A stretch of 61,809 nt of DNA, the filler included. It is 9 parts of 9 records of this genome, joined end to end, with 100 filler letters (N's around TTAATTAATTAA, not from the genome) between each part and the next. Parts side by side here need not be neighbours in the genome. Positions count along the whole stretch, not along the records: positions 56,612 to 61,809 come from SRR31156797_38727; 8 more parts are not named here. One strand, written 5' to 3'. Below are positions 1-61,809 of this stretch, in pieces (position 1 is the stretch's first letter; the number at the start of each line of letters is the position of its first letter). The notes below the pieces were generated by a model. That model was not told the DNA's origin, did no database searches, and was given only the letters and a program-made list of their open reading frames with translations. The translations under genes were made by a program, and so were the position numbers.

Positions 1-972
1 GGAGGTTCCGTGGGCATTGATATAGTCAATTTCTTCAGGTGCCACCCGGGCTCTTTTCATGGCGCCTTTCATGGCTTTCGCCTGCATGTGGGGTTCGGGG
101 TCGGGCGCCGCGATGTGGTATGCGTCCGATGTGGCGCCGTAGCCGGATAGCTCGCAGTAAATGTGTGCACCCCGGTCAAGTGCATGGTTCAGCTCTTCTA
201 AAATGATGATGCCGGATCCTTCGCCCATGACAAAGCCATCCCGCTTTTTGTCAAAAGGCCGCGAGGCTTTATCAGGTTCGTCATTTCTCTTGCTCATGGC
301 GTTCATGGACACGAAACCACCGAATACAAAAGGGGTGATGCACGCATCGGCGCCCCCTGTGACCATGATTTTCTCTTCACCCAGAAGAATCTGTTTGTAG
401 GCTTCTATAATGGCATGGTTCGCGGATGCACAGGCGGTGGAGACGCTGCAGGCGGTCCCCTTAATGCCGAATGCCATGGTCACATTGACCGGTACGGAAC
501 ATATCTGAACATGGGGCAGTGCAAATGGGGAAACCCTTTTGGGGCCATTGTGTTTAAGAAATTGTCGATACCATTTTTCGCAGAGGTCCATGTTCTGGGC
601 GCCGATACCGAGTATGACCCCCATGTTACCGGGATCCATACCTTCGACCACATAGGTACGACGCCCTTTTTCCGGCTCAATGGCATCAAGCGTAAAGCCC
701 GCATCTTCCAAGGCCAGTCGGGTCGCGGCCATGGCAAATTCGGAAGTCCTGCCAAGATATCGGAAGTCTTTATTCCTGTGCAGGTAATCGGTCAGGGAAA
801 AATCGTCAATGGGGCAGGCGATCCGGCACGGATATTGATCCATTTCCCATCCTTCAAATTCAACATTTTTTGCGCCCGATTTGCCCTCCATGAGAGATTT
901 CCAGTAGGCTTTTTTTCCGATGCCGATAGGCGTTACCGGTCCCAGGCCGGTGATGACCGCTCTTTTTCGCAT
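1..972 (-). CDS. Beta-ketoacyl-ACP synthase II (FabF-like paralogue), 3' end outside window
   Basis: Not in the ORF track; translated by hand from ATG at 972: MRKRAVITGLGPVTPIGIG...STACASANHA (catalytic Cys)...ASRPFDKKRDGFVMGEGSG...GYGATSDAYH...YINAHGTS (His), open to the window edge. Confidence 0.92.
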   Translation of the reverse strand, partial: MRKRAVITGLGPVTPIGIGKKAYWKSLMEGKSGAKNVEFEGWEMDQYPCRIACPIDDFSLTDYLHRNKDFRYLGRTSEFAMAATRLALEDAGFTLDAIEPEKGRRTYVVEGMDPGNMGVILGIGAQNMDLCEKWYRQFLKHNGPKRVSPFALPHVQICSVPVNVTMAFGIKGTACSVSTACASANHAIIEAYKQILLGEEKIMVTGGADACITPFVFGGFVSMNAMSKRNDEPDKASRPFDKKRDGFVMGEGSGIIILEELNHALDRGAHIYCELSGYGATSDAYHIAAPDPEPHMQAKAMKGAMKRARVAPEEIDYINAHGTS

Positions 973-974
973 TT

Positions 975-3900
975 TCAGTTCCTCTCGCTAATTTTGATGC
1001 CAAGCGCGTCAGCCAGTTGCAACAGGTCGGCCAGCGCCTTTTCATAGTCAAAATCACTCATTTTTCTTTCAAGGGAGTTCATACGGATTTGGAAGCGGCT
1101 GCCATCCAGCAGCTCTTTAAGGCCGTCAAGGACCCGGTCCGCATCCAGGCTGGATTCCTTGAGAAGACCCTCCAATTCATATATCAGTGCTTCCACGGTT
1201 TTAAGGTCAATGGCCTGATCCTTCAAGGGCCCGGGGCCTGAATCGTTTTTACGGACGGGGCCTGAGGGTGCAACATTATCCATGGATCGAAGAACGGTTT
1301 CCAACTCTTGTTCAAACCGATGCATCCGATTTTCCATGGGTACAAGATCTCCGCTTTTGATGGCCTTTTCCAACTCCATGGCAGCGGTATTCAGATCATT
1401 TGCGCCCAGATTGCCCGCAACCCCCTTGATGTCGTGGACAAGGGTTGCCATGTCATCGAGTTGATTGTCATTCATGAGCCGGCGGAGCTTCGCGCCCATT
1501 GATCTGAATTCTTCTGCAAAATCCTGAAGCAGTTTCCCGTATAGCACCCGGTTGCCGGCAACCCGTGCGAGACCTTCCGTGATGTTCAGCCCGGCCATAT
1601 CTTCCATTTGGGAGAGGGTACCGGCCACGGCCTTTTCAGACGCAGGCGGACGAGTGCCTTCTCTTTTCTTTGGCGCGATCCATTTCACCAGGGCGGTGAA
1701 GAGTTTGTCCGGATCGATGGGTTTGGTGATGTGATCGTTCATGCCGGCTTCCAGGCTTTTTTCCCGATCACCGGCCAGGGCTTGAGCCGTCATGGCCAAA
1801 ATGGGAAGGTCCTTAAAGCGTGGGTTTTCCCGAATTCGGGCGGTGGCCTGGAACCCGTCCATGATCGGCATGTGAATATCCGTCAAAACCAGATCGAATG
1901 TGTTTTGTTCAACGGCCGAGACGGCCTCCTGTCCATTGGAGACCATGGAAACCGAAAGCCCTGCTTGTTCCAGTAACTCTTGCGCCACCTGCTGGTTGAT
2001 GACATTGTCCTCAACCAGTAGTACTCGGGCGCCCCTGATGCCTTCCAGCGCCTTTTCAACGGTGGACTCAATCCTGTTTGTTCTCGGCCGCTTAAGCACT
2101 TCCCGGCCAAATCTTTCCATGATGGGGGGCGAGGGGGATTTATCGGGTTGAACACCGAATTTTGCTGTAAAGAGAAAGGTGCTCCCCCGGCCGGGTTCGC
2201 TTTCCACACGGATATCACCCTCCATCATGTGGACCAGCCGTTTGGAGATGCTCAGACCCAGACCCGTCCCCCCATACCGGCGGGTTGTCCCTCGATCGGC
2301 CTGCGTAAAGGGCTGAAAAAGTTTTTCCCTCTCCTCCCGGCTCAAACCGATGCCGGTATCCTGAACGGAAAATTCAAGGGTTATCCTGTTTTCATGCTTT
2401 GCGAGGACCCGGATTCCCACGATCACTTTTCCCCGATCCGTAAATTTTACCGCATTGTTGGTCAGGTTGATTAAAACCTGCCCCAGTCGAAGGGGATCCC
2501 CCTCCAGGTGATTGGGCGTCTGGGGATCAATTTTGAAGAGGAATTCCAGTCCCTTTGCCTCCGCTTTCAGGTTGATGAGACTGGTCAGGTTATCCAACAC
2601 ATCCTTCAGCTGGAAATCCGCCAGTTCCATGTACAGTTTACCGGCTTCGATTTTGGAAAAATCGAGCACATCATTGATGATCCCCAGAAGAGAGTTTGAA
2701 GAATTCTGGATTTTATTCAAATAATCCGCTTGCTTGGCGGTGAGATCGGTCTTAAGGGCCAAGTGGCTCAATCCGATGACGGCATTCATGGGCGTTCTGA
2801 TTTCGTGGCTCATGTTGGCCAGAAACTCGCTTTTGAAACGGCTCATTTCATCGGCTTTCAATTTGGACAGACGCAGGGTTTTGGCCCTGGAGAGTGCTCG
2901 AATGAGGCTTGAAATGTTCAATAGAAAAAAAACAATTCCCACTGTCAGTAGCGGCATTAAAGGGGAAAGGAAAATGCCCTTGGCGGCAAACATCCACAGC
3001 GATCCCCACCACAGGGCCGCGCATAGAACGGCGGCTCCCAGGACACTAAAGAGGGGGTTTCGAGGTAGGAAGGTCAGGGACAGCAGCAGGCCGCTGGAAA
3101 GCATGAGCAACAATCCGATGGTGCCGGACCCGGAGGGTCGGGTTATGAAATGCCCCGTGAGGATATTGTCGACGACCGTGGCTTGAATTTCAACGCCGGG
3201 GCAGCTGTTACGCATGGGCGTGGTGTGCCGGTCACCGATTCCGGCGGCGGTGGTTCCCAAGAAGACGATTTTATCTTTCAACCGTTCGGCGGGGATTTCA
3301 TCGTTGAGAATATCAAGGGCTGAAATACGGTCTATGGTTGTTTCGGGGGTACCAAACCTTATCCACAAACAGCCGGAACCGTCAAGGGGTACCACCAGTT
3401 GACCCAGACGCATGAGGATGCTGCCGTCGGCTTTGACCTTGAGTATTACACTTTGGATGTTCATGGCGTGTATGAGATTGGCCACGGCCAGGCTGGGATA
3501 GAGTCTCCCCTCATGGGAGACCAGTAATGGGGTACGCCTGATGACCCCGTCCCTATCCAGCAGGGTATTGATGAATCCCGAATCTTTGGCGGCATTGCTC
3601 AACACTTGGAGGGTGCAGATTGTGCCGTCGCCGTTCAGCAGGTGATCGGCCGGATCCCATCCCCCCGACGGTTTAATGACGGCTGCTTTTAGTGGCATGA
3701 GATGGCACGGTTCAGATGTTAGCGGCGGCGGATGGTCGTGAAAAAGGAAGGCATAGCTCAACACAAACGGCCCACGTTGAAGAACCCTTGCCAGGAGTTG
3801 GTCATTATCTTTGAGATCGTCGGGGAGACCCGTTACCCGTACCTTGACTTTCAGGTCCCGCAAGAGTTCTTTCTGGAAAACCACCGGTGAGGTTCGGTCC

Positions 3901-4220
3901 GGTTCAGGGAACATCACGTCCAGTCCGATACTGGCCGGACCCAGTCGTTTGATCTTTTCCGCCAGCAACGCCATGCGGTAGCGCGGCCATGGCCACTGGC
4001 CGAATTCGCGGATCGTTTTTTCATCCAGGGTTACCACGACAGGCACATGTGATCTTTTTTCCCGGGGGTGAGTCCTCAAAAAAAAATCATAGACTTTATA
4101 CTGCAACGACTCCAAAAAGGTAGGATGAACAAGGGCAAGGCCTGCCATCAACAGGGTCATGAAAAGACCCGGGATCAGGCTTTTCGGACCATTTCCGATC
4201 ATGGGTTTTTCATCCGGCAC
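975..4220 (-). CDS. CHASE2-domain hybrid sensor histidine kinase (TM-CHASE2-3TM-HisKA-HATPase-REC-HPt)
   Basis: CHASE2 motifs ([34 protein letters not shown]), H-box SHEIRTP, GGTGLGL, receiver LTDIHMP, HPt [12 protein letters not shown]. Confidence 0.93.
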
Positions 4221-4249
4221 GGCACCCCTTTTTTGAGGAAAGGCCCCAA

Positions 4250-4861
4250 TTATCTGACGGTGACGTCCACCCTGCGATTTTTGGGTTCAGCCACTTCATC
4301 CGCGGTGGCAATAAGCGGGTTGCTTTCGCCATGGGCATCCACGTGGATGAGATTCGATTCAACCCCTTTTTTAACGAGCAGGGATTTAACGGCCTCGGCG
4401 CGTTTGCGGGAGAGACGAAAATTGAGGTCTTCCGCGCCCACTCGATCCGTGTGTCCCACCACACTGATGTCCTTTGATTTTCTGGAGGTAATGGCTGCGA
4501 AGATATCGGGAAGCATATCTCTGGAAGTTGCTGTCAACTGATTTGTGCCGCTCTTAAAATATAGACTGAAAGTGGCGGGTTGACCGGGATCCGCTGCCAG
4601 GGCCATACCGAATTTTTCCTGGATGGTTTCTTGACCCATTTTTTCCGGTTGGCTGGGTAGCTCCTGGGCGGATGATACCTGGGTGGCATGGTCTGCCTGG
4701 GACACAATCCGGGTGCCCTTATGGGTTGTTACGGCGAGTTCACCGACACTGCCATCGGGGTCGGGTAGTAGGACAAAGGTGGTTTTTTTCGCACAGCCCG
4801 TAACGGAAAATGTCAATAAAAGAGCAACAACAGCAAAAACCACAATGGTCAGATCCCGCAT
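4250..4861 (-). CDS. OmpA-family peptidoglycan-binding lipoprotein
   Basis: Lipobox VTGC; OmpA C-terminal motifs [22 protein letters not shown]; start moved to ATG 4861 behind AGGAGG. Confidence 0.9.
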
Positions 4862-4889
4862 CCTTAACCCTCCTATTTTCCCATGCATC

Positions 4890-5330
4890 CTACTCAACCT
4901 CAATCAAGAACCGGGTGCCCCTTATGCCGAGTACCGCCATCGGTGTTTCCACACGGGTGGCACCGGGGGATAGTTTGTTGATTTTACCCGATAAATAGGC
5001 CGCCGTCCCCTTTGATATTTTGGATAGGAAGCCCAGCTTCCCTTCCGCCGGTGAAAAAAGAAACTCATCGATGACGATGCGGGTATCGGGGCCCAGGGAA
5101 AGGGTGGTGTCATCCCGAAAGATGACCCCCATGGTCCCCTCGGGACCTGTCTTAAGCACGTCTTTTACATGGATTTTCATCCCGGCTGTTGCGGGTTGAA
5201 TGCTTGCATCTCTTTCAATGGACGCTTTTCCACTGGAATTTTTTATAACGCCGGCAACCGGCTCTTCGGCGAAGACAGGGACATGGATAAGGAAAAAGAG
5301 CAATGCGGATAAGAGGATGGCAGGTTTCAT
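4890..5330 (-). CDS. Secreted FecR-domain protein
   Basis: Signal peptide (..VPVFA); FecR motifs FRDDTTLSLGPDT and ETPMAVLGIRGTRF; no cytoplasmic anti-sigma region. Confidence 0.85.
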   Translation of the reverse strand: MKPAILLSALLFFLIHVPVFAEEPVAGVIKNSSGKASIERDASIQPATAGMKIHVKDVLKTGPEGTMGVIFRDDTTLSLGPDTRIVIDEFLFSPAEGKLGFLSKISKGTAAYLSGKINKLSPGATRVETPMAVLGIRGTRFLIEVE

Positions 5331-5405
5331 GATGGTTCCTCCATGGATCAGATTTGAACAAATATTTGCAGTTTTTGGGTCATCGCGGATTAGCGTGAAT
5401 TTGTC

Positions 5406-5505
5406 NNNNNNNNNNNNNNNNNNNNNNNNNNNNNNNNNNNNNNNNNNNNTTAATTAATTAANNNNNNNNNNNNNNNNNNNNNNNNNNNNNNNNNNNNNNN
5501 NNNNN
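5406..5505. other. Artificial contig linker
   Basis: 44 N + TTAATTAATTAA (stops in all six frames) + 44 N. Confidence 0.99.
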
Positions 5506-5506
5506 A

Positions 5507-5566
5507 ACGCCCCTCTTTAGCGAGTGAGCAGGATACACGCCCCACTTCAGCGAGTTAGGAGTATAA
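5507..5566. repeat. Imperfect 30-bp tandem repeat (2 copies, 24/30 identical) at contig end
   Basis: ACGCCCCTCTTTAGCGAGTGAGCAGGATAC / ACGCCCCACTTCAGCGAGTTAGGAGTATAA, followed by a degenerate partial third unit. Confidence 0.6.
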
Positions 5567-5614
5567 GCCCCCAAAAGTCAGCGAATAAGAAAAGCCTGAC
5601 CCCGTTTGTACTTT

Positions 5615-6157
5615 TTATGCATTAGGCAAAATATTGGAAAACTGATACTCCTCAGCCTTCTCACCAAGGCTCAACTCATAATCGGTCTCCCCCCACTGCT
5701 CGATGGTGAGGTAGAATTTCCCTGAGTCGTCGACATAGTCCCACTTGAACACCTCCCGGCCGGGGGCATCGTCCTTGAAGAACAGGGCCCCGCCGGTCTC
5801 GTCCAGGTGAAACGTCTTTCCTTCAAAGGTGATGGTGTCGGGGGCATCGTCGGATTCGGTGATCTCCCTTCGCACCCCTTCGTCAAGGCTTCGGAACGGG
5901 CGTTTCCGGCTGATGGACCAGTAATCCTCGTCATCGGGCTCAAGCTCCAGGAAGAGGGTGTCGTCATGGCTCTCAAGCTGCCACTCGTGGGTGATGTCTC
6001 CCTCACCCCAGTCATAGCGGTTGGTTGAGACCACCGTCCAGGTCTTGAGGTCATAGTCCACATAATACCCGGTCTTCATCTTCTTGAGGGTGAGGCCGGA
6101 AATCGGGTCCACCGATTCCGACCCCGATTTTTTTTTGAAAAAATCAAATAATCCCAT
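5615..6157 (-). CDS. DUF4178-like protein
   Basis: Likely start MGLFDFFKKK at 6157; acidic, beta-rich protein (YDWGEG..EWQL, LTIEQWG); position directly after pspA fits known PspA-DUF4178 operons. Confidence 0.7.
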   Translation of the reverse strand: MGLFDFFKKKSGSESVDPISGLTLKKMKTGYYVDYDLKTWTVVSTNRYDWGEGDITHEWQLESHDDTLFLELEPDDEDYWSISRKRPFRSLDEGVRREITESDDAPDTITFEGKTFHLDETGGALFFKDDAPGREVFKWDYVDDSGKFYLTIEQWGETDYELSLGEKAEEYQFSNILPNA

Positions 6158-6170
6158 TGTTTTCAGGAGA

Positions 6171-6872
6171 TCAGGAGATCCCCATCCTTTTCTTAAGGTC
6201 CATAAGATCGGCGGAAGCACCGCCAGAAGAACCGTTCAGGGCGTTATCGATTTCGCTGTCAACGCTTGTGTCGGCACCGGCCACTTCGCCATAGGCCTCG
6301 GCAAGGGATTCGTCCTCCTCGACCTTTGCCTTCATTTTCTCCAGCATGGCAATGGTGGAGGAGCTGTCGATCCTGGCAAGCTGGGCATTGATCTTTTTGG
6401 TGGACTGGGCGGTCCTGGCCCTGGCCTTGAGGGTGATGAGATCGTTCTCATAGGAGGTGATGGTGGATTTCAGCTTGCTCACCTTGGCCTGGAGGTCGGC
6501 GGCCCGTTTCTCGTGGCCGGTTGCCTCCGCTGCCAGGCGCTCCGCGTCTGCCGCACTCTCCTCTTTCCTGTTCAGGGCTTCGGTGGCAAGGCGTTCCGCC
6601 TCAGCCTGGCCGAGCTGGCCGCCCTGCATCTTCTGGAGCAGCAGCATGGCTTTCCGTTCGTAATCCTGGCCGAGGTTCTGCTTCTTGTCCGCCTCTTTCC
6701 GGGTCCTGATGGCGATGCCCTTGACTTCGGCAAGGCTTGTCATGGCAGCGGTGAGATCCTTTTTCAGGTCCCGGATGCCCTGCTCCGTCATTTTGATGGG
6801 GTCTTCCATTTTATCTATGACTGCGTGGGCCTGGGATTCACCCACCTTAAAGAGTCTCTTGAAAAATGACAT
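6171..6872 (-). CDS. pspA: PspA/IM30 family protein
   Basis: Amphipathic N-terminus MSFFKRL, EDPIKMTEQ motif, long coiled coil, LKARA, C-terminal LMDLKKRMG. Confidence 0.92.
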   Translation of the reverse strand: MSFFKRLFKVGESQAHAVIDKMEDPIKMTEQGIRDLKKDLTAAMTSLAEVKGIAIRTRKEADKKQNLGQDYERKAMLLLQKMQGGQLGQAEAERLATEALNRKEESAADAERLAAEATGHEKRAADLQAKVSKLKSTITSYENDLITLKARARTAQSTKKINAQLARIDSSSTIAMLEKMKAKVEEDESLAEAYGEVAGADTSVDSEIDNALNGSSGGASADLMDLKKRMGIS

Positions 6873-6890
6873 TGTTTCTTCTCCTTGATA

Positions 6891-7280
6891 TTATACGTAT
6901 TCCAACAGTTCTGACCCGTATTCCGACAGGGCAAGTGTCAGGGCGTGAATGGAGCCCTCGAGTTCGTTTCTGTCAAGATTTTCAAGCTGCAGGGTGTCCC
7001 TGAAGATGATGTAGGTCTCGGTCTCATCCACCACAAAGGCGCCGTGGACAAGTTCCCTGTTGAGCTGGAGCAGGCGCTTGTAGAGGGTTTCGGTTTTTCC
7101 CGGAACCTTCATGATCACCTGTTCCAGGACAACGATGGGGGCTTCGCAGTCTATTACCAGATTTTTGATGCCGTTTTCTTCATCTTCGACAATGACAAGC
7201 TCTTCCGCTTCGTCCTCGTCGACGACGGAGATCTCCATGTCGTTCAGGAATTCCTTTACAAGGGTGAATTTATCTTCCAT
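6891..7280 (-). CDS. YbjN / type III chaperone-like protein
   Basis: Acidic 129-aa protein with LLQLNRELVHGAF and RDTLQLENLD motifs; directly upstream of pspA. Confidence 0.75.
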   Translation of the reverse strand: MEDKFTLVKEFLNDMEISVVDEDEAEELVIVEDEENGIKNLVIDCEAPIVVLEQVIMKVPGKTETLYKRLLQLNRELVHGAFVVDETETYIIFRDTLQLENLDRNELEGSIHALTLALSEYGSELLEYV

Positions 7281-7304
7281 TTAGGTTCTCCTTCAATTCT
7301 AAGG

Positions 7305-8333
7305 TTAGCCAAGTTCCGGTCTTTCCGCTGCAATGATGATGAGAAAGTCGTCCTCTTTCAGGACATAGTCGTTTTCGGGGTTGGCAACCAGGGTGGTTTC
7401 TGATTTGTCTTCGACCCCTATGCAGAGGATATTTTCCTTTTCCTTCAGCCGGCACATGGCGTTGAAAAACGAATTTCCAACAAGATAAGGCGGCATTTTG
7501 ATCTTGTAAAGCTCATTTCCGTACCGATTGCTCACAAGTTCGCTTACGAACCGGGTCACGCCGTGGTCAAGGGCCGCCTGGACCAGGAGATTGGTGGAAA
7601 TTTCCCCCGCCACGATGATCTCGTCCGCCCCGGCAAGCTTCAGGTGACCCATGTTTTGGGAATCCATGAGTTCCACGCAGGTGTAAAGGTCCGGCACATG
7701 GTTTTTCATTGTCATGGTGGCGAGGATGGTTTTTGCGTCCCGGGCATAGGTGTCAAGGGCGTCGTCCGACAGGATGATGGCGGCCGATGCCTTGTCCGCA
7801 CCTGCCCTGTTCAGGGTGGCGGGGGCTGTCTGTCCCCTGACAAAAAAGAGGTTCCCGTGAAGGTCGGGTGCTTCCTCCATATCGGCAATGATGACAATGG
7901 GGATCTTTTCACATTTGGGATCCGTTCTCATCTCCTGGATAATGGTCTCCCCCCGAAAGTTCCAGCCGCAGATGATAAAATGGTCCTTGAGATCGGTTGT
8001 TTTCATCCCTCGTTTCTCCATGAACTTGTTTTCGATAAACAGGCTGGCAATGGTCGCCGTTAAAAGACCGAGCAGGCCGATTCCGGACAGCATCACCAGA
8101 ATGCCGACAATTCTTCCGCCGGGGGTAGCGGGCGAGATGTCCCCATACCCCACCGTTGTCATGGTGACAACACACCACCACAGGGCGTCGCTGAAGGCCA
8201 GTTCCTTTTCAAAAAGGACCAGCAGCACGCTTCCCGATATAAAGACACCAATGGCAAAAAAGAGAATCCGGTGCATGTTTTCCCTTTTAAGCAGGTGCAA
8301 CAGACGTGTCAGTACAGTAACTATGTTCACCAT
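7305..8333 (-). CDS. Two-TM potassium channel with RCK (TrkA-N/C) domains
   Basis: Selectivity filter TMTTVGYGD; Rossmann-like IIICGWN; start at ATG 8333 behind AAGGAG. Confidence 0.92.
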   Translation of the reverse strand: MVNIVTVLTRLLHLLKRENMHRILFFAIGVFISGSVLLVLFEKELAFSDALWWCVVTMTTVGYGDISPATPGGRIVGILVMLSGIGLLGLLTATIASLFIENKFMEKRGMKTTDLKDHFIICGWNFRGETIIQEMRTDPKCEKIPIVIIADMEEAPDLHGNLFFVRGQTAPATLNRAGADKASAAIILSDDALDTYARDAKTILATMTMKNHVPDLYTCVELMDSQNMGHLKLAGADEIIVAGEISTNLLVQAALDHGVTRFVSELVSNRYGNELYKIKMPPYLVGNSFFNAMCRLKEKENILCIGVEDKSETTLVANPENDYVLKEDDFLIIIAAERPELG

Positions 8334-8407
8334 GGTTCTTCTCCTTTCCCCTGGGTTATGTGCAGATTTGGCCGATTTTTTCAAGACAATAGATTTGCGT
8401 TCCGGTC

Positions 8408-8436
8408 TTGTAAACCATGTTTTTTGATGTTATTAT
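8408..8436 (+). promoter_or_regulatory. Putative sigma-70 promoter for the NifU-like/TetR genes
   Basis: TTGTAA-N17-TATTAT with TG extended -10, 42 bp upstream of ATG 8479. Confidence 0.5.
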
Positions 8437-8478
8437 ACGGCGTTTTAAGATTTTGTTTGTAACAATAAGAGTAGAGAG

Positions 8479-8925
8479 ATGACCGAAAACAATAAAATGA
8501 ATTTCTGGCAGGATCACTCCCTTGAATACCTTGAGATGGCGTTGAAGAGAGATTTCCAGGAGAGGGTTGAAAATCCCGACGGCTATGGAAAGAGAACCGG
8601 CGAATGTGGTGATACGGTAGAGTTCTTTTTGATGGAGACAGATGGCGTTATCTCTTCTGTCTCCTATGATGTTGATGGGTGTAAAAACACCAACGCCTGC
8701 GCCAACACCGTGGTTAAATTTGCAACGGGAAGGAGCGTGGCCGACGCATGGAACATTACCCATGAGGATGTTTCCGACTATCTGAAGACATTGCCTTCCC
8801 ATGATAGCCATTGTGCCGAACTTGCCGTGGGCGCCTTTTATCTTGCGTTAAGGGACCTTGCCGGGCATTCCAACCAAACCGATACAGAGGAGAATACCAC
8901 CGATGGGCAGGATGTCATCGTTTGA
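8479..8925 (+). CDS. NifU/IscU N-terminal-like Fe-S scaffold protein
   Basis: Motifs GECGDTV, DGCKNTNAC, HCAELAV. Confidence 0.85.
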   Translation: MTENNKMNFWQDHSLEYLEMALKRDFQERVENPDGYGKRTGECGDTVEFFLMETDGVISSVSYDVDGCKNTNACANTVVKFATGRSVADAWNITHEDVSDYLKTLPSHDSHCAELAVGAFYLALRDLAGHSNQTDTEENTTDGQDVIV

Positions 8926-9514
8926 AAGACTGAGGGAAAATGAGCGGGAGATAAGAAAAGAACTGATTATCACCGCCGCCATGGAGCTGTTTGAGAAGAA
9001 AAACTTCTGGGACATCAGCATGCGGGATATTGCCAACACGGCAGGGGTTTCGGCCTCATCCCTCTATCGCTATTTCCCGAGCCGGGACGACCTTTTTATT
9101 GAGGCGCTGCTCCAGGATATCGGCCATATTGAAAAGCTCCTCAAGGAGCGAATGGTAAAGGGTGAGGGGATCGAGGAGCTTGCCATTGCCGTTGTGGACT
9201 ATTGCCTGGACAACGAGCCCACCTTTCAGATGATGTGCCATTTTCTCATGCGGGGGGACGAAAACCCCAGCGTGAGCGAGAAGTTCAGCTCGGTTCAGTT
9301 CCGTTTTCTTGAGATGTTTGAAAAGGTTGTCAAGAGCATTGCCGGTGAAGATGCGGTGACCGAATTTCACATCCAGGCCTTTTTTGCCTCCCTTTCCGGC
9401 ATCGTCATGACCTTCAGGCATTTTCCAGGTTATACCGACGATGAACGGCGGGCTTACATCCACAAGCTTGCCCTGCTCATCATGCGCGAGGGCGGCGGCC
9501 TCGGCAAAAGCTGA
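8903..9514 (+). CDS. TetR/AcrR family regulator
   Basis: HTH ISMRDIANTAGVSASSLYRYFPSRDDL; start ATG 8903 behind GAGGAG, overlapping the upstream gene. Confidence 0.9.
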   Translation: MGRMSSFERLRENEREIRKELIITAAMELFEKKNFWDISMRDIANTAGVSASSLYRYFPSRDDLFIEALLQDIGHIEKLLKERMVKGEGIEELAIAVVDYCLDNEPTFQMMCHFLMRGDENPSVSEKFSSVQFRFLEMFEKVVKSIAGEDAVTEFHIQAFFASLSGIVMTFRHFPGYTDDERRAYIHKLALLIMREGGGLGKS

Positions 9515-9518
9515 CCTG

Positions 9519-10541
9519 TCAGAGCCAGGTTACGGCATCCGGTCTTGCAAACAGGATCACCGCCCTGCCGGGATAGAGGCCTGAGGCTGCCACGGCCTGC
9601 TGGTCGAGCCGGGTGGTGAACAGAAGAGTGCCCACTTGGATGCTTGTAATAACCGTTCCGTTTTTTGTGTCAAGAACGAGCTGGGTGACGATTCCTTCCA
9701 ACCGGTTGGTGAACTCCCGGCTCTGTTTTGGCGTATCGAGGGTGATGTCCCGGTCGCTGATGAGCCCGATGGCATCCCTGGCGGGCGGGGCAGGGGCGAA
9801 AAAGCGTTGTCCCCCTCCCAGGTCGTGGAAGGAAAGACCGTCCGGTTCGGTGGTCCATGGCCCCGGGATCATGGTGTTCCTTCCCGGTTTCACTGCTTTT
9901 CCCTCAAACAGGTGAAGGGTGGTGTCGCTGATCTCATTGAGCCACTGGTGGTCGTGGCTGACGATCACCAGGGTGGTGCCCCGGTCTTTCCTGGCGGCAA
10001 GGGAGGCGTCCCGTATGAGGGCCGCGCTTTCTGCATCAACGCTGGCCGTGGGTTCGTCCAGGAGGAGCACCTGGGGACGGAGCGCCAGCCGTGCGGCAAG
10101 TGCCACCCGCTGGGCTTCCCCCCCCGAGAGCTGGTGCCAGCGCCGTTGGGCGAATTCTTCAAACGGCAGTCCTACCTTTGAGAGAGCTTCGGCCACCCTT
10201 TCCCGGATGTTTTTCTCATTTTTCCGAATTCTTAATCCATAGGCGGTGTTTTCAAAGACCGTTCGCTTGAGAAGATAGGGCTTCTGGGTCAGGAGGCTGA
10301 TATTGAATCTCACGTTGGGCGAAAAAAGATGTTCCTTGTTGCCGTTGAACAGGATCTCTCCGACGCTGGGTGTCTCAGCAAAGGTCATGAGTTTTAAAAG
10401 GGTGGTTTTGCCGCTTCCGTTGGGTCCCGCAATGCCCGTGATCGATTCCCTGGGGATGGCAAGTTCTTTGATGTCAAGGATCTTGTGGGTGCCGTAGTAG
10501 TGTTCCACCCCCTTGAACTGGTATGCCAGGGGCTTTTTCAT
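9519..10541 (-). CDS. tupC: Tungstate ABC transporter ATPase with C-terminal TOBE-like domain
   Basis: Walker A GPNGSGKT, LSGGE, LLLDEP; in operon with tupA/tupB. Confidence 0.85.
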   Translation of the reverse strand: MKKPLAYQFKGVEHYYGTHKILDIKELAIPRESITGIAGPNGSGKTTLLKLMTFAETPSVGEILFNGNKEHLFSPNVRFNISLLTQKPYLLKRTVFENTAYGLRIRKNEKNIRERVAEALSKVGLPFEEFAQRRWHQLSGGEAQRVALAARLALRPQVLLLDEPTASVDAESAALIRDASLAARKDRGTTLVIVSHDHQWLNEISDTTLHLFEGKAVKPGRNTMIPGPWTTEPDGLSFHDLGGGQRFFAPAPPARDAIGLISDRDITLDTPKQSREFTNRLEGIVTQLVLDTKNGTVITSIQVGTLLFTTRLDQQAVAASGLYPGRAVILFARPDAVTWL

Positions 10542-11227
10542 GATTTCTTTCTTAAAAAGGACAGGGCGAGGTTGACGCCGAAGGCGATGGTGATGAGCAC
10601 CACTCCAAGGGCGATTCCGTTGGCGAACATCCCCTTGCCCGTTTCAAGGGCGATGGCCGTGGTGATGGTCCGGGTGTGCCATTTGATGTTGCCTCCCACC
10701 ATCATGGAGATGCCCACTTCCGTCATTACCCTGCCGTAGGCGGTGACCGCCGCGGCCAGGATTCCGAAACGGACCTCCCACAAACAGGTGGCAAGGATGT
10801 TCCTTTTCCCGGCCCCAAGGGAGATGAGGGTCAGTTTCAGCTGGGGGTCGATGGCCTCGATGGTGGCCGCCGTGAGGGCCGTGACAATGGGAAAGGCAAG
10901 TATGGTCTGGCCCACGGCAATGCCCCCCAGGGTGAACAGCAGGTTGAACTCCCCCAGGGGGCCCCGGCTGGATATGAACGCATAGACCAGCAGGCCGATA
11001 AATACCGTGGGCAGTGCCAGCAACGTGTCGAGTACGGTCCGCAGGGGCCGTTTGCCCTTGAAGTCAAAATAGCCGATCAGAAAACCGCAGGGCAGTCCCG
11101 CCCCCATGCTCATGAGCATGGAGCAGGTGGATACCTTCAGGGTTGCGCCGACCGCGCTCCAGGTGGAGCTGTCCCCGCTTACCAGGAGAAAGATGGCCTG
11201 CAGAACCCCTGAAGTGATGAAATCCAT
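10538..11227 (-). CDS. tupB: Tungstate ABC transporter permease
   Basis: GPLG..LLFT, TEVGISMMVGGNIKWHTRTITTAIALET typical of TupB. Confidence 0.9.
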   Translation of the reverse strand: MDFITSGVLQAIFLLVSGDSSTWSAVGATLKVSTCSMLMSMGAGLPCGFLIGYFDFKGKRPLRTVLDTLLALPTVFIGLLVYAFISSRGPLGEFNLLFTLGGIAVGQTILAFPIVTALTAATIEAIDPQLKLTLISLGAGKRNILATCLWEVRFGILAAAVTAYGRVMTEVGISMMVGGNIKWHTRTITTAIALETGKGMFANGIALGVVLITIAFGVNLALSFLRKKS

Positions 11228-11241
11228 GGAACGACCGCTTT

Positions 11242-12059
11242 CTATTTGGCGTTGGGGGTGAACAGGGGTTTACCAAGCAGCCTGAACTCGCTGATCAGTT
11301 TCTGGGCCCGGTCCCCCGCCATCCAGTCTGAAAATTTCATGGCAAGCTCAAATTTGGCGCTGGGGCAGTTCCCGGGATTGACACCGATCACACTGTACTG
11401 GTTCAGGAGGATGGCGTCCCCCTGGACCAGGACTTTCAGCATGGGGTTGTCCTGCTTCTGGGACTGGTACTTTATGTAAGTGCCCCTGTCCGTCATGGTG
11501 TAGCCCTGGCGCTCTTCTGTGACGTTGATGGTGGCCAGCATGCCCTGGCCCGCCTGGACATACCAGTTCTCTTTTTCCGGAAGGGGTTTGCCCGTGGCTT
11601 TCCACAACAGCTTTTCCTTCTTGTTGGTGCCTGAATCATCCCCCCGGCTCACAAAGGCGGCCTTGTTTTCCCTGATGGTATCAAGGGCAGTCCTGACGTT
11701 CATGCCCTTGATGTGGGCGGGATCGCTTTCCGGGCCGATGATCACAAAGTCGTTGTACATGATCTCCTTCCGGTTTTTACCGTATCCGGCATCGATGTAT
11801 TTTTTTTCAGCAGGGGGGGCATGGACCAGGAGCACATCCACATCGCATCTTTGGCCGAGCTTCAGGGCCTTGCCCGTTCCCGTGGCCGTCCATTTGATGG
11901 CAATGCCGGTATCCTTCTCAAACCGGGGCATGAGATAGTCCAGGAGGCCAGTGTTGTCGGTGCTGGTGGTGGTGGCCATCATCAGGCTATCCGATGCCGT
12001 GGCCTTTGGAAGGGGGAACACGGTGAACAGCATGAGGGTGGCCAGGGCAATGGATAACA
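11242..12059 (-). CDS. tupA: Tungstate-binding periplasmic protein (5' end cut by contig edge)
   Basis: TupA signature ATTTS, GTGKAL, LVHAP, SRGDDSGT; frame open to the linker. Confidence 0.92.
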
Positions 12060-12159
12060 NNNNNNNNNNNNNNNNNNNNNNNNNNNNNNNNNNNNNNNNN
12101 NNNTTAATTAATTAANNNNNNNNNNNNNNNNNNNNNNNNNNNNNNNNNNNNNNNNNNNN
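12060..12159. other. Artificial contig linker
   Basis: 44 N + TTAATTAATTAA + 44 N. Confidence 0.99.
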
Positions 12160-12294
12160 ACCGTTGAGACCCAGAACACCGATTTTAGCGCCTAAAAAAT
12201 AGGAGAGGGAAATGTCTTTTAATACCGGCTTTCCGTTATAGGACTTGCTGACCCGGATCATTGAATAGATAACTTTGTTAATCTCGTTTGCCAT
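12160..12294 (-). CDS. ettA: Energy-dependent translational throttle protein EttA (5' fragment)
   Basis: IYSMIRVSK...LKDISLSYFLGAKIGVLGLNG matches the EttA N-terminus; truncated at linker. Confidence 0.85.
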
Positions 12295-12304
12295 TGGCCT
12301 CCCC

Positions 12305-12949
12305 TTATTTTTGGTCTTTCAAAACAGTGTAAACATCCCGAATAATTTTTTCAGAGACTTCCTGCATGGCCAGGCTCATGGTTTCCGCAAGCCCCCGGGG
12401 ATGCTCCTCCCTGCATGGCCGGGTCACCCGATACAGTTTCTGAAATAAAATCCGCTTGCTGATGTCCGGTTCCTTGAACAGCACCAGGGTAATGCTCAAC
12501 CCCAGCACCGCATTCCACCCCTCGGGCGTATCCCATTCAAAAAATTCATCCACGGATCCTTCCAGGGCATAGGTGGCCGTCAGGTGGCTTTTATAGGTAA
12601 ATACGGCTTTAAAAAGGCCGGAGTCCCTCAGATCCCTTGCCAGAAAATAGGTGGCGAAGCTCCCTGGATTTGCGACCCATTTGGAGTATATATATTCATC
12701 CCGCTTGAAGGATTGGTCCCGATAGATCATACGGTTGGAATTATAGGGAGGCGCCACACCGAAGCGATCCACCCGAATCACCGCGTCAATGGGTTTCAGG
12801 TCCTCTATTTTGGGAACCGTATATTCAAGGGTAAAATGATGAATTTTGGGTTTCGGCTTCTTCAATGCGGAACACCCCGGCAGGCAAAAGAGACTGCAAA
12901 AAAACAATATGAGAAATCTTTTACGGTTTAACATCTGTTGCCTCCTCAT
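12305..12949 (-). CDS. PqiC-like ABC transport auxiliary lipoprotein
   Basis: Lipobox LPGC; YNSNRMIYR, KWVANP motifs; follows an MCE gene. Confidence 0.82.
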   Translation of the reverse strand: MRRQQMLNRKRFLILFFCSLFCLPGCSALKKPKPKIHHFTLEYTVPKIEDLKPIDAVIRVDRFGVAPPYNSNRMIYRDQSFKRDEYIYSKWVANPGSFATYFLARDLRDSGLFKAVFTYKSHLTATYALEGSVDEFFEWDTPEGWNAVLGLSITLVLFKEPDISKRILFQKLYRVTRPCREEHPRGLAETMSLAMQEVSEKIIRDVYTVLKDQK

Positions 12950-13965
12950 TATTGCTCCCCATGATCCAGCTCCAGGGCCCTCGGCGCGGCCGGTTCTCCA
13001 AATATCAGCTGTGAAGGGCTGTCCGACAGGGTTTCCAGGAATCGATTCAGGTTATCCGTTGCCCGCTCCAGATTCTGCGCACTCAACAGAAGTTGGGCCT
13101 TGAGCCGATTCAAGGCGTCATCCGTGTTGCCGATTAAAGCGGCCCCTTTTTCAAGAAGTTTGTTGGCATTGACCATGGCCTTCTTGAGATCCATGACCGC
13201 CTCGGCAACCGGCTCCTCGTTTCTGGCCACAAACCCTTCCATGCGAACCAGGGTTCGGTCCACCTGGGCCAGGGAATTTCCGGCCTTTCCCATGAGTTCA
13301 TCAAGGGATTTGGCGGCATGATCCACCGAACCGAGGATACTCTCCCATTTTCCATTTTTCAAAATGCGGTCCGCGCTGGAGAGAGACGACTGCAATTTGC
13401 TTGAAATCCCCTTCACGTCGGCGTCCGCAATCATGCGGTTGGCGCTATCCAGGGTTAATTTTATTTTATCGGAAATCCCCGGGAGATCAATGGATTTGAA
13501 ATGTTTCAGAACTTCATCCAACCCCCTGAGCAGTCGATTGATTTCAGAGGGTTTTGAGGCCACAATGGGGTACTCGGAAGGAAAGGAAAGTACCGGGGAT
13601 TCATCGGGCACGCCCTTTTTTTTGCGGTCCAGTTCAACCAGCATACTGCCGGTAATCCCCACGTTCTTGAGCTGGGCTACAATGTTGTGGTCCAGTTTCT
13701 GCCCTGATTCAATCTTGAGGATCACCTGGATCAATTTTGAATCGGGCGCCACCCCGATGCTCTCCACCCGACCGATGGAAACGCCTCGGTATTTCACAGG
13801 GGAATCCTTTTTGAGACCCTGAACGGATTCATTGAAATAGGTGACGAAAAACCGCCCCTTTTCAAAGTACCGGGCCATGCCCAGCCAGACGATGGCCAAC
13901 ACACTGATGGTCAGGCCGCCAGCCACAAACAGGCCCACCGTAAATTTTGCTTTTTTGGATGCCAT
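12949..13965 (-). CDS. mlaD: MlaD/MCE family protein with long helical extension
   Basis: N-terminal TM, FNESVQGL..SPVKYRGVSIGRV MCE motif, helical C-terminus ending PSQLIFG; likely start MASKKAK. Confidence 0.88.
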   Translation of the reverse strand: MASKKAKFTVGLFVAGGLTISVLAIVWLGMARYFEKGRFFVTYFNESVQGLKKDSPVKYRGVSIGRVESIGVAPDSKLIQVILKIESGQKLDHNIVAQLKNVGITGSMLVELDRKKKGVPDESPVLSFPSEYPIVASKPSEINRLLRGLDEVLKHFKSIDLPGISDKIKLTLDSANRMIADADVKGISSKLQSSLSSADRILKNGKWESILGSVDHAAKSLDELMGKAGNSLAQVDRTLVRMEGFVARNEEPVAEAVMDLKKAMVNANKLLEKGAALIGNTDDALNRLKAQLLLSAQNLERATDNLNRFLETLSDSPSQLIFGEPAAPRALELDHGEQ

Positions 13966-14001
13966 GTAAAACCTCTTACCATCAGGGCTGGCCTTTTTCA
14001 A

Positions 14002-14751
14002 TCAGGCCCGGCGGTTGAAAAATTGTTTCACAAACGCGTTCTGGCTGTGATCCCGAAGATACCTGGGATCACCTTCCGCGATCATCCCCTTGGCTTTCTT
14101 GTCCAGCATGATAATCCTCGAGGCCACGGTAAAAATGCTGTCCAGTTCATGGGTAACAATCACCATGGTGGTCCCGAGGGTTCGGTTCAGATGAAGCAGC
14201 AGGTTGTCCAGTTCCGCTGAGGTGATGGGATCCAGACCCGCGGACGGTTCATCGAAAAAAAGGATCTTCGGATTTAGGGCCATGGCGCGAGCCAGCCCCG
14301 CCCTCTTTTTCATACCGCCGCTCAATTCGGAAGGCAGGTGGTTTCCGTAGCCGTCCAGATTGACAAGCCCCAACTTCATTTTGACCAGCATATCCACGGC
14401 ATCCTTTTTGAGTGAGGTATATTCCTCAATGGGAAGCGCAACGTTTTGCGCAACGGTCATGGAACCGAAGAGTGCCGCGCTCTGATACAGGACACCGATC
14501 TTCGCCAGAATTTTTTTCAAAGCGTCATCGTCTTCAGCAATGACCTCATCACCATCCACCAGGATTCGACCGGTATGGGGACTTAAAAGGCCGATGATAC
14601 TTTTCAATAATGTGCTCTTGCCGCAACCGCTACCGCCCAAAATAACGAATATCTCCCCCTCATAAACCTTGAAAGTAACATCCTTGAAAATAAGCGCATC
14701 GCCATACCGTACTTCAAGGTCCTTTACCTCTATAACGACTTTTCTACCCAT
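14002..14751 (-). CDS. mlaF: MlaF-type ABC ATPase
   Basis: GGSGCGKST, ELSGGMKKRAGLARA, FDEPSAGLDP. Confidence 0.9.
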   Translation of the reverse strand: MGRKVVIEVKDLEVRYGDALIFKDVTFKVYEGEIFVILGGSGCGKSTLLKSIIGLLSPHTGRILVDGDEVIAEDDDALKKILAKIGVLYQSAALFGSMTVAQNVALPIEEYTSLKKDAVDMLVKMKLGLVNLDGYGNHLPSELSGGMKKRAGLARAMALNPKILFFDEPSAGLDPITSAELDNLLLHLNRTLGTTMVIVTHELDSIFTVASRIIMLDKKAKGMIAEGDPRYLRDHSQNAFVKQFFNRRA

Positions 14752-14761
14752 GGGCCGACTT

Positions 14762-15901
14762 TCATCCGCAATATCGAAGAATCACTGAAAAAATTGAATC
14801 AAAAAGGATAATTAAAAATATGCTGCTGACCACGGCGGATGTGGTGGCCTGTCCCACGGAAGCGGCGCCTCCGCTGACCTGAAATCCCCTGAGGCACCCC
14901 ACCCAGGTAATCAGCAACCCGAAAACACCACTCTTCAGGACCCCCCAGAACACATCAAAAAGGGTCAGGGTGTTAATGGTCTGGGCCACGTAGGCACCCG
15001 CCGTCAAATCGAGCATGAAAACACCCACCAGAAGGCCGCCGGCAATGGCGAAGATATCGGAAAAGAGCGTCAGGATGGGCACCATGACGATGGCGGCGAT
15101 GAGCTTCGGGATCACCAGAAACCCCACGGGATCAAACCCCATGGTAAAAAGCGCATCCACTTCCTCGGAAATCTTCATGGTGCCGATTTCCGCCGCAAAG
15201 GCCGATCCGGATCTTCCCGCAACAATAATGGCCGTCATGATGGGGCCCAGTTCCCGGGTCATGGAAAGACCCACCAGTGACGCCACATAGATGTTGGCAC
15301 CGAACTGTTCCAGTTGAACGGAGGACATGAATGCCATGATCAATCCCATCAAAAAGCTGATCAGTGCCACGATGGGGAGACCATCCACCCCGGTCTTCTG
15401 CATGTAATCGAGGGTATCTTCCCGCCGGAGCGCTTTGGGGTGGACCAGGTGGTGGCCCAGGGAGAGGGTGATGGCACCGATGAAAGAGATGGCGTATTTT
15501 ATATCTAATAGAATATCATAGGTTTTTTCGCCCAGCCTCACGAAAACCCCCTGCCGCCGCTTTTTTTCAAAGGAAACCTTTTTAAACAGGGAATCGAATC
15601 TCAAAAACATCAACATTTCCCTGATTTTTTTACCGGTATGCAGCAGATGAAAATCCCCGTGGGCTTTCACGGTGATTTTTCGCAACTCCACCAGTACCAG
15701 GGTTCCGAAATCATCCAGATATACGACGTTTTCCATGTCAACGGTCAGGTTTCCGGGAGGGTTTTGGGAAAAATAACGCGATAAATCTTCCATCAGGGTG
15801 CCGGCATTACTGGAATCCATCCGTCCATGAAAGGAAATGGTCGTGCCGCCTTGCGCATTTTCGGAAATTTCGTATGGAAGGGGAGGATTAGGGGTAGTCA
15901 A
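14762..15901 (-). CDS. mlaE: STAS-MlaE fusion permease
   Basis: N-terminal STAS-like domain (VDMENVVYLDDFG), then RELGPIMTAIIVAGRSGSAFAAEIGTM. Confidence 0.9.
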   Translation of the reverse strand: MTTPNPPLPYEISENAQGGTTISFHGRMDSSNAGTLMEDLSRYFSQNPPGNLTVDMENVVYLDDFGTLVLVELRKITVKAHGDFHLLHTGKKIREMLMFLRFDSLFKKVSFEKKRRQGVFVRLGEKTYDILLDIKYAISFIGAITLSLGHHLVHPKALRREDTLDYMQKTGVDGLPIVALISFLMGLIMAFMSSVQLEQFGANIYVASLVGLSMTRELGPIMTAIIVAGRSGSAFAAEIGTMKISEEVDALFTMGFDPVGFLVIPKLIAAIVMVPILTLFSDIFAIAGGLLVGVFMLDLTAGAYVAQTINTLTLFDVFWGVLKSGVFGLLITWVGCLRGFQVSGGAASVGQATTSAVVSSIFLIILFDSIFSVILRYCG

Positions 15902-15907
15902 TATTTT

Positions 15908-17218
15908 TCAGGACCCGTCAAAGGGAAGATGCTTCAGATCATCCTCATTTACATTGTATTCTTCTTTAAGTTTTTCAAGATCCACCTGGAAAACCAGCCA
16001 ACCCAGGAATTCGCCGTCTTTTTCCATGACGAAGGCCATTTCAACGGCCTTGCTTCCCATGGGATCCTGTGGGGTGGCGCGATAAAGCGTCAAAACACTG
16101 TAAGGCCTGTTGGCACTTTCATCGAACGGTATGCCGGAATAGCTGCTGTTCACCATCTTCTCCCCGTCGAAACCGGGCAATGTGGCATAGGCTTCAAATA
16201 CCTTCTTATTTTCATCCAGCAACACCAATCCGTTATAGGGGATTGAAACACCTTTTTGAACATCCAGGAACCCTTTGATGATTTGTTTGGTTTTAGCACG
16301 ATCTCCCGCCCTTAACGGCTCGGCCAGAAATGATTTCAGCATTTTGAAGGTAACCGATATATCATCCCTGAACTGGCGTTTTCTAGAATCGGTTATTTTG
16401 TACCCCTTGGAAAAATAAGGGTAACCAAACAGTATGCCCACTGCAAAAAGCGCCAGAAGCGCCATTGTGGGGATCAACCAGCGCCGTGTGCGCTTGTAGC
16501 GTCGCTCCAGGTTTTCAACGGAAGTGACATCTCTACCGACGAAAAGCACACCGCGAAAATTGTGTTGGCCGTCATATAGAACCTTGGTACTGGTGGAGAC
16601 AAAACATATCCCTTTTTCGGGGTGTCTGATTTTTAATATTTTTTCCTGAATGGTATCGCCGGCCTTAAGCTCTTCCAGGAGGTTCCTGTACACAGAAGGA
16701 TCATCATAGATCCTTTCGGCCGATTTGCCGCGCATCTGCGCATCATCTCTTCCGTAAAGTTTTTCAGCCGCTGCATTCCATGTTGAGATATTTCCGTCCT
16801 TATCGATGATCATGACCGCATCGGGGAGCTGATCACACAATTCCCGAAACCCGAACAGGGTCTGGCTGGTGGCTTCAAGACGTTTCGCCAGAAACTTTGC
16901 CACCACCGTAACCACTTCCGGAAATTCCTTCAGAAACGGCTCCACATTCTCTTTGGGAATACGGACCGCCTTTACATCGGTCATGGCCTTTACGGTGGCC
17001 GTTCGCTTCTCATTTAAAAGGAACGACATTTCCCCGAAAACAACCCCTTCTTTAACGATATCGGCAATCTTTTTCGTCCCTTTGAGAATATCCAGTTTAC
17101 CGGACACCAGGACGTAAATATCCTGGGAATCATCCCCTTCAAAAAACAGGGTCTCGCCTGTTTCATAGGAAACAAGGTACTTCTCCATTTCGGGGCTGTT
17201 AATGACTCTGTTCAGCAT
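15908..17218 (-). CDS. Membrane protein: cNMP-binding + PAS + single TM + C-terminal domain of unknown function
   Basis: cNMP motif FGEMSFLLNEKRTATV; PAS (DAVMIIDKDGNISTWNAAAEKLYG...GRDVT); TM WLIPTMALLALFAVGILFGYPYF. Confidence 0.8.
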   Translation of the reverse strand: MLNRVINSPEMEKYLVSYETGETLFFEGDDSQDIYVLVSGKLDILKGTKKIADIVKEGVVFGEMSFLLNEKRTATVKAMTDVKAVRIPKENVEPFLKEFPEVVTVVAKFLAKRLEATSQTLFGFRELCDQLPDAVMIIDKDGNISTWNAAAEKLYGRDDAQMRGKSAERIYDDPSVYRNLLEELKAGDTIQEKILKIRHPEKGICFVSTSTKVLYDGQHNFRGVLFVGRDVTSVENLERRYKRTRRWLIPTMALLALFAVGILFGYPYFSKGYKITDSRKRQFRDDISVTFKMLKSFLAEPLRAGDRAKTKQIIKGFLDVQKGVSIPYNGLVLLDENKKVFEAYATLPGFDGEKMVNSSYSGIPFDESANRPYSVLTLYRATPQDPMGSKAVEMAFVMEKDGEFLGWLVFQVDLEKLKEEYNVNEDDLKHLPFDGS

Positions 17219-17275
17219 GAGATATTCACCGGAATATTTATTTGGATTTCAGTGTATCCCCAATGGAAAATTTCG

Positions 17276-18628
17276 TCAAGCGCCTGCACCATCCACCTCA
17301 TGGGCATCAAACCGCCGTATCCGGGACGTGGCAATAATCGCCCTGTCCCCGTCCTTTCCCTTTCGGATGAAACCGGTCCGTTCAAGAATACCCAGTGCCG
17401 GGGCCACAAGACCGGTGGGGCGCCCCAGGATTTTCGCAAGGGTATCGGCATCAACAGAATGCCCCAGGGTTTCCTCCCGTTTCAGTACCATGAAAACATC
17501 AATGACAAGGGCCAGCTGACTGTCAGTGGGGAGCATATGCCCCCGGGGCTCGTACTCTCGCCAGACTTGAAAGGCAAACACCAGCTCGGCACCCATCAGA
17601 AATATCACCCACCCCATGTAGATCCACAGCAATACCAGCGGTAGCGTTGCAAAGGAGCCGTAAATGGCATTGTAACGGGCCACCCCGAGTTGCAGGTTTA
17701 GATAGAGGGACAAGACCAGCAACCAAGCGATGCCCGCCAGAAGCCCCCCTGAAATGGAAAACCAGGTGGACACCCTTGTATTGGGCAGAGATTTGTACAG
17801 GGCGGCGAAAGTGCCGGCAACCACAATGGCCGGAAACATTTTCAGAAAAAACGAACCCATCCAGGGACTCGGCAGGAAAGCTTCGAGTTTCTCCATGAGG
17901 GTTGGACTCTGAAGGACCGCCATGGCGGCAAAACCAAGGTTCATGGCGATGGGCAGAAAAATAAGCACCGCAAGATAATTGACCCCTCTTTTCCATGGGG
18001 ACCGCCCTTTTTTAACCTCCCATATGGCATTCATGGAGGCTTCGAGATGGGCAAAGAAAGACGCCACCAGAATCAGGATGGCCACGGTACCGGCAAATCC
18101 GAGGGTCGCAAAATCGGTTCTGTTCACATAATCGAAAATTTTGTCGACCACCTGTTGCACATGGATCACCAGGTTCCTTCCGGCGCTCTCTTTTTGGGCC
18201 CTTGAATCCGGCGCCGGGCCCATTTCGGGGTGACCGCGCTTTCCGGAATGAACCGGGGTTTTCTCCACGGCCGTGTTGAGAATCACCATTCCGTCGAAAA
18301 ATTCGTGTGCGAGATACTGTGTTTCTTCACTGATCCCAACCCCTTTCAATATGGCGGTGCCCAGGGCAAGCATGGGGGCCATGGCCAGCACTACGGTGAG
18401 GGTAAGCCCTCTCGCCCTGAAAGTAATGGCATCCCGCAGAACTTTAAGGATCACAATGGAAAATATTCTGGTAAGGGCGTTGAAAAAATGAGGACCATGA
18501 GGAACGTCCGAAGGGTTTGCCGGCCAAACCTTTTCGGACAGAACAAGGGATATCCTTTCGGACAGGTTGACGTCGGATCTCTTTGAAGCACCGTTTCGCG
18601 TCATATACTTTTTCGGGGTATCCCCCAT
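17276..18628 (-). CDS. YihY/virulence factor BrkB family membrane protein with C-terminal HTH-like tail
   Basis: LEASMNAIW, LYKSLPN, YNAIYGSFATLPLVLLWIY motifs. Confidence 0.88.
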   Translation of the reverse strand: MGDTPKKYMTRNGASKRSDVNLSERISLVLSEKVWPANPSDVPHGPHFFNALTRIFSIVILKVLRDAITFRARGLTLTVVLAMAPMLALGTAILKGVGISEETQYLAHEFFDGMVILNTAVEKTPVHSGKRGHPEMGPAPDSRAQKESAGRNLVIHVQQVVDKIFDYVNRTDFATLGFAGTVAILILVASFFAHLEASMNAIWEVKKGRSPWKRGVNYLAVLIFLPIAMNLGFAAMAVLQSPTLMEKLEAFLPSPWMGSFFLKMFPAIVVAGTFAALYKSLPNTRVSTWFSISGGLLAGIAWLLVLSLYLNLQLGVARYNAIYGSFATLPLVLLWIYMGWVIFLMGAELVFAFQVWREYEPRGHMLPTDSQLALVIDVFMVLKREETLGHSVDADTLAKILGRPTGLVAPALGILERTGFIRKGKDGDRAIIATSRIRRFDAHEVDGAGA

Positions 18629-18663
18629 TTTGCCCCCGTCCCCAACCCTGAATCCCTGAACCC

Positions 18664-20499
18664 TTAGGTTGAATACAGGGGAAGAGAAACCACGAAGGTG
18701 GTCACACCCTTTTCGGATCGAATGTCCATTTTTCCATTGAGCAACCTCAAAATCCGGTATGTAATATAGAGCCCGCGACCTTCGCCGGCCCCCTCAAGGC
18801 TCTTCATCTGATCCTGTTTCGACATTTCGCCGCTGTTTGAAATTTCCGCGCAGGCCCATTCCCCAAGGGCATAGGTTTTAACGGCCAGGGTACCCCCTTT
18901 CAGGGGAATCGCCTTGGTGGCGTTGTTCAAGAGGTTGTCAATAACCCTTTCAATGTGGACTGAATGGCACTTGACCCTTAAATCGCCGTCGTACGGTCCC
19001 TGTTTCAGTACCACATCCTGTTTTAGCAACTCTTTAATGGCTTCCTTGTTGATCTCAAACCTTTTTTGTATCATACGGGAAAAGTCCACAACCTGTTCTT
19101 CCCCCACCGCATAGACGCCCATGGCCAGTTCCTGGAGCCGGCTGGTCTCCTCCAGAAGGATATCCACATATTTCTGAATCTGCTCCCTGGAAGATTCCAG
19201 GTCGTCTTTTCGAATCAGGGATTTCAGGCGGCGCGCAAAGCCGGCCGTGGCAATGGCCGGGTTCTTGAAATCATGAAGTGCATCATCCAGTTGTTCCATT
19301 TTTTGCGCCTTTATCAGTTCGCGACCCAGGAAGAGAAAAACCCCGATCTCTTCCTCCCGGTATCTTTTTCGATAATCCAGCGCATCAAATGTCATAAAAT
19401 GGGTGATTTCGCCGGCAACTTTAAGGGGGATAAACAGGACCGAATTAATCCCGTGACGTCGTGCGAACCGCTTATTGTTTTCCGACATCAGGCTGCTTCG
19501 TTCCACATCAACGATCAGGATGAAAAAGGGGGTGACCTCTTCATATCTGGAATCTCCGGAATAATCCCTGAGATTCAGGAGCAATTCATAGACGGGCTCA
19601 CTGTCAACCGGCACTGCCTTCCCCACGGAATGGTAACCGCCGATCAACGGGAAACCCGCCTGCAGGACAACCTGGTCCAGTGCGGGCCCCACCGAAAACA
19701 GGGCGCAACTCTGAAGGTCCACCATATCCGCCAATTCCGGCACCACCTCATTGAAAACCTCAGCCAGCTTCACCCCGCCACGGCTTCCAATCTTGAGAAA
19801 AATATGGTTCACAATGGCTTCCCGCTTTTCAGCGATTCGGTTCATGCTCAGAATTTTTTTGTGCGCCATGACAAAACTGAGCCGTTTGGCCATGGTATTG
19901 GCGATTTTGATTTCAAGGCGGCTGAACTTTCGCTCACCATCCCCATAATAGAACTGAATGACACCCAGCGTATCCCGTTCCCTGGGAAAAAAACGGGGAA
20001 TTTCGAAGGGAATGGCCATCAAAGAGTGGAGGCCTTCTTTCACAACGGTCCTTTTATTGTGATACAGGTCCTCTTTCATCAGATTGGGGGAGAAATAGGT
20101 TTGGCGGGTTCGCAAGACCTCCCCGGAAATGCTGTCCTCAAGGGGGATGGCGGTTTCCCGCGTCTCCTCCCTGGATGGGTACGATCCATAGGAGAGCATC
20201 TGTTCGGTCTTGGGGTCATATATCCGTACGGAAGCGGATGTTGCCCCCAGGAAAGAGACCATGTGGGAGGTGGCTTTTTCCAGGATTGTCTGCTCGGAAA
20301 GATCCGGATCAATATCAACGATATCGTCTATCTTTCGACCAAACCGTTCCAGAAACTTCGGCAAAAGGTTTTCTTCAATCCATTGAATGTAATGGGTCCA
20401 GAATTCCCCATCTTCAGAAAAGCTTTCAGCCCAGGGTTCCAGCCGGATATCCCTGATCAGATTCTCCAATCCCATCAACATAGAAGGCGCTCTCATCAT
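18664..20499 (-). CDS. Cytoplasmic double-GAF sensor histidine kinase (atypical ATP-binding domain)
   Basis: Two GAF-like regions (SLMAIPF, SVLFIPL); H-box LHDFKNP; N-box DNLLNNA; G2 GEGRGL; G1 box reads SNSGEM. Confidence 0.8.
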   Translation of the reverse strand: MMRAPSMLMGLENLIRDIRLEPWAESFSEDGEFWTHYIQWIEENLLPKFLERFGRKIDDIVDIDPDLSEQTILEKATSHMVSFLGATSASVRIYDPKTEQMLSYGSYPSREETRETAIPLEDSISGEVLRTRQTYFSPNLMKEDLYHNKRTVVKEGLHSLMAIPFEIPRFFPRERDTLGVIQFYYGDGERKFSRLEIKIANTMAKRLSFVMAHKKILSMNRIAEKREAIVNHIFLKIGSRGGVKLAEVFNEVVPELADMVDLQSCALFSVGPALDQVVLQAGFPLIGGYHSVGKAVPVDSEPVYELLLNLRDYSGDSRYEEVTPFFILIVDVERSSLMSENNKRFARRHGINSVLFIPLKVAGEITHFMTFDALDYRKRYREEEIGVFLFLGRELIKAQKMEQLDDALHDFKNPAIATAGFARRLKSLIRKDDLESSREQIQKYVDILLEETSRLQELAMGVYAVGEEQVVDFSRMIQKRFEINKEAIKELLKQDVVLKQGPYDGDLRVKCHSVHIERVIDNLLNNATKAIPLKGGTLAVKTYALGEWACAEISNSGEMSKQDQMKSLEGAGEGRGLYITYRILRLLNGKMDIRSEKGVTTFVVSLPLYST

Positions 20500-20696
20500 G
20501 GGGCAGGGTTTAAATTAATTGGGCCAAAATAACAAAAACCTCCCCACAAGTCAAGCACATGTGCATGGGGGTTATGGTATTTGAATGACGAGCCCCCTTG
20601 ACCCCCATGCCTGCCTGTGGTAAATCTGGAGTGGAATGAAAGGGAGGAGGACAACGGTCCATATCATTGCAATGCTTCCCGCTCCACAACCGCCAT

Positions 20697-21074
20697 ATGC
20701 CCATGAATATCAGAAAATCTTTTGAAATACTTGAAATTGATACAGACGCCACGGAAGATGAAGCGAGACAGGCTTACAAGGATCTTGTGGCTGTGTGGCA
20801 CCCGGATCGCTTTTCTCACAACCCACGCCTCAAAAAGAAGGCGGAGGAAAAATTGAAAGAAGCCAACCTGGCTTTTGAAACGGTACAGGCCTTTTTTTCC
20901 GCCACGGGGAAAAAAAAGGCCCCTCCCAAAGAGCCGAGGGAAAAAGACGGGTTCAGTAAAACGGAACTGGCCGCGGAACTGGGCACCGGCGCTGTTCTGA
21001 CCCTCTGGTCTTATCTTTCGGATAAGATCAATCACATGTTGTCCGAGGAAAACAGAAAGAGAAAACCCAAGTGA
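20697..21074 (+). CDS. Small J-domain protein
   Basis: FEILEI...ARQAYKDLVAVWHPDRF...LKEANLAF with HPD motif. Confidence 0.85.
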   Translation: MPMNIRKSFEILEIDTDATEDEARQAYKDLVAVWHPDRFSHNPRLKKKAEEKLKEANLAFETVQAFFSATGKKKAPPKEPREKDGFSKTELAAELGTGAVLTLWSYLSDKINHMLSEENRKRKPK

Positions 21075-21179
21075 AAAACACCCGCCCCATGGGAAAAAAC
21101 CCAAGGTATTAAAGAAAGTTGAGATTCATGTTTTCAGGTGATATGATGCAAAATATCAAGTTAACATAAGGGGACTGTC

Positions 21180-21485
21180 ATGAAAAAACGCCATAGAATC
21201 ACAATCGTAATTCTGATCGCATCGCTTGCGCTTTTTTTCTGCCAGGGACAAACCATCCTGGCACAGGAGCGCATCAAGGCACTGGACGACGATAAGGCCG
21301 GCTACATGATGGGAGATCTGGTCATCATGAGACCCCTGGGGATCGCCGCTACGGCCGTGGGAACGGTTTTCTACGTGCTGTCTCTCCCCTTTTCCCTGGC
21401 CGGTGGAAACGAGGCGGAGGCGCGGCAGAAACTCATGGCGGACCCGGCGGAATATACGTTCACGAGACCCCTGGGCGATTTCTAA
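21180..21485 (+). CDS. Conserved small exported/membrane hypothetical protein
   Basis: Signal peptide, hydrophobic segment DLVIMRPLGIAATAVG, C-terminal FTRPLGDF; RBS AAGGGG. Confidence 0.7.
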   Translation: MKKRHRITIVILIASLALFFCQGQTILAQERIKALDDDKAGYMMGDLVIMRPLGIAATAVGTVFYVLSLPFSLAGGNEAEARQKLMADPAEYTFTRPLGDF

Positions 21486-21517
21486 ATCGTGCTCTTTTCC
21501 ATCTCACCGGGTAATAA

Positions 21518-21943
21518 TCAACCATCAGGGTTTTCAATTGCCCGGATCCGCCGGCTCAAGGTCTGCAACAATTCAATGGCCACGGAGGGGTATTTTTTGA
21601 TTTCATCCCTGAAATTCCATTGATCCAGGGAGAGTACCTCGGTGTCGATCCGTGCAACAACGCTTGCCGTTCTGACATAATCATCTATCAACGCCATTTC
21701 GCCGAAGTAGGTTCCGGAAACCAGCTCTCTTAGGAGCATTTCGGAAGGTTCGCCCATCCCCTTTATAACCGCCACTTCACCCGAGACAATGACAAACAAC
21801 CGCCCATCCCTGGCACCCTCCCTGACAATCACATCCCCCGCCTCATAGCGATGGCGCCGGGTCAATTTCGACAACCGACGGAGGTCCCGCTTCTTCATCA
21901 GTGAAAAAAGAGAAATTTTTGACAGTATCTCAGCAGTATCCAT
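21518..21943 (-). CDS. Stand-alone cyclic-nucleotide-binding domain protein
   Basis: FGEMALIDDYVRTASV phosphate-binding cassette; no HTH. Confidence 0.88.
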   Translation of the reverse strand: MDTAEILSKISLFSLMKKRDLRRLSKLTRRHRYEAGDVIVREGARDGRLFVIVSGEVAVIKGMGEPSEMLLRELVSGTYFGEMALIDDYVRTASVVARIDTEVLSLDQWNFRDEIKKYPSVAIELLQTLSRRIRAIENPDG

Positions 21944-21952
21944 AAGGTCTCA

Positions 21953-22672
21953 TCATAGAAGGTATTCAGGATTAACATTTTGCAGGGCATGAAAAATGTT
22001 TCCTTTGATTTTCCTGTTTTTTCGGTAAAAACCGCTCAACATGCCCTTGATCTCTTCCCGTTTGGTGGCCCCTTCGCTGGGGCACCCCAGTTGAATCCGG
22101 GGGAAATCCATTGTTTCGGCATAACGCCGGATAAGGTCTTCCTCCACCCGGTAAAGGGGCCGGATGATCGTCAGTTTTCCATCAAAAAGCTCCTGCACCG
22201 GCAGCATGGTACTAATGGAAGCACCATAAAAAATATTCAAGAAAAGCGTTTCGATGATATCATCTTTATGATGACCCAGAGCGATCCGGTTGCATCCGAG
22301 GGTATCCGCCATCTCAAACAGTAGTTTTCTTCTCATTCGAGAGCAGAGAAAACAGGGATTTTCTCGATTTTCAGGACCATGGGCCTTTGGTCCGATGTCG
22401 CTTTCAATGATCCTGAAGTCGACCCCATGGGTTGAAAAAAAAGCCTCCATTTCCCTTGCGGAATCTCCACCGAAACCGGGGTCCACATGGACGGCGGTGA
22501 TATGGTAGGAAATGGGAATCCGTTTCAACCGTTCATTCAGAATCCGCAACAGAACAAAACTGTCCTTGCCGCCGGATACCCCAACCAGAACATGATCCCC
22601 GTCCCGGATCATTTTTTGATGGTGAATGGCCTTTCCCGTGAGCCGTTTCATCTCCCTGGCAACAAAACCCAC
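21953..22672 (-). CDS. ttcA: tRNA 2-thiocytidine biosynthesis TtcA family protein
   Basis: PP-loop SGGKDS, CFLCSRMRR, GHHKDD, IIRPL. Confidence 0.82.
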   Translation of the reverse strand: MGFVAREMKRLTGKAIHHQKMIRDGDHVLVGVSGGKDSFVLLRILNERLKRIPISYHITAVHVDPGFGGDSAREMEAFFSTHGVDFRIIESDIGPKAHGPENRENPCFLCSRMRRKLLFEMADTLGCNRIALGHHKDDIIETLFLNIFYGASISTMLPVQELFDGKLTIIRPLYRVEEDLIRRYAETMDFPRIQLGCPSEGATKREEIKGMLSGFYRKNRKIKGNIFHALQNVNPEYLL

Positions 22673-22697
22673 TTCTTCTTGGCGCCCCCTTTAAAAA

Positions 22698-23375
22698 TCA
22701 GTAATAGGAAGATTTCCTTTTACGCTGTTGTCTTCCCATGACAAGCCCGAAAATGAGCCCCACCAGCAATACCACAGCCCCTGTCAAAAACCATCGGTTC
22801 CGCTGTGAAGACTTCAGAATCATATTTTCCTTCTGCAGCGTTTCAAGGGTCACACGTGCTTCCCGCAAGGCTTTGAGGGTCTTATCGTGGTTTTCCTGAA
22901 GCGTCAGTAAAGAGCCGGACGCTTTTTTCAGGGATTCATATTTCGTTCTAACGCTCTTAAGCCCATTTTCCGCCTTTTCCAGCTTTTCACTCATCAACTC
23001 CTTTTCACCGGATGAAGCCGACCACTCTTTTTCAATGTTCTCAGCCCTCTGTTTGAGACGAACATTTTCCGATTTCAAACTCGCCACCTGGAACTTCCAC
23101 GGAACGTCACGGGTCAGGAAACTGCTGACAACCCAACCCTCATAATGACGGGAGGCACTCCCTGTAAAGCGAACATGGCTCCAGCCGGCCTGTGTATTAA
23201 GGATCTCCACGGGTGCATCCTGTTTAAGCATAGTGATGATCTTGTCTCTTGCGCTGGGTCCCGAGCGCAAATTTATTTTTGAAGGGTTCACAATATAAGC
23301 CTTTTCGGCCCAACTGGTGTGGACTGAAAAAAGCACCCAAAGACCCATAAACATCATGACGGCTATTTTCTTCAT
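22698..23375 (-). CDS. SH3-domain protein (YgiM/TIGR04211-like) with coiled coil and C-terminal TM
   Basis: Signal peptide, NLRSGPS..GWSHV..GWV SH3b motifs, WFLTGAVVLLVGLIFG anchor. Confidence 0.82.
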   Translation of the reverse strand: MKKIAVMMFMGLWVLFSVHTSWAEKAYIVNPSKINLRSGPSARDKIITMLKQDAPVEILNTQAGWSHVRFTGSASRHYEGWVVSSFLTRDVPWKFQVASLKSENVRLKQRAENIEKEWSASSGEKELMSEKLEKAENGLKSVRTKYESLKKASGSLLTLQENHDKTLKALREARVTLETLQKENMILKSSQRNRWFLTGAVVLLVGLIFGLVMGRQQRKRKSSYY

Positions 23376-23448
23376 CTGGTTTTCCCCTGTTTGCTTAAGG
23401 CTGAAAGCTGAAAGTTAAAAGGGGCTTCACCCTCTTCCCTTTGATCTT

Positions 23449-23880
23449 CTACCCCTTTTCCTTTTTAATCACCCTGATATCCGTAATCATGGTTCCCGGA
23501 TATTGACCTTGATCATTCTTTTCCAGATACTTCACCATATCCCAAATGGTGTTCAGGGCCATGGAGACACCGACCAGGGCTTCCATCTCAACCCCTGTCC
23601 GGGCCCGGCATCGCACGGTACATCGGGCCTCAATGCCGCCCGGGCCCATTTCAAAGTTCACCCTTACCATATCCAGCGGTATCTGGTGACAATGGGGAAT
23701 CAAAAGATGGGTCTGTTTCGCCGCGTTCATGGCCGCGACCTCCGCCACCGGCAGAGGGTCCCCCTTCCTGATTTCCCCCTCACGCACCTTTTTCAGCGTC
23801 TCGGAAGAAAGCCGAACTCTGCCTGCCGCCGTTGCCTGCCGCTTCACCACCGGTTTCTCACCCACATCGATCATGCCCAT
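23449..23880 (-). CDS. moaC: Cyclic pyranopterin monophosphate synthase MoaC
   Basis: MIDVGEK, KGDP, LIPHCH, TGVEMEAL, IWDMVK. Confidence 0.93.
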   Translation of the reverse strand: MGMIDVGEKPVVKRQATAAGRVRLSSETLKKVREGEIRKGDPLPVAEVAAMNAAKQTHLLIPHCHQIPLDMVRVNFEMGPGGIEARCTVRCRARTGVEMEALVGVSMALNTIWDMVKYLEKNDQGQYPGTMITDIRVIKKEKG

Positions 23881-23914
23881 AAAACAGACGCCCCCATGTC
23901 AAAACTCTTCCTTT

Positions 23915-24014
23915 NNNNNNNNNNNNNNNNNNNNNNNNNNNNNNNNNNNNNNNNNNNNTTAATTAATTAANNNNNNNNNNNNNNNNNNNNNNNNNNNNNN
24001 NNNNNNNNNNNNNN
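23915..24014. other. Artificial contig linker
   Basis: 44 N + TTAATTAATTAA + 44 N. Confidence 0.99.
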
Positions 24015-25470
24015 GTTCCTGGCAAACATGAGCCATGAGATCCGAACCCCCCTGAATGCCGTCACCGGTTTCAGCGAACTGCTCTCCAACGAAACCACGG
24101 ACCCGAAACAGCAAAGCTATATCAATGCCATTAAAATCGCTGCCAAAAGCCTGCTCACCCTGATCAACGATGTTCTTGACATGTCCAAAATCGAAGCCAG
24201 CATGCTGGAGATCAGGAAGGAGCCGGTTTATCTCAAACGGTTATTTGAAGACATTATACAGATATTCCATGGAACCGCACGGAACAACGGCATCCGGTTA
24301 ATCCTGGAGGTAGCGGAGGATCTTCCGCCCTGTCTCATGCTGGATGAAAACAGGCTCCGGCAGGTCCTTGTCAATCTTGTGGGCAACGCGGTCAAGTTCA
24401 CTGAAAAGGGGCATATCACCCTTGGGGCAAAATGCCGGGGCCCCGTGAAAAACCGGATTGATCTGATTATTTCAGTTGCGGATACAGGTCCGGGAATCGC
24501 AGAAGAGGACCATCCGACAATTTTTGAAGCCTTCAGACAGCTGGATGGATCGGGAACAAGAAAACACAGCGGTACCGGTCTTGGATTATCCATCAGTAAG
24601 CGGCTCGTCGAATTGATGAACGGACAAATTACCCTCATCAGTGAAGAAAACGCGGGAAGCCTGTTTGAGATCCGTTTAAATGGCATTGAGATCGGATCGG
24701 CAGATGAATTGCTGAGTGTTGAAAGTCAAAACTTTAATGCTGAGAATGTGGTATTTAACCAGCAGAAGATATTAATCGTGGACGATAGTGAATCCAATAG
24801 AACCTTTATCAAGGAGCTGCTCCGCAAAGTAAACCTTACGGTCCGGACAGCCTCCAATGGCCGGGAGGCACTGGAGATAATCAAAGAATCCCGGCCCGAC
24901 CTGGTTTTTATGAATATCAAAATGCCGGTCATGGATGGTGAGACTGCAACCGGAATACTCAAAGCCGATCCTGAAACCCAAAACATCCCCATACTGGCCC
25001 TGACGGCGGGCATTGACCTCAAAGAAAAGCACCACCTGCTGGAAACAGGATTTGACGGATACCTTGACAAGCCTGTCGACACCAATAAGCTGTTTACCGA
25101 ACTCTCCCGGTTCTTTAAATATACGATCAAGGAAGAATTCCCAAAAACGGTCAGTGCCTCGGATGCAATCGATATTAAGACGGTACAAGACCCTGTTCAA
25201 CTGATATCCATACTGAAAAATGAAATACAAACCTCGATTCAGGATATGGAACAGGCGATGATCATCGGACAGATCGAAACACTGGGACACCGGCTCCATG
25301 AACTCGGGAGCAACCATCAACTGGCACTGCTGACCCGGTTCAGTGAAGACTTGATCGGCTGTGTCAATGTGTACGATGTCACCGGTATCAAGGAAAAATT
25401 CCGGGAACTGCCGCTTCTCATTGAACGGCTGGAAGCAAGCCTGGAGAATTCCGATACATTTTTGACCTGA
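24015..25470 (+). CDS. Hybrid histidine kinase (5' end cut), receiver carries Asn at the phosphoacceptor position
   Basis: [12 protein letters not shown] at contig start, NLVGNAVKFT, GTGLGL, receiver DLVFMNIKMP. Confidence 0.9.
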
Positions 25471-25564
25471 CCGGGCCGGCCCGATTTCCCCGCTTGATAA
25501 TTTTTTCCATTCCCATTATTATCCTCCCCGACATTTACTTTACATACTAACAAGCGGAGATCGG

Positions 25565-26758
25565 ATGTATACAGCGTTCAGACAAATACCCCCGGAAGCC
25601 TTTGGCATTAACCCGGTCATAAGAATAAGAAACATCAATGCGGTTGTACATAACTACAGGCTCTTCAAAGAAAAGGCGGACAAAACAGGATCGGAATGCG
25701 CGGCGGTTCTCAAGGGGGAAGTCCATGGCCTTGTAATGAAAGATGTCGCCCCCGCCCTTTACAAGGAAGGGGCCAGGGTTTTCTTTGTTGCGGAATTATT
25801 CGAGGGAATTGAACTTCGTGACATCCTTCCCCATAAAGATGCAAGGATTTATACCCTTGCCGGTATGCTCGAGGGTGAAGAAGCCCATTTCCATCAACAC
25901 GCCATCAGACCATGCATAAACTGCATAGAACAGCTCGAGCGGTGGAATGCCTACTGCCGTGAACAGGGCCCCGGCTCGGCAATCATTCACCTTGACAGTC
26001 ACATGAACAGGCTCGGGCTTCTGGATGATGAAGTAAAAACACTCTCCGAAAACTTTGACGACCTGACCTCATCCGTAACCATTGATTACTATATGAGTCA
26101 TTTCTACGACATTAAGGGAGATGACCATACCAACTGCTATCGTCAGCTTGAAGTGTTAAAAGACTACCTTGAAGTACTTCCCAAAGCCCCTGTGACATTT
26201 GCCTGTACGGACAGTGTGATTCTTCTGGATAACGATGAATTCAATTTCGATATGATAAGGCCGGGGATCGGCCTTGTGGGCGGGGCGCCCAATGCTGATA
26301 GTCCTGTTTCGCCGGATGCAAGGCACACCCTGGAAATATACGCAAAAATATCCCAGATCAAAAACGTTTCCAAGGGGCAAACGGTGGGATACGGCGGCGC
26401 CTACACAACAACACGGGACACAAGGATCGCCCTTGTGCATATCGGATATAAAGACGGCTACATGAGAGCATTGAGCGGACTTGACAATGATTCCGGCGCA
26501 TATATGCAGATTGACCGGTACAGGGTTCCCGTAATCGGAAAGATCTCCCTCGATGCCACCACCATCGATGTAACGGATGTACCGGATTCCGTGCTCGAAA
26601 ACATCAAATACGCCGAAGTGACCGGGCCCAATGTGGACCTGCGCATCCTGGCGGATTTTGCCGGATGTTATGAGCTGATGGTCGCACTGGGAAAACCGGG
26701 AAAAAAGATCGCCGATTATACGGAGGAAGAATTTAATCGTAAGTTTGGAAATAGATAG
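25565..26758 (+). CDS. Alanine racemase family (fold-type III PLP) enzyme, divergent
   Basis: AVLK (PLP Lys50), MNRLG, MSHF, IRPGIGL, VGYGG (catalytic Tyr), IGYKDGY. Confidence 0.85.
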   Translation: MYTAFRQIPPEAFGINPVIRIRNINAVVHNYRLFKEKADKTGSECAAVLKGEVHGLVMKDVAPALYKEGARVFFVAELFEGIELRDILPHKDARIYTLAGMLEGEEAHFHQHAIRPCINCIEQLERWNAYCREQGPGSAIIHLDSHMNRLGLLDDEVKTLSENFDDLTSSVTIDYYMSHFYDIKGDDHTNCYRQLEVLKDYLEVLPKAPVTFACTDSVILLDNDEFNFDMIRPGIGLVGGAPNADSPVSPDARHTLEIYAKISQIKNVSKGQTVGYGGAYTTTRDTRIALVHIGYKDGYMRALSGLDNDSGAYMQIDRYRVPVIGKISLDATTIDVTDVPDSVLENIKYAEVTGPNVDLRILADFAGCYELMVALGKPGKKIADYTEEEFNRKFGNR

Positions 26759-26894
26759 AAAAACATAAAGCAAACCCGGTATATATTTTCAGTATTGGAC
26801 TTTTTTAAAATTATGAGGTAAGTACTCCACATTGTTGTAGTAATGTTTTAGCGGGATTGTTACCCCGGACAAGGACGAGGCATGGCGGTTAACT

Positions 26895-28163
26895 TTGAAT
26901 AGCACATCAAAGAACGAGTTCAATACTAAAGACACCTCTGTTTCCAGTCTTGAACAAGAGATTGACGGCTGCCTGAAACGCAACACCCGGTCCCTGAAAT
27001 TTCCCGGGATACTGGAAAAAAAGTTTAACCAAGAAAACCTCCGGACGAGAAAACAGAGATTTACGGCACTGGGGCTGATTGGAATCGTTTTATATCAGTC
27101 GTTTTGCATCGCTGACCGGCTCATGCTGCCCGACATTTATCTGAGTGCCTGGAAAATCCGTTTCGGCATTGTTACCCCATTGTTGTTCCTGTTTATAAGC
27201 TCTCTTCGGGTGAAAATGTTTGAGCGGTCCATGGATTACATCATGGGGTTCTGCATGACGCTTACGTCCATGAGCATCATGGTGATCATGTATCTCAGCA
27301 GTCATCCCAATGTGCCTCAATACTACACGGGGATCCTCACCATTGTCATGTGCGGCAATATTATCGCACGGTTACGTTTTGTTCCGGCCCTCCTCAACTC
27401 CCTGCTGATCCTCGCACTCTACATTTTTACAACATCTCAAATTCCTGCCATGTCCCTGGAAGCCGCGTGCAACAGTACCATGGTACTGTTCTCGTCCATT
27501 CTCACAAGCCTCATCGGCAACTACCGCATGGAATATGAAGAGAGGAAAGACTACCTGCGGACCCTTCAGGACAAAATCAATGTGCTCAAGATTGAAGAAT
27601 CCAACAGAAAACTTGAACGGTTATCCCACTCCGACAGCCTCACGGGGCTTTTCAACCGCAGGTATTTTGACCGTACCTTTGACAGGAAGTGGCGCAGCGC
27701 TCTCCGTCACACCTGGCCAATGTCCCTGATTTTTATCGATGTGGACTATTTCAAGCTTTACAACGACACCTACGGTCACCAGGCCGGAGACGACTGCCTG
27801 GAACGAATTGGCCATGTGATCAAGGAGACCCTTCAGAGAGGCGATGATTTTGCCGCCAGATACGGCGGCGAGGAATTTATTATCCTCCTTTCCCACACGG
27901 GAATGGACCAGGCCCTTGAAACAGCTGAAAAAATCCGGCGCCATATTGAAGCAATGGATCTGGAACACAGCCGGTCCCCCTTATCCCGGATTACCGTCAG
28001 CCTGGGGGTATCCAGTGTTGTGCCCGACATCCACAGCGATGCATCCATATTCCTGAAACTGTCCGACTCGGCCCTATACAGGGCAAAGGAAGAAGGCCGC
28101 AACCGGGTCTGCTTCGAGGCGTACCCCCCTGACGCCCGACCCTTGCCTGTAATGGCCTGCTGA
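26895..28163 (+). CDS. Membrane-bound diguanylate cyclase
   Basis: About six TM helices; DSLTGLFNRR, DVDYFKLYND, I-site RGDD, active site GGEEF. Confidence 0.92.
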   Translation: MNSTSKNEFNTKDTSVSSLEQEIDGCLKRNTRSLKFPGILEKKFNQENLRTRKQRFTALGLIGIVLYQSFCIADRLMLPDIYLSAWKIRFGIVTPLLFLFISSLRVKMFERSMDYIMGFCMTLTSMSIMVIMYLSSHPNVPQYYTGILTIVMCGNIIARLRFVPALLNSLLILALYIFTTSQIPAMSLEAACNSTMVLFSSILTSLIGNYRMEYEERKDYLRTLQDKINVLKIEESNRKLERLSHSDSLTGLFNRRYFDRTFDRKWRSALRHTWPMSLIFIDVDYFKLYNDTYGHQAGDDCLERIGHVIKETLQRGDDFAARYGGEEFIILLSHTGMDQALETAEKIRRHIEAMDLEHSRSPLSRITVSLGVSSVVPDIHSDASIFLKLSDSALYRAKEEGRNRVCFEAYPPDARPLPVMAC

Positions 28164-28429
28164 ACCTGTTACAAGATACCAAACAAGCGGTAATGCATTG
28201 CCGCCCTGTCCGTTTTTTCAGCGATCCGTCCCAAAAGCATTTTTAACGTTGCGAAATCCGATATGACATTTCCATCCATTTCTCCATCCTTTTGGATGGT
28301 GATTATTATCCGTTTCTCCATTACATCTGATCCCAGGAAAGTACAAAAGAAAGGGAGGTGGCAGTGGAGAATTTCAGATCGCAGTAAAGTGCCAGAAAAA
28401 CGGTCCCACTATTTTAAAGGAGATATGAC

Positions 28430-28756
28430 ATGCTTACAAATAAGAAAGAAAAATCGACGACAGTCAAACGGTCCTTGATCATTTTTATTTATTGCATCGC
28501 CGTCATTGCTCTTACGGGAGTCAATGCATTTGCCCAGCACTATCTGAGTCATTCGGTCAGGGACAGTTTGACCCATAAGGAAAAAATAGCACTGTTAGCT
28601 GAAGAATATCCGGCTTTAAGCCGGTATGAACTGGAGGACAGGGTAAAAAACCGGACACAGGCGGTTTTCCAGCCGGAAAAAGATTACGTGTATGGCGGCT
28701 TTCGTGAAAACCTGAGTGCCGCGGAAAAGAGACGGCTGATTAACGAAGAGGATTGA
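28430..28756 (+). CDS. Small exported hypothetical protein with internal repeat
   Basis: RBS AAGGAG, signal peptide ending ..NAFA, two related 16-aa segments. Confidence 0.6.
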   Translation: MLTNKKEKSTTVKRSLIIFIYCIAVIALTGVNAFAQHYLSHSVRDSLTHKEKIALLAEEYPALSRYELEDRVKNRTQAVFQPEKDYVYGGFRENLSAAEKRRLINEED

Positions 28757-28800
28757 TCCCCACCAACTGAATGCATCCACGTGCCATTTCCTGTTTTTGT

Positions 28801-28831
28801 CCCGGAGAGATCCACAGCGGGTCTCTCCGGG
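28801..28831. terminator. Stem-loop after the 28430-28756 gene
   Basis: CCCGGAGAGA-N11-TCTCTCCGGG perfect 10-bp inverted repeat; no immediate U-tract. Confidence 0.4.
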
Positions 28832-28981
28832 GCAAAGGATTTCCCGCCCGCATCTTTTTTTTATTCACAAGATCCTTGCTATATTTCCCGGATTATTATA
28901 TCGAAGGCGTTTTTGTTTCATACAGGAGTTTTCAGCCACGGATATAAAAAATCCTAATTCGGTTTATATACAGAGGAATCA

Positions 28982-29276
28982 ATGTTTCATGTTATAGCAC
29001 CTTCAGGCACCCCGTCCGGTTTCTTCCGTTACCCCGCAATGACCCTGCTGGCTCTTTTCCTGGCAACCCTTTGCACCGGATGCGTCCATCTCAAACCCGG
29101 TCCACCAATCACACAGAGCCCTCCGGTGATTCAGGAAACAGCGGATGGAACGGACCCGACCATTAAAGATGCGCCTGCAAAGGAAATTCCGGTTAAAGAC
29201 GTTACGGAAAAAACGGCGCCGGTCAACCAGGAGCCCCGGCCGGACAAAGCGGCAAACGGGAAGAAGAACCAAACCA
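28982..29276 (+). CDS. Putative lipoprotein, 3' end cut by linker
   Basis: Hydrophobic stretch + CTGC lipobox followed by Pro/Thr-rich linker; RBS GAGG. Confidence 0.5.
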
Positions 29277-29376
29277 NNNNNNNNNNNNNNNNNNNNNNNN
29301 NNNNNNNNNNNNNNNNNNNNTTAATTAATTAANNNNNNNNNNNNNNNNNNNNNNNNNNNNNNNNNNNNNNNNNNNN
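29277..29376. other. Artificial contig linker
   Basis: 44 N + TTAATTAATTAA + 44 N. Confidence 0.99.
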
Positions 29377-29461
29377 CAGTGCATATTTGTGGATATGTGC
29401 TGGCGGGTGCAACGCAGTAGACGGACCAAAGGGCAAGCAAAATGGTGGATTTACCGAGGCC

Positions 29462-29824
29462 CTAACGTCGAAAACCATACTCCAATGTGAAGAATTGAGG
29501 CTTCAAGGCAGCCAGTGGTTTTCGGAGCTTTGCAAGTTCTTCTTCGGGGCCGTGGATTTCCAAACGAGTGAGTTCGGAAATCCCCAGAGCTTCCTCCAGC
29601 AGAGAGCCCACATTTTCGAGATGCGCCAACAGGCCGTCGGCATCTTCATACCCTTCACGGCAATGGACCTGATCTCCGTCAAAGCTGAATCCGTAATAGA
29701 GACATTTGGGCTCTGCTTTGGTTTTTTTAACAAATTGTTCACAGAATGCCTTAAAAGTCTCAAGTTTGCCGGTTTGAACCCTAAAGTAGGGTACGATCGT
29801 ACAGCATCTGTCCCGTGTGGCCAT
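29462..29824 (-). CDS. Small dimeric alpha-beta barrel (ABM/Dabb-like) protein
   Basis: MATRDRCCTIVPYF..EPKCLYYGFSF..CREGY..LLAHLENV; perfect RBS AAGGAGGT at 29829-29836. Confidence 0.7.
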   Translation of the reverse strand: MATRDRCCTIVPYFRVQTGKLETFKAFCEQFVKKTKAEPKCLYYGFSFDGDQVHCREGYEDADGLLAHLENVGSLLEEALGISELTRLEIHGPEEELAKLRKPLAALKPQFFTLEYGFRR

Positions 29825-29836
29825 GGGGACCTCCTT

Positions 29837-29908
29837 AGTTTGGCGAATAATCCGTTTTAATTTATCGGCCTCGGGAATGAAGCCGATTTGCTGCTGTAGC
29901 CGCGTCAT
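29837..29908 (-). pseudogene. Possible 5' remnant of an HD-domain hydrolase gene
   Basis: MTRLQQQIGFIPEADKLKRIIRQT resembles the N-terminus of HD_3-type proteins (RLxxQxxFxxExDKLKxIxRQT, recalled consensus); ATGA overlap with the kinase stop. Confidence 0.5.
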
Positions 29909-31908
29909 TCGGCATTGACCGATGAAGCCACCATTTCCTGAATAATATGAAACAGTTTATCGGCGGAGATCGGTTTTTTAACAACCCGATCGACACCCCC
30001 GGCCTTTAACGCCTCGGTGTCCAATTGGGAATCCAGACCGGTCAAAAGCATAAAAGGTGTTTTGGGAATTCCCGCGATCCGACAAAAGTCTTGATGCGCC
30101 TTTCCCACTTCCAGACCGTTCATGTCGTCCATGCCGAAATCGCATAGAATGACATGAAACCGCTTTTGGCGAATGGCTTGCAGACCCTTTTCAGCCGTAC
30201 CGGCTGTATACAACTCCACATCCGAATCCTCGAACCAGAGTTTCATCATCTTGAGGATATTGGGTTCATCGTCAATCATCAGAAAGCGAAGGCCGTTATC
30301 CGTCTTGATCTCCCGGGGGGATAAACGTTGATCCTTTGTCCTTTTCATTGACACGGCCAGAGGCAAAACGATGGTAAAGGTTGTGCCCTTGCCGAAAGCA
30401 CTCGTGACGTGTATATCGCCTCCATGCTTTTTAACGAGCCCGTAACTGGAAGAGAGACCCAGACCGCTGCTTTGAGGCCCTTTGGTGGTAAAAAAAGGTT
30501 CAAAAACCCTCTGGATGTTTTCGTCGGCGACACCGTTCCCGGTGTCTGTGAAGGTGGTAAATATCCGACCATTACAAATTTCGGAACTGATGGAGAGCGT
30601 TCCGCCCCGGGGCATGGCCTCCAGTGCGTTTTTTATCAAGTTGACCGCGACCTCATAGATCTCGGATGGGTTGCCTTCCACCAGGCATCCGGGGGTACGG
30701 ACATAATTCAGACGATACTTTCGCGTTTCAAGGGGGTTTTTCCACAACGGCTGCGTCAGTTTCACGGCTTCTTCGATGAGTTCGCCGATTGAAAACACAT
30801 GGGTTGTATCCGTTGCTCCTGCTTTTAACAGGGTGAAATCCTTAATCCTGCTCACGATATCGGCCCCTCTGTGGGATGCATCGATAATATTGATGAGGGC
30901 ATCGTTACATTTTCTGATTTCACCTGATTCAAGCTTTTTGAGGGCCGCTTCACCGGCCCCCATGATGACTTGCAGCAAGTTGTTGAAGTTGTGGGCAACA
31001 CCGCTGGCCATCTCTCCGACGGCCGACAGCCGTTCGCCACGGATCAAGGTTTTTTCCATCTGTTTCCGGATGCTCAAATCACGCGCCATGCTTAGAACGG
31101 CGGGCTTGTGCTGGTAATTGATCATTCTTGAATGAAATTCGAACGGGATGGACTCACCGGTCCGGGTCAGAATGTCCACCTCAAACTGAACGGTTTCACC
31201 GGATCGGATTTTTTGCCCCATTTCTTTCAGGATATCCATCTGACCCGAGGATATGAAATCCTTGAATGACATGCTGAGCAACTGTCGGCGGCTGTAACCG
31301 AACCGCTCACAGGCCACGTCGTTGACTTCAAGAAATGCGCCCTGGGAATGGCTGATAATCATCGGATCGATGACATTTTCAAACAGTTCTTTGTACCTTG
31401 ACAGTTCTTCGATGGTTTTACGTTCCGTAATGTCGCGAACCAGGGCCAGAAAGCATTTACGTCCCTGGATTTCCACCACGGTCCCGGTCACTTCCGCGTC
31501 CACAAATGCATGCGATTTTTTGAGAAAGCGCCTTTCCTCTACATGGACGAAACCGTATTCAAGTGCTTTTCGGATGTTTTCCTTCAATCCCCTGGAACCG
31601 GGATCGAGAAGGTCTTCTATCCTCATGGACAACAGTTCCGGCCGTGTGTAGCCGAGCCATCGGGTCGTGTAAGGATTGCAGTCCAGAATTTGGCGGGTTT
31701 CGGCATCGGCGATATAGATCGCTTCGGGGGCGTTTTCGATGATGGCGCGAAAATTGGCCTCGGATGTGGTGACTTGCTCCAATGCCTGTTTGAACTCGGC
31801 GGTGGCCTCCTTTAACAGGTTGGTCAGGATGTAAGACCTTTGTTCCGCTTGCGCCAAGAGACTTTCAAGTTCTTTAATCCGCGGTCGGAGGCTGTTGATT
31901 TCTTTCAT
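29905..31908 (-). CDS. Cytoplasmic PAS-PAS hybrid histidine kinase with receiver domain
   Basis: Two PAS domains, H-box VAHNFNNLL, FEPFFTTK, SSGLGL, receiver ILCDFGMD. Confidence 0.92.
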   Translation of the reverse strand: MKEINSLRPRIKELESLLAQAEQRSYILTNLLKEATAEFKQALEQVTTSEANFRAIIENAPEAIYIADAETRQILDCNPYTTRWLGYTRPELLSMRIEDLLDPGSRGLKENIRKALEYGFVHVEERRFLKKSHAFVDAEVTGTVVEIQGRKCFLALVRDITERKTIEELSRYKELFENVIDPMIISHSQGAFLEVNDVACERFGYSRRQLLSMSFKDFISSGQMDILKEMGQKIRSGETVQFEVDILTRTGESIPFEFHSRMINYQHKPAVLSMARDLSIRKQMEKTLIRGERLSAVGEMASGVAHNFNNLLQVIMGAGEAALKKLESGEIRKCNDALINIIDASHRGADIVSRIKDFTLLKAGATDTTHVFSIGELIEEAVKLTQPLWKNPLETRKYRLNYVRTPGCLVEGNPSEIYEVAVNLIKNALEAMPRGGTLSISSEICNGRIFTTFTDTGNGVADENIQRVFEPFFTTKGPQSSGLGLSSSYGLVKKHGGDIHVTSAFGKGTTFTIVLPLAVSMKRTKDQRLSPREIKTDNGLRFLMIDDEPNILKMMKLWFEDSDVELYTAGTAEKGLQAIRQKRFHVILCDFGMDDMNGLEVGKAHQDFCRIAGIPKTPFMLLTGLDSQLDTEALKAGGVDRVVKKPISADKLFHIIQEMVASSVNAE

Positions 31909-31910
31909 GA

Positions 31911-33071
31911 CTAGAACCCGATCACGGATACGGTAGTTGATTCATTGTGAAGATAACTGGTAGCGCGGCATTTCATGGGCGAGTATTCACCGTAAGAGTA
32001 AAACCCGGCAATGGGCAGGTTTGGACCGATCTTTTGATGGATCAGCGCGATTTCCTCATGGGTGCGGCTGCCCAAAATCAATTTCCGGGCCATGCAGGAA
32101 TAACAGAAAATCATGGCGACCGCGGCATCTCCCAGATCGGATATGGCCAATCGGGCGGCCTCTTCCGAAGCGTGCAAGACAGAGGCAATGTCTCCGCAAG
32201 TCAGGCTCACCTCGGCGCCTTCCGGGATCTCTCCGGCAAAGCTGATGGATCCTTCCTCACGGTTAACGGACATGGTGGCGCGCAACAGATAATAATTTTC
32301 TTCGCCCACATCCCCACATCGCCCCACAAGCCCGAGAGGGTACTCCACGCCGATCTCCGGCAGTTTGTGGGCGTGTTTGCCCAAAAAGCGCTCAAAAACT
32401 TTTAAGGCCGGCTCACCGTTCAGTTCGTACAGTATATTGCCGGAGGAGCGGGTCGCCTTTTTGGATAGGCCGATGGGGGCCCAACCGCTACGCACACCGG
32501 AACCCAGTTTAAAATCACCGGAAAATCCTATGGCAACAGCCGCATCTGTCAGCATCTCCCTGCCGGCAAATTGCCATGTTCTCACGAACCGGCCATTGTC
32601 ACCGGCCGTGCCGCCCGAAACCGGGATTTTTTCACCTAAAACCGATGAAATGCCTCTCAGTACAGCGCAGCCGTTGCCGGTAATCCCGTCTGAAAACAGC
32701 TGGAGGTATCGGGTCGACTCCGGTAGGCCCTGCGCCAGTTTGCGGCCGGCGGCCTCACTGTCCTGGGAGAGATTCTCTGCAACCGAAAGATGAAAATCGA
32801 TACGATCCGTAACGATTCCCACCAGAACTGCCGAATCACTGCTGAAACCTTCATTGGATATCTCGCCGGCTGTCGTACAACCGATCAAATTATCCGTATC
32901 CACGGCATCATTGACGCCTTTCAAGAGGTTCTTTACACCCTTTTGGGATGAACAAAAAAGCCAGCATACATCCGGTTTTCGGCCTAATTTACCGATCAGC
33001 CCCTCTCCCAAACGTCGCCCCTTGTTCTCCGAAAAAGGCGCCTTCAATTGAACTGTCGCTGCCTTGAACAT
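31911..33071 (-). CDS. FIST N/C domain protein (NosP-like sensor)
   Basis: IGCTTAGEI, GGTAGD, GWAPIG, LYELNGEPA, SCMARK, GFYSYGE, LHNES. Confidence 0.92.
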   Translation of the reverse strand: MFKAATVQLKAPFSENKGRRLGEGLIGKLGRKPDVCWLFCSSQKGVKNLLKGVNDAVDTDNLIGCTTAGEISNEGFSSDSAVLVGIVTDRIDFHLSVAENLSQDSEAAGRKLAQGLPESTRYLQLFSDGITGNGCAVLRGISSVLGEKIPVSGGTAGDNGRFVRTWQFAGREMLTDAAVAIGFSGDFKLGSGVRSGWAPIGLSKKATRSSGNILYELNGEPALKVFERFLGKHAHKLPEIGVEYPLGLVGRCGDVGEENYYLLRATMSVNREEGSISFAGEIPEGAEVSLTCGDIASVLHASEEAARLAISDLGDAAVAMIFCYSCMARKLILGSRTHEEIALIHQKIGPNLPIAGFYSYGEYSPMKCRATSYLHNESTTVSVIGF

Positions 33072-33137
33072 AGCCTAAGACCTTCCAATCAAGTGTCGTA
33101 TTTATGGGTAATTCTCATTTGGCATCTTTACGATTAA

Positions 33138-33154
33138 AGCAATATTCATGCCGA
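33138..33154 (-). promoter_or_regulatory. Sigma-54 (-24/-12) promoter of the FIST-kinase operon
   Basis: Minus strand reads TCGGCATGAATATTGCT (GG-N10-GC; consensus TGGCACG-N4-TTGCW), about 67 bp upstream of the FIST start. Confidence 0.75.
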
Positions 33155-33495
33155 TTTTATGCCTGCCTGAATGTGACCCTGAAAACGGAAATTAAGAAAT
33201 CTGCATTTCGCCTTAAAATCAAATAGATAATTCAAAAAACAGTTCTTTATGGCCGTGAAAGGCTTGTCGAATACATAAATGGAGAATCCGGGTTTGAAGG
33301 GCTGCGTTGCATCAAAAACTCCCGCCGGGAACTAAGGAAACACCATAATCCATTGATATGACAAAATTAAAAAGAGATGGGGCCAAAAGGGGTAAATGAC
33401 CTCAAGCCGCCATGGCTTAACTCGGTATTTCATTTATGTCCAAATATTGTTTTGATAAAAGTTGCCGGGGAATGCAGGATTCCGGCTTGCCCGAA

Positions 33496-34824
33496 TCAGG
33501 AAAATATTTTGTACTTATTAATTTTCTTATAAAGTGTTTTACGATTAATGTTCAGAATTTCGGCTGCCTGGGTTTGGTTACCGCCGGTTTCCGACAGTAT
33601 GGTCAGGATATGCTCTTTTTCCATGTCCTCGAGGGTTTTGGGCTTGCCGGGTGAAACAGATATCCGGTTGATCAGGTGCCGCGGAATATCATCGGCCGTA
33701 ATGGTATTCTTATCGGACATCAGGGCAATTTTACCGATGGTCGCTTTGAGTTCCCGGGCATTTCCCGGCCATGGGTAGGCCAGAAAAATATCATCCACTT
33801 CCGGGGAGATGGTTTTGGTGACGGAAAATTGACTCAAAAAATGTTGAGCCAGGGGCATGATATCTTCCGGACGGTCCTTTAACGGCGGTATGGTAACGGT
33901 AATCTCTGCCATCCGAAAAAATAGATCGCTACGCAGAAGACCCTTCTCCACGGCTTTTTCGAGGTCTAAATTGGTGGCCAGAATAATTCGGGTATCCACA
34001 TGGCGTTCTCGGGTTTCACCCACTCTCCGAATTCGCTTGGTCTCGATGAAACGTAGGAATTTTTTTTGTACGTCAAGATCGATGTTTCCGATTTCATCCA
34101 GGAACAATGTCCCTTTGTGGCTCTTTTCCACCAGCCCTATCTTGGCTTCCGACGCCCCGGAAAAAGCCCCCTTCCGATGTCCATAGAGTTCGCTTTCGGC
34201 TAGGTTCTGGCTCAGCAAGCCGCAGTCCAGGGAGATAAAAGGGCCGTTTTTACGAAGGCTCCGACAGTGGATCCAGCCGGCCAGCACATCCTTTCCCACT
34301 CCGGTTTCTCCGCAAATCAATACGGTGTAATCGCTTGGGGCAATGCGATCGACTATATCGTAAATTTTTTTCATGGCCTGGCTGGGGCATTGGACGATTT
34401 GACCGCTGTTGACGGTTTGAAAGTCGCCTCTCTTCTCTACGGCATCGGAGGCCGGCGGCTTTTTCCGTATGGAATGGCGGACCAGCGTCAGAAGTTCATC
34501 GAGTTTGAAAGGCTTGGTCACATAATCGCGGGCGCCCAGCTTAATGGTCTCCACAGCGGATCGAATGTCGCCGTAGCCGGTAATCATGATGACTTCGGTG
34601 GCCCGCGATATTTGTTTCATTCTTTTCAGAATTTCAATACCGCTCAGTTTGGGCAGCTTGATATCCAGAAGCACCACATCGAATCTGCGCTTTTTAAAAA
34701 GCGCCAACCCTTCTTCTCCGCTGGCTGCCGTGAAAACCTCAAAACCCTCCAGTGAAAATTCATTGCTGATGAGATGTCGAATATTCTTCTCGTCGTCTAC
34801 GGCTAGAATTCTACCCCGGCTCAT
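33496..34824 (-). CDS. NtrC-family sigma-54-dependent response regulator
   Basis: REC (LLDIKLP), Walker A GETGVGK, GAFSGA, LFLDEIG, WPGNAREL, Fis-type HTH. Confidence 0.94.
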   Translation of the reverse strand: MSRGRILAVDDEKNIRHLISNEFSLEGFEVFTAASGEEGLALFKKRRFDVVLLDIKLPKLSGIEILKRMKQISRATEVIMITGYGDIRSAVETIKLGARDYVTKPFKLDELLTLVRHSIRKKPPASDAVEKRGDFQTVNSGQIVQCPSQAMKKIYDIVDRIAPSDYTVLICGETGVGKDVLAGWIHCRSLRKNGPFISLDCGLLSQNLAESELYGHRKGAFSGASEAKIGLVEKSHKGTLFLDEIGNIDLDVQKKFLRFIETKRIRRVGETRERHVDTRIILATNLDLEKAVEKGLLRSDLFFRMAEITVTIPPLKDRPEDIMPLAQHFLSQFSVTKTISPEVDDIFLAYPWPGNARELKATIGKIALMSDKNTITADDIPRHLINRISVSPGKPKTLEDMEKEHILTILSETGGNQTQAAEILNINRKTLYKKINKYKIFS

Positions 34825-34897
34825 CTTCGACCATTCCTCATTTAAACCGCGTTGATATCAAAGAAAGTTCTTTTTACCCCTGCATTGGGCATTGCCA

Positions 34898-35655
34898 TCA
34901 GGGCGGATTGACGGGAAGCCTTATGATAAACCTGCTGCCGGCATCCCCATCGGCATCGAATAGAATCTCGCCCTTATGCTGGTTCACGATGCTGTAACAG
35001 ATCGATAAATCGATGGTATGCGTCTCTCCAACGGCTTCCCACAAACGGGCCGGATTAAATATACTGCCCGGAAAATGGTCAACCGCATCACTGCCATCAT
35101 AACGCATGCTGATTTCAATTTGATTGCGCCGGTTGATGGAAACCAGGGATAGTGCGCCGCCTTTTTCCATTGCGTTGAAAGCCCGGTTGAAGAGGTTTAA
35201 AAAAAGATGTTTTAATTGGGATTCTTTTCCGGAAAGGGTGTCCAGACCGTCGGAGAGACAATTCTTATAATTTATGGCAATGCCCTTATCCTTGGCATGC
35301 TGCCGAAAAAGCGACATGGTATCGCGGATGATCCGATCAATGGGAATGGGTTCAAAATCGTCACTGGCGTTGCGGCTGAACTCTTGAAGGGTTTGAATAA
35401 TATCTTTGCATCGATAAGCTTCGCTCTGAATGATCTCCAAATATTCTTGGAAGGAGTCAAACATTTTTTTATCAATAGGTGTGCGAACGTATTTGAAACG
35501 CTTGAGCAAACCCTCGGAAAAACCGGCAATTGATGCCAGCGGGTTGTTGATTTCGTGGGCAATGCCGGCTGCGAGAAAACCGATGGTCGCCATACGGTCC
35601 GCCTGCATGAGTTTGTGTTCGGATTCTTTTCTTCGGGTAATGTCCCGCATGAGCA
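34898..35655 (-). CDS. Histidine kinase-like protein (5' end cut) with intact H-box and degenerate HATPase
   Basis: PAS end RDIT, H-box IAHEINNPL; N/G1/F/G2 boxes eroded (NLFNRA, RYDGSD, HTIDL). Confidence 0.8.
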
Positions 35656-35755
35656 NNNNNNNNNNNNNNNNNNNNNNNNNNNNNNNNNNNNNNNNNNNNT
35701 TAATTAATTAANNNNNNNNNNNNNNNNNNNNNNNNNNNNNNNNNNNNNNNNNNNN
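35656..35755. other. Artificial contig linker
   Basis: 44 N + TTAATTAATTAA + 44 N. Confidence 0.99.
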
Positions 35756-35798
35756 ATCAAGTTTTTAGGGAATTTGTTCAAATTGACAAAAACTTGAT
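35756..35798. promoter_or_regulatory. Nested inverted repeats overlapping a TTGACA hexamer (putative operator)
   Basis: ATCAAGTTTTT (35756-66) / AAAAACTTGAT (35788-98) around AATTTG-TT-CAAATT; TTGACA at 35783-88. Confidence 0.45.
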
Positions 35799-35827
35799 CA
35801 TCGAGTCAAAGGGATCTTAAGGCTTGT

Positions 35828-36589
35828 ATGACTGAACTAGTTGTTTCAAATGTAACTCTCTCATTTGGAGGGCTAAAAGCCCTTTCCAACGTTGAAATGG
35901 TTATAGAGCCAGGTTTGATCACCTCTGTTATCGGACCCAATGGTGCCGGCAAAACCAGCTTACTCAACTGTATATCCGGATTTTACCATCCTACCCTTGG
36001 AGAAATTGTTTACAAGGATAAGAAACTTACCCATGCTTCCCCTCATCAAGTTTCCAGCATGGGCATTTCAAGGGCCTTCCAGAATCTGGAGTTATTTTCA
36101 GGATTAAGTGTTCTGGATAATCTTCTGCTGGCACGTCACCAGAATTTAAACTACAGTTTTTTGCATGCGTTACTGTTTTTTGGCAAAGCCTCTAAGATCG
36201 AAGCCCAAAACAGGGCCTATGTTGAAGAAGTCATAGATTTTATGGAACTTGAGCCTTATCGCAAAAGCATGGTAGGCAACTTAAGCTATGGAATTCAAAA
36301 AAAAGTTGAAGTGGCAAGGGCCCTGACCATGGACCCTGAGATCCTTCTTTTAGATGAACCCATGGCTGGTATGAATGTTGAGGAAAAAGAGGATATTGTT
36401 CGTTTTGTCATGGATATAAAAAAAGAAAGAAATGTCACTGTGGTTCTGGTTGAGCATGACCTTGGCGTTGTCATGGATATTTCAGATCAAATATATGTGC
36501 TGGACTTTGGACAGATGATAGGTGCGGGGACCCCTGACGAAGTTTTAAAAAACCCCAAAGTCATTGAGGCTTATATTGGGGAGGATTGA
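35828..36589 (+). CDS. LIV-type ABC transporter ATPase (LivG-like)
   Basis: FGGLKAL, GPNGAGKT, LSYG, LLLDEP, VIEAYIG. Confidence 0.92.
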   Translation: MTELVVSNVTLSFGGLKALSNVEMVIEPGLITSVIGPNGAGKTSLLNCISGFYHPTLGEIVYKDKKLTHASPHQVSSMGISRAFQNLELFSGLSVLDNLLLARHQNLNYSFLHALLFFGKASKIEAQNRAYVEEVIDFMELEPYRKSMVGNLSYGIQKKVEVARALTMDPEILLLDEPMAGMNVEEKEDIVRFVMDIKKERNVTVVLVEHDLGVVMDISDQIYVLDFGQMIGAGTPDEVLKNPKVIEAYIGED

Positions 36590-36592
36590 TAC

Positions 36593-38518
36593 ATGACAAA
36601 AAAAGAACAACAACTTGATTTTTCTATTCCCCAACTGCTTCGATGGCGTGTGGGTCAAACCCCGAAAGCTTGTGCTCTCAGGCAAAAAGACTTTGGCATC
36701 TGGAATACATACACATGGCAAGACTATTACAGCTTTGTAAGAAAGACCGGACTTGGACTTGCGCAGATCGGCCTTAAAAAAGGCGATGTCATCGCCATTA
36801 TCTCTGACAACATTCCTGAACTTTTATTCACAGCTATCGGGGCTCATGCCATAGGCGCTGTTTCTGCGGGCATCTACCAGACTTCAATGCCCGATGAAAT
36901 TGCCCAGATTCTGCAATACCTTAAAGTTTCGGCCGTTTTTTGTGATAACCAGGAACAGGTTGACAAGGTTCTGGAAGTCAAAGAAAAAATACCTCTGGTC
37001 AAAAAAGTCATTTTTGAAGATTCACGCGGCATGAGAAGCTATATGTCTGATCCCTGGTTCATAAACATTCAGGATGTTTACAAATCAGGCGACAAGGTCC
37101 ATGAAGATGACCCTGAACTTTTCGAGCGTTTAGTGGACCAGGGAAAACCTGATGATGTCTGCCATTTATGCCTGACGTCAGGTACAACAGGTTTGCCCAA
37201 GGGCACAATGATGACACATCGCAATTATATCAACATGGGTATTCAAATCACTGATGTGGATCCCTTAAAGCCTACGGATGAATACATATCATTTCTCCCC
37301 TTTGCCTGGATAGGCGAGCAGATGAACTCTTTTGGCGTGGCCTTGTCTACCGGTATCACCATCAACTTTCCCGAATCTGTGGAAACAGCCATGTCGGACC
37401 TCAAGGAGATTGGACCCCATTTCATGTTCGGTGCGCCAAGAATCTATGAAGCCATCAGATCTGAAATCTGGCTTAAAATCGATCAGAGTTATTGGCTCAA
37501 CAAGGCTTTGTACAATTATTTCATAAAGGTGGGACTTAAAGCTGCCTCATTCCGCATGACAGGCAAAATAATGCCGCCCCTTCTGGCAATCAAGGCCTGG
37601 CTTGGCAAACAGATAATTTTCAGGCCCCTTACCAACCAGATCGGCCTTTTGCGCCTGAGAAGAGCCTATACCGGCGGTGCTGCACTGGGGCCCGAATTAT
37701 TCACGTTTTACCAGGCCATTGGTGTCAATCTCAAACAAATTTACGGACAAACCGAGATTACAGGTATTGCCTATATGCACAGGGACAAGGATGTGCGACC
37801 CGATACAGTAGGTCTGCCCCTGCCTGGAACAGAATGCAAAATATCTGAACAAGGGGAAATATTGTCAAAGTCCCTGTCTGTCTCGCCCGGCTACTATGAG
37901 CTGCCTGAAAAAACCGAAGAGTTGCTTGAAGGCGGCTGGCTTCATTCAGGAGATGCAGGCTACATTGATGATAACGGTCATCTTGTGGTGATTGACAGGC
38001 TTTCCGATGTAATGCACAACACAAAAGGGCAGATGTTCTCACCCATGTTTCTGGAGAATGCCCTAAAATTCAGCCCCTACATAAAAGAAGCAATTATTTT
38101 TGGCAACCAACAAGACTATGTCACATGTCTTATCAACATTGATCCTGTTGTGGTGGGCAAGTGGGCAGAAGATAAAGGTTTGTCCTATACCACCTATATG
38201 GATCTGTCCGGGAAAAGCCAGGTGGCAGACCTGATAATGGCCCAGGTCATGGATCTTAACCGCAGGGCCGAAAAAGAGCATTTTAAAATAAAACGTTTTG
38301 CGTTGCTGTATAAACTTCTGGATGTGGATGACGGCGAGCTGACCAAAACCGGTAAAATTCGCCGGAAATTTGTGCAGGAACGCTACGATAACCTGTACCA
38401 GGCCCTGTACCAGGAAGATGTGAGTGAAAGCCAGGTTGAAGCAAGCTTTCAATATCAGGACGGCCAGACAACCAGCGTTAAAACCAGTATTTCATTTTAT
38501 ACAGTGAAAGGAGTTTGA
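36593..38518 (+). CDS. Long-chain acyl-CoA synthetase (AMP-binding)
   Basis: TSGTTGLPKG, YGQTE, GWLHSGDAG, ELTKTGKIRR. Confidence 0.92.
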   Translation: MTKKEQQLDFSIPQLLRWRVGQTPKACALRQKDFGIWNTYTWQDYYSFVRKTGLGLAQIGLKKGDVIAIISDNIPELLFTAIGAHAIGAVSAGIYQTSMPDEIAQILQYLKVSAVFCDNQEQVDKVLEVKEKIPLVKKVIFEDSRGMRSYMSDPWFINIQDVYKSGDKVHEDDPELFERLVDQGKPDDVCHLCLTSGTTGLPKGTMMTHRNYINMGIQITDVDPLKPTDEYISFLPFAWIGEQMNSFGVALSTGITINFPESVETAMSDLKEIGPHFMFGAPRIYEAIRSEIWLKIDQSYWLNKALYNYFIKVGLKAASFRMTGKIMPPLLAIKAWLGKQIIFRPLTNQIGLLRLRRAYTGGAALGPELFTFYQAIGVNLKQIYGQTEITGIAYMHRDKDVRPDTVGLPLPGTECKISEQGEILSKSLSVSPGYYELPEKTEELLEGGWLHSGDAGYIDDNGHLVVIDRLSDVMHNTKGQMFSPMFLENALKFSPYIKEAIIFGNQQDYVTCLINIDPVVVGKWAEDKGLSYTTYMDLSGKSQVADLIMAQVMDLNRRAEKEHFKIKRFALLYKLLDVDDGELTKTGKIRRKFVQERYDNLYQALYQEDVSESQVEASFQYQDGQTTSVKTSISFYTVKGV

Positions 38519-39411
38519 TGGCTTATTTTTTACAAATTATGGTCAGCGGAATAGTTGTCGGTTCCATTTACGCACTGGCTGCCCTTGGGTTGGTACTGAT
38601 CTATAAATCCAGCCGGGTGGCTAATTTTGCCCATGGCCAGATTATAGCAGCCGGAGCCTTTATTACCTACTTTTTGACTGTGGATCTGCATATTCCCATT
38701 TTCTTTTCTTTTCTTGCTTCAATGATCATCACCTTTTTTCTGGCTATGAGTGTAGAAAAAATTTTTTTGCGAAGGCTTATAGGCGAGCCCATCATTTCGG
38801 TTATCATGGTGACCATCGGGCTTGCATCCATAATAGACGGGTTTATCTATCTTACTTCCTTTGGCACTGAAAATTATTCCTTTCCACCTTTTTTACCCAC
38901 AACCCCCATAAGTTTAGGCCTGGTTTCCATCTCCTGGACCCAGCTTATTGGCGTAATCATCACTTTTGTCCTTATTGGCGCCTTTTCCTGGTTTTTTAAA
39001 AAATCCACCATCGGTATTGCCATGAGAGCGGTTTCCGACGACCAGATGGGTTCCATGTCGGTGGGCATCTCCGTGCCTAAGGTCTTTGGCCTTGCCTGGG
39101 CAACGGCTGGACTCTCTGCGGCTGCGGCCGGGTGCATCATAGGAAATATAACAGGGCTTAATTTTGATACTCTGCATGCTTTTGGCATTGTTGTTTTTCC
39201 AGTTGTCATCCTGGGAGGCCTGGATTCAATCCTGGGAGCTGTGGTGGCAGGTATCATCATGGGCCTTATACAGCAGTTTGCGTCCGGGTACCTGGACGGC
39301 AACTGGGGCCTTTCCGGCACGGGTGAAGTAATGCCCTATATCATTTTACTGATCATACTTCTATTTAAACCACATGGATTGTTCGGGATCCATGAAATCG
39401 AGCGGGTATAG
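38518..39411 (+). CDS. LIV-type ABC permease (LivH-like)
   Basis: GSIYALAALG..NFAHG, GIAMRAV, ILGGLDS, KPHGLFG. Confidence 0.92.
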   Translation: MAYFLQIMVSGIVVGSIYALAALGLVLIYKSSRVANFAHGQIIAAGAFITYFLTVDLHIPIFFSFLASMIITFFLAMSVEKIFLRRLIGEPIISVIMVTIGLASIIDGFIYLTSFGTENYSFPPFLPTTPISLGLVSISWTQLIGVIITFVLIGAFSWFFKKSTIGIAMRAVSDDQMGSMSVGISVPKVFGLAWATAGLSAAAAGCIIGNITGLNFDTLHAFGIVVFPVVILGGLDSILGAVVAGIIMGLIQQFASGYLDGNWGLSGTGEVMPYIILLIILLFKPHGLFGIHEIERV

Positions 39412-39414
39412 ACC

Positions 39415-40509
39415 ATGTCACAGAATCAATGGTTGGCAACAGGTAATTTTTTTACAAGCTATAAACAAGAACAGCATACGTTTTTCACCCATTTTGATCG
39501 AAGCATCTTTACCCTGTTTCTTGTACTGTTGTTTGGCTGGCCATTTTTGTTTGAACTGAGCAACAAGAACATGCTGGTACTGGACAATGTTTTGATTGCC
39601 ATTGTGGCTGTCATGGGGCTTAACCTGGTGACAGGTTTTGCAGGACTGATTTCCATCGGGCATGCAGCCTTTGTAGGCATCGGAGCTTATACACTGGCCT
39701 CGTTAAGTCAAATCATAGGCGATTCTCATTTTATCATCACTCATTTATGGCCTTTGACCATCCTGGTGTCAGGTATTACAGGTGCGGTTTTCGGATGCCT
39801 TGTAGGTCTGCCTGCCCTTCGCCTCAGACACCTGTATCTTGCCATTGCCACCCTTTCATTCCAGATGATTTTTCAATGGGTTATCAATTTCATGAGCTTT
39901 TTTAATCAGGGCCAGACCATTTTTATAGGCCGGGTATTCTGGTTTACAGGAAAAGTTGGCAGAAAAGATCATTACCTGTTCTGGTATTTTGTTATCCTGA
40001 CCATTGTCGTGTTGATGGGATTTGGAATCCGCAACCTTCTTAAAACCAAATACGGTCGTTGCCTTGTGGCAGTTCGCGACAATGACAGAGCAGCAGATGC
40101 CATGGGGATTCATCCTGGAATGACAAAGGTTTACGCATTTGCTTTAGCAGGATTCTTTGCAGGAGTTGCAGGCGCGCTTCATGCCTATCTTTACCGTGGT
40201 GTGGGATTTGAGTCCTTTACCCTTCACGAATCCATAGCTTACCTTGCCATGACAATTGTCGGGGGATTAGGAACGCTTAACGGTTCTTTCTGGGGGCCTT
40301 TGACCATAAAACTTCTTGATTTGCAGGTGGAAAATCTGGCTGAAACAGCAGGCCGGTATCTTCCGTCCAATATGAATCTTGCGACAGCCTTGCGTCCCTT
40401 TACCTTTGGCCTGGTTATTGTACTTTTTCTGATGTTTGAATCCAGAGGGATTGCGAACTGGTGGAGGATGGTGAAGTCATATACTAAACTTTGGCCCTTT
40501 CGCTACTGA
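39415..40509 (+). CDS. LIV-type ABC permease (LivM-like)
   Basis: GLISIGHAAF, PALRLRHLYLAIATL, AVRDND, VGGLG. Confidence 0.92.
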   Translation: MSQNQWLATGNFFTSYKQEQHTFFTHFDRSIFTLFLVLLFGWPFLFELSNKNMLVLDNVLIAIVAVMGLNLVTGFAGLISIGHAAFVGIGAYTLASLSQIIGDSHFIITHLWPLTILVSGITGAVFGCLVGLPALRLRHLYLAIATLSFQMIFQWVINFMSFFNQGQTIFIGRVFWFTGKVGRKDHYLFWYFVILTIVVLMGFGIRNLLKTKYGRCLVAVRDNDRAADAMGIHPGMTKVYAFALAGFFAGVAGALHAYLYRGVGFESFTLHESIAYLAMTIVGGLGTLNGSFWGPLTIKLLDLQVENLAETAGRYLPSNMNLATALRPFTFGLVIVLFLMFESRGIANWWRMVKSYTKLWPFRY

Positions 40510-40596
40510 CAGCAAAGGGCTCAACAATACCGGGTTGCCTGACGCATCAATTGCGGGTTGCACCCACAACAAAGAACGAAACCATGGAGGACAATC

Positions 40597-41808
40597 ATGA
40601 AGCGTTGTTTCAGTGCATTAATGGTCTTGGTTGCAGTTTTCGCGTTTACATTTACAGCAAACGCCCAAACTTATAAACTTGGCATCTCAATTGCCATTAC
40701 CGGGGCTACATCCGATGTGGGAAACCCTTACTCCAAAGGGGTGGAAGACTATTTCAAGCTGGTAAACGAAACCAAGTTGCTTGGTGATGACACCGTTGAC
40801 TGCATGATTCGAGATGACCAGTACAAAACAGATGCTACAAAAAGGTACTTTGAAGAATTTTTAGATGAGGACATCGTACTATACCTTGCCTACTCCACAG
40901 GTTCCGTACTTGGGTTGAAACGGGATTTTGAAGAAGAACAGATTCCGGTATTGCCTGCCTCCTACCATGCCGGTAACCTGGATGATTCCAACTATATTTT
41001 TCTGCCTGTAGCCTCATATTCTGAACAGCTGGTTGCTTTGTCCGAATATGTCGTGAAAAATCATAAAGACACCAAGCCCAAGGTTGCCATGTTTATCCAT
41101 CCGTCCGCATTTGGCCGGGGTCCGGTTGATGATGTTAAAAAAGCTATTGCCAAAGGCCTGAATGTTGACATTGTAGAAGTGGTAGAACATGGCAAAGATC
41201 TTGATAATTCAGCCATGCTCCAGAGACTTCTAAGCAAGGGTGTACAATACGTATTGTGCCACACTGTTCAGGCGCCTATAGCCACCATGCTCAAAGACTC
41301 AACGCGGCTGGGACTGACAGCCGAAAGTTATGGAGAAAAGGGAAAACTAACCTACTTAGGAGCCTACTATACCGGTGGAAACGATCTCATTTCCCTGGCC
41401 GGAAGCGCCTGTGAAGGATTCGTCTGGACCTGTTCTTTTAACCTGACATCTGAGCAGGGTAAGAGCACAGACGAACAACTGGCACTTGCAAAACGCTATA
41501 ACCGGGACTCAAAAATTGCAAACTCCAATAATTATGCGGCCGGCATTATGGTGGCCCAGGTGGCCACGGAAGTCATTAACAGGGTCAAGGCAAAGGGCCT
41601 TGAAGTTAATAGAAAAGCACTTTTTGATGAGCTGAACGCCATGAACGGTGAAAATGCCTATCAACCATATACCACAATGGGACCTGTCACCTATTCCAAG
41701 ACCGACAGATCAGGCGTTGATAACCTCCAGATTTATGGTGTTAAAGATGGCGTTTTTAAAAAAATCGGTGCTCCCATTCAGTCAGAATACATGAAAAAAA
41801 TAAAATAA
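40597..41808 (+). CDS. LIV-type ABC substrate-binding protein
   Basis: Signal peptide (..TANA), TGATSDVG, RDDQY; RBS GGAGG before ATG 40597. Confidence 0.9.
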   Translation: MKRCFSALMVLVAVFAFTFTANAQTYKLGISIAITGATSDVGNPYSKGVEDYFKLVNETKLLGDDTVDCMIRDDQYKTDATKRYFEEFLDEDIVLYLAYSTGSVLGLKRDFEEEQIPVLPASYHAGNLDDSNYIFLPVASYSEQLVALSEYVVKNHKDTKPKVAMFIHPSAFGRGPVDDVKKAIAKGLNVDIVEVVEHGKDLDNSAMLQRLLSKGVQYVLCHTVQAPIATMLKDSTRLGLTAESYGEKGKLTYLGAYYTGGNDLISLAGSACEGFVWTCSFNLTSEQGKSTDEQLALAKRYNRDSKIANSNNYAAGIMVAQVATEVINRVKAKGLEVNRKALFDELNAMNGENAYQPYTTMGPVTYSKTDRSGVDNLQIYGVKDGVFKKIGAPIQSEYMKKIK

Positions 41809-41817
41809 CCGTCATGG

Positions 41818-41859
41818 GCTGAGCCTTGGGCCTATAGACACCCAGGTTCCAGGCTCAGC
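41818..41859 (+). other. Intercistronic stem-loop after the binding-protein gene
   Basis: GCTGAGCCT...AGGCTCAGC 9-bp inverted repeat, no U-tract; typical position for an mRNA-stabilising hairpin. Confidence 0.45.
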
Positions 41860-41906
41860 ACACAACAAGGATAGAGAGTTAAGTACAGGATATTAGAAAG
41901 ACTAAT

Positions 41907-41934
41907 ATGGAAAATCTGCTTGAAGTCAATAATA
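41907..41934 (+). CDS. Start of second ABC ATPase (LivF-like), cut by linker
   Basis: MENLLEVNN; expected missing component of the operon. Confidence 0.5.
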
Positions 41935-42034
41935 NNNNNNNNNNNNNNNNNNNNNNNNNNNNNNNNNNNNNNNNNNNNTTAATTAATTAANNNNNNNNNN
42001 NNNNNNNNNNNNNNNNNNNNNNNNNNNNNNNNNN
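41935..42034. other. Artificial contig linker
   Basis: 44 N + TTAATTAATTAA + 44 N. Confidence 0.99.
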
Positions 42035-42067
42035 TCCCCCGCAACCATCAGGCTGCGGGGGATTTTT
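42035..42067. terminator. Rho-independent terminator hairpin
   Basis: TCCCCCGCA-N10-TGCGGGGGA followed by TTTTT; lies just beyond the NhaC-family stop. Confidence 0.65.
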
Positions 42068-42087
42068 CAATTTATATATCCGAATAA

Positions 42088-43392
42088 TTATTTTGGAATT
42101 CTGGGAAATCCGGTCAGGATACTCAGCACTGCTACTACTGCGAGGATGAAGCAGTAATGCATGTTGCCGATGATCTCGAGCGGGGAAAGCCCGGAGATTG
42201 AACCTGCCAGCAGGATCTGTGCGCCGTAGGGGATGATTCCCTGTACTACGCAGGAGAAGATATCCAGCAGACTTGCGCTGCGGCGGGGATCAACATTGTG
42301 GCTCTCTGCGATTTCCTTAGCCATGCCCCCGGTAAGGATGATGGCTACGGTGTTATTCGCGGTACAAAGGTCAGACATTACGGAAAGCGCACTGATGCTG
42401 AACTCACCGGCCTTGGTTGACTTGGTGCCCTTGGTCAGTTTGCCGATGAAGTTAATAATGTAAGTAATACCACCGTGGAACTTAATCAGCTCACCGAGAC
42501 CACCTACCAACAGGGAAAGCACGAGAATTTCCTGCATTCCGGTAAAACCTTTGTAGATATCCTGAGAGAAGGTCAGCAGATTGAAACTGTCCATAGAGGC
42601 AAAACCAACCAGCCCGGTAAAGACGATACCTGAACCGAGAACAACGAAAACGTTCACGCCGAGAACAGCCATGACCAGAATGGTGATGTAAGGCAGAACC
42701 TTGAGCAAGCTGTAACCGCCCTCGGCTACGACCTGTCCGCCCTCGCCTGCAAAATAAAGAATAATAATGGTAAAGATTGCCGCCGGTAGCGCTATGAGCA
42801 GGTTCATCTTAAACTTGTCGCTCATCTGACAGCCCTGAGTACGTGTTGCAGCGATGGTAGTATCGGAGATCATGGACAGGTTATCACCGAACATGGCCCC
42901 GCCCACAACTGCGCCCATGAGCAGTGCGGAAGAAATATCAGTTTTCCCGGCTACACCTACAGCGATTGGTGCGATAGCAGCGATAGTACCCATGGAAGTA
43001 CCCATGGCAGTAGCGATGAAAGCAGCGATAACAAACAGTCCAGGCAGAACCATGGAAGCCGGAACAATGGACAGACCGAGGTTTACGGTTGACTCAACAC
43101 CACCGATAGATTTTGCAACAGCTGCAAATCCGCCGGCCAGCAGGTAGATCATACACATGGTAACGATACCCGGCTCACCTGCACCACGCAGGAAGATATT
43201 GATCTTGTCGTTGAGCTTGTCCTTACCCATCCAGATTGCCCATGCAATTGCAGGCAGAATGGCCACTGTTGCGGAGAGCTGGTAGAAAGCCATGCTGGTT
43301 CCGTTCATGGTCAGGAAAAATCCGGTTCCAATAAAAATCACCAAAAATAGAGCCAATGGCGCTAGAGCCAAACCGTTTGCTTCCTGTTTCAT
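42088..43392 (-). CDS. NhaC-family transporter (amino-acid/methionine transporter-like subgroup)
   Basis: GTSMGT, GAMFGDNLSMISDTTIAATRTQG, TANNTVAI, IPYGAQ. Confidence 0.85.
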   Translation of the reverse strand: MKQEANGLALAPLALFLVIFIGTGFFLTMNGTSMAFYQLSATVAILPAIAWAIWMGKDKLNDKINIFLRGAGEPGIVTMCMIYLLAGGFAAVAKSIGGVESTVNLGLSIVPASMVLPGLFVIAAFIATAMGTSMGTIAAIAPIAVGVAGKTDISSALLMGAVVGGAMFGDNLSMISDTTIAATRTQGCQMSDKFKMNLLIALPAAIFTIIILYFAGEGGQVVAEGGYSLLKVLPYITILVMAVLGVNVFVVLGSGIVFTGLVGFASMDSFNLLTFSQDIYKGFTGMQEILVLSLLVGGLGELIKFHGGITYIINFIGKLTKGTKSTKAGEFSISALSVMSDLCTANNTVAIILTGGMAKEIAESHNVDPRRSASLLDIFSCVVQGIIPYGAQILLAGSISGLSPLEIIGNMHYCFILAVVAVLSILTGFPRIPK

Positions 43393-43632
43393 AGTACTAT
43401 ATTCCTATATAAAGAGTTAGACATATAGTTCGAGTAAAAAAGATCTCCGCTGGGCGGAGCTATTGTTCGAACCAGTTTAAGAAAATCAACGTAAGTAACT
43501 ACTTTTCTATTGAAAATAGTAATTTTTGCGCTAAATTTTCATTATTTGCGTTACTTCGATGAATTTAATGCTCACCTTTTAGGAGTTATGTCAACAAAAA
43601 CCGAACAGGATTTCTTAAAGCTGAACTTAAAC

Positions 43633-43674
43633 AAAAAAGCTCCTTCCGTACCTATTCAGCACAAAAGGAGCTTT
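43633..43674 (-). terminator. Rho-independent terminator of purT
   Basis: Minus strand AAAGCTCCTT...AAGGAGCTTTTTT. Confidence 0.7.
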
Positions 43675-43697
43675 GAAATCAGGTTATATAAAATAAA

Positions 43698-44879
43698 TTA
43701 GTATTCGATTTTTACAGCAGAAGAAGCGCGGATAGCACGGGCTTTGGCGTCTTCCACATCATCACCAAGGGCAAGGGCAACACCGAGACGGCGTACACCA
43801 TCACATTCGCCCTTACCGAAAATAAGAACTTTAGTGTCAGCTTCTTCGAGAGCCTTATCCACGTTAGTAAAAGCCGGAGCTTCGGACTTACCGTTGGAAA
43901 GGATTACACTGGAAGCAGCAGGTCCATACTGGCGGATAGCCGGAATCGGCAGGCCGATGATAGCTCTTACATGCAGAGCAAACTCACTCAGATCCTGAGA
44001 AATTACGGTCACCAGTCCAGTATCGTGAGGACGGGGAGAAACTTCACTGAAAATTACTTCCTCACCTTTGACAAACAGCTCTACGCCGAAAAGACCTCTG
44101 CCGCCAAGAGCGTCAGTGATTCTGAGTGCGTAATCCTGCGCATTGGCAAGAGCAGCATCAGTCATGGGCTGCGGCTGCCAAGATTCACGGTAGTCACCGT
44201 CATCCTGCCTGTGCCCGATGGGTGCGCAATAGGAAGTACCACCTGCATGGCGCACGGTGAGCAGAGTTATTTCATAATCAAAATCAACAAAGCTTTCTAC
44301 GATTATACGCCCTTCCCCGGTACGTCCTCCGGACTGGGAGTAATCCCAAGCGCGGTCAATGTCAGCTTCGGATTTAACAGTGCTTTGTCCTTTACCGGAA
44401 GAACTCATGACCGGCTTGATCACGCAGGGAATACCGATTTCTTTTACTGCTGCGAGGTACTCTTCCTTGGTATCGGCAAATTTGTAGGGGGAAGTTTTCA
44501 GGCCCACTTCTTCTGCAGCCAAGCGACGAATGCCCTCGCGATCCATGGTCAAGCGGGTAGCGCGGGCAGTGGGAACTACGTTGAAGCCTTCCTGTTCCAA
44601 CTCGAGAAGTGTCTCGGTGGCAATAGCTTCAATTTCCGGCACGATGAAATCAGGCTTTTCGGTTTCAACAACACGGCGCAACTCCGCTGCATCAAGCATG
44701 GAAATCACATAGCTGCGGTGAGCTACCTGCATGGCCGGGGTATTTTCATACCTGTCCACGACAATGACCTCAACGCCGAGACGCTGAGCTTCTATGACAA
44801 CCTCTTTACCAAGTTCACCGCCGCCAAGCAGCATCATTTTACGGGCTGAAGCGGTTCCGGCTGTTCCGAGAGTGACCAT
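43698..44879 (-). CDS. purT: Formate-dependent phosphoribosylglycinamide formyltransferase
   Basis: [49 protein letters not shown]. Confidence 0.96.
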
Positions 44880-45063
44880 AAATTATACTCCGTAAGGTGT
44901 TTTGTCTTGTGGGAAATTTATTTCGTGTGGGTGTGCTTCTACTCTCATAAGACAAACAAAAATTCAAGGAATTAGATATGCCCTTCTCCTTGTCATCGAT
45001 ATCTCCATGTTGTATTTTCTACGTCTGAACTAAGCAGTATTTAAAAGGAGCCTCCTTATTAAT

Positions 45064-45642
45064 ATGGATAAGAAAAAAATAATCCTCGCCGTGAGCGGTG
45101 CCAGCGGAACCATGTATGCGGTCAAACTTGCTCAACATCTCGGTTCTGCTGAAAATGTTGAGCTGCACCTGATTATTTCCGATGCCGCCCTGAAGGTGAT
45201 GGACCTTGAAACCGAATTTAAACCTGAAGACCTGACCGGATGCGCAGATTTCGTATACCAGCAGAAGAACATCGCAGCCCCTCCGGCCAGCGGATCATGG
45301 CAACATGACGGAATGATCATCTGCCCCTGCTCTATGGCTACCCTTGCGGCAATTGCACAGGGCTTGGGCAGCAACCTGCTCCACCGGGCCGCGGATGTCT
45401 GTCTCAAGGAACGACGCAAACTGGTTCTGGTTACCCGCGAAACCCCGCTTAACCTAATCCATATCCGTAATATGGAAACTGCGACCCTTGCCGGGGCAAC
45501 GATTATGCCCGCTTCACCGGGATTCTACCATGCTCCCAGAAGTCTGGATGACATGGCCTCACATATGGCAGGACGAATTCTTGAACAAATGAAAATCCCC
45601 CACAACTTGTACCTCCGCTGGGGGGAGGAATCATCGAGGTAA
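45064..45642 (+). CDS. ubiX: Flavin prenyltransferase UbiX family
   Basis: SGASG, PASGS, PCSMATL, RAADVCLKE, RETPL, PGFY. Confidence 0.94.
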   Translation: MDKKKIILAVSGASGTMYAVKLAQHLGSAENVELHLIISDAALKVMDLETEFKPEDLTGCADFVYQQKNIAAPPASGSWQHDGMIICPCSMATLAAIAQGLGSNLLHRAADVCLKERRKLVLVTRETPLNLIHIRNMETATLAGATIMPASPGFYHAPRSLDDMASHMAGRILEQMKIPHNLYLRWGEESSR

Positions 45643-45645
45643 GCT

Positions 45646-46329
45646 ATGAAACACACATTCACATGGAACGGACATTCCAACTTCACAATCAAGTCTGATG
45701 ACAAAACAATAATCATCGACCCTTTTTTTGAGGGCAATCCAAAAGCCTTAGCCAAATGGGAATCCATCAGCAAGGCTGACGCTGTGCTGGTCACTCATGA
45801 TCATGGCGATCATATCGGGCAGGCAGTTGAAATATGCAATGCAACCGGAGCAACGCTGGTCTGTATTTTCGATCTGGTAGAAAAAATGATTAAGCTGGGC
45901 ATAGACCAGAACAACATAATCGGCATGAACATCGGCGGCACAGTTTCCGTAGCCGGAATCAAAATAAAAATGGTACAGGCCATGCATTCCTCCGCCACCG
46001 GTGCACCAGCCGGATACATCCTCACTTACGAAAACGATTTCTGTGTCTACTTTGCCGGGGATACCGGACTGTTCGCATCCATGGAACTCTTCGGCAAGCT
46101 GCATGCCATCGACGTAGCCCTGCTGCCCACTGGAGGCTGGTTCACCATGGATTCAAAAGACGCAGCTTATGCCTGCAAGCTGCTGAATTGCAAAACCGCA
46201 ATCCCCATGCATTTCGGTACATTTCCCATTCTGGAACAGGATGCTGTTAACTTTAAAGACGCATGCGCTGAGCTGGCACCTGAGTGTAAGGTGGTTGAGC
46301 TGACAATAGGAAAAGAACAAGAAATTTAA
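45646..46329 (+). CDS. Metallo-beta-lactamase-fold hydrolase (UPF0173-like)
   Basis: GHS, IDPF, THDHGDH, HSS, AGDT, PMHFGTF. Confidence 0.9.
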   Translation: MKHTFTWNGHSNFTIKSDDKTIIIDPFFEGNPKALAKWESISKADAVLVTHDHGDHIGQAVEICNATGATLVCIFDLVEKMIKLGIDQNNIIGMNIGGTVSVAGIKIKMVQAMHSSATGAPAGYILTYENDFCVYFAGDTGLFASMELFGKLHAIDVALLPTGGWFTMDSKDAAYACKLLNCKTAIPMHFGTFPILEQDAVNFKDACAELAPECKVVELTIGKEQEI

Positions 46330-46356
46330 AAGGCTTCCCCAGCCGCCGGAGGCATC

Positions 46357-48165
46357 TTAAACCTCCCGAAAAGCATCAAATATCTGCTGGGCGCGCTTTT
46401 TGCCGATTCCCTGAACATTAGAGAGGTCTTCCACGGAGGCCTCTTTCATTTTCTGCACAGAACCGAACTCATCCCAGAGCAAACGGGCTGTCTTGGGACC
46501 AATTCCGGGCAGTGAAAGCACTTCACTCTGCAAGACTTTCTTTTTACGCGACTTACGCTGTCTGCCGATAACAAAACGATGCGCCTCATCACGAACACGC
46601 TGCAAATATAGAAGTTCCGGACTCCCCCCCTTAAGCGGAAGATGATTCTTACGTCCGGGCCGGAAAATGCGGTCTTCAAGCTCACCGGCTTTACGGGTCG
46701 GACCTTTGGCTATGGAAGCCAGATGCGGAATCGGCTCATCATACTTCCAGTTCTCAGCAAAGGCCTTTTCAACCGAAGCAAGCTGCCCCTTACCTCCATC
46801 TATTAATATAAGGTCCGCCCACGGAGGCCCGGAGTCGATGCGCTTGATCACCCAGTGAAAAAGTGCGGCATAATCGTCAGAGGAATGCTCCAACTCAGGG
46901 AATGCATAGGTGCGGTATTGGGATTTTTCCGGCTTGGCTTCTTCAAAAACGACCATCCCCACTCGCATCCCCTCCCCACCGAGATGGGAGGCATCAATAC
47001 ATTCAATCCGCTGCGGCGGACCGGAAAGTTTAAGTTTCTCGGCCAATAGGTCAAGAATGTTGTCATTACCCCTTTCCTTGTCTTTGAGGCCAAGGGCGGC
47101 ATTCTTGCGGGCAATCTCCAAGAGCCGTTTTTCCTCACCGCTGTGCGGAGTCACGATACGAACAGTGGATTTGCTACGCTCGCTGAGCAGTTCAGCCGCC
47201 CCCTGCATGTCAAACTCAAAGGGCACGAAAAGTTTAGGAGGAATAAATTTAGTTGAAGAATAGAACTGGGAAACGAAGCTGTTCAGCACCTCTTCACCAT
47301 CTTCAAGACTGAGTCCCGGCCAGAAGAAATTCTTTTTATCAAGCAAACGCCCTTTTCTAATAAAGAGCAACCCCAACCCCACGCCCTGTGAGGATTCCGC
47401 AAGAGCAATGACATCTATATCCGAGCGTTCACCGAGCACCACGGACTGCTTTTCCACAGTCTTCTGAATGGCTTTGATCTGATCACGAAACTTAGCGGCG
47501 CTTTCAAAATCCAATGTATCTGAAGCTTCTTCCATCTGACGTCGCAAAGAACCGATCAGATCTCCGGCCTTTCCGGAAAGAAGCATTTCCACCTGATGAA
47601 CCAGCTCCATGTAATCCTGCCGGGGAACTATGTTCACACAGGGACCGAGGCATTGCCCGATATCATGATACAAGCAGGGCCGCACCCGGTTACGAAAAGC
47701 AGAATCAGAACATTTACGAAGCGGAAAGACCTTACCAAGCACTTTCCATGTTTCGCGAGCAAAGTAGCTGGAAGTATAAGGTCCGAAATAAACAGAACCA
47801 TCGCGCACGACTTTGCGGGTCATACGCAAACGGGGATATTCAGATTTCTTATCCAGCTGAAAAAGCACGTACTGCTTATCATCACGCAAAACCACATTGT
47901 AGCGCGGCCTGTGCTTCTTGATCAGGCTGGCCTCAAGTAACAACGCTTCTTTCTCAGTCCCGGTAACAAGAGTATCAATAGAATTAATTTTGGAAACCAG
48001 TACCCGGGTCTTAGGAGTATGCTTGTGCATGGCCCGGAAATATGATGCCAGCCTTTTACGCAACTCCCGGGCCTTCCCTACATATATAATACGTCCTGAT
48101 GAATCCTTCATCAGATATACACCGGGCAATGCCGGAAAATCGACGCTCTTAAATTCAAAACTCAT
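46357..48165 (-). CDS. uvrC: Excinuclease ABC subunit C
   Basis: PGVYLM..IYVGKA GIY-YIG, IDGGKGQ, RDEAHRF, HhH motifs. Confidence 0.96.
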   Translation of the reverse strand: MSFEFKSVDFPALPGVYLMKDSSGRIIYVGKARELRKRLASYFRAMHKHTPKTRVLVSKINSIDTLVTGTEKEALLLEASLIKKHRPRYNVVLRDDKQYVLFQLDKKSEYPRLRMTRKVVRDGSVYFGPYTSSYFARETWKVLGKVFPLRKCSDSAFRNRVRPCLYHDIGQCLGPCVNIVPRQDYMELVHQVEMLLSGKAGDLIGSLRRQMEEASDTLDFESAAKFRDQIKAIQKTVEKQSVVLGERSDIDVIALAESSQGVGLGLLFIRKGRLLDKKNFFWPGLSLEDGEEVLNSFVSQFYSSTKFIPPKLFVPFEFDMQGAAELLSERSKSTVRIVTPHSGEEKRLLEIARKNAALGLKDKERGNDNILDLLAEKLKLSGPPQRIECIDASHLGGEGMRVGMVVFEEAKPEKSQYRTYAFPELEHSSDDYAALFHWVIKRIDSGPPWADLILIDGGKGQLASVEKAFAENWKYDEPIPHLASIAKGPTRKAGELEDRIFRPGRKNHLPLKGGSPELLYLQRVRDEAHRFVIGRQRKSRKKKVLQSEVLSLPGIGPKTARLLWDEFGSVQKMKEASVEDLSNVQGIGKKRAQQIFDAFREV

Positions 48166-48462
48166 GATTGGTTTGCTCGTATAATTTTTTAAACCCGGTT
48201 CAAAATCAACATTTGAGAACTAACTTTGAGCTTATACATTGTCAATAAAGGGATTCCGGCTAGCCTTTAAAAGTCTAGAGAATATCTATGTTTCTGATGA
48301 TTTTGTGCGGGTATAAAAAATTATACGGTAAAATTTTTTATACCCTTGTCAAAAAAATGTAATTTTTCGCTTGCAATGGATTTCCTGAAGAGCTAGAACT
48401 GTTTCTGAAGGTAGGCGTCAAGCAATCGTGCTTAAACATTTATTCAGCAAAAGGAATAAAAA

Positions 48463-48762
48463 ATGAAAAAACTTGCTATTCTTGCAGTGCTCGCATGCAT
48501 GGTCTTCGGCTTTGCTGCTACTGCATCCGCAGTTGATCTGGACGCTAAAGGCCAGTTCCAGTTCCAGATGAACCTTACCGAAAACCGTGATTTCCTCTCC
48601 GCTAAAGACGGTGGTTCCGGCGAAGATGACCTGAACTTCTGGTTCCGTGCTCGTACCGAATTCCGTTTCATCGCAAACGAAAACCTCTGGGCAGTTCTGT
48701 ACACTGAGTACAAGAACCGCGTAGGCACCGGTCACGTTAACACTTCCACCAACGACAACGAC
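48463..48762 (+). CDS. Desulfovibrio-type outer-membrane homotrimeric porin (5' fragment)
   Basis: Signal peptide MKKLAILAVLA..ASA, then alternating beta-strand pattern FRARTEFRFIANENL. Confidence 0.7.
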
Positions 48763-48862
48763 NNNNNNNNNNNNNNNNNNNNNNNNNNNNNNNNNNNNNN
48801 NNNNNNTTAATTAATTAANNNNNNNNNNNNNNNNNNNNNNNNNNNNNNNNNNNNNNNNNNNN
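48763..48862. other. Artificial contig linker
   Basis: 44 N + TTAATTAATTAA + 44 N. Confidence 0.99.
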
Positions 48863-48937
48863 AACGAAGAAAACCGTTGCAGCCAGGCAAAGGACCAGAC
48901 ACAGAAGCCGGCAGGATTTTTCTACATGCAAACTCAA
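48863..48937 (-). CDS. Possible start of an exported protein running off the contig
   Basis: TTG start behind GGAG; LSLHVEKSCRLLCLVLCLAATVFFV looks like a signal peptide. Confidence 0.3.
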
Positions 48938-49622
48938 ACTGATCTCCGAAGGCGCCCCTTTTAATAAATGAGCATTAACAGAAAGCGCCGTATAGGTTCA
49001 GGCAAAAGTTCCTGTTTTGCCAGGTTCTATACAATATGCTGTGTACGCCTCAAAAAAACGGATCTGGAGAGTAGGGGGCTCCACGCCCTGGCTCTATACC
49101 CGAATACCAGGGGAAGCGCCGCCGCTAACATGATTGTATTTCTTTGAATTTATGGTTCTCACTCACCCCGAACGTCTATTAAATTAATGAATATGGTGAA
49201 TGCGTTATATTTTACTATAACAAGAAAAATCAGCCACGGGCAGGGTACGCGCGCGAAAGAGTCGGTTTGGTATTCGATCCGCATTGAATTGCAGCGGTTA
49301 TTTATTTCTTAAACATTATGATCAATTGTTTAATGAATCAATACGACACAGTATTTGTTGGAAGCTGGTTGGCGGGAATGGGGTAATACAAATATGAAAC
49401 AGGAAAAAAAACGCGGGGCTCTGCCCCCTCCTGCTTATTATCGAATTTATTATATTTTGGTAGATTCTGCAAATTTATATAGTATTCAAAACAGTTGTAA
49501 ATTGCAAACCACAGCCGTTTCACTCCCATATTCAACTCATGCCGGTTGTGAATAAGGATAAAAAATTTTGAGATGATATAATAAACTACAGATATTTTTT
49601 CCATGTTAATGAGACCTCGGCT

Positions 49623-51452
49623 GTGGTTGAGGTAAGAAATGCGCCTGTTAAGGAGGGCGATTCCGGAAATTCGGTTGTAATGGATATTGATACCTTAAAA
49701 AAAACAGCAACATACTCAGCTTTGAAAATCGCATTGATTTACAGTGTTTTTTCAGTGCTCTGGATATTGTTTTCAGATCAAATCCTCTACCTGACAGTAA
49801 AAAACATTGAAACCGCGACCCGGATACAGACTATAAAGGGCTGGATATTCGTTCTGGCCACTGCGGGTTTGATCTTCGTATTGCTTCAAAGGGAAATATC
49901 AAGGTATCGGCGGGTGCACACAGCATTGATGGAAGGGGAGGAGCGATACCGCTTTTTGGTGGAAAACGCTCCCTTGGGCATTATTGCCATAGATACGACC
50001 GGCGCGATATTGACCGCCAATCCTATGCTTGTGGCAATACTGGGTTCGCCGGACGTTGAATCCACAAAAAATATTAACATGTTTACGTTTCCCCCGCTGG
50101 TTGAGGCAGGCATCTCGGACAATTGCCGCCAATGCCTGGAAACAGGCCGGCCGGGAGTCTTTGAAACCAAATACGTCACCAAGTGGGGCAAAGACGTATT
50201 TCTTCGCTATCACCTCCAGGCGGTCAGGGATAAAACAAACCGGATCACCGGCGTGCAAGGTATTGTCGAAGATATATCTGTTGCGGCCAGGCTTGAAGAG
50301 GAACTCCGGCAGGCGCAAAAGATGGAAGCCTTGGGTACGCTGGCCGGTGGGGTCGCCCACGATTTTAACAATATCCTTTCAGCCATCATTGGATACACCG
50401 AATTGGCCCAGATGGAATTGGATGAGGGAAGCACGGTTTGGTCGAATATGGATATGGTCGTCAAATCCGGCATCCGGGCTAAAAACCTTGTGGAGCAGAT
50501 CCTGACCTTCAGCCGAAAAAGCCAGCGAGAACGCAAACCCATCCTGTTGGCCCCGCTGGTGGAAGAAGCTCTTCAGCTTCTTCGGGCCACTCTTCCCTCA
50601 ACAATCGAAATAAACAAGAAGATAGCCGAAGGCGAACAACTGGTCCTGGCGGACTCCACCATGATTCATCAGGTTATGATCAACCTGTGCGGCAATGCCG
50701 CGGATGCCATGCGGGAAAACGGAGGAACCCTGAGCGTTTCCCTTAATGAATATGTGCAGGATGAAAATTCGGAGCCGATATATCCGAACCTGAATCCAGG
50801 GAAATATGAAATGTTAACCGTGGCCGATACAGGGCCGGGAATGGCCAGGAACGTCCTGGACCGCATTTTCGATCCGTTTTACACAACCAAGGAACAGGGC
50901 AAGGGATCGGGAATGGGTTTGGCCGTGGTGCACGGCGCCGTAAAGAGCCATGGCGGAATAATCCAGGTGTCGAGCAAAATTGGCGCCGGGACTATATTTG
51001 AGGTGCTTTTTCCTGTTATTGAAGGCGTAGATCCGCAGGAACCGGTTATTGTAAACGAACTTGCTTCGGGCCATGAACGTATTTTATTTGTCGACGACGA
51101 ACCAAATCTGGTGGAAATCGGTAAAAAAATGCTGGAACGTTTGGGGTATCAGGTGGAAACCCGCGTCAGCAGCCGAGAGGCTCTTAAGGCGGTCGAGGAA
51201 GGCGAAGGCCCATTTGACCTGGTTATTACCGATCAGACCATGCCGAACATGACCGGAGCCGAACTGGCCCGGGCCATAATAAAACTGAAACCGGATCTGC
51301 CGGTAATCCTGTGCACCGGGTACAGCGACTCAATAACAGCCGAACAGGCCGACGCCATCGGTGTAAAGGCTTTTCTCATGAAACCACTGGTTTTAAATGA
51401 TTTTGCCGCTGCCGTACGCCGGGTTCTGGATAAAACCCGGCAGCATTTTTAA
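49623..51452 (+). CDS. Membrane PAS hybrid histidine kinase with receiver
   Basis: Two TM helices, PAS, H-box AHDFNNIL, FDPFYTTK, GSGMGL, receiver ITDQTMP; start could be ATG 49680. Confidence 0.92.
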   Translation: MVEVRNAPVKEGDSGNSVVMDIDTLKKTATYSALKIALIYSVFSVLWILFSDQILYLTVKNIETATRIQTIKGWIFVLATAGLIFVLLQREISRYRRVHTALMEGEERYRFLVENAPLGIIAIDTTGAILTANPMLVAILGSPDVESTKNINMFTFPPLVEAGISDNCRQCLETGRPGVFETKYVTKWGKDVFLRYHLQAVRDKTNRITGVQGIVEDISVAARLEEELRQAQKMEALGTLAGGVAHDFNNILSAIIGYTELAQMELDEGSTVWSNMDMVVKSGIRAKNLVEQILTFSRKSQRERKPILLAPLVEEALQLLRATLPSTIEINKKIAEGEQLVLADSTMIHQVMINLCGNAADAMRENGGTLSVSLNEYVQDENSEPIYPNLNPGKYEMLTVADTGPGMARNVLDRIFDPFYTTKEQGKGSGMGLAVVHGAVKSHGGIIQVSSKIGAGTIFEVLFPVIEGVDPQEPVIVNELASGHERILFVDDEPNLVEIGKKMLERLGYQVETRVSSREALKAVEEGEGPFDLVITDQTMPNMTGAELARAIIKLKPDLPVILCTGYSDSITAEQADAIGVKAFLMKPLVLNDFAAAVRRVLDKTRQHF

Positions 51453-51745
51453 CTGTTGCTTATTCTTCAACCCCCCCCTGTATTTTTTACTTCCCTTCTT
51501 TCGGACACCCATATTTACGAGGATTGCACTTAATCTAGATGAACTTACTTGATCAAAACACCCAAATTTTAGGAGATAACAAAAGCAGAGTGGGGAAGCA
51601 TTTGATAGTTTCAATTCAGGATCCTGTTTTGGACAAGAGTGCAATAAAATATAAAATCAATTTGAATTGGTTCTGGTTTTACTCCCATCATGGTATGTTT
51701 GAAAAAACGATTCATCTATTGCTGGTCTGAAAAAGGAGGCTATCC

Positions 51746-52867
51746 ATGCTTTCCAAAGAGGAAGTGAGAACAAGGGCCCTGGATCTGGGTTTTGCCGATA
51801 TCGGATTCACTACCGCGGAACCTTTTGAGTCGCAAAAGGAGATATTGGAATCGCGCAGTGAAGAATACGGCTTTCTGATTAAAATTATGGGATTAATGGA
51901 AGGGATTGATCCCAGAAATGGCTTCCCGGAGGCAGAATCCATGATTGTCCTTCTGGATAACTATTTCGCGGAATCTTTTCCTCCAGCCATGGAATCCCAT
52001 TTCGGCCGTTGTTACCAGGATGACGACCGGGTCACCAAGGACAAGCTTTATCTCAAAATAAAGGCTTTTCGGAGTTTCTTACAGGATAACGGCATCCAGT
52101 CCAAGGCGCCGCCCAATGTTCCCCATCGCATGTCGGCAGCCCGGGCCGGAGTGGCCAGTTTTGGAAAAAACAATTTTTTATACGCCAACCGATGCAACGC
52201 CCAAAGTTCGTGGATAATCCCATTCGTCCTGACTGTGGACGCGGAATTTGAACCGGATCAGCCAACCACGGAAGTAACATGCCCAAAGTGGTGTAAAAAC
52301 GCCTGCATTGCCGCCTGTCCGACAGGCGCTCTTAAAAGCCCTCGAAAACTCGACCCACGAAAATGCATTTCATTCCTGACTTATCTCGGGCGGGATATTA
52401 CGCCTCTGGAACTAAGAGAGCCCATGGGAACCTGGGTCTACGGCTGCGACCGCTGCCAGAACGTCTGCCCGCGAAATGCGGCCTGGTTGACCAGGCCCCT
52501 ATCCTTGAACCAGAGAATTGCCGACAAAGCGCCGGATTTCGAACTGACCAGGCTCCTTCACATGGATGTTGAATTTTTTCAAAACCGTATCTGGCCTCAT
52601 ATGTTCTATGTCGGTCCGGATAAACTGTGGCTCTGGAAAATGAATACGGCCCGGGCCATGGGCAACACGCTCAACCGGGATTACGTTCCCGACCTTGTTA
52701 AAGCATTTACGGAAAATGACGACCATCGGGTAATAGGCATGATTGCCTGGGCCCTGGGACGTTTAGGCGGCCTGGAAGCCGAAAGTGCACTGAAACGTTT
52801 CGGGCCTGAAAGTGAAAGCCCGGTTTCCGAAGAAATCGAATACGCCTTGAAAAATTTGGAGATATGA
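51746..52867 (+). CDS. Epoxyqueuosine reductase (QueG)-like Fe-S protein with HEAT-like tail
   Basis: LGFADIGFT, AARAG..GKN, CPKWCKNACIAACPTGAL, CISFLT, YGCDRCQNVCP, AWALGRLG; RBS AAGGAGG. Confidence 0.8.
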   Translation: MLSKEEVRTRALDLGFADIGFTTAEPFESQKEILESRSEEYGFLIKIMGLMEGIDPRNGFPEAESMIVLLDNYFAESFPPAMESHFGRCYQDDDRVTKDKLYLKIKAFRSFLQDNGIQSKAPPNVPHRMSAARAGVASFGKNNFLYANRCNAQSSWIIPFVLTVDAEFEPDQPTTEVTCPKWCKNACIAACPTGALKSPRKLDPRKCISFLTYLGRDITPLELREPMGTWVYGCDRCQNVCPRNAAWLTRPLSLNQRIADKAPDFELTRLLHMDVEFFQNRIWPHMFYVGPDKLWLWKMNTARAMGNTLNRDYVPDLVKAFTENDDHRVIGMIAWALGRLGGLEAESALKRFGPESESPVSEEIEYALKNLEI

Positions 52868-52939
52868 GCCGGTTGATTCTTTTGTATGAGTAAATCTGAA
52901 CTCCAAGCCTGGCCTGGATGCGAAATGAGGATCTGAATC

Positions 52940-53917
52940 ATGAACAAGATCTTGTTTTCTTTCGGAATCATTTTTTTCGGCCTGGCCCTGGGGTTGGTTG
53001 TTCAAATGCTTCACAAAAGCGGCCGGTTGGGGTTGCCCCTGCCTATCGACGATCTGCGCAAGCTGCTGCAAAAAATTGCTCTGCTTGGTCTGAATCCAAT
53101 AGCCATTATTGGTGCGATCTGGATCGCGCGTATAAATGATCCCGCTCTGATTGCTTTGCCTTTCGTTGGGTTTTTCGCTTTACTGATCGGCGGCTTGCTC
53201 GCTCTCGGCCTGGCTCGCATGATAAAACTCGAACCCAAAAAGACAGGCTCGATTTTTGGTTGCGGCTCTTTTACCAACATCGGGTCCATCGGTGCACTGG
53301 TTTGCTTTATTTTTCTTGGTGAAGCCGGCTTCGCCCTGGTTCCGATTTATAAGCTTCTGGAAGAGACCTCCTACTACGCCATAGGTTTCCCAATTGCCAA
53401 GTACTACAGCGGAGGGGTGGAAGCTGGTATAACCGCGTCCGATCGATTGAAAGGACTATTGAAAGATCCATTTATTTTGGTCTCGGTTTCAAGCCTTGTT
53501 TTAGGCGGTTTACTCAATATCAGCGGTTTCAGACGTCCCGACGCATACGGAGCTGCCAACGCGGTTATCGTGCCCCTGGCTACGATAATGCTGCTGACGT
53601 CAGTCGGACTGGCCTTGCGCTTCAGCCGGATTCGGGATTACATGCGGGAATGCGCTTCGGTATCGGTGATAAAATTCATTTTGGTCCCGATATGTGCAAC
53701 CTCGATGGCCTGGGTTCTGGGATTCGGAAAAATCGATGACGCCCTGCCGCTTAAAGTCGTCCTGATCCTGTCCTCAATGCCTGTGGCCTTTAACGCGCTG
53801 ATACCGCCCTCCATTTATGACCTCGACCTGGATCTGGCCAATTCCTGTTGGTTTGTCACCACAGCGCTGCTTGTTGTCGAGTTGCCGCTGCTGTTGCTTT
53901 TACTCGGTCGGTTCTGA
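52940..53917 (+). CDS. AEC (auxin efflux carrier)-like membrane transporter
   Basis: About ten TM helices; FTNIGSIG, KFILVP, SSMPVAFNA. Confidence 0.75.
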   Translation: MNKILFSFGIIFFGLALGLVVQMLHKSGRLGLPLPIDDLRKLLQKIALLGLNPIAIIGAIWIARINDPALIALPFVGFFALLIGGLLALGLARMIKLEPKKTGSIFGCGSFTNIGSIGALVCFIFLGEAGFALVPIYKLLEETSYYAIGFPIAKYYSGGVEAGITASDRLKGLLKDPFILVSVSSLVLGGLLNISGFRRPDAYGAANAVIVPLATIMLLTSVGLALRFSRIRDYMRECASVSVIKFILVPICATSMAWVLGFGKIDDALPLKVVLILSSMPVAFNALIPPSIYDLDLDLANSCWFVTTALLVVELPLLLLLLGRF

Positions 53918-54084
53918 TTTGTTGACTGTAAAAATCGGTTAATATAGTTCATGGCCTCCCAGTTAAATTTCCGGCCTGTTCATGATTGTATTTTATTTCT
54001 CGCCGCCGATACATTGAGTGAGAGTGGTATAGGATAACCTCTAAATATCTGTAATAACGATTAAAATATAGCATGAAAAAAACC

Positions 54085-54150
54085 TTGACAAGTCGGATAA
54101 AGTTGCATATTGTATTTTGCATTCAATATTTTAAATTCAATTGCATATAC
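54085..54150 (+). promoter_or_regulatory. Sigma-70 promoter with overlapping TG(C/T)AT repeats (probable GntR operator)
   Basis: TTGACA(54085)-N17-TATTGT(54108); 7-bp periodic TGCATAT/TGTATTT/TGCATTC and a further TTGCATAT. Confidence 0.6.
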
Positions 54151-54189
54151 CTGAGCCTGAAACCAGACTTTCAACACAAGGACGGAAAA

Positions 54190-54870
54190 ATGATTAATCT
54201 CGGTGCAACTCACGAAAATCTGGACCAAAAAGTTTACTCGATGATCAAACAAATGATCATCGACCGTAAGTTCCTTCCAGGAGATAAAATTTCGCAGGAA
54301 AAACTGGCTCTCGACCTGGGCGTATCAAGAACCCCTGTTGTCAGCGCCTTGAAATATCTGGAAAAGGAAAAACTTGTCGAAGCAAAACCCCGCCGGGGCT
54401 TCTATGTGCGCCTGTTTACCATGCAGGAAATGGTCAGCATTTTCGAACTTCGGGAAGTGCTGGAAGGATTGGCCGCCCGCAGGGCCGCCGCCAATATTAC
54501 CAAAGATCAGATCGGGCAATTGGAAAACTTCTTCCACCAGTTCGATCCGGAGGCAGGGATCAAGGATCTGAAGGCTTATGCAAGGGAAGACAGACGTTTC
54601 CATAGTTTTGTCACTGAAGTCGGCGCCAAGGAATTCCTCAAAAGCATTTTACAGAATTACAACATAATCAGCTTTTCTTACCAGGTGGTGTCTTCCGAAG
54701 GATTGGTCAGGGCGCCCGAAGAGACCATCCACGAGCACCAGGCCATAATAAAGGCCATCTGTTCCAAGGATAGTGAAAACGCGGAAATGCTAATGCGCGC
54801 CCACTTCAAACAATCAATAGCCCGATTGAAGGCGGAAATCGCGGAACAGCAAGCCGCTGTGAAGGATTAG
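54190..54870 (+). CDS. GntR family (FCD subfamily) regulator
   Basis: wHTH LALDLGVSRTPV..PRRGFYV; FCD ELREVLEG, DRRFH, EHQAII; start ATG 54190. Confidence 0.93.
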   Translation: MINLGATHENLDQKVYSMIKQMIIDRKFLPGDKISQEKLALDLGVSRTPVVSALKYLEKEKLVEAKPRRGFYVRLFTMQEMVSIFELREVLEGLAARRAAANITKDQIGQLENFFHQFDPEAGIKDLKAYAREDRRFHSFVTEVGAKEFLKSILQNYNIISFSYQVVSSEGLVRAPEETIHEHQAIIKAICSKDSENAEMLMRAHFKQSIARLKAEIAEQQAAVKD

Positions 54871-55175
54871 TGACGATTTACCGCCGGCTGGGGCGAGCGG
54901 ACTTGCAGGTTTCGGCATTGGCCCTGGGTACAATGAAATTAGACGGTCCGATCCGGTTAATTTAATGCATAACGTCCGCCGGCAAAGGCGGCGAATGAAT
55001 TCATATTAAAGGAGGTTGTCTGGAGATAAACAATGATTGGAATCACACGGCCGGCCGATATTGTCGGGCCCGGCGCCTCCTTTCCGGCATGACTCAGGCG
55101 TGAGGCGCGCAATTGAAACCGGCCGGCTGATTATTTGGGGAAACAGGGTTCTAATACATGGAGAGGAGGAAAAAG

Positions 55176-56177
55176 ATGAAGAAAAGTCTTATTTTATGTC
55201 TTGTATTGCTTCTGGCCATGGGAGGCGTCGTTTATGCGAAGAGCTACCCGAAACGTAACATCACGGTGGCTGTTGTGTGGGGCGCCGGAGGTGGAACAGA
55301 CACCTGCAACCGGATCATTCATGCCGAAATGGCCAAGGTGCTTGGCGTCAATGTCAATGTCATTAATAAAACTGGCGGCGTGGCCGGCTCGGTGGGTATG
55401 AACTACGCGTACAGCCAGCCTCATGACGGGTACACTCTGTGCGGATTGTCCGAATCCAACGTCACGGCCGGGGTCCAGGGCGGCTGGGACAAAAAATTCG
55501 ATGTCTGGGATGTGTTTATCGTAGGCGGTTCCCCGGATATCATCTCCGTAACTCCGGATACGCCCTACAAAAGCCTCAAGGACCTGATCGAAGCCGCCAA
55601 GGCCAAACCCAAGAGCATCAAGGCCGCGGCCAGCGGCGCCGGTTCGATTCATCACCTTAATCTTTTGGCTATTGAAAACGGAACCGGGGCCAAGTTTAAT
55701 TTCATCCCGTACAAGGGCTCCGCTCCCAGCCAGAATGCAGCCATGACCGGAGAAGTTTCCGTAGTGGTCACTTCCCTGGCCGAACAACAGCAACTCCTGC
55801 GCGGCGGCAAACTGAGGCCGTTGGCCATGCTGATCCCGACAGCGTTCGAAGTCGAAGGGATAGGCTCCATTCCGTCGTCCTTTGATGCCTATCCCGGCCT
55901 GTCCAAGTATCTGCCCATTTCTCAGGCTATTGGATTCGCGGTTCCGGCGGATGCACCCAAGGAAGCCAAGGACGTTTTGGTGGATGCCTTCAAAAAGGCT
56001 ATCGCCACGGACAAGGTGAAAACATGGGCCAAGGAAAATTATTACCTGCTTTCCGGCGCCACCGGTGACGAGTCCAGAAAGATTTTCAATGCGCTCGAAT
56101 CGAATTTTGCCTGGACTCTATGGGAACTTGGCGCGGCCACCGTGGAACCGTCCAAGCTCGGCATACCTAAACAGTAA
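55176..56177 (+). CDS. Tripartite tricarboxylate transporter substrate-binding protein (TctC/Bug family)
   Basis: Signal peptide, YPKRNI..WGAGGGTD, PHDGYTL, IPYKG; RBS AGGAGG. Confidence 0.9.
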   Translation: MKKSLILCLVLLLAMGGVVYAKSYPKRNITVAVVWGAGGGTDTCNRIIHAEMAKVLGVNVNVINKTGGVAGSVGMNYAYSQPHDGYTLCGLSESNVTAGVQGGWDKKFDVWDVFIVGGSPDIISVTPDTPYKSLKDLIEAAKAKPKSIKAAASGAGSIHHLNLLAIENGTGAKFNFIPYKGSAPSQNAAMTGEVSVVVTSLAEQQQLLRGGKLRPLAMLIPTAFEVEGIGSIPSSFDAYPGLSKYLPISQAIGFAVPADAPKEAKDVLVDAFKKAIATDKVKTWAKENYYLLSGATGDESRKIFNALESNFAWTLWELGAATVEPSKLGIPKQ

Positions 56178-56276
56178 CCTTTAAGCCCCGGCGGCGGATG
56201 CGTCAGTTCGCGTCCGTCCGCCCGGTCTGCCAATGCGGCAAGAACTAATGATTCAATTGCTCGAGGTTCATCAGTC

Positions 56277-56511
56277 ATGATGGAAAAAGAAAAACTCCGC
56301 AAAGCGGATTTATTTTCCGGAGCCTTCATTTTTATTTTCGGCCTGTGGGTTATAAGCCAGGGCCTGCAAATGCCCATGAAGGATTCCTGGGGCGGGGTGC
56401 AAAACGTCTGGTATGTATCACCGGCCCTGTTCCCCTTGTTTGTCGGCGCCATGATTTCTTTTCTGGGCGCCATGCTCGTCCGCATCGCCATCAAGGAAAC
56501 CGGGCGGGTAG
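56277..56511 (+). CDS. TctB-like small membrane subunit (3' end cut)
   Basis: Two TM helices with SPALFP motif directly after tctC-like gene. Confidence 0.65.
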
Positions 56512-56611
56512 NNNNNNNNNNNNNNNNNNNNNNNNNNNNNNNNNNNNNNNNNNNNTTAATTAATTAANNNNNNNNNNNNNNNNNNNNNNNNNNNNNNNNN
56601 NNNNNNNNNNN
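56512..56611. other. Artificial contig linker
   Basis: 44 N + TTAATTAATTAA + 44 N. Confidence 0.99.
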
Positions 56612-56757
56612 ACGACCGGTAAAAGCTCTTATCCCGAACAAACAGACGCATAGTTTGGTCACGCCTTTCGCTTTATTTCCAAGACGCAAAACGATCATAA
56701 AGGCCTGACCATTTTGTGTGTTTATTACAATTTTGCGAAGTGGGAAAGCTCGGCCGC

Positions 56758-57591
56758 TCAGGCCTTTAAATTTCTGGCGTAATGGAACATATATTGCTGT
56801 GCGATGCCGGCGTAAGGGCTGAAAACAACCGGGTCAAAGGCTTTCCCGTAGTTTTCTGCAACCGCCTTTTTAATCCAGGTGTCAACCGGGAACGCATCAA
56901 GCATATGAAGGCCGAAAAGCACGGCACACCGGGCGACCTTGTCGCCCACACCGTTCAGTGATTTGAGCGCGGCAATGGCCTCTTCGGGTGCTCCCGTAGC
57001 CAGCGTCTCCAGATCAAGACTTCCACTGGCGACGGCGCGGGCCGCGTCAAGGATATACGGCGCTCTGTAGCCGCAGCGGAGCGGCTCGAGGTCCTTCTCT
57101 GTCAGTCCAGCCGTTTTTTCGGCCGACGGAAAGGTGTAATATGTATGGTCCTGAAAATCAATCGGCTCGCCGTACAACGTGCAAAACCGCTCAACAATCT
57201 GCTTGATGCGCGGGATATTGTTGCACTGGGACACGATAAAGGTGCACAGCGCCTCCCACTTGTCCTGCCGAAGTATCCGGATGCCCCATCCGAAGTCCGC
57301 GCACCGAGCCATATAGTCGTCAATACAGACCCTGTGCCGTACGGCTTCGTAGTCTAGATCAAGGTCGAAATAAGCGCGCCATACCGCATCAAAGTCTTCG
57401 GTTGTGCCAGTGATAAAAACGCTGTCGCCATCCCTGCGGACGCGCGCGGCTTTGCCCATCGCCACACCGATATACGCGCCGTCTTCGTCGCGGTTCCAGC
57501 GGAAGCATTGGCCGCATTCAAACGTCTGCTCCAGGTCAAGGCCTGTGAGCCCCGTTATTTCCGTTTCCTGTCCTTTTTGAAAATAATCCAT
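56758..57591 (-). CDS. 8-oxoguanine DNA glycosylase (Ogg/HhH-GPD family)
   Basis: TFECGQCFRW, SQCNNIPRI, GYRA, HhH GVGDKVA, FPVDTW; start MDYFQ at 57591. Confidence 0.9.
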   Translation of the reverse strand: MDYFQKGQETEITGLTGLDLEQTFECGQCFRWNRDEDGAYIGVAMGKAARVRRDGDSVFITGTTEDFDAVWRAYFDLDLDYEAVRHRVCIDDYMARCADFGWGIRILRQDKWEALCTFIVSQCNNIPRIKQIVERFCTLYGEPIDFQDHTYYTFPSAEKTAGLTEKDLEPLRCGYRAPYILDAARAVASGSLDLETLATGAPEEAIAALKSLNGVGDKVARCAVLFGLHMLDAFPVDTWIKKAVAENYGKAFDPVVFSPYAGIAQQYMFHYARNLKA

Positions 57592-57637
57592 AGATATACC
57601 TGATAGAGGCGGCCTTACAGCCGCCCGGGCTGATAAA

Positions 57638-58351
57638 TTATCCGTAGACGAAGCCGCGCTTAGGATCATTAAATTCCTCCAGCCGCAGCCGATAGGCTTC
57701 CATCGCCGCCTCTTCAAAGACCAGCGGCCTGTCGCTTATGCCCAGAAGCTCCAGAAGATATTTGGTAAAGAGCGGATTGAGTATGAGGAGCGGGCCTAAA
57801 ACATACGTGGCCATAAAGTTGTTTTTTCGGATGCCCTCGGGCTTTACGTCCGGATTTCGGCCGACGCCGCGCACTGTCTCAAAAAGCGCGTCCGCACCGT
57901 CGCCGTATACGTGTGTAAACTGGCTTTTAAAGCCAACGATATCTATATCGCCAAATTTCCCGAGATAAAGCGAATTGTGACGGTGCATCATCCGGCGTTT
58001 TGCCGTGAAATCAAACAGCCCAAGCATTTCGGTGGCCGTGCCATCCTCATCCTCAATGGACTTTATAAATATCTCCAGCGCGTTCCCTGTAATGAGGAAC
58101 GTGGTCCCGCCGTCGATGAGCTCTTCAATGCGCGCCTTATGCGGGCGCAGCGCATCCGCTACGAGAAGCTGTGCCTGCTCGGTCATGGAGCACATAAACA
58201 CCAGGTCCACGTCACCGTTTAAAAACGCCGGCGGCGTTTTCAGCGGTGTCCTGACGATCTCCGCTTCCGGGACGGTACGATGCAGATACTCGATGTTCAT
58301 CAAGTCGCCAAAGAGATAGCAAACCTCGGGATATAAAATTTCAATCTTCAT
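57638..58351 (-). CDS. GatD/CobQ-like glutamine amidotransferase-fold protein lacking catalytic Cys and His
   Basis: LYPE..LFGD..N, LGLFDF, IVGF, GVGRN..EG, ATY.LGPLL align with GatD; CGGYQ replaced by GNALE, HGP by LGP. Confidence 0.85.
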   Translation of the reverse strand: MKIEILYPEVCYLFGDLMNIEYLHRTVPEAEIVRTPLKTPPAFLNGDVDLVFMCSMTEQAQLLVADALRPHKARIEELIDGGTTFLITGNALEIFIKSIEDEDGTATEMLGLFDFTAKRRMMHRHNSLYLGKFGDIDIVGFKSQFTHVYGDGADALFETVRGVGRNPDVKPEGIRKNNFMATYVLGPLLILNPLFTKYLLELLGISDRPLVFEEAAMEAYRLRLEEFNDPKRGFVYG

Positions 58352-59724
58352 CGGGCGGCCGCCTCCTCCGCCAGTTTTTTCGTCCGGCCCTGGACCTTAT
58401 AGACGAGCTTCATCGCGTCGGTGCCGTAAAACAGGCAGACGCTGGAGCCCTTTTTATATTCAAGCAGATCCGGCGCATCCAGCTCGTGCAGCGTGCAGCG
58501 CAGCCGGTCCTCCGGGACGCCTGCCATCAACAATCGCAGATAATAGTCCCGCGCGCGCGGGCCTGTGGCAACGATGCGCGTGATGTTGTCTCTATTTAAA
58601 AACTCAAAGTCGCAGTCATACAGCCACGTTACGTTTTCAGACCAGTGCTGGTCGTCGGAGAGGTTATTCATCATCATGATAATCTCTTTATCGCCTGGAA
58701 GGCCAGAGATGTAATCAAAGGCGCGGGAGCAGGCCAGAGCGTTGCGGTCCTTTGACATCTGCATAACAACCTTGACGTCCCCGGCTTCCTGGATATTAAA
58801 GCGTGTTTCCACGATCTTTGTCTTCTCAAACCCGGCTTTAATCTGATCATGCGCCAGGCCAAACTCGCGCAGCGCCGCGACGACCGTCACCATATTGTAG
58901 ATGTTGAAAATACTGTCGCTCAGCAGCCGGTACTGCATATTTTCATCCCCGTTGGCCACCGTCATCGTCATTGAAGCGATATCGATGTCTTTGCCAAGGT
59001 AATCACTCTCGGGCGATTTAAAGCCACAGTCCCGGCAGTGGGCCTTGCCGATATGATGATAGCGCCTGTAATCGTAGACGAGCTCGCCCCGGCATTCCGG
59101 ACAGATCTGCATATCGTTAATTAGATTAATGCAGTCGATGACGTCTGATGCCATCTTGTCAAGCCCGAAATAAACGCGTGGATTGTCGGGGCTCACCCCG
59201 GCGGATATTAGATCGTCGGCGTTTAAAACAAGCTTTGTCGTCTTCGGCACCGCGCCCTCAATGATGCCCGCTATGTACTGCGGGTGCGCATTGCGCATAA
59301 TTGAGTCGCGAAACAGATTGGTGATAACAAGCAGGTCCGGCTTCACATAGGGATATATGCGTTTGGAGGACCGCTCGTCCACCTCAAAAACAGCGGTATC
59401 GTATTTCGATTTTCCGAAAATACCGCAGCCCATGAGAAGGCTGGTAGCGATACCGGCCGCCACGTTGGACCCCAACTGATTGTTAAGTACACGGTAGCCG
59501 TTCTGAGTCAGCACATCGTTTAACAGGTTTGAAACGGTGGTTTTACCGTTTGTGCCGGTGACGGCAATAATTCTTTTCGGCTTGCCGATATGCGCGAGAA
59601 AATCGGGGCACAGCTTGAGCGCTACATACCCCGGAAAATACGTGGCGTTACGCCGCAAAAGCCTCAGCGCCAGCCGTCCGCATTTGGCAATCCATAATGT
59701 CAGAAGAAATCGGATTTTTCCCAT
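58348..59724 (-). CDS. MurT-like Mur ligase with zinc finger and DUF1727-like C-terminus
   Basis: P-loop TGTNGKTT, EVDE, TNLFRD, LNADD, CPEC..CRDC, WLYDCDFE; ATGA-coupled to the GatD-like gene. Confidence 0.9.
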   Translation of the reverse strand: MGKIRFLLTLWIAKCGRLALRLLRRNATYFPGYVALKLCPDFLAHIGKPKRIIAVTGTNGKTTVSNLLNDVLTQNGYRVLNNQLGSNVAAGIATSLLMGCGIFGKSKYDTAVFEVDERSSKRIYPYVKPDLLVITNLFRDSIMRNAHPQYIAGIIEGAVPKTTKLVLNADDLISAGVSPDNPRVYFGLDKMASDVIDCINLINDMQICPECRGELVYDYRRYHHIGKAHCRDCGFKSPESDYLGKDIDIASMTMTVANGDENMQYRLLSDSIFNIYNMVTVVAALREFGLAHDQIKAGFEKTKIVETRFNIQEAGDVKVVMQMSKDRNALACSRAFDYISGLPGDKEIIMMMNNLSDDQHWSENVTWLYDCDFEFLNRDNITRIVATGPRARDYYLRLLMAGVPEDRLRCTLHELDAPDLLEYKKGSSVCLFYGTDAMKLVYKVQGRTKKLAEEAAAR

Positions 59725-59779
59725 TTAAGTCTGCCTTCTTATTAATAATTCTTCCGTAAATGCTAATCTGGGTGACATC

Positions 59780-60415
59780 TTATTTAAGTCTAGCCACACA
59801 GCGGTGGATTGAGACGCCCTGCTCATAAAATTTGAGCTCGTAGTCCGTCATAACACCGTTGGGCCCGTCCTTATGAAGGTCACGCGTCATATCCGACAGC
59901 TCATAACCGCACTGCGTCAGCTGCGCCAGCGAAAAGTCAAACAGCAGGGCGTTGTCCGTTTTGATATGGATTTCCCCACCAGGCTTTAAAATAGACCTGT
60001 AATTTTTCAAAAAGCTCTCATACGTCAGCCGGCGCTTGGCGTGCCCCTTTTTGGGCCACGGGTCACTGAAATTCAAATAAATACGCCCGACCTCACCGGG
60101 GCCGAACAACTCGGGCAGACGCACGGCGTCCGCGTCTATATAACGGACATTCTTAAGGCTGGCGTCCTGGGTGCGCTCCATCGCGATAACCATCGCTTCC
60201 GGCACGCGCTCAAGGCCGATAAAAAGCGTGTCCGGCTCGGCGCACGCTGTTTCCGTTATAAAACGGCCCTTGCCGCAGCCGATTTCCAGACGCAGCTCGT
60301 TATAGCCCGGGAAATCTTCCAGCCACCGTCCCCTGCAATCCGCCGGTGTGGCAACTAATACATCGGCGCAACGTTCAAAGCGCTGCGGTAAATTCGGTTT
60401 TTTTCTCATCCTCAT
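59780..60415 (-). CDS. trmB: tRNA (guanine-N7)-methyltransferase
   Basis: LEIGCGKG, NFSDPWPKKGHAKRRL, KTDN, TDYE.KF. Confidence 0.95.
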   Translation of the reverse strand: MRMRKKPNLPQRFERCADVLVATPADCRGRWLEDFPGYNELRLEIGCGKGRFITETACAEPDTLFIGLERVPEAMVIAMERTQDASLKNVRYIDADAVRLPELFGPGEVGRIYLNFSDPWPKKGHAKRRLTYESFLKNYRSILKPGGEIHIKTDNALLFDFSLAQLTQCGYELSDMTRDLHKDGPNGVMTDYELKFYEQGVSIHRCVARLK

Positions 60416-60434
60416 TATGAAACCACCTTGCAGT

Positions 60435-60463
60435 ATTCTAGCACACTGCGTTTAAATGCGCAA
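60435..60463 (-). promoter_or_regulatory. Sigma-A promoter of trmB (probably continuing into murT-gatD)
   Basis: Minus strand TTGCGC-N17-TAGAAT with TG extension, 20 bp upstream of the trmB start. Confidence 0.65.
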
Positions 60464-60465
60464 AC

Positions 60466-60489
60466 AAAAAGCCCCGCAAAGGCGGGGCT
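60466..60489 (-). terminator. Rho-independent terminator of the MFS gene
   Basis: Minus strand AGCCCCGC-CTTT-GCGGGGCT followed by a T-run. Confidence 0.8.
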
Positions 60490-60532
60490 GATGCAACCTG
60501 AAAGTTGCCCTGTCTGCCGACAGATACGCGTC

Positions 60533-61767
60533 TTATTCTATCACGGGCACAACAGGCGTTTCCATTGCGTTTCTGCGGCTTCGCAGCCATGTCGTACCAA
60601 TCAGGATCACACCGCAGATAAGGGCGACGACCGCTACGAATTTAAACCGGTACACGGTTGATTCGCCGCCGAGCGCGGTCGTCAAATTTGTAAAAATAAC
60701 CGGTGATAAAAAGCCGCCGAGTCCGGGAAAAATGCAATTGACAATGGCCGTCGACGTAGCGGAATTGGAGGCGTTTACACGGCAGGACGTTGAAAACAGG
60801 CACTGGGGGACCATAACACTGATGGCAGTACCGGCAATAAACACGCCGATTAGGTCCACAGCCAGCGACGTAAAACCCAGGCTGATCGTTATGTAGCCGG
60901 CGGCGACGATCATAAACGCCAGCGGGATCATGTAATCCTTGAGCCTGGCGGAAAGCTTGCTGTAAATTAACCCGGAGAAAACGCCGCCCGCCATCTGTAC
61001 CGCTGTGGCGATGCCGGCCGTGGCCGTATTGCCGAGGCCGGCCGCTTTGATGTGATTGGAGATGTTCGTGCTGCCGACAGGAAAAATAAGCAGGAAAACA
61101 AATGTAATGATGCCGTAATAAAAGATATCCAGCGGCACTTTCGTCTTCACGGGTTTCTGGTCAGCCCCCACTGTTTCAGCCGGCAGTTGTTTGTCGCGGG
61201 GAATCATGATGATACAGACAACGACAACCGGCGCCGCCATGAGCAGCAGCACATAACCGCCGTACCAGACAACAGACGCCAAAAAGCCGCCGATAGCACT
61301 GATAAATATGCCGCCGAGATTGATCACCGACGTCTGGACACCAATGCTCATACGGCGTTCCCGCTCATCAAAATTATCAAAAAGGATACTGGCCGACGTT
61401 GAAATAAAAAAGCCCATTCCCGCGCCAATTAATACACTGAATAAGACAAGATGCCAGATCTGCTGGTGTAAAAAGACCGCCGCGAGACCCGTTACAGTGA
61501 GGAGCACCATACCGATGACGACGCTCGTCTTTTTGGTGATCCAGCCCCTATGTATAATCAGTGCGGAAAAAAGCGAAAATCCAACAGACATGAGGCTCGG
61601 CTCGGCAGCACCATAATCGTCTGAACAGTTGACAGACTGATCTGCGGAAATATCTCGGATTGGATCTTGGCAATCCCCGGCGTTAGCGCAAACTGCGCCA
61701 TCTGCAGAAATGCCGTTATCATAATAGCGATAAAAAGCCGCCTATTGCGGCGAGACATCTTGGACAT
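60533..61767 (-). pseudogene. MFS transporter split by a 5-bp duplication (frameshift)
   Basis: ORFs 61558-61788 and 60533-61591 join into one multi-TM MFS protein (..VLPSLMSVGF..) if one GGCTC copy at 61594-61603 is removed. Confidence 0.8.
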
Positions 61768-61809
61768 AGCTTCCTCCCCTGTATTCATACAGGCCGTGGA
61801 CTAAAGACC

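Follow-up and report, generated by a model that had tools for sequence, protein, structure and literature searches.

A MurT/GatD-like gene pair of anaerobic Clostridia whose GatD homologue has lost the glutaminase residues

The canonical lipid II isoglutaminyl synthase, MurT/GatD, has been described in S. aureus, S. pneumoniae and S. pyogenes and is represented by the PDB entries 6gs2, 6h5e, 7q8e, 6fqb and 9sq9 (PMC3266927, PMC6113224, PMC6085368). In the Gram-positive bacteria examined to date, efficient cross-linking is reported to require amidation of D-iso-glutamate, and the MurT/GatD enzyme is a drug target (PMC3266927, PMC6085368). For S. aureus GatD, one account assigns the oxyanion glycines to G60 and G95, defines the GFENH motif and names R128 as the arginine that sequesters glutamine (PMC5871853). 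In the same species, a complex of MurT with GatD C94G was reported to lose glutamine-dependent amidation while keeping NH3-dependent amidation of lipid II at pH 8.5; MurT alone was inactive with any donor, and the wild-type enzyme did not use NH4Cl at pH 7.5 (PMC3266927). Here we describe a MurT/GatD-like pair that is one member of a large and conserved family of anaerobic Clostridia, as yet undescribed. A search of openly accessible article text found no description of a glutaminase-dead GatD family; such sequences may stand uncommented in the supplementary alignments of PMC6085368 and PMC6113224.

The pair lies on the minus strand of the window, the whole stretch of 61,809 nucleotides that was analysed. 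The murT-like gene (58348..59724, 458 aa, recognised by ORF call and Pfam domains) is followed by the gatD-like gene (57638..58351, 237 aa, recognised by ORF call and alignment to S. aureus GatD), and neither frame contains an internal stop. The murT-like stop and the gatD-like start share an ATGA at 58348..58351, read directly from the minus strand, which marks the two genes as translationally coupled on the sequence, and a Shine-Dalgarno-like run, GGAGGAGG, lies about 12 bases upstream of the overlap. The murT-then-gatD order is kept in 18 of 18 loci, the window counted. On the same strand, 55 bases upstream of murT-like, lies a trmB-like tRNA (guanine-N7) methyltransferase gene (59780..60415, minus; Pfam Methyltransf_4, 134.7 bits), which probably opens the transcription unit. 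About 45 bases downstream of the gatD-like gene, again on the same strand, is an 8-oxoguanine DNA glycosylase gene, ogg (56758..57591, minus; OGG_N and HhH-GPD, with OGG_N at 86.3 bits), with a probable ATG at 57591 and a function unrelated to that of the pair. Each of these neighbours is conserved in 10 loci, the window counted, and the local context is a housekeeping one. A consensus scan places a terminator-like hairpin at 60470..60489 (minus; eight pairs, seven of them G-C, followed by a T run) between an MFS transporter gene and trmB, and this hairpin is likely the upstream boundary of a unit comprising trmB, murT-like, gatD-like and ogg.

The MurT-like protein matches Pfam MurT_C, the DUF1727 C-terminal domain, at 80.2 bits (cut-off 25) and Mur_ligase_M at 37.6 bits, and it combines MurT_C with a Mur ligase middle domain and an inserted Cys4 ribbon while lacking the UDP-binding N-terminal domain. 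Its closest solved relatives are chains of S. aureus MurT (7q8e_A/6gs2_B, E 2e-55), and from residue 9 onward it aligns to residue 6 of that protein. The P-loop GTNGKTT, E114-x-D116-E117, ribbon cysteines 208, 211, 230 and 233, and W367-x-Y-D-x-D-F-E are all present and are invariant or nearly invariant among 77 aligned relatives, in which K61, T62, N87, E114, D116, E117, N136, N274, N277, R308, K325 and N328 are invariant. The key residues reported for S. pneumoniae MurT are K59, N85, E110, D112/E113, N132, N270/N273, R304 and K321/N322 (PMC6085368), and the MurT residues found important by mutagenesis or structure are all invariant in the 77 relatives. On the acceptor side, the G-x-N loop with N87, D116/E117 and a conserved N-terminal helix with K14 are likewise kept. 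Judged from its residues, the MurT-like protein retains what is required for ATP-dependent activation of a carboxylate.

Other parts of the MurT-like protein have been remodelled in a manner specific to the family. When differences were scored against 11 canonical MurT and conservation in 121 rows, family-specific conserved loops were found at 138-148 (FRDSIMRNAHP), 325-338 (KDRNALACSRAFDY) and 357-364 (DDQHWSEN). The canonical KNP reads KDRN, the DNAAD-GRD loop reads NNLSDDQHWSEN and is three residues longer, and the KDxNALAxSRxFDY motif carries a new Arg. W361, S362, E363 and N364 are nearly invariant, and at least 90% of rows keep D357; His360 reaches a conservation of at least 50% but less than 80% in the 121 rows and lies outside the 90% columns of the 77-sequence alignment. 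The alignments disagree on which Asp matches Asp349, which the canonical loop supplies as third member of the glutaminase triad, and the partner His of that residue is absent whichever Asp aligns. The protein falls under the NCBIfam MurT equivalog cut-off (206 and 194 bits versus 800), a criterion that is strict, since canonical proteins of Clostridia also fall short of the corresponding GatD cut-off.

The GatD-like protein keeps the fold of its canonical counterparts and has lost their glutaminase residues. Its AlphaFold2 model (mean pLDDT 97.5) is predicted to have the GatD-type class I glutamine amidotransferase fold, including the extra C-terminal helix; the nine best Foldseek matches are GatD chains only (TM 0.73-0.84), headed by 5n9m_A and 6gs2_A (TM 0.84, 25-26% identity). 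When aligned to S. aureus GatD (6gs2_A, E 6e-13), it has Gly89 at C94 and Leu185 at H189, and alignment with 12 canonical Clostridia GatD reads CSMTE for GGGQD, TGNALE for ICGGYQ, GFKSQ for GFENH and LG for HG. The oxyanion positions are occupied by Ser55-Met56 and Asn90, and KSQ replaces ENH. Bulkier side chains at or near both oxyanion positions (x-Met for Gly-Gly, Asn for Gly95, Ala for Gly96) suggest that the former glutamine pocket is smaller than in canonical GatD. Arg124 is conserved in 140 of 151 family rows and contacts the MurT-like protein in the predicted complex; MAFFT aligns it with the canonical Arg (R128), and HMMER places it one residue off. Curated models score the protein below their cut-offs (Pfam GATase_3, 26.6 versus 27; NCBIfam, 48.8 and 30.4 versus 450 and 400), and it reaches 30-49 bits with the NCBIfam GatD models versus 200-306 bits for canonical Clostridia GatD, which themselves fall short of that cut-off in all 300 genomes sampled (best, 306 bits). 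On its residues, the GatD-like protein cannot be a Cys-His glutaminase. Cys54 was considered as a substitute nucleophile and rejected, the position being Gly in 135 of 151 family rows, and the family shows no conserved Cys or His at any position. The first-pass annotation had described two coupled full-length genes without decay, a MurT keeping its P-loop, EVDE, zinc finger and WxYDxDFE with altered C-terminal motifs (KNP to KDRN; DxxDGRDxSW loop to NNLSDDQHWSEN), and a GatD homologue without its nucleophile, His, oxyanion and GFENH motifs; the intact frames and overlap, the 77 MurT-like relatives, the comparison with S. aureus and 11 canonical MurT, and the alignments to S. aureus and 12 canonical Clostridia GatD bear out each of these points.

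Conservation across relatives indicates that the loss of the glutaminase machinery is ancient and conserved. The dead-GatD family comprises 181 clusters at 50% identity (E up to 1e-30), and in 151 rows built from the best 150 cluster representatives, the nucleophile-Cys column reads G in 133, S in 13 and C in one (Gly or Ser in 146 of 151), while the catalytic-His column reads L in 82, I in 36, V in 11 and H in one. T88-G89-N90-A91-x-E/D93, K-S-Q and E58 persist in members as distant as 36% identity, with N90 in 138 rows, G89 in 133 and Thr88 in 131; the K-S of GFKSQ is common in the core family, and more distant dead-type members read GF[VI]NK or GFENH. Dead-type GatD form a clade apart from 12 canonical GatD (SH-aLRT 100), and dN/dS is 0.04-0.14 for both the murT-like and gatD-like genes (six comparisons each), in keeping with the earlier expectation of a conserved clade under purifying selection whose substitutions are shared beyond this contig. 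Each of five related genomes has this pair as its single MurT_C match (5/5; relatives, not the window's own genome). The cultured relative Sporobacter termitidis DSM 10068 carries a version of the pair that is 76% identical. Among 300 sampled Clostridia genomes, 20 have a dead-type GatD and none of the 20 also has a canonical one, a mutual exclusion that is expected if both fill the same slot. In the family of the closest related genome (G001), 32 of 61 genomes carry one GatD homologue each, half of them dead-type (16/32), 15 canonical and one with Cys but Tyr for His. A look-up of 10 cluster representatives returned the names of uncultured MAGs throughout, and public records call the members 'lipid II isoglutaminyl synthase (glutamine-hydrolysing)', 'CobQ-like glutamine amidotransferase' or 'hypothetical protein'; the label 'glutamine-hydrolysing', as written, cannot be right for proteins with these residues.

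Physical pairing of the two proteins is suggested by the ATGA coupling, by four natural MurT::GatD fusions of the dead type and by a predicted complex. The complex scored 0.91 versus 0.01 for the best control, with at least 95% of contacts shared between runs and partner pLDDT of at least 92, and passed a mark reached by 51 of 78 solved complexes and two of 108 mismatched pairs; since MurT/GatD complexes have already been solved, this pass may reflect memory and shows likeness, not binding. In the predicted complex, the family-specific MurT-like loops (HWSEN and MRNAHP) are placed against the former glutaminase site, with W361, S362, E363 and N364 at the interface.

Because the residues that split glutamine are all lost and the family is conserved, the wall precursor would be modified with ammonia or with another amine taken up directly. 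The explanation that we tentatively prefer casts the pair as a lipid II isoglutaminyl synthase that depends on ammonia and not on glutamine, in which the pseudo-GatD is an obligatory structural subunit. The acyl-phosphate would be attacked by free cytoplasmic ammonia and not by ammonia from glutamine, and the GatD-like protein would be a pseudo-glutaminase, retained since MurT is inactive without its partner, that acts as a clamp on MurT, gripping its C-terminal domain, ribbon and 138-148 loop. The remodelled, partly filled ex-glutamine pocket and the MurT HWSEN loop would form a co-evolved interface, possibly the entry site for ammonium. We infer lipid II as the acceptor, ammonia as the nucleophile and a scaffold or entry role for the pseudo-GatD. 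The inactivity of S. aureus MurT alone with any donor implies that GatD is structurally required even when ammonia is supplied, and the behaviour of the C94G mutant makes free ammonium the simplest answer for the amine used, in which case the product would be ordinary isoglutamine, not a new modification. The first-pass annotation had read the pair as a ligase of an intact amine (amino acid, diamine or free ammonium); its dead glutaminase stands, as do the ancient, conserved loss and the kept MurT activation residues, and of the amines it lists ammonium is the simplest candidate.

Several observations sit less easily with the use of ammonia. The failure of the wild-type S. aureus enzyme to use NH4Cl at pH 7.5 counts against it, as an ammonia-dependent enzyme at neutral cytoplasmic pH would need further adaptation. 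The ex-active site has not drifted as that of a mere scaffold might and is conserved together with the MurT loops facing it, a pattern that, on sequence comparison, also fits a new ligand-binding site. Finally, the family is joined by ATP-grasp ligases in other lineages, as detailed below, and one locus (L014) carries two divergent dead pairs in tandem around an ATP-grasp gene (GatD-like 40% and MurT-like 32% identical), and plain amidation hardly explains this arrangement, which resembles stepwise side-chain assembly.

A possible, less probable explanation is that the pair joins an intact non-ammonia amine, be it an amino acid, a diamino acid or a polyamine, to lipid II at the activated alpha-carboxyl of its D-Glu, with the remodelled ex-glutaminase pocket at the MurT/GatD interface as the amine-binding site. 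The indications of a different amine are indirect and stem from other lineages of the family. The former pocket contains a conserved set of polar residues (N90, E/D93, E58, Q61, K142-S143-Q144 and R124), and the new conserved MurT motifs, HWSEN and KDxNALAxSRxFDY with its new Arg, face the former pocket or cleft in the model; the bulkier oxyanion residues, in contrast, would argue for a smaller pocket, not a larger one. ATPgrasp_ST is the one additional ligase that recurs in the family; it is found directly upstream of the pair in L012, L014, L015, L016 and L017 (five of 17 loci, in other lineages) and occurs in 12 of 20 dead-type genomes versus 35 of 281 others (Fisher p 3e-6, kinship ignored). 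However, it was found in none of the five Sporobacter-like genomes closest to the window, and members that have it share their pocket motifs with those that lack it, so that the ATP-grasp may act at another position. The window neighbourhood also holds no gene making or racemising an amine.

Natural substitutions at the D-Glu alpha-carboxyl are on record, namely polyamines in Negativicutes and B-type walls in Eubacterium, and the literature on these walls, as far as its accessible text goes, names no genes for either. A search for a gene for such substitution (B-type, cadaverine) returned nothing relevant among the papers listed, as did one on the wall chemistry of Sporobacter termitidis and on Ruminococcaceae muropeptides. 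We know of no published gene for substituting this carboxyl in B-type cross-bridges or polyamine-linked walls. No carrier organism has a known unusual wall. The chemotype table of a 2024 review, in the part available, lists B-type walls in Eubacterium, has dashes for the listed Ruminococcaceae genera and Oscillibacter, and gives only meso-DAP for Faecalibacterium. It is conceivable, with some doubt, that the pocket between the pseudo-GatD and the HWSEN loop binds an intact amine such as a diamino acid, glycine or a polyamine, and that the family is the gene set for D-Glu alpha-carboxyl substitution.

It is unlikely that the MurT-like protein acts on another acceptor, whether at another stem position (e.g., the epsilon-carboxyl of meso-DAP), on a teichoic or capsular polymer, or on some lipid-linked intermediate distinct from lipid II. 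Remodelling has indeed affected the C-terminal loops (the DNAAD region) that have been proposed as contacts of the stem peptide, Pfam describes ATPgrasp_ST as associated with sugar transfer, and a cardiolipin-synthase-like gene lies upstream in L012 (by Pfam) and in L014 and L016 (by N-terminal likeness only). The acceptor-side residues (N87 loop, D116/E117 and the helix with K14) are nevertheless kept, and strict mutual exclusion with canonical MurT/GatD fits one shared slot; the low scores to MurT equivalog models, which could be cited for another acceptor, are weak evidence because canonical Clostridia GatD fall under their cut-off too.

More doubtful still is a complex that continues to use glutamine, either through a non-canonical nucleophile (e.g., Thr88, Ser143/Lys142 or MurT Ser362) or through a separate glutaminase in trans. 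Such a reading could draw on the conservation of Thr88 next to the old elbow (131/151 rows), on the K-S of the core family, on the nearly invariant W361, S362, E363 and N364 of MurT at the predicted interface, and on Arg124, the putative counterpart of R128, kept in most rows. Against it, Gly occupies the elbow apex, the two oxyanion backbone positions have changed, K142/S143 are lost in more distant dead-type members, and His360 of the MurT-like protein is not strongly conserved. To our knowledge, no class I amidotransferase works through a non-canonical nucleophile of this kind or through supply in trans. That the gatD-like gene is a decaying remnant of a non-functional pair, as the loss of all four glutaminase motifs might suggest, is highly improbable and already contradicted by the conservation data, given the intact frames, the low dN/dS, the same replacement motifs in 146 of 151 rows, the confident structure model and the pair's status as sole copy in related genomes.

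Either outcome would be informative. If ammonia is the amine, the family would be an amidotransferase that runs on ammonia in nature and has a dead glutaminase for an obligatory subunit; if another amine is used, a wall modification not yet described would be present in a sizeable share of the Clostridia of gut and digesters, giving abundant anaerobes a new wall substituent. Host NOD receptors read muropeptides according to the group on D-Glu, and the identity of the amine consequently bears on the gut peptidoglycan pool.

Among known systems, canonical MurT/GatD resembles the pair in its two-gene operon with the same order, in the P-loop, Mg and acceptor residues, Cys4 ribbon and MurT_C of MurT, in the GatD fold with its C-terminal helix (TM 0.84 for the model), and in a heterodimer predicted through the same regions. 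Unlike canonical GatD, the homologue (about 25% identity) has other conserved residues in place of the Cys, His, oxyanion glycines and ENH, and unlike canonical MurT, its partner has family-specific conserved motifs in place of the DNAAD-GRD, KNP and 135-143 loops. The 'MurT-like' protein of pseudomurein-producing archaea is another MurT relative without an active GatD glutaminase, and no GatD homologue is reported in those archaea (PMC11915815). The Clostridia family, in contrast, always retains a conserved GatD homologue. Carbamoyl-phosphate synthetase I of ureotelic vertebrates contains a glutaminase-type domain without the catalytic Cys and uses free ammonia, the dead domain serving as a structural and regulatory part, but it has an unrelated synthetase domain in a single polypeptide and no role in the cell wall. 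Cooperation of an ATP-grasp enzyme with a Mur-type ligase, or its use in making a side chain of peptidoglycan, is illustrated by Ddl together with MurF and by ATP-grasp side-chain ligases, among them the D-aspartate ligase of Enterococcus faecium. The ATPgrasp_ST, MurT-like and GatD-like operons of other lineages may be analogous to these systems, whereas the window and the five closest genomes have no ATP-grasp partner. Finally, the same change of Cys to Gly occurs in the GatD C94G mutant of S. aureus (Munch et al. 2012, PMC3266927), and its complex is, by analogy, the best functional model for the natural pair, although it is a laboratory point mutant with ammonia use reported only at pH 8.5, whereas the natural family carries many further co-evolved changes in both subunits.

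The murT-like and gatD-like genes of the window constitute a real, conserved, glutaminase-dead variant of MurT/GatD. They lie on the minus strand, where trmB (59780-60415, preceded by a terminator-like hairpin at 60489-60470) is followed by the murT-like gene (58348-59724; 458 aa), the gatD-like gene (57638-58351; 237 aa), and the 8-oxoguanine DNA glycosylase gene, ogg (56758-57591). All frames are open, and the full-length genes and the ATGA common to the murT-like stop and gatD-like start are as the first-pass annotation had described them. The nearest relatives are found in Sporobacter and Papillibacter genomes (Oscillospiraceae); the gatD-like gene lies directly 3′ of the murT-like gene in 18 of 18 loci, and trmB and ogg are neighbors in ten loci, window included. 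On the plus strand (54073-56567), a GntR-type regulator ORF precedes tctC- and tctB-like ORFs (tripartite tricarboxylate transporter), as judged from translations alone. Sixteen 44-base N runs, read as masked stretches, occur within 5406-56611 as eight pairs with a spacing of 12 bases within each pair; the runs nearest the two genes are at 56512-56555 and 56568-56611, and one run breaks the ORF at 56277-56567, tctB-like by eye.

The GatD-like protein matches GATase_3 at 26.6 bits, just below the cut-off of 27; its match to S. aureus GatD has E 6e-13. AlphaFold2 models it confidently (mean pLDDT 97.5), and all nine top Foldseek matches are GatD chains, headed by 5n9m_A and 6gs2_A (TM 0.84, 25-26% identity). 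The proposed loss of the glutaminase machinery was recovered both by pairwise alignment and by alignment with 12 canonical Clostridia GatD: GGGQD reads CSMTE, ICGGYQ reads TGNALE with Gly89 at the nucleophile position, GFENH reads GFKSQ, and HG reads LG with Leu185 at the catalytic His position. According to the sections of two studies drawn on here, mutagenesis of S. aureus GatD found C94, H189, and R128 each to be essential for glutaminase activity (PMC5871853; PMC6113224).

These substitutions are not unique to the contig. A word-index search returned 1848 relatives, and TGNAxE occurs in at least 116 of 121 rows comprising the window and the best 120 of them (58-94% identical), while an exhaustive search of 50%-identity representatives gave 1096 clusters with an E-value limit of 1e-3 and 181 with a limit of 1e-30. 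Across the window and the best 150 representatives, the nucleophile column holds G in 133 rows, S in 13, and C in one, and the His column holds L in 82, I in 36, V in 11, and H in one. Conserved polar residues are numerous in the family (E58, Q61, N90, R124, E172, N178, T182, N192, and R223), whereas no column of the 151 rows holds a conserved Cys or His, the commonest Cys column reaching 69; Cys54 of the window, rejected as a replacement nucleophile, is Gly in 135 of 151 rows. In a quick tree of 70 rows, made by taking every other one of 114 full-length representatives along with the window and 12 canonical sequences, one branch separates dead from canonical GatD (SH-aLRT 100), and the MurT partners split likewise (18 versus 11 rows, SH-aLRT 100, with one partial row dropped and a program warning on long branches). 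Against six orthologues, dN/dS is 0.04-0.13 for the murT-like and 0.04-0.14 for the gatD-like gene; the only comparison with unsaturated dS, locus L001, gives 0.064 and 0.116, respectively. The conserved clade under purifying selection envisaged by the first-pass annotation is thus present, and the dead-type GatD is a family and not an accident. More distant members read TGN[AS]xE and [LI]GP; GFENHQG is kept at L052 and L054 (genomes G124 and G094), and GF[VIT]NK replaces GFKSQ at L044-L051, so the four glutaminase motifs were not lost together.

A single MurT_C match per genome, the one beside the dead GatD, was found in all five related genomes. Of 300 sampled Clostridia genomes, 196 had a match to the canonical GatD model; no match in the 300 exceeded the 400-bit cut-off of NCBIfam isoglutsynth_GatD (best, 306), and since canonical Clostridia GatD also fall below 400 bits, this equivalog model leaves the whole class unnamed. 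Cys and His were absent in 20 of 20 loci picked with the dead-family profile and read residue by residue, and no second, canonical-scoring GatD was found in those 20 genomes. The most closely related genome is G001, and among 61 genomes from its family, 32 carry exactly one GatD homologue and 29 carry none; the 32 comprise 12 core dead-type, four divergent dead variants, 15 canonical, and one Cys-keeping form with Tyr at the His position. With one homologue per genome, of either type, dead and canonical GatD replace each other, and this replacement is mosaic even inside one family. At L061 (G325:C75:23550-24550), also within the GTDB family of G001, the GatD homologue retains GGGQE, FENH, and the nucleophile Cys with Tyr for the catalytic His, and may be an intermediate or differently impaired form.

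The partner ligase matches MurT_C (80 bits) and Mur_ligase_M, as well as S. aureus MurT (E 2e-55), and by its sequence it looks active and remodelled at its GatD contact. K61, T62, N87, E114, D116, E117, N136, N274, N277, R308, K325, and N328 are invariant in 77 aligned relatives, a set that matches residues tied to ATP, Mg, and the acceptor carboxylate in the sections drawn on from two studies (PMC6085368; PMC6113224). The divergent C-terminal motifs noted at first pass proved to be conserved: when 19 partners of dead GatD are set beside 11 canonical MurT, three loops differ, each conserved inside its own group. Canonical FRDQLDRYGE, in a region proposed to form the ammonia channel, becomes FRDSIMRNAHP; K-NP becomes KDxNALAxSRxFDY; and DNAAD-G-D becomes D..HWSEN. 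The predicted complex scored 0.91 (best control, 0.01; contact agreement between runs at least 95%, partner pLDDT at least 92); among solved complexes, 51 of 78 attain this mark, and among mismatched pairs, two of 108. Its modelled interface (MurT residues 142-150, 201-214, 360-366, 369-370, and 389-400; GatD residues 9-25, 36-38, 57-59, 124, 141-145, 185-187, and 212-237) would place the new MurT loops in contact with the edge of what was once the glutaminase site. Since MurT/GatD complexes are already solved, the score may derive from those known structures, and the prediction is a sign of likeness and no demonstration of binding. The ATGA coupling is an independent hint that the two proteins pair, as are four natural dead-type MurT::GatD fusions of 698-758 aa (P0128, P0150, P0175, and P0227), whose MurT-like parts are 38-45% identical to that of the window.

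Public names for proteins of this family include 'lipid II isoglutaminyl synthase', 'MurT ligase domain-containing', 'DUF1727', 'CobQ-like glutamine amidotransferase', and 'hypothetical'. A survey counting murTgatD as widespread in Clostridiales makes no mention of an inactive GatD in the sections drawn on here (PMC6085368), and a literature search, whose reach ended short of supplements and subscription journals, found no paper on a dead GatD.

The first-pass annotation had further proposed that the pair ligates an intact amine to lipid II. Its dead, conserved, MurT-coupled GatD stands, and the identity of the amine is now split between ammonia, which is tentatively favored, and a different amine, which is conceivable if rather unlikely. 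Conservation and remodelling of the former glutaminase site leave room for a different amine, as do ATP-grasp links elsewhere in the dead-type family. A ligase of the ATP-grasp family ATPgrasp_ST lies immediately upstream in five of 17 retrieved loci (L012 and L014-L017), and in G006 and G222 it precedes the gatD-like gene by 1.5-1.6 kb; over the Clostridia sample, 12 of 20 dead-type genomes carry it, versus 35 of 281 others (Fisher p 3e-6, uncorrected for relatedness), and it was found in none of five Sporobacter-like genomes. In L014 (1520-6735; an Anaerovoracaceae MAG), two divergent dead-type pairs (GatD-like proteins 40% and MurT-like 32% identical to each other) flank ATPgrasp_ST in one operon. 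These three consecutive ligases follow an ORF likened, on its N-terminal sequence, to the cardiolipin-synthase-like (PLD-domain) ORF of L012, which is the one that the family scan covered. At L053 (G006:C31:8080-11520), with ATPgrasp_ST 1.6 kb upstream, the dead-type GatD has 288 aa and an insertion of ~50 residues, which in family numbering falls between 135 and 134-236, the profile match being in two pieces.

Action on a different acceptor is improbable, and a hidden glutaminase mechanism is more doubtful still. Decay of the pair, beside its open frames and low dN/dS, is scarcely credible.

The simplest reading is that the pair would be an ammonia-dependent isoglutaminyl synthase, drawing its amide nitrogen from ammonia and using the GatD-like subunit in a structural role. 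In the sections of Munch et al. 2012 drawn on here (PMC3266927), NH4Cl at pH 7.5 is not used by the wild-type MurT/GatD enzyme, and MurT without GatD is inactive, whatever the donor; GatD C94G kills glutamine-dependent lipid II amidation, and NH3-dependent amidation persists at pH 8.5. It is because of these C94G data, together with a natural Cys-to-Gly GatD retained alongside an intact MurT, that ammonia dependence suggests itself for the pair.
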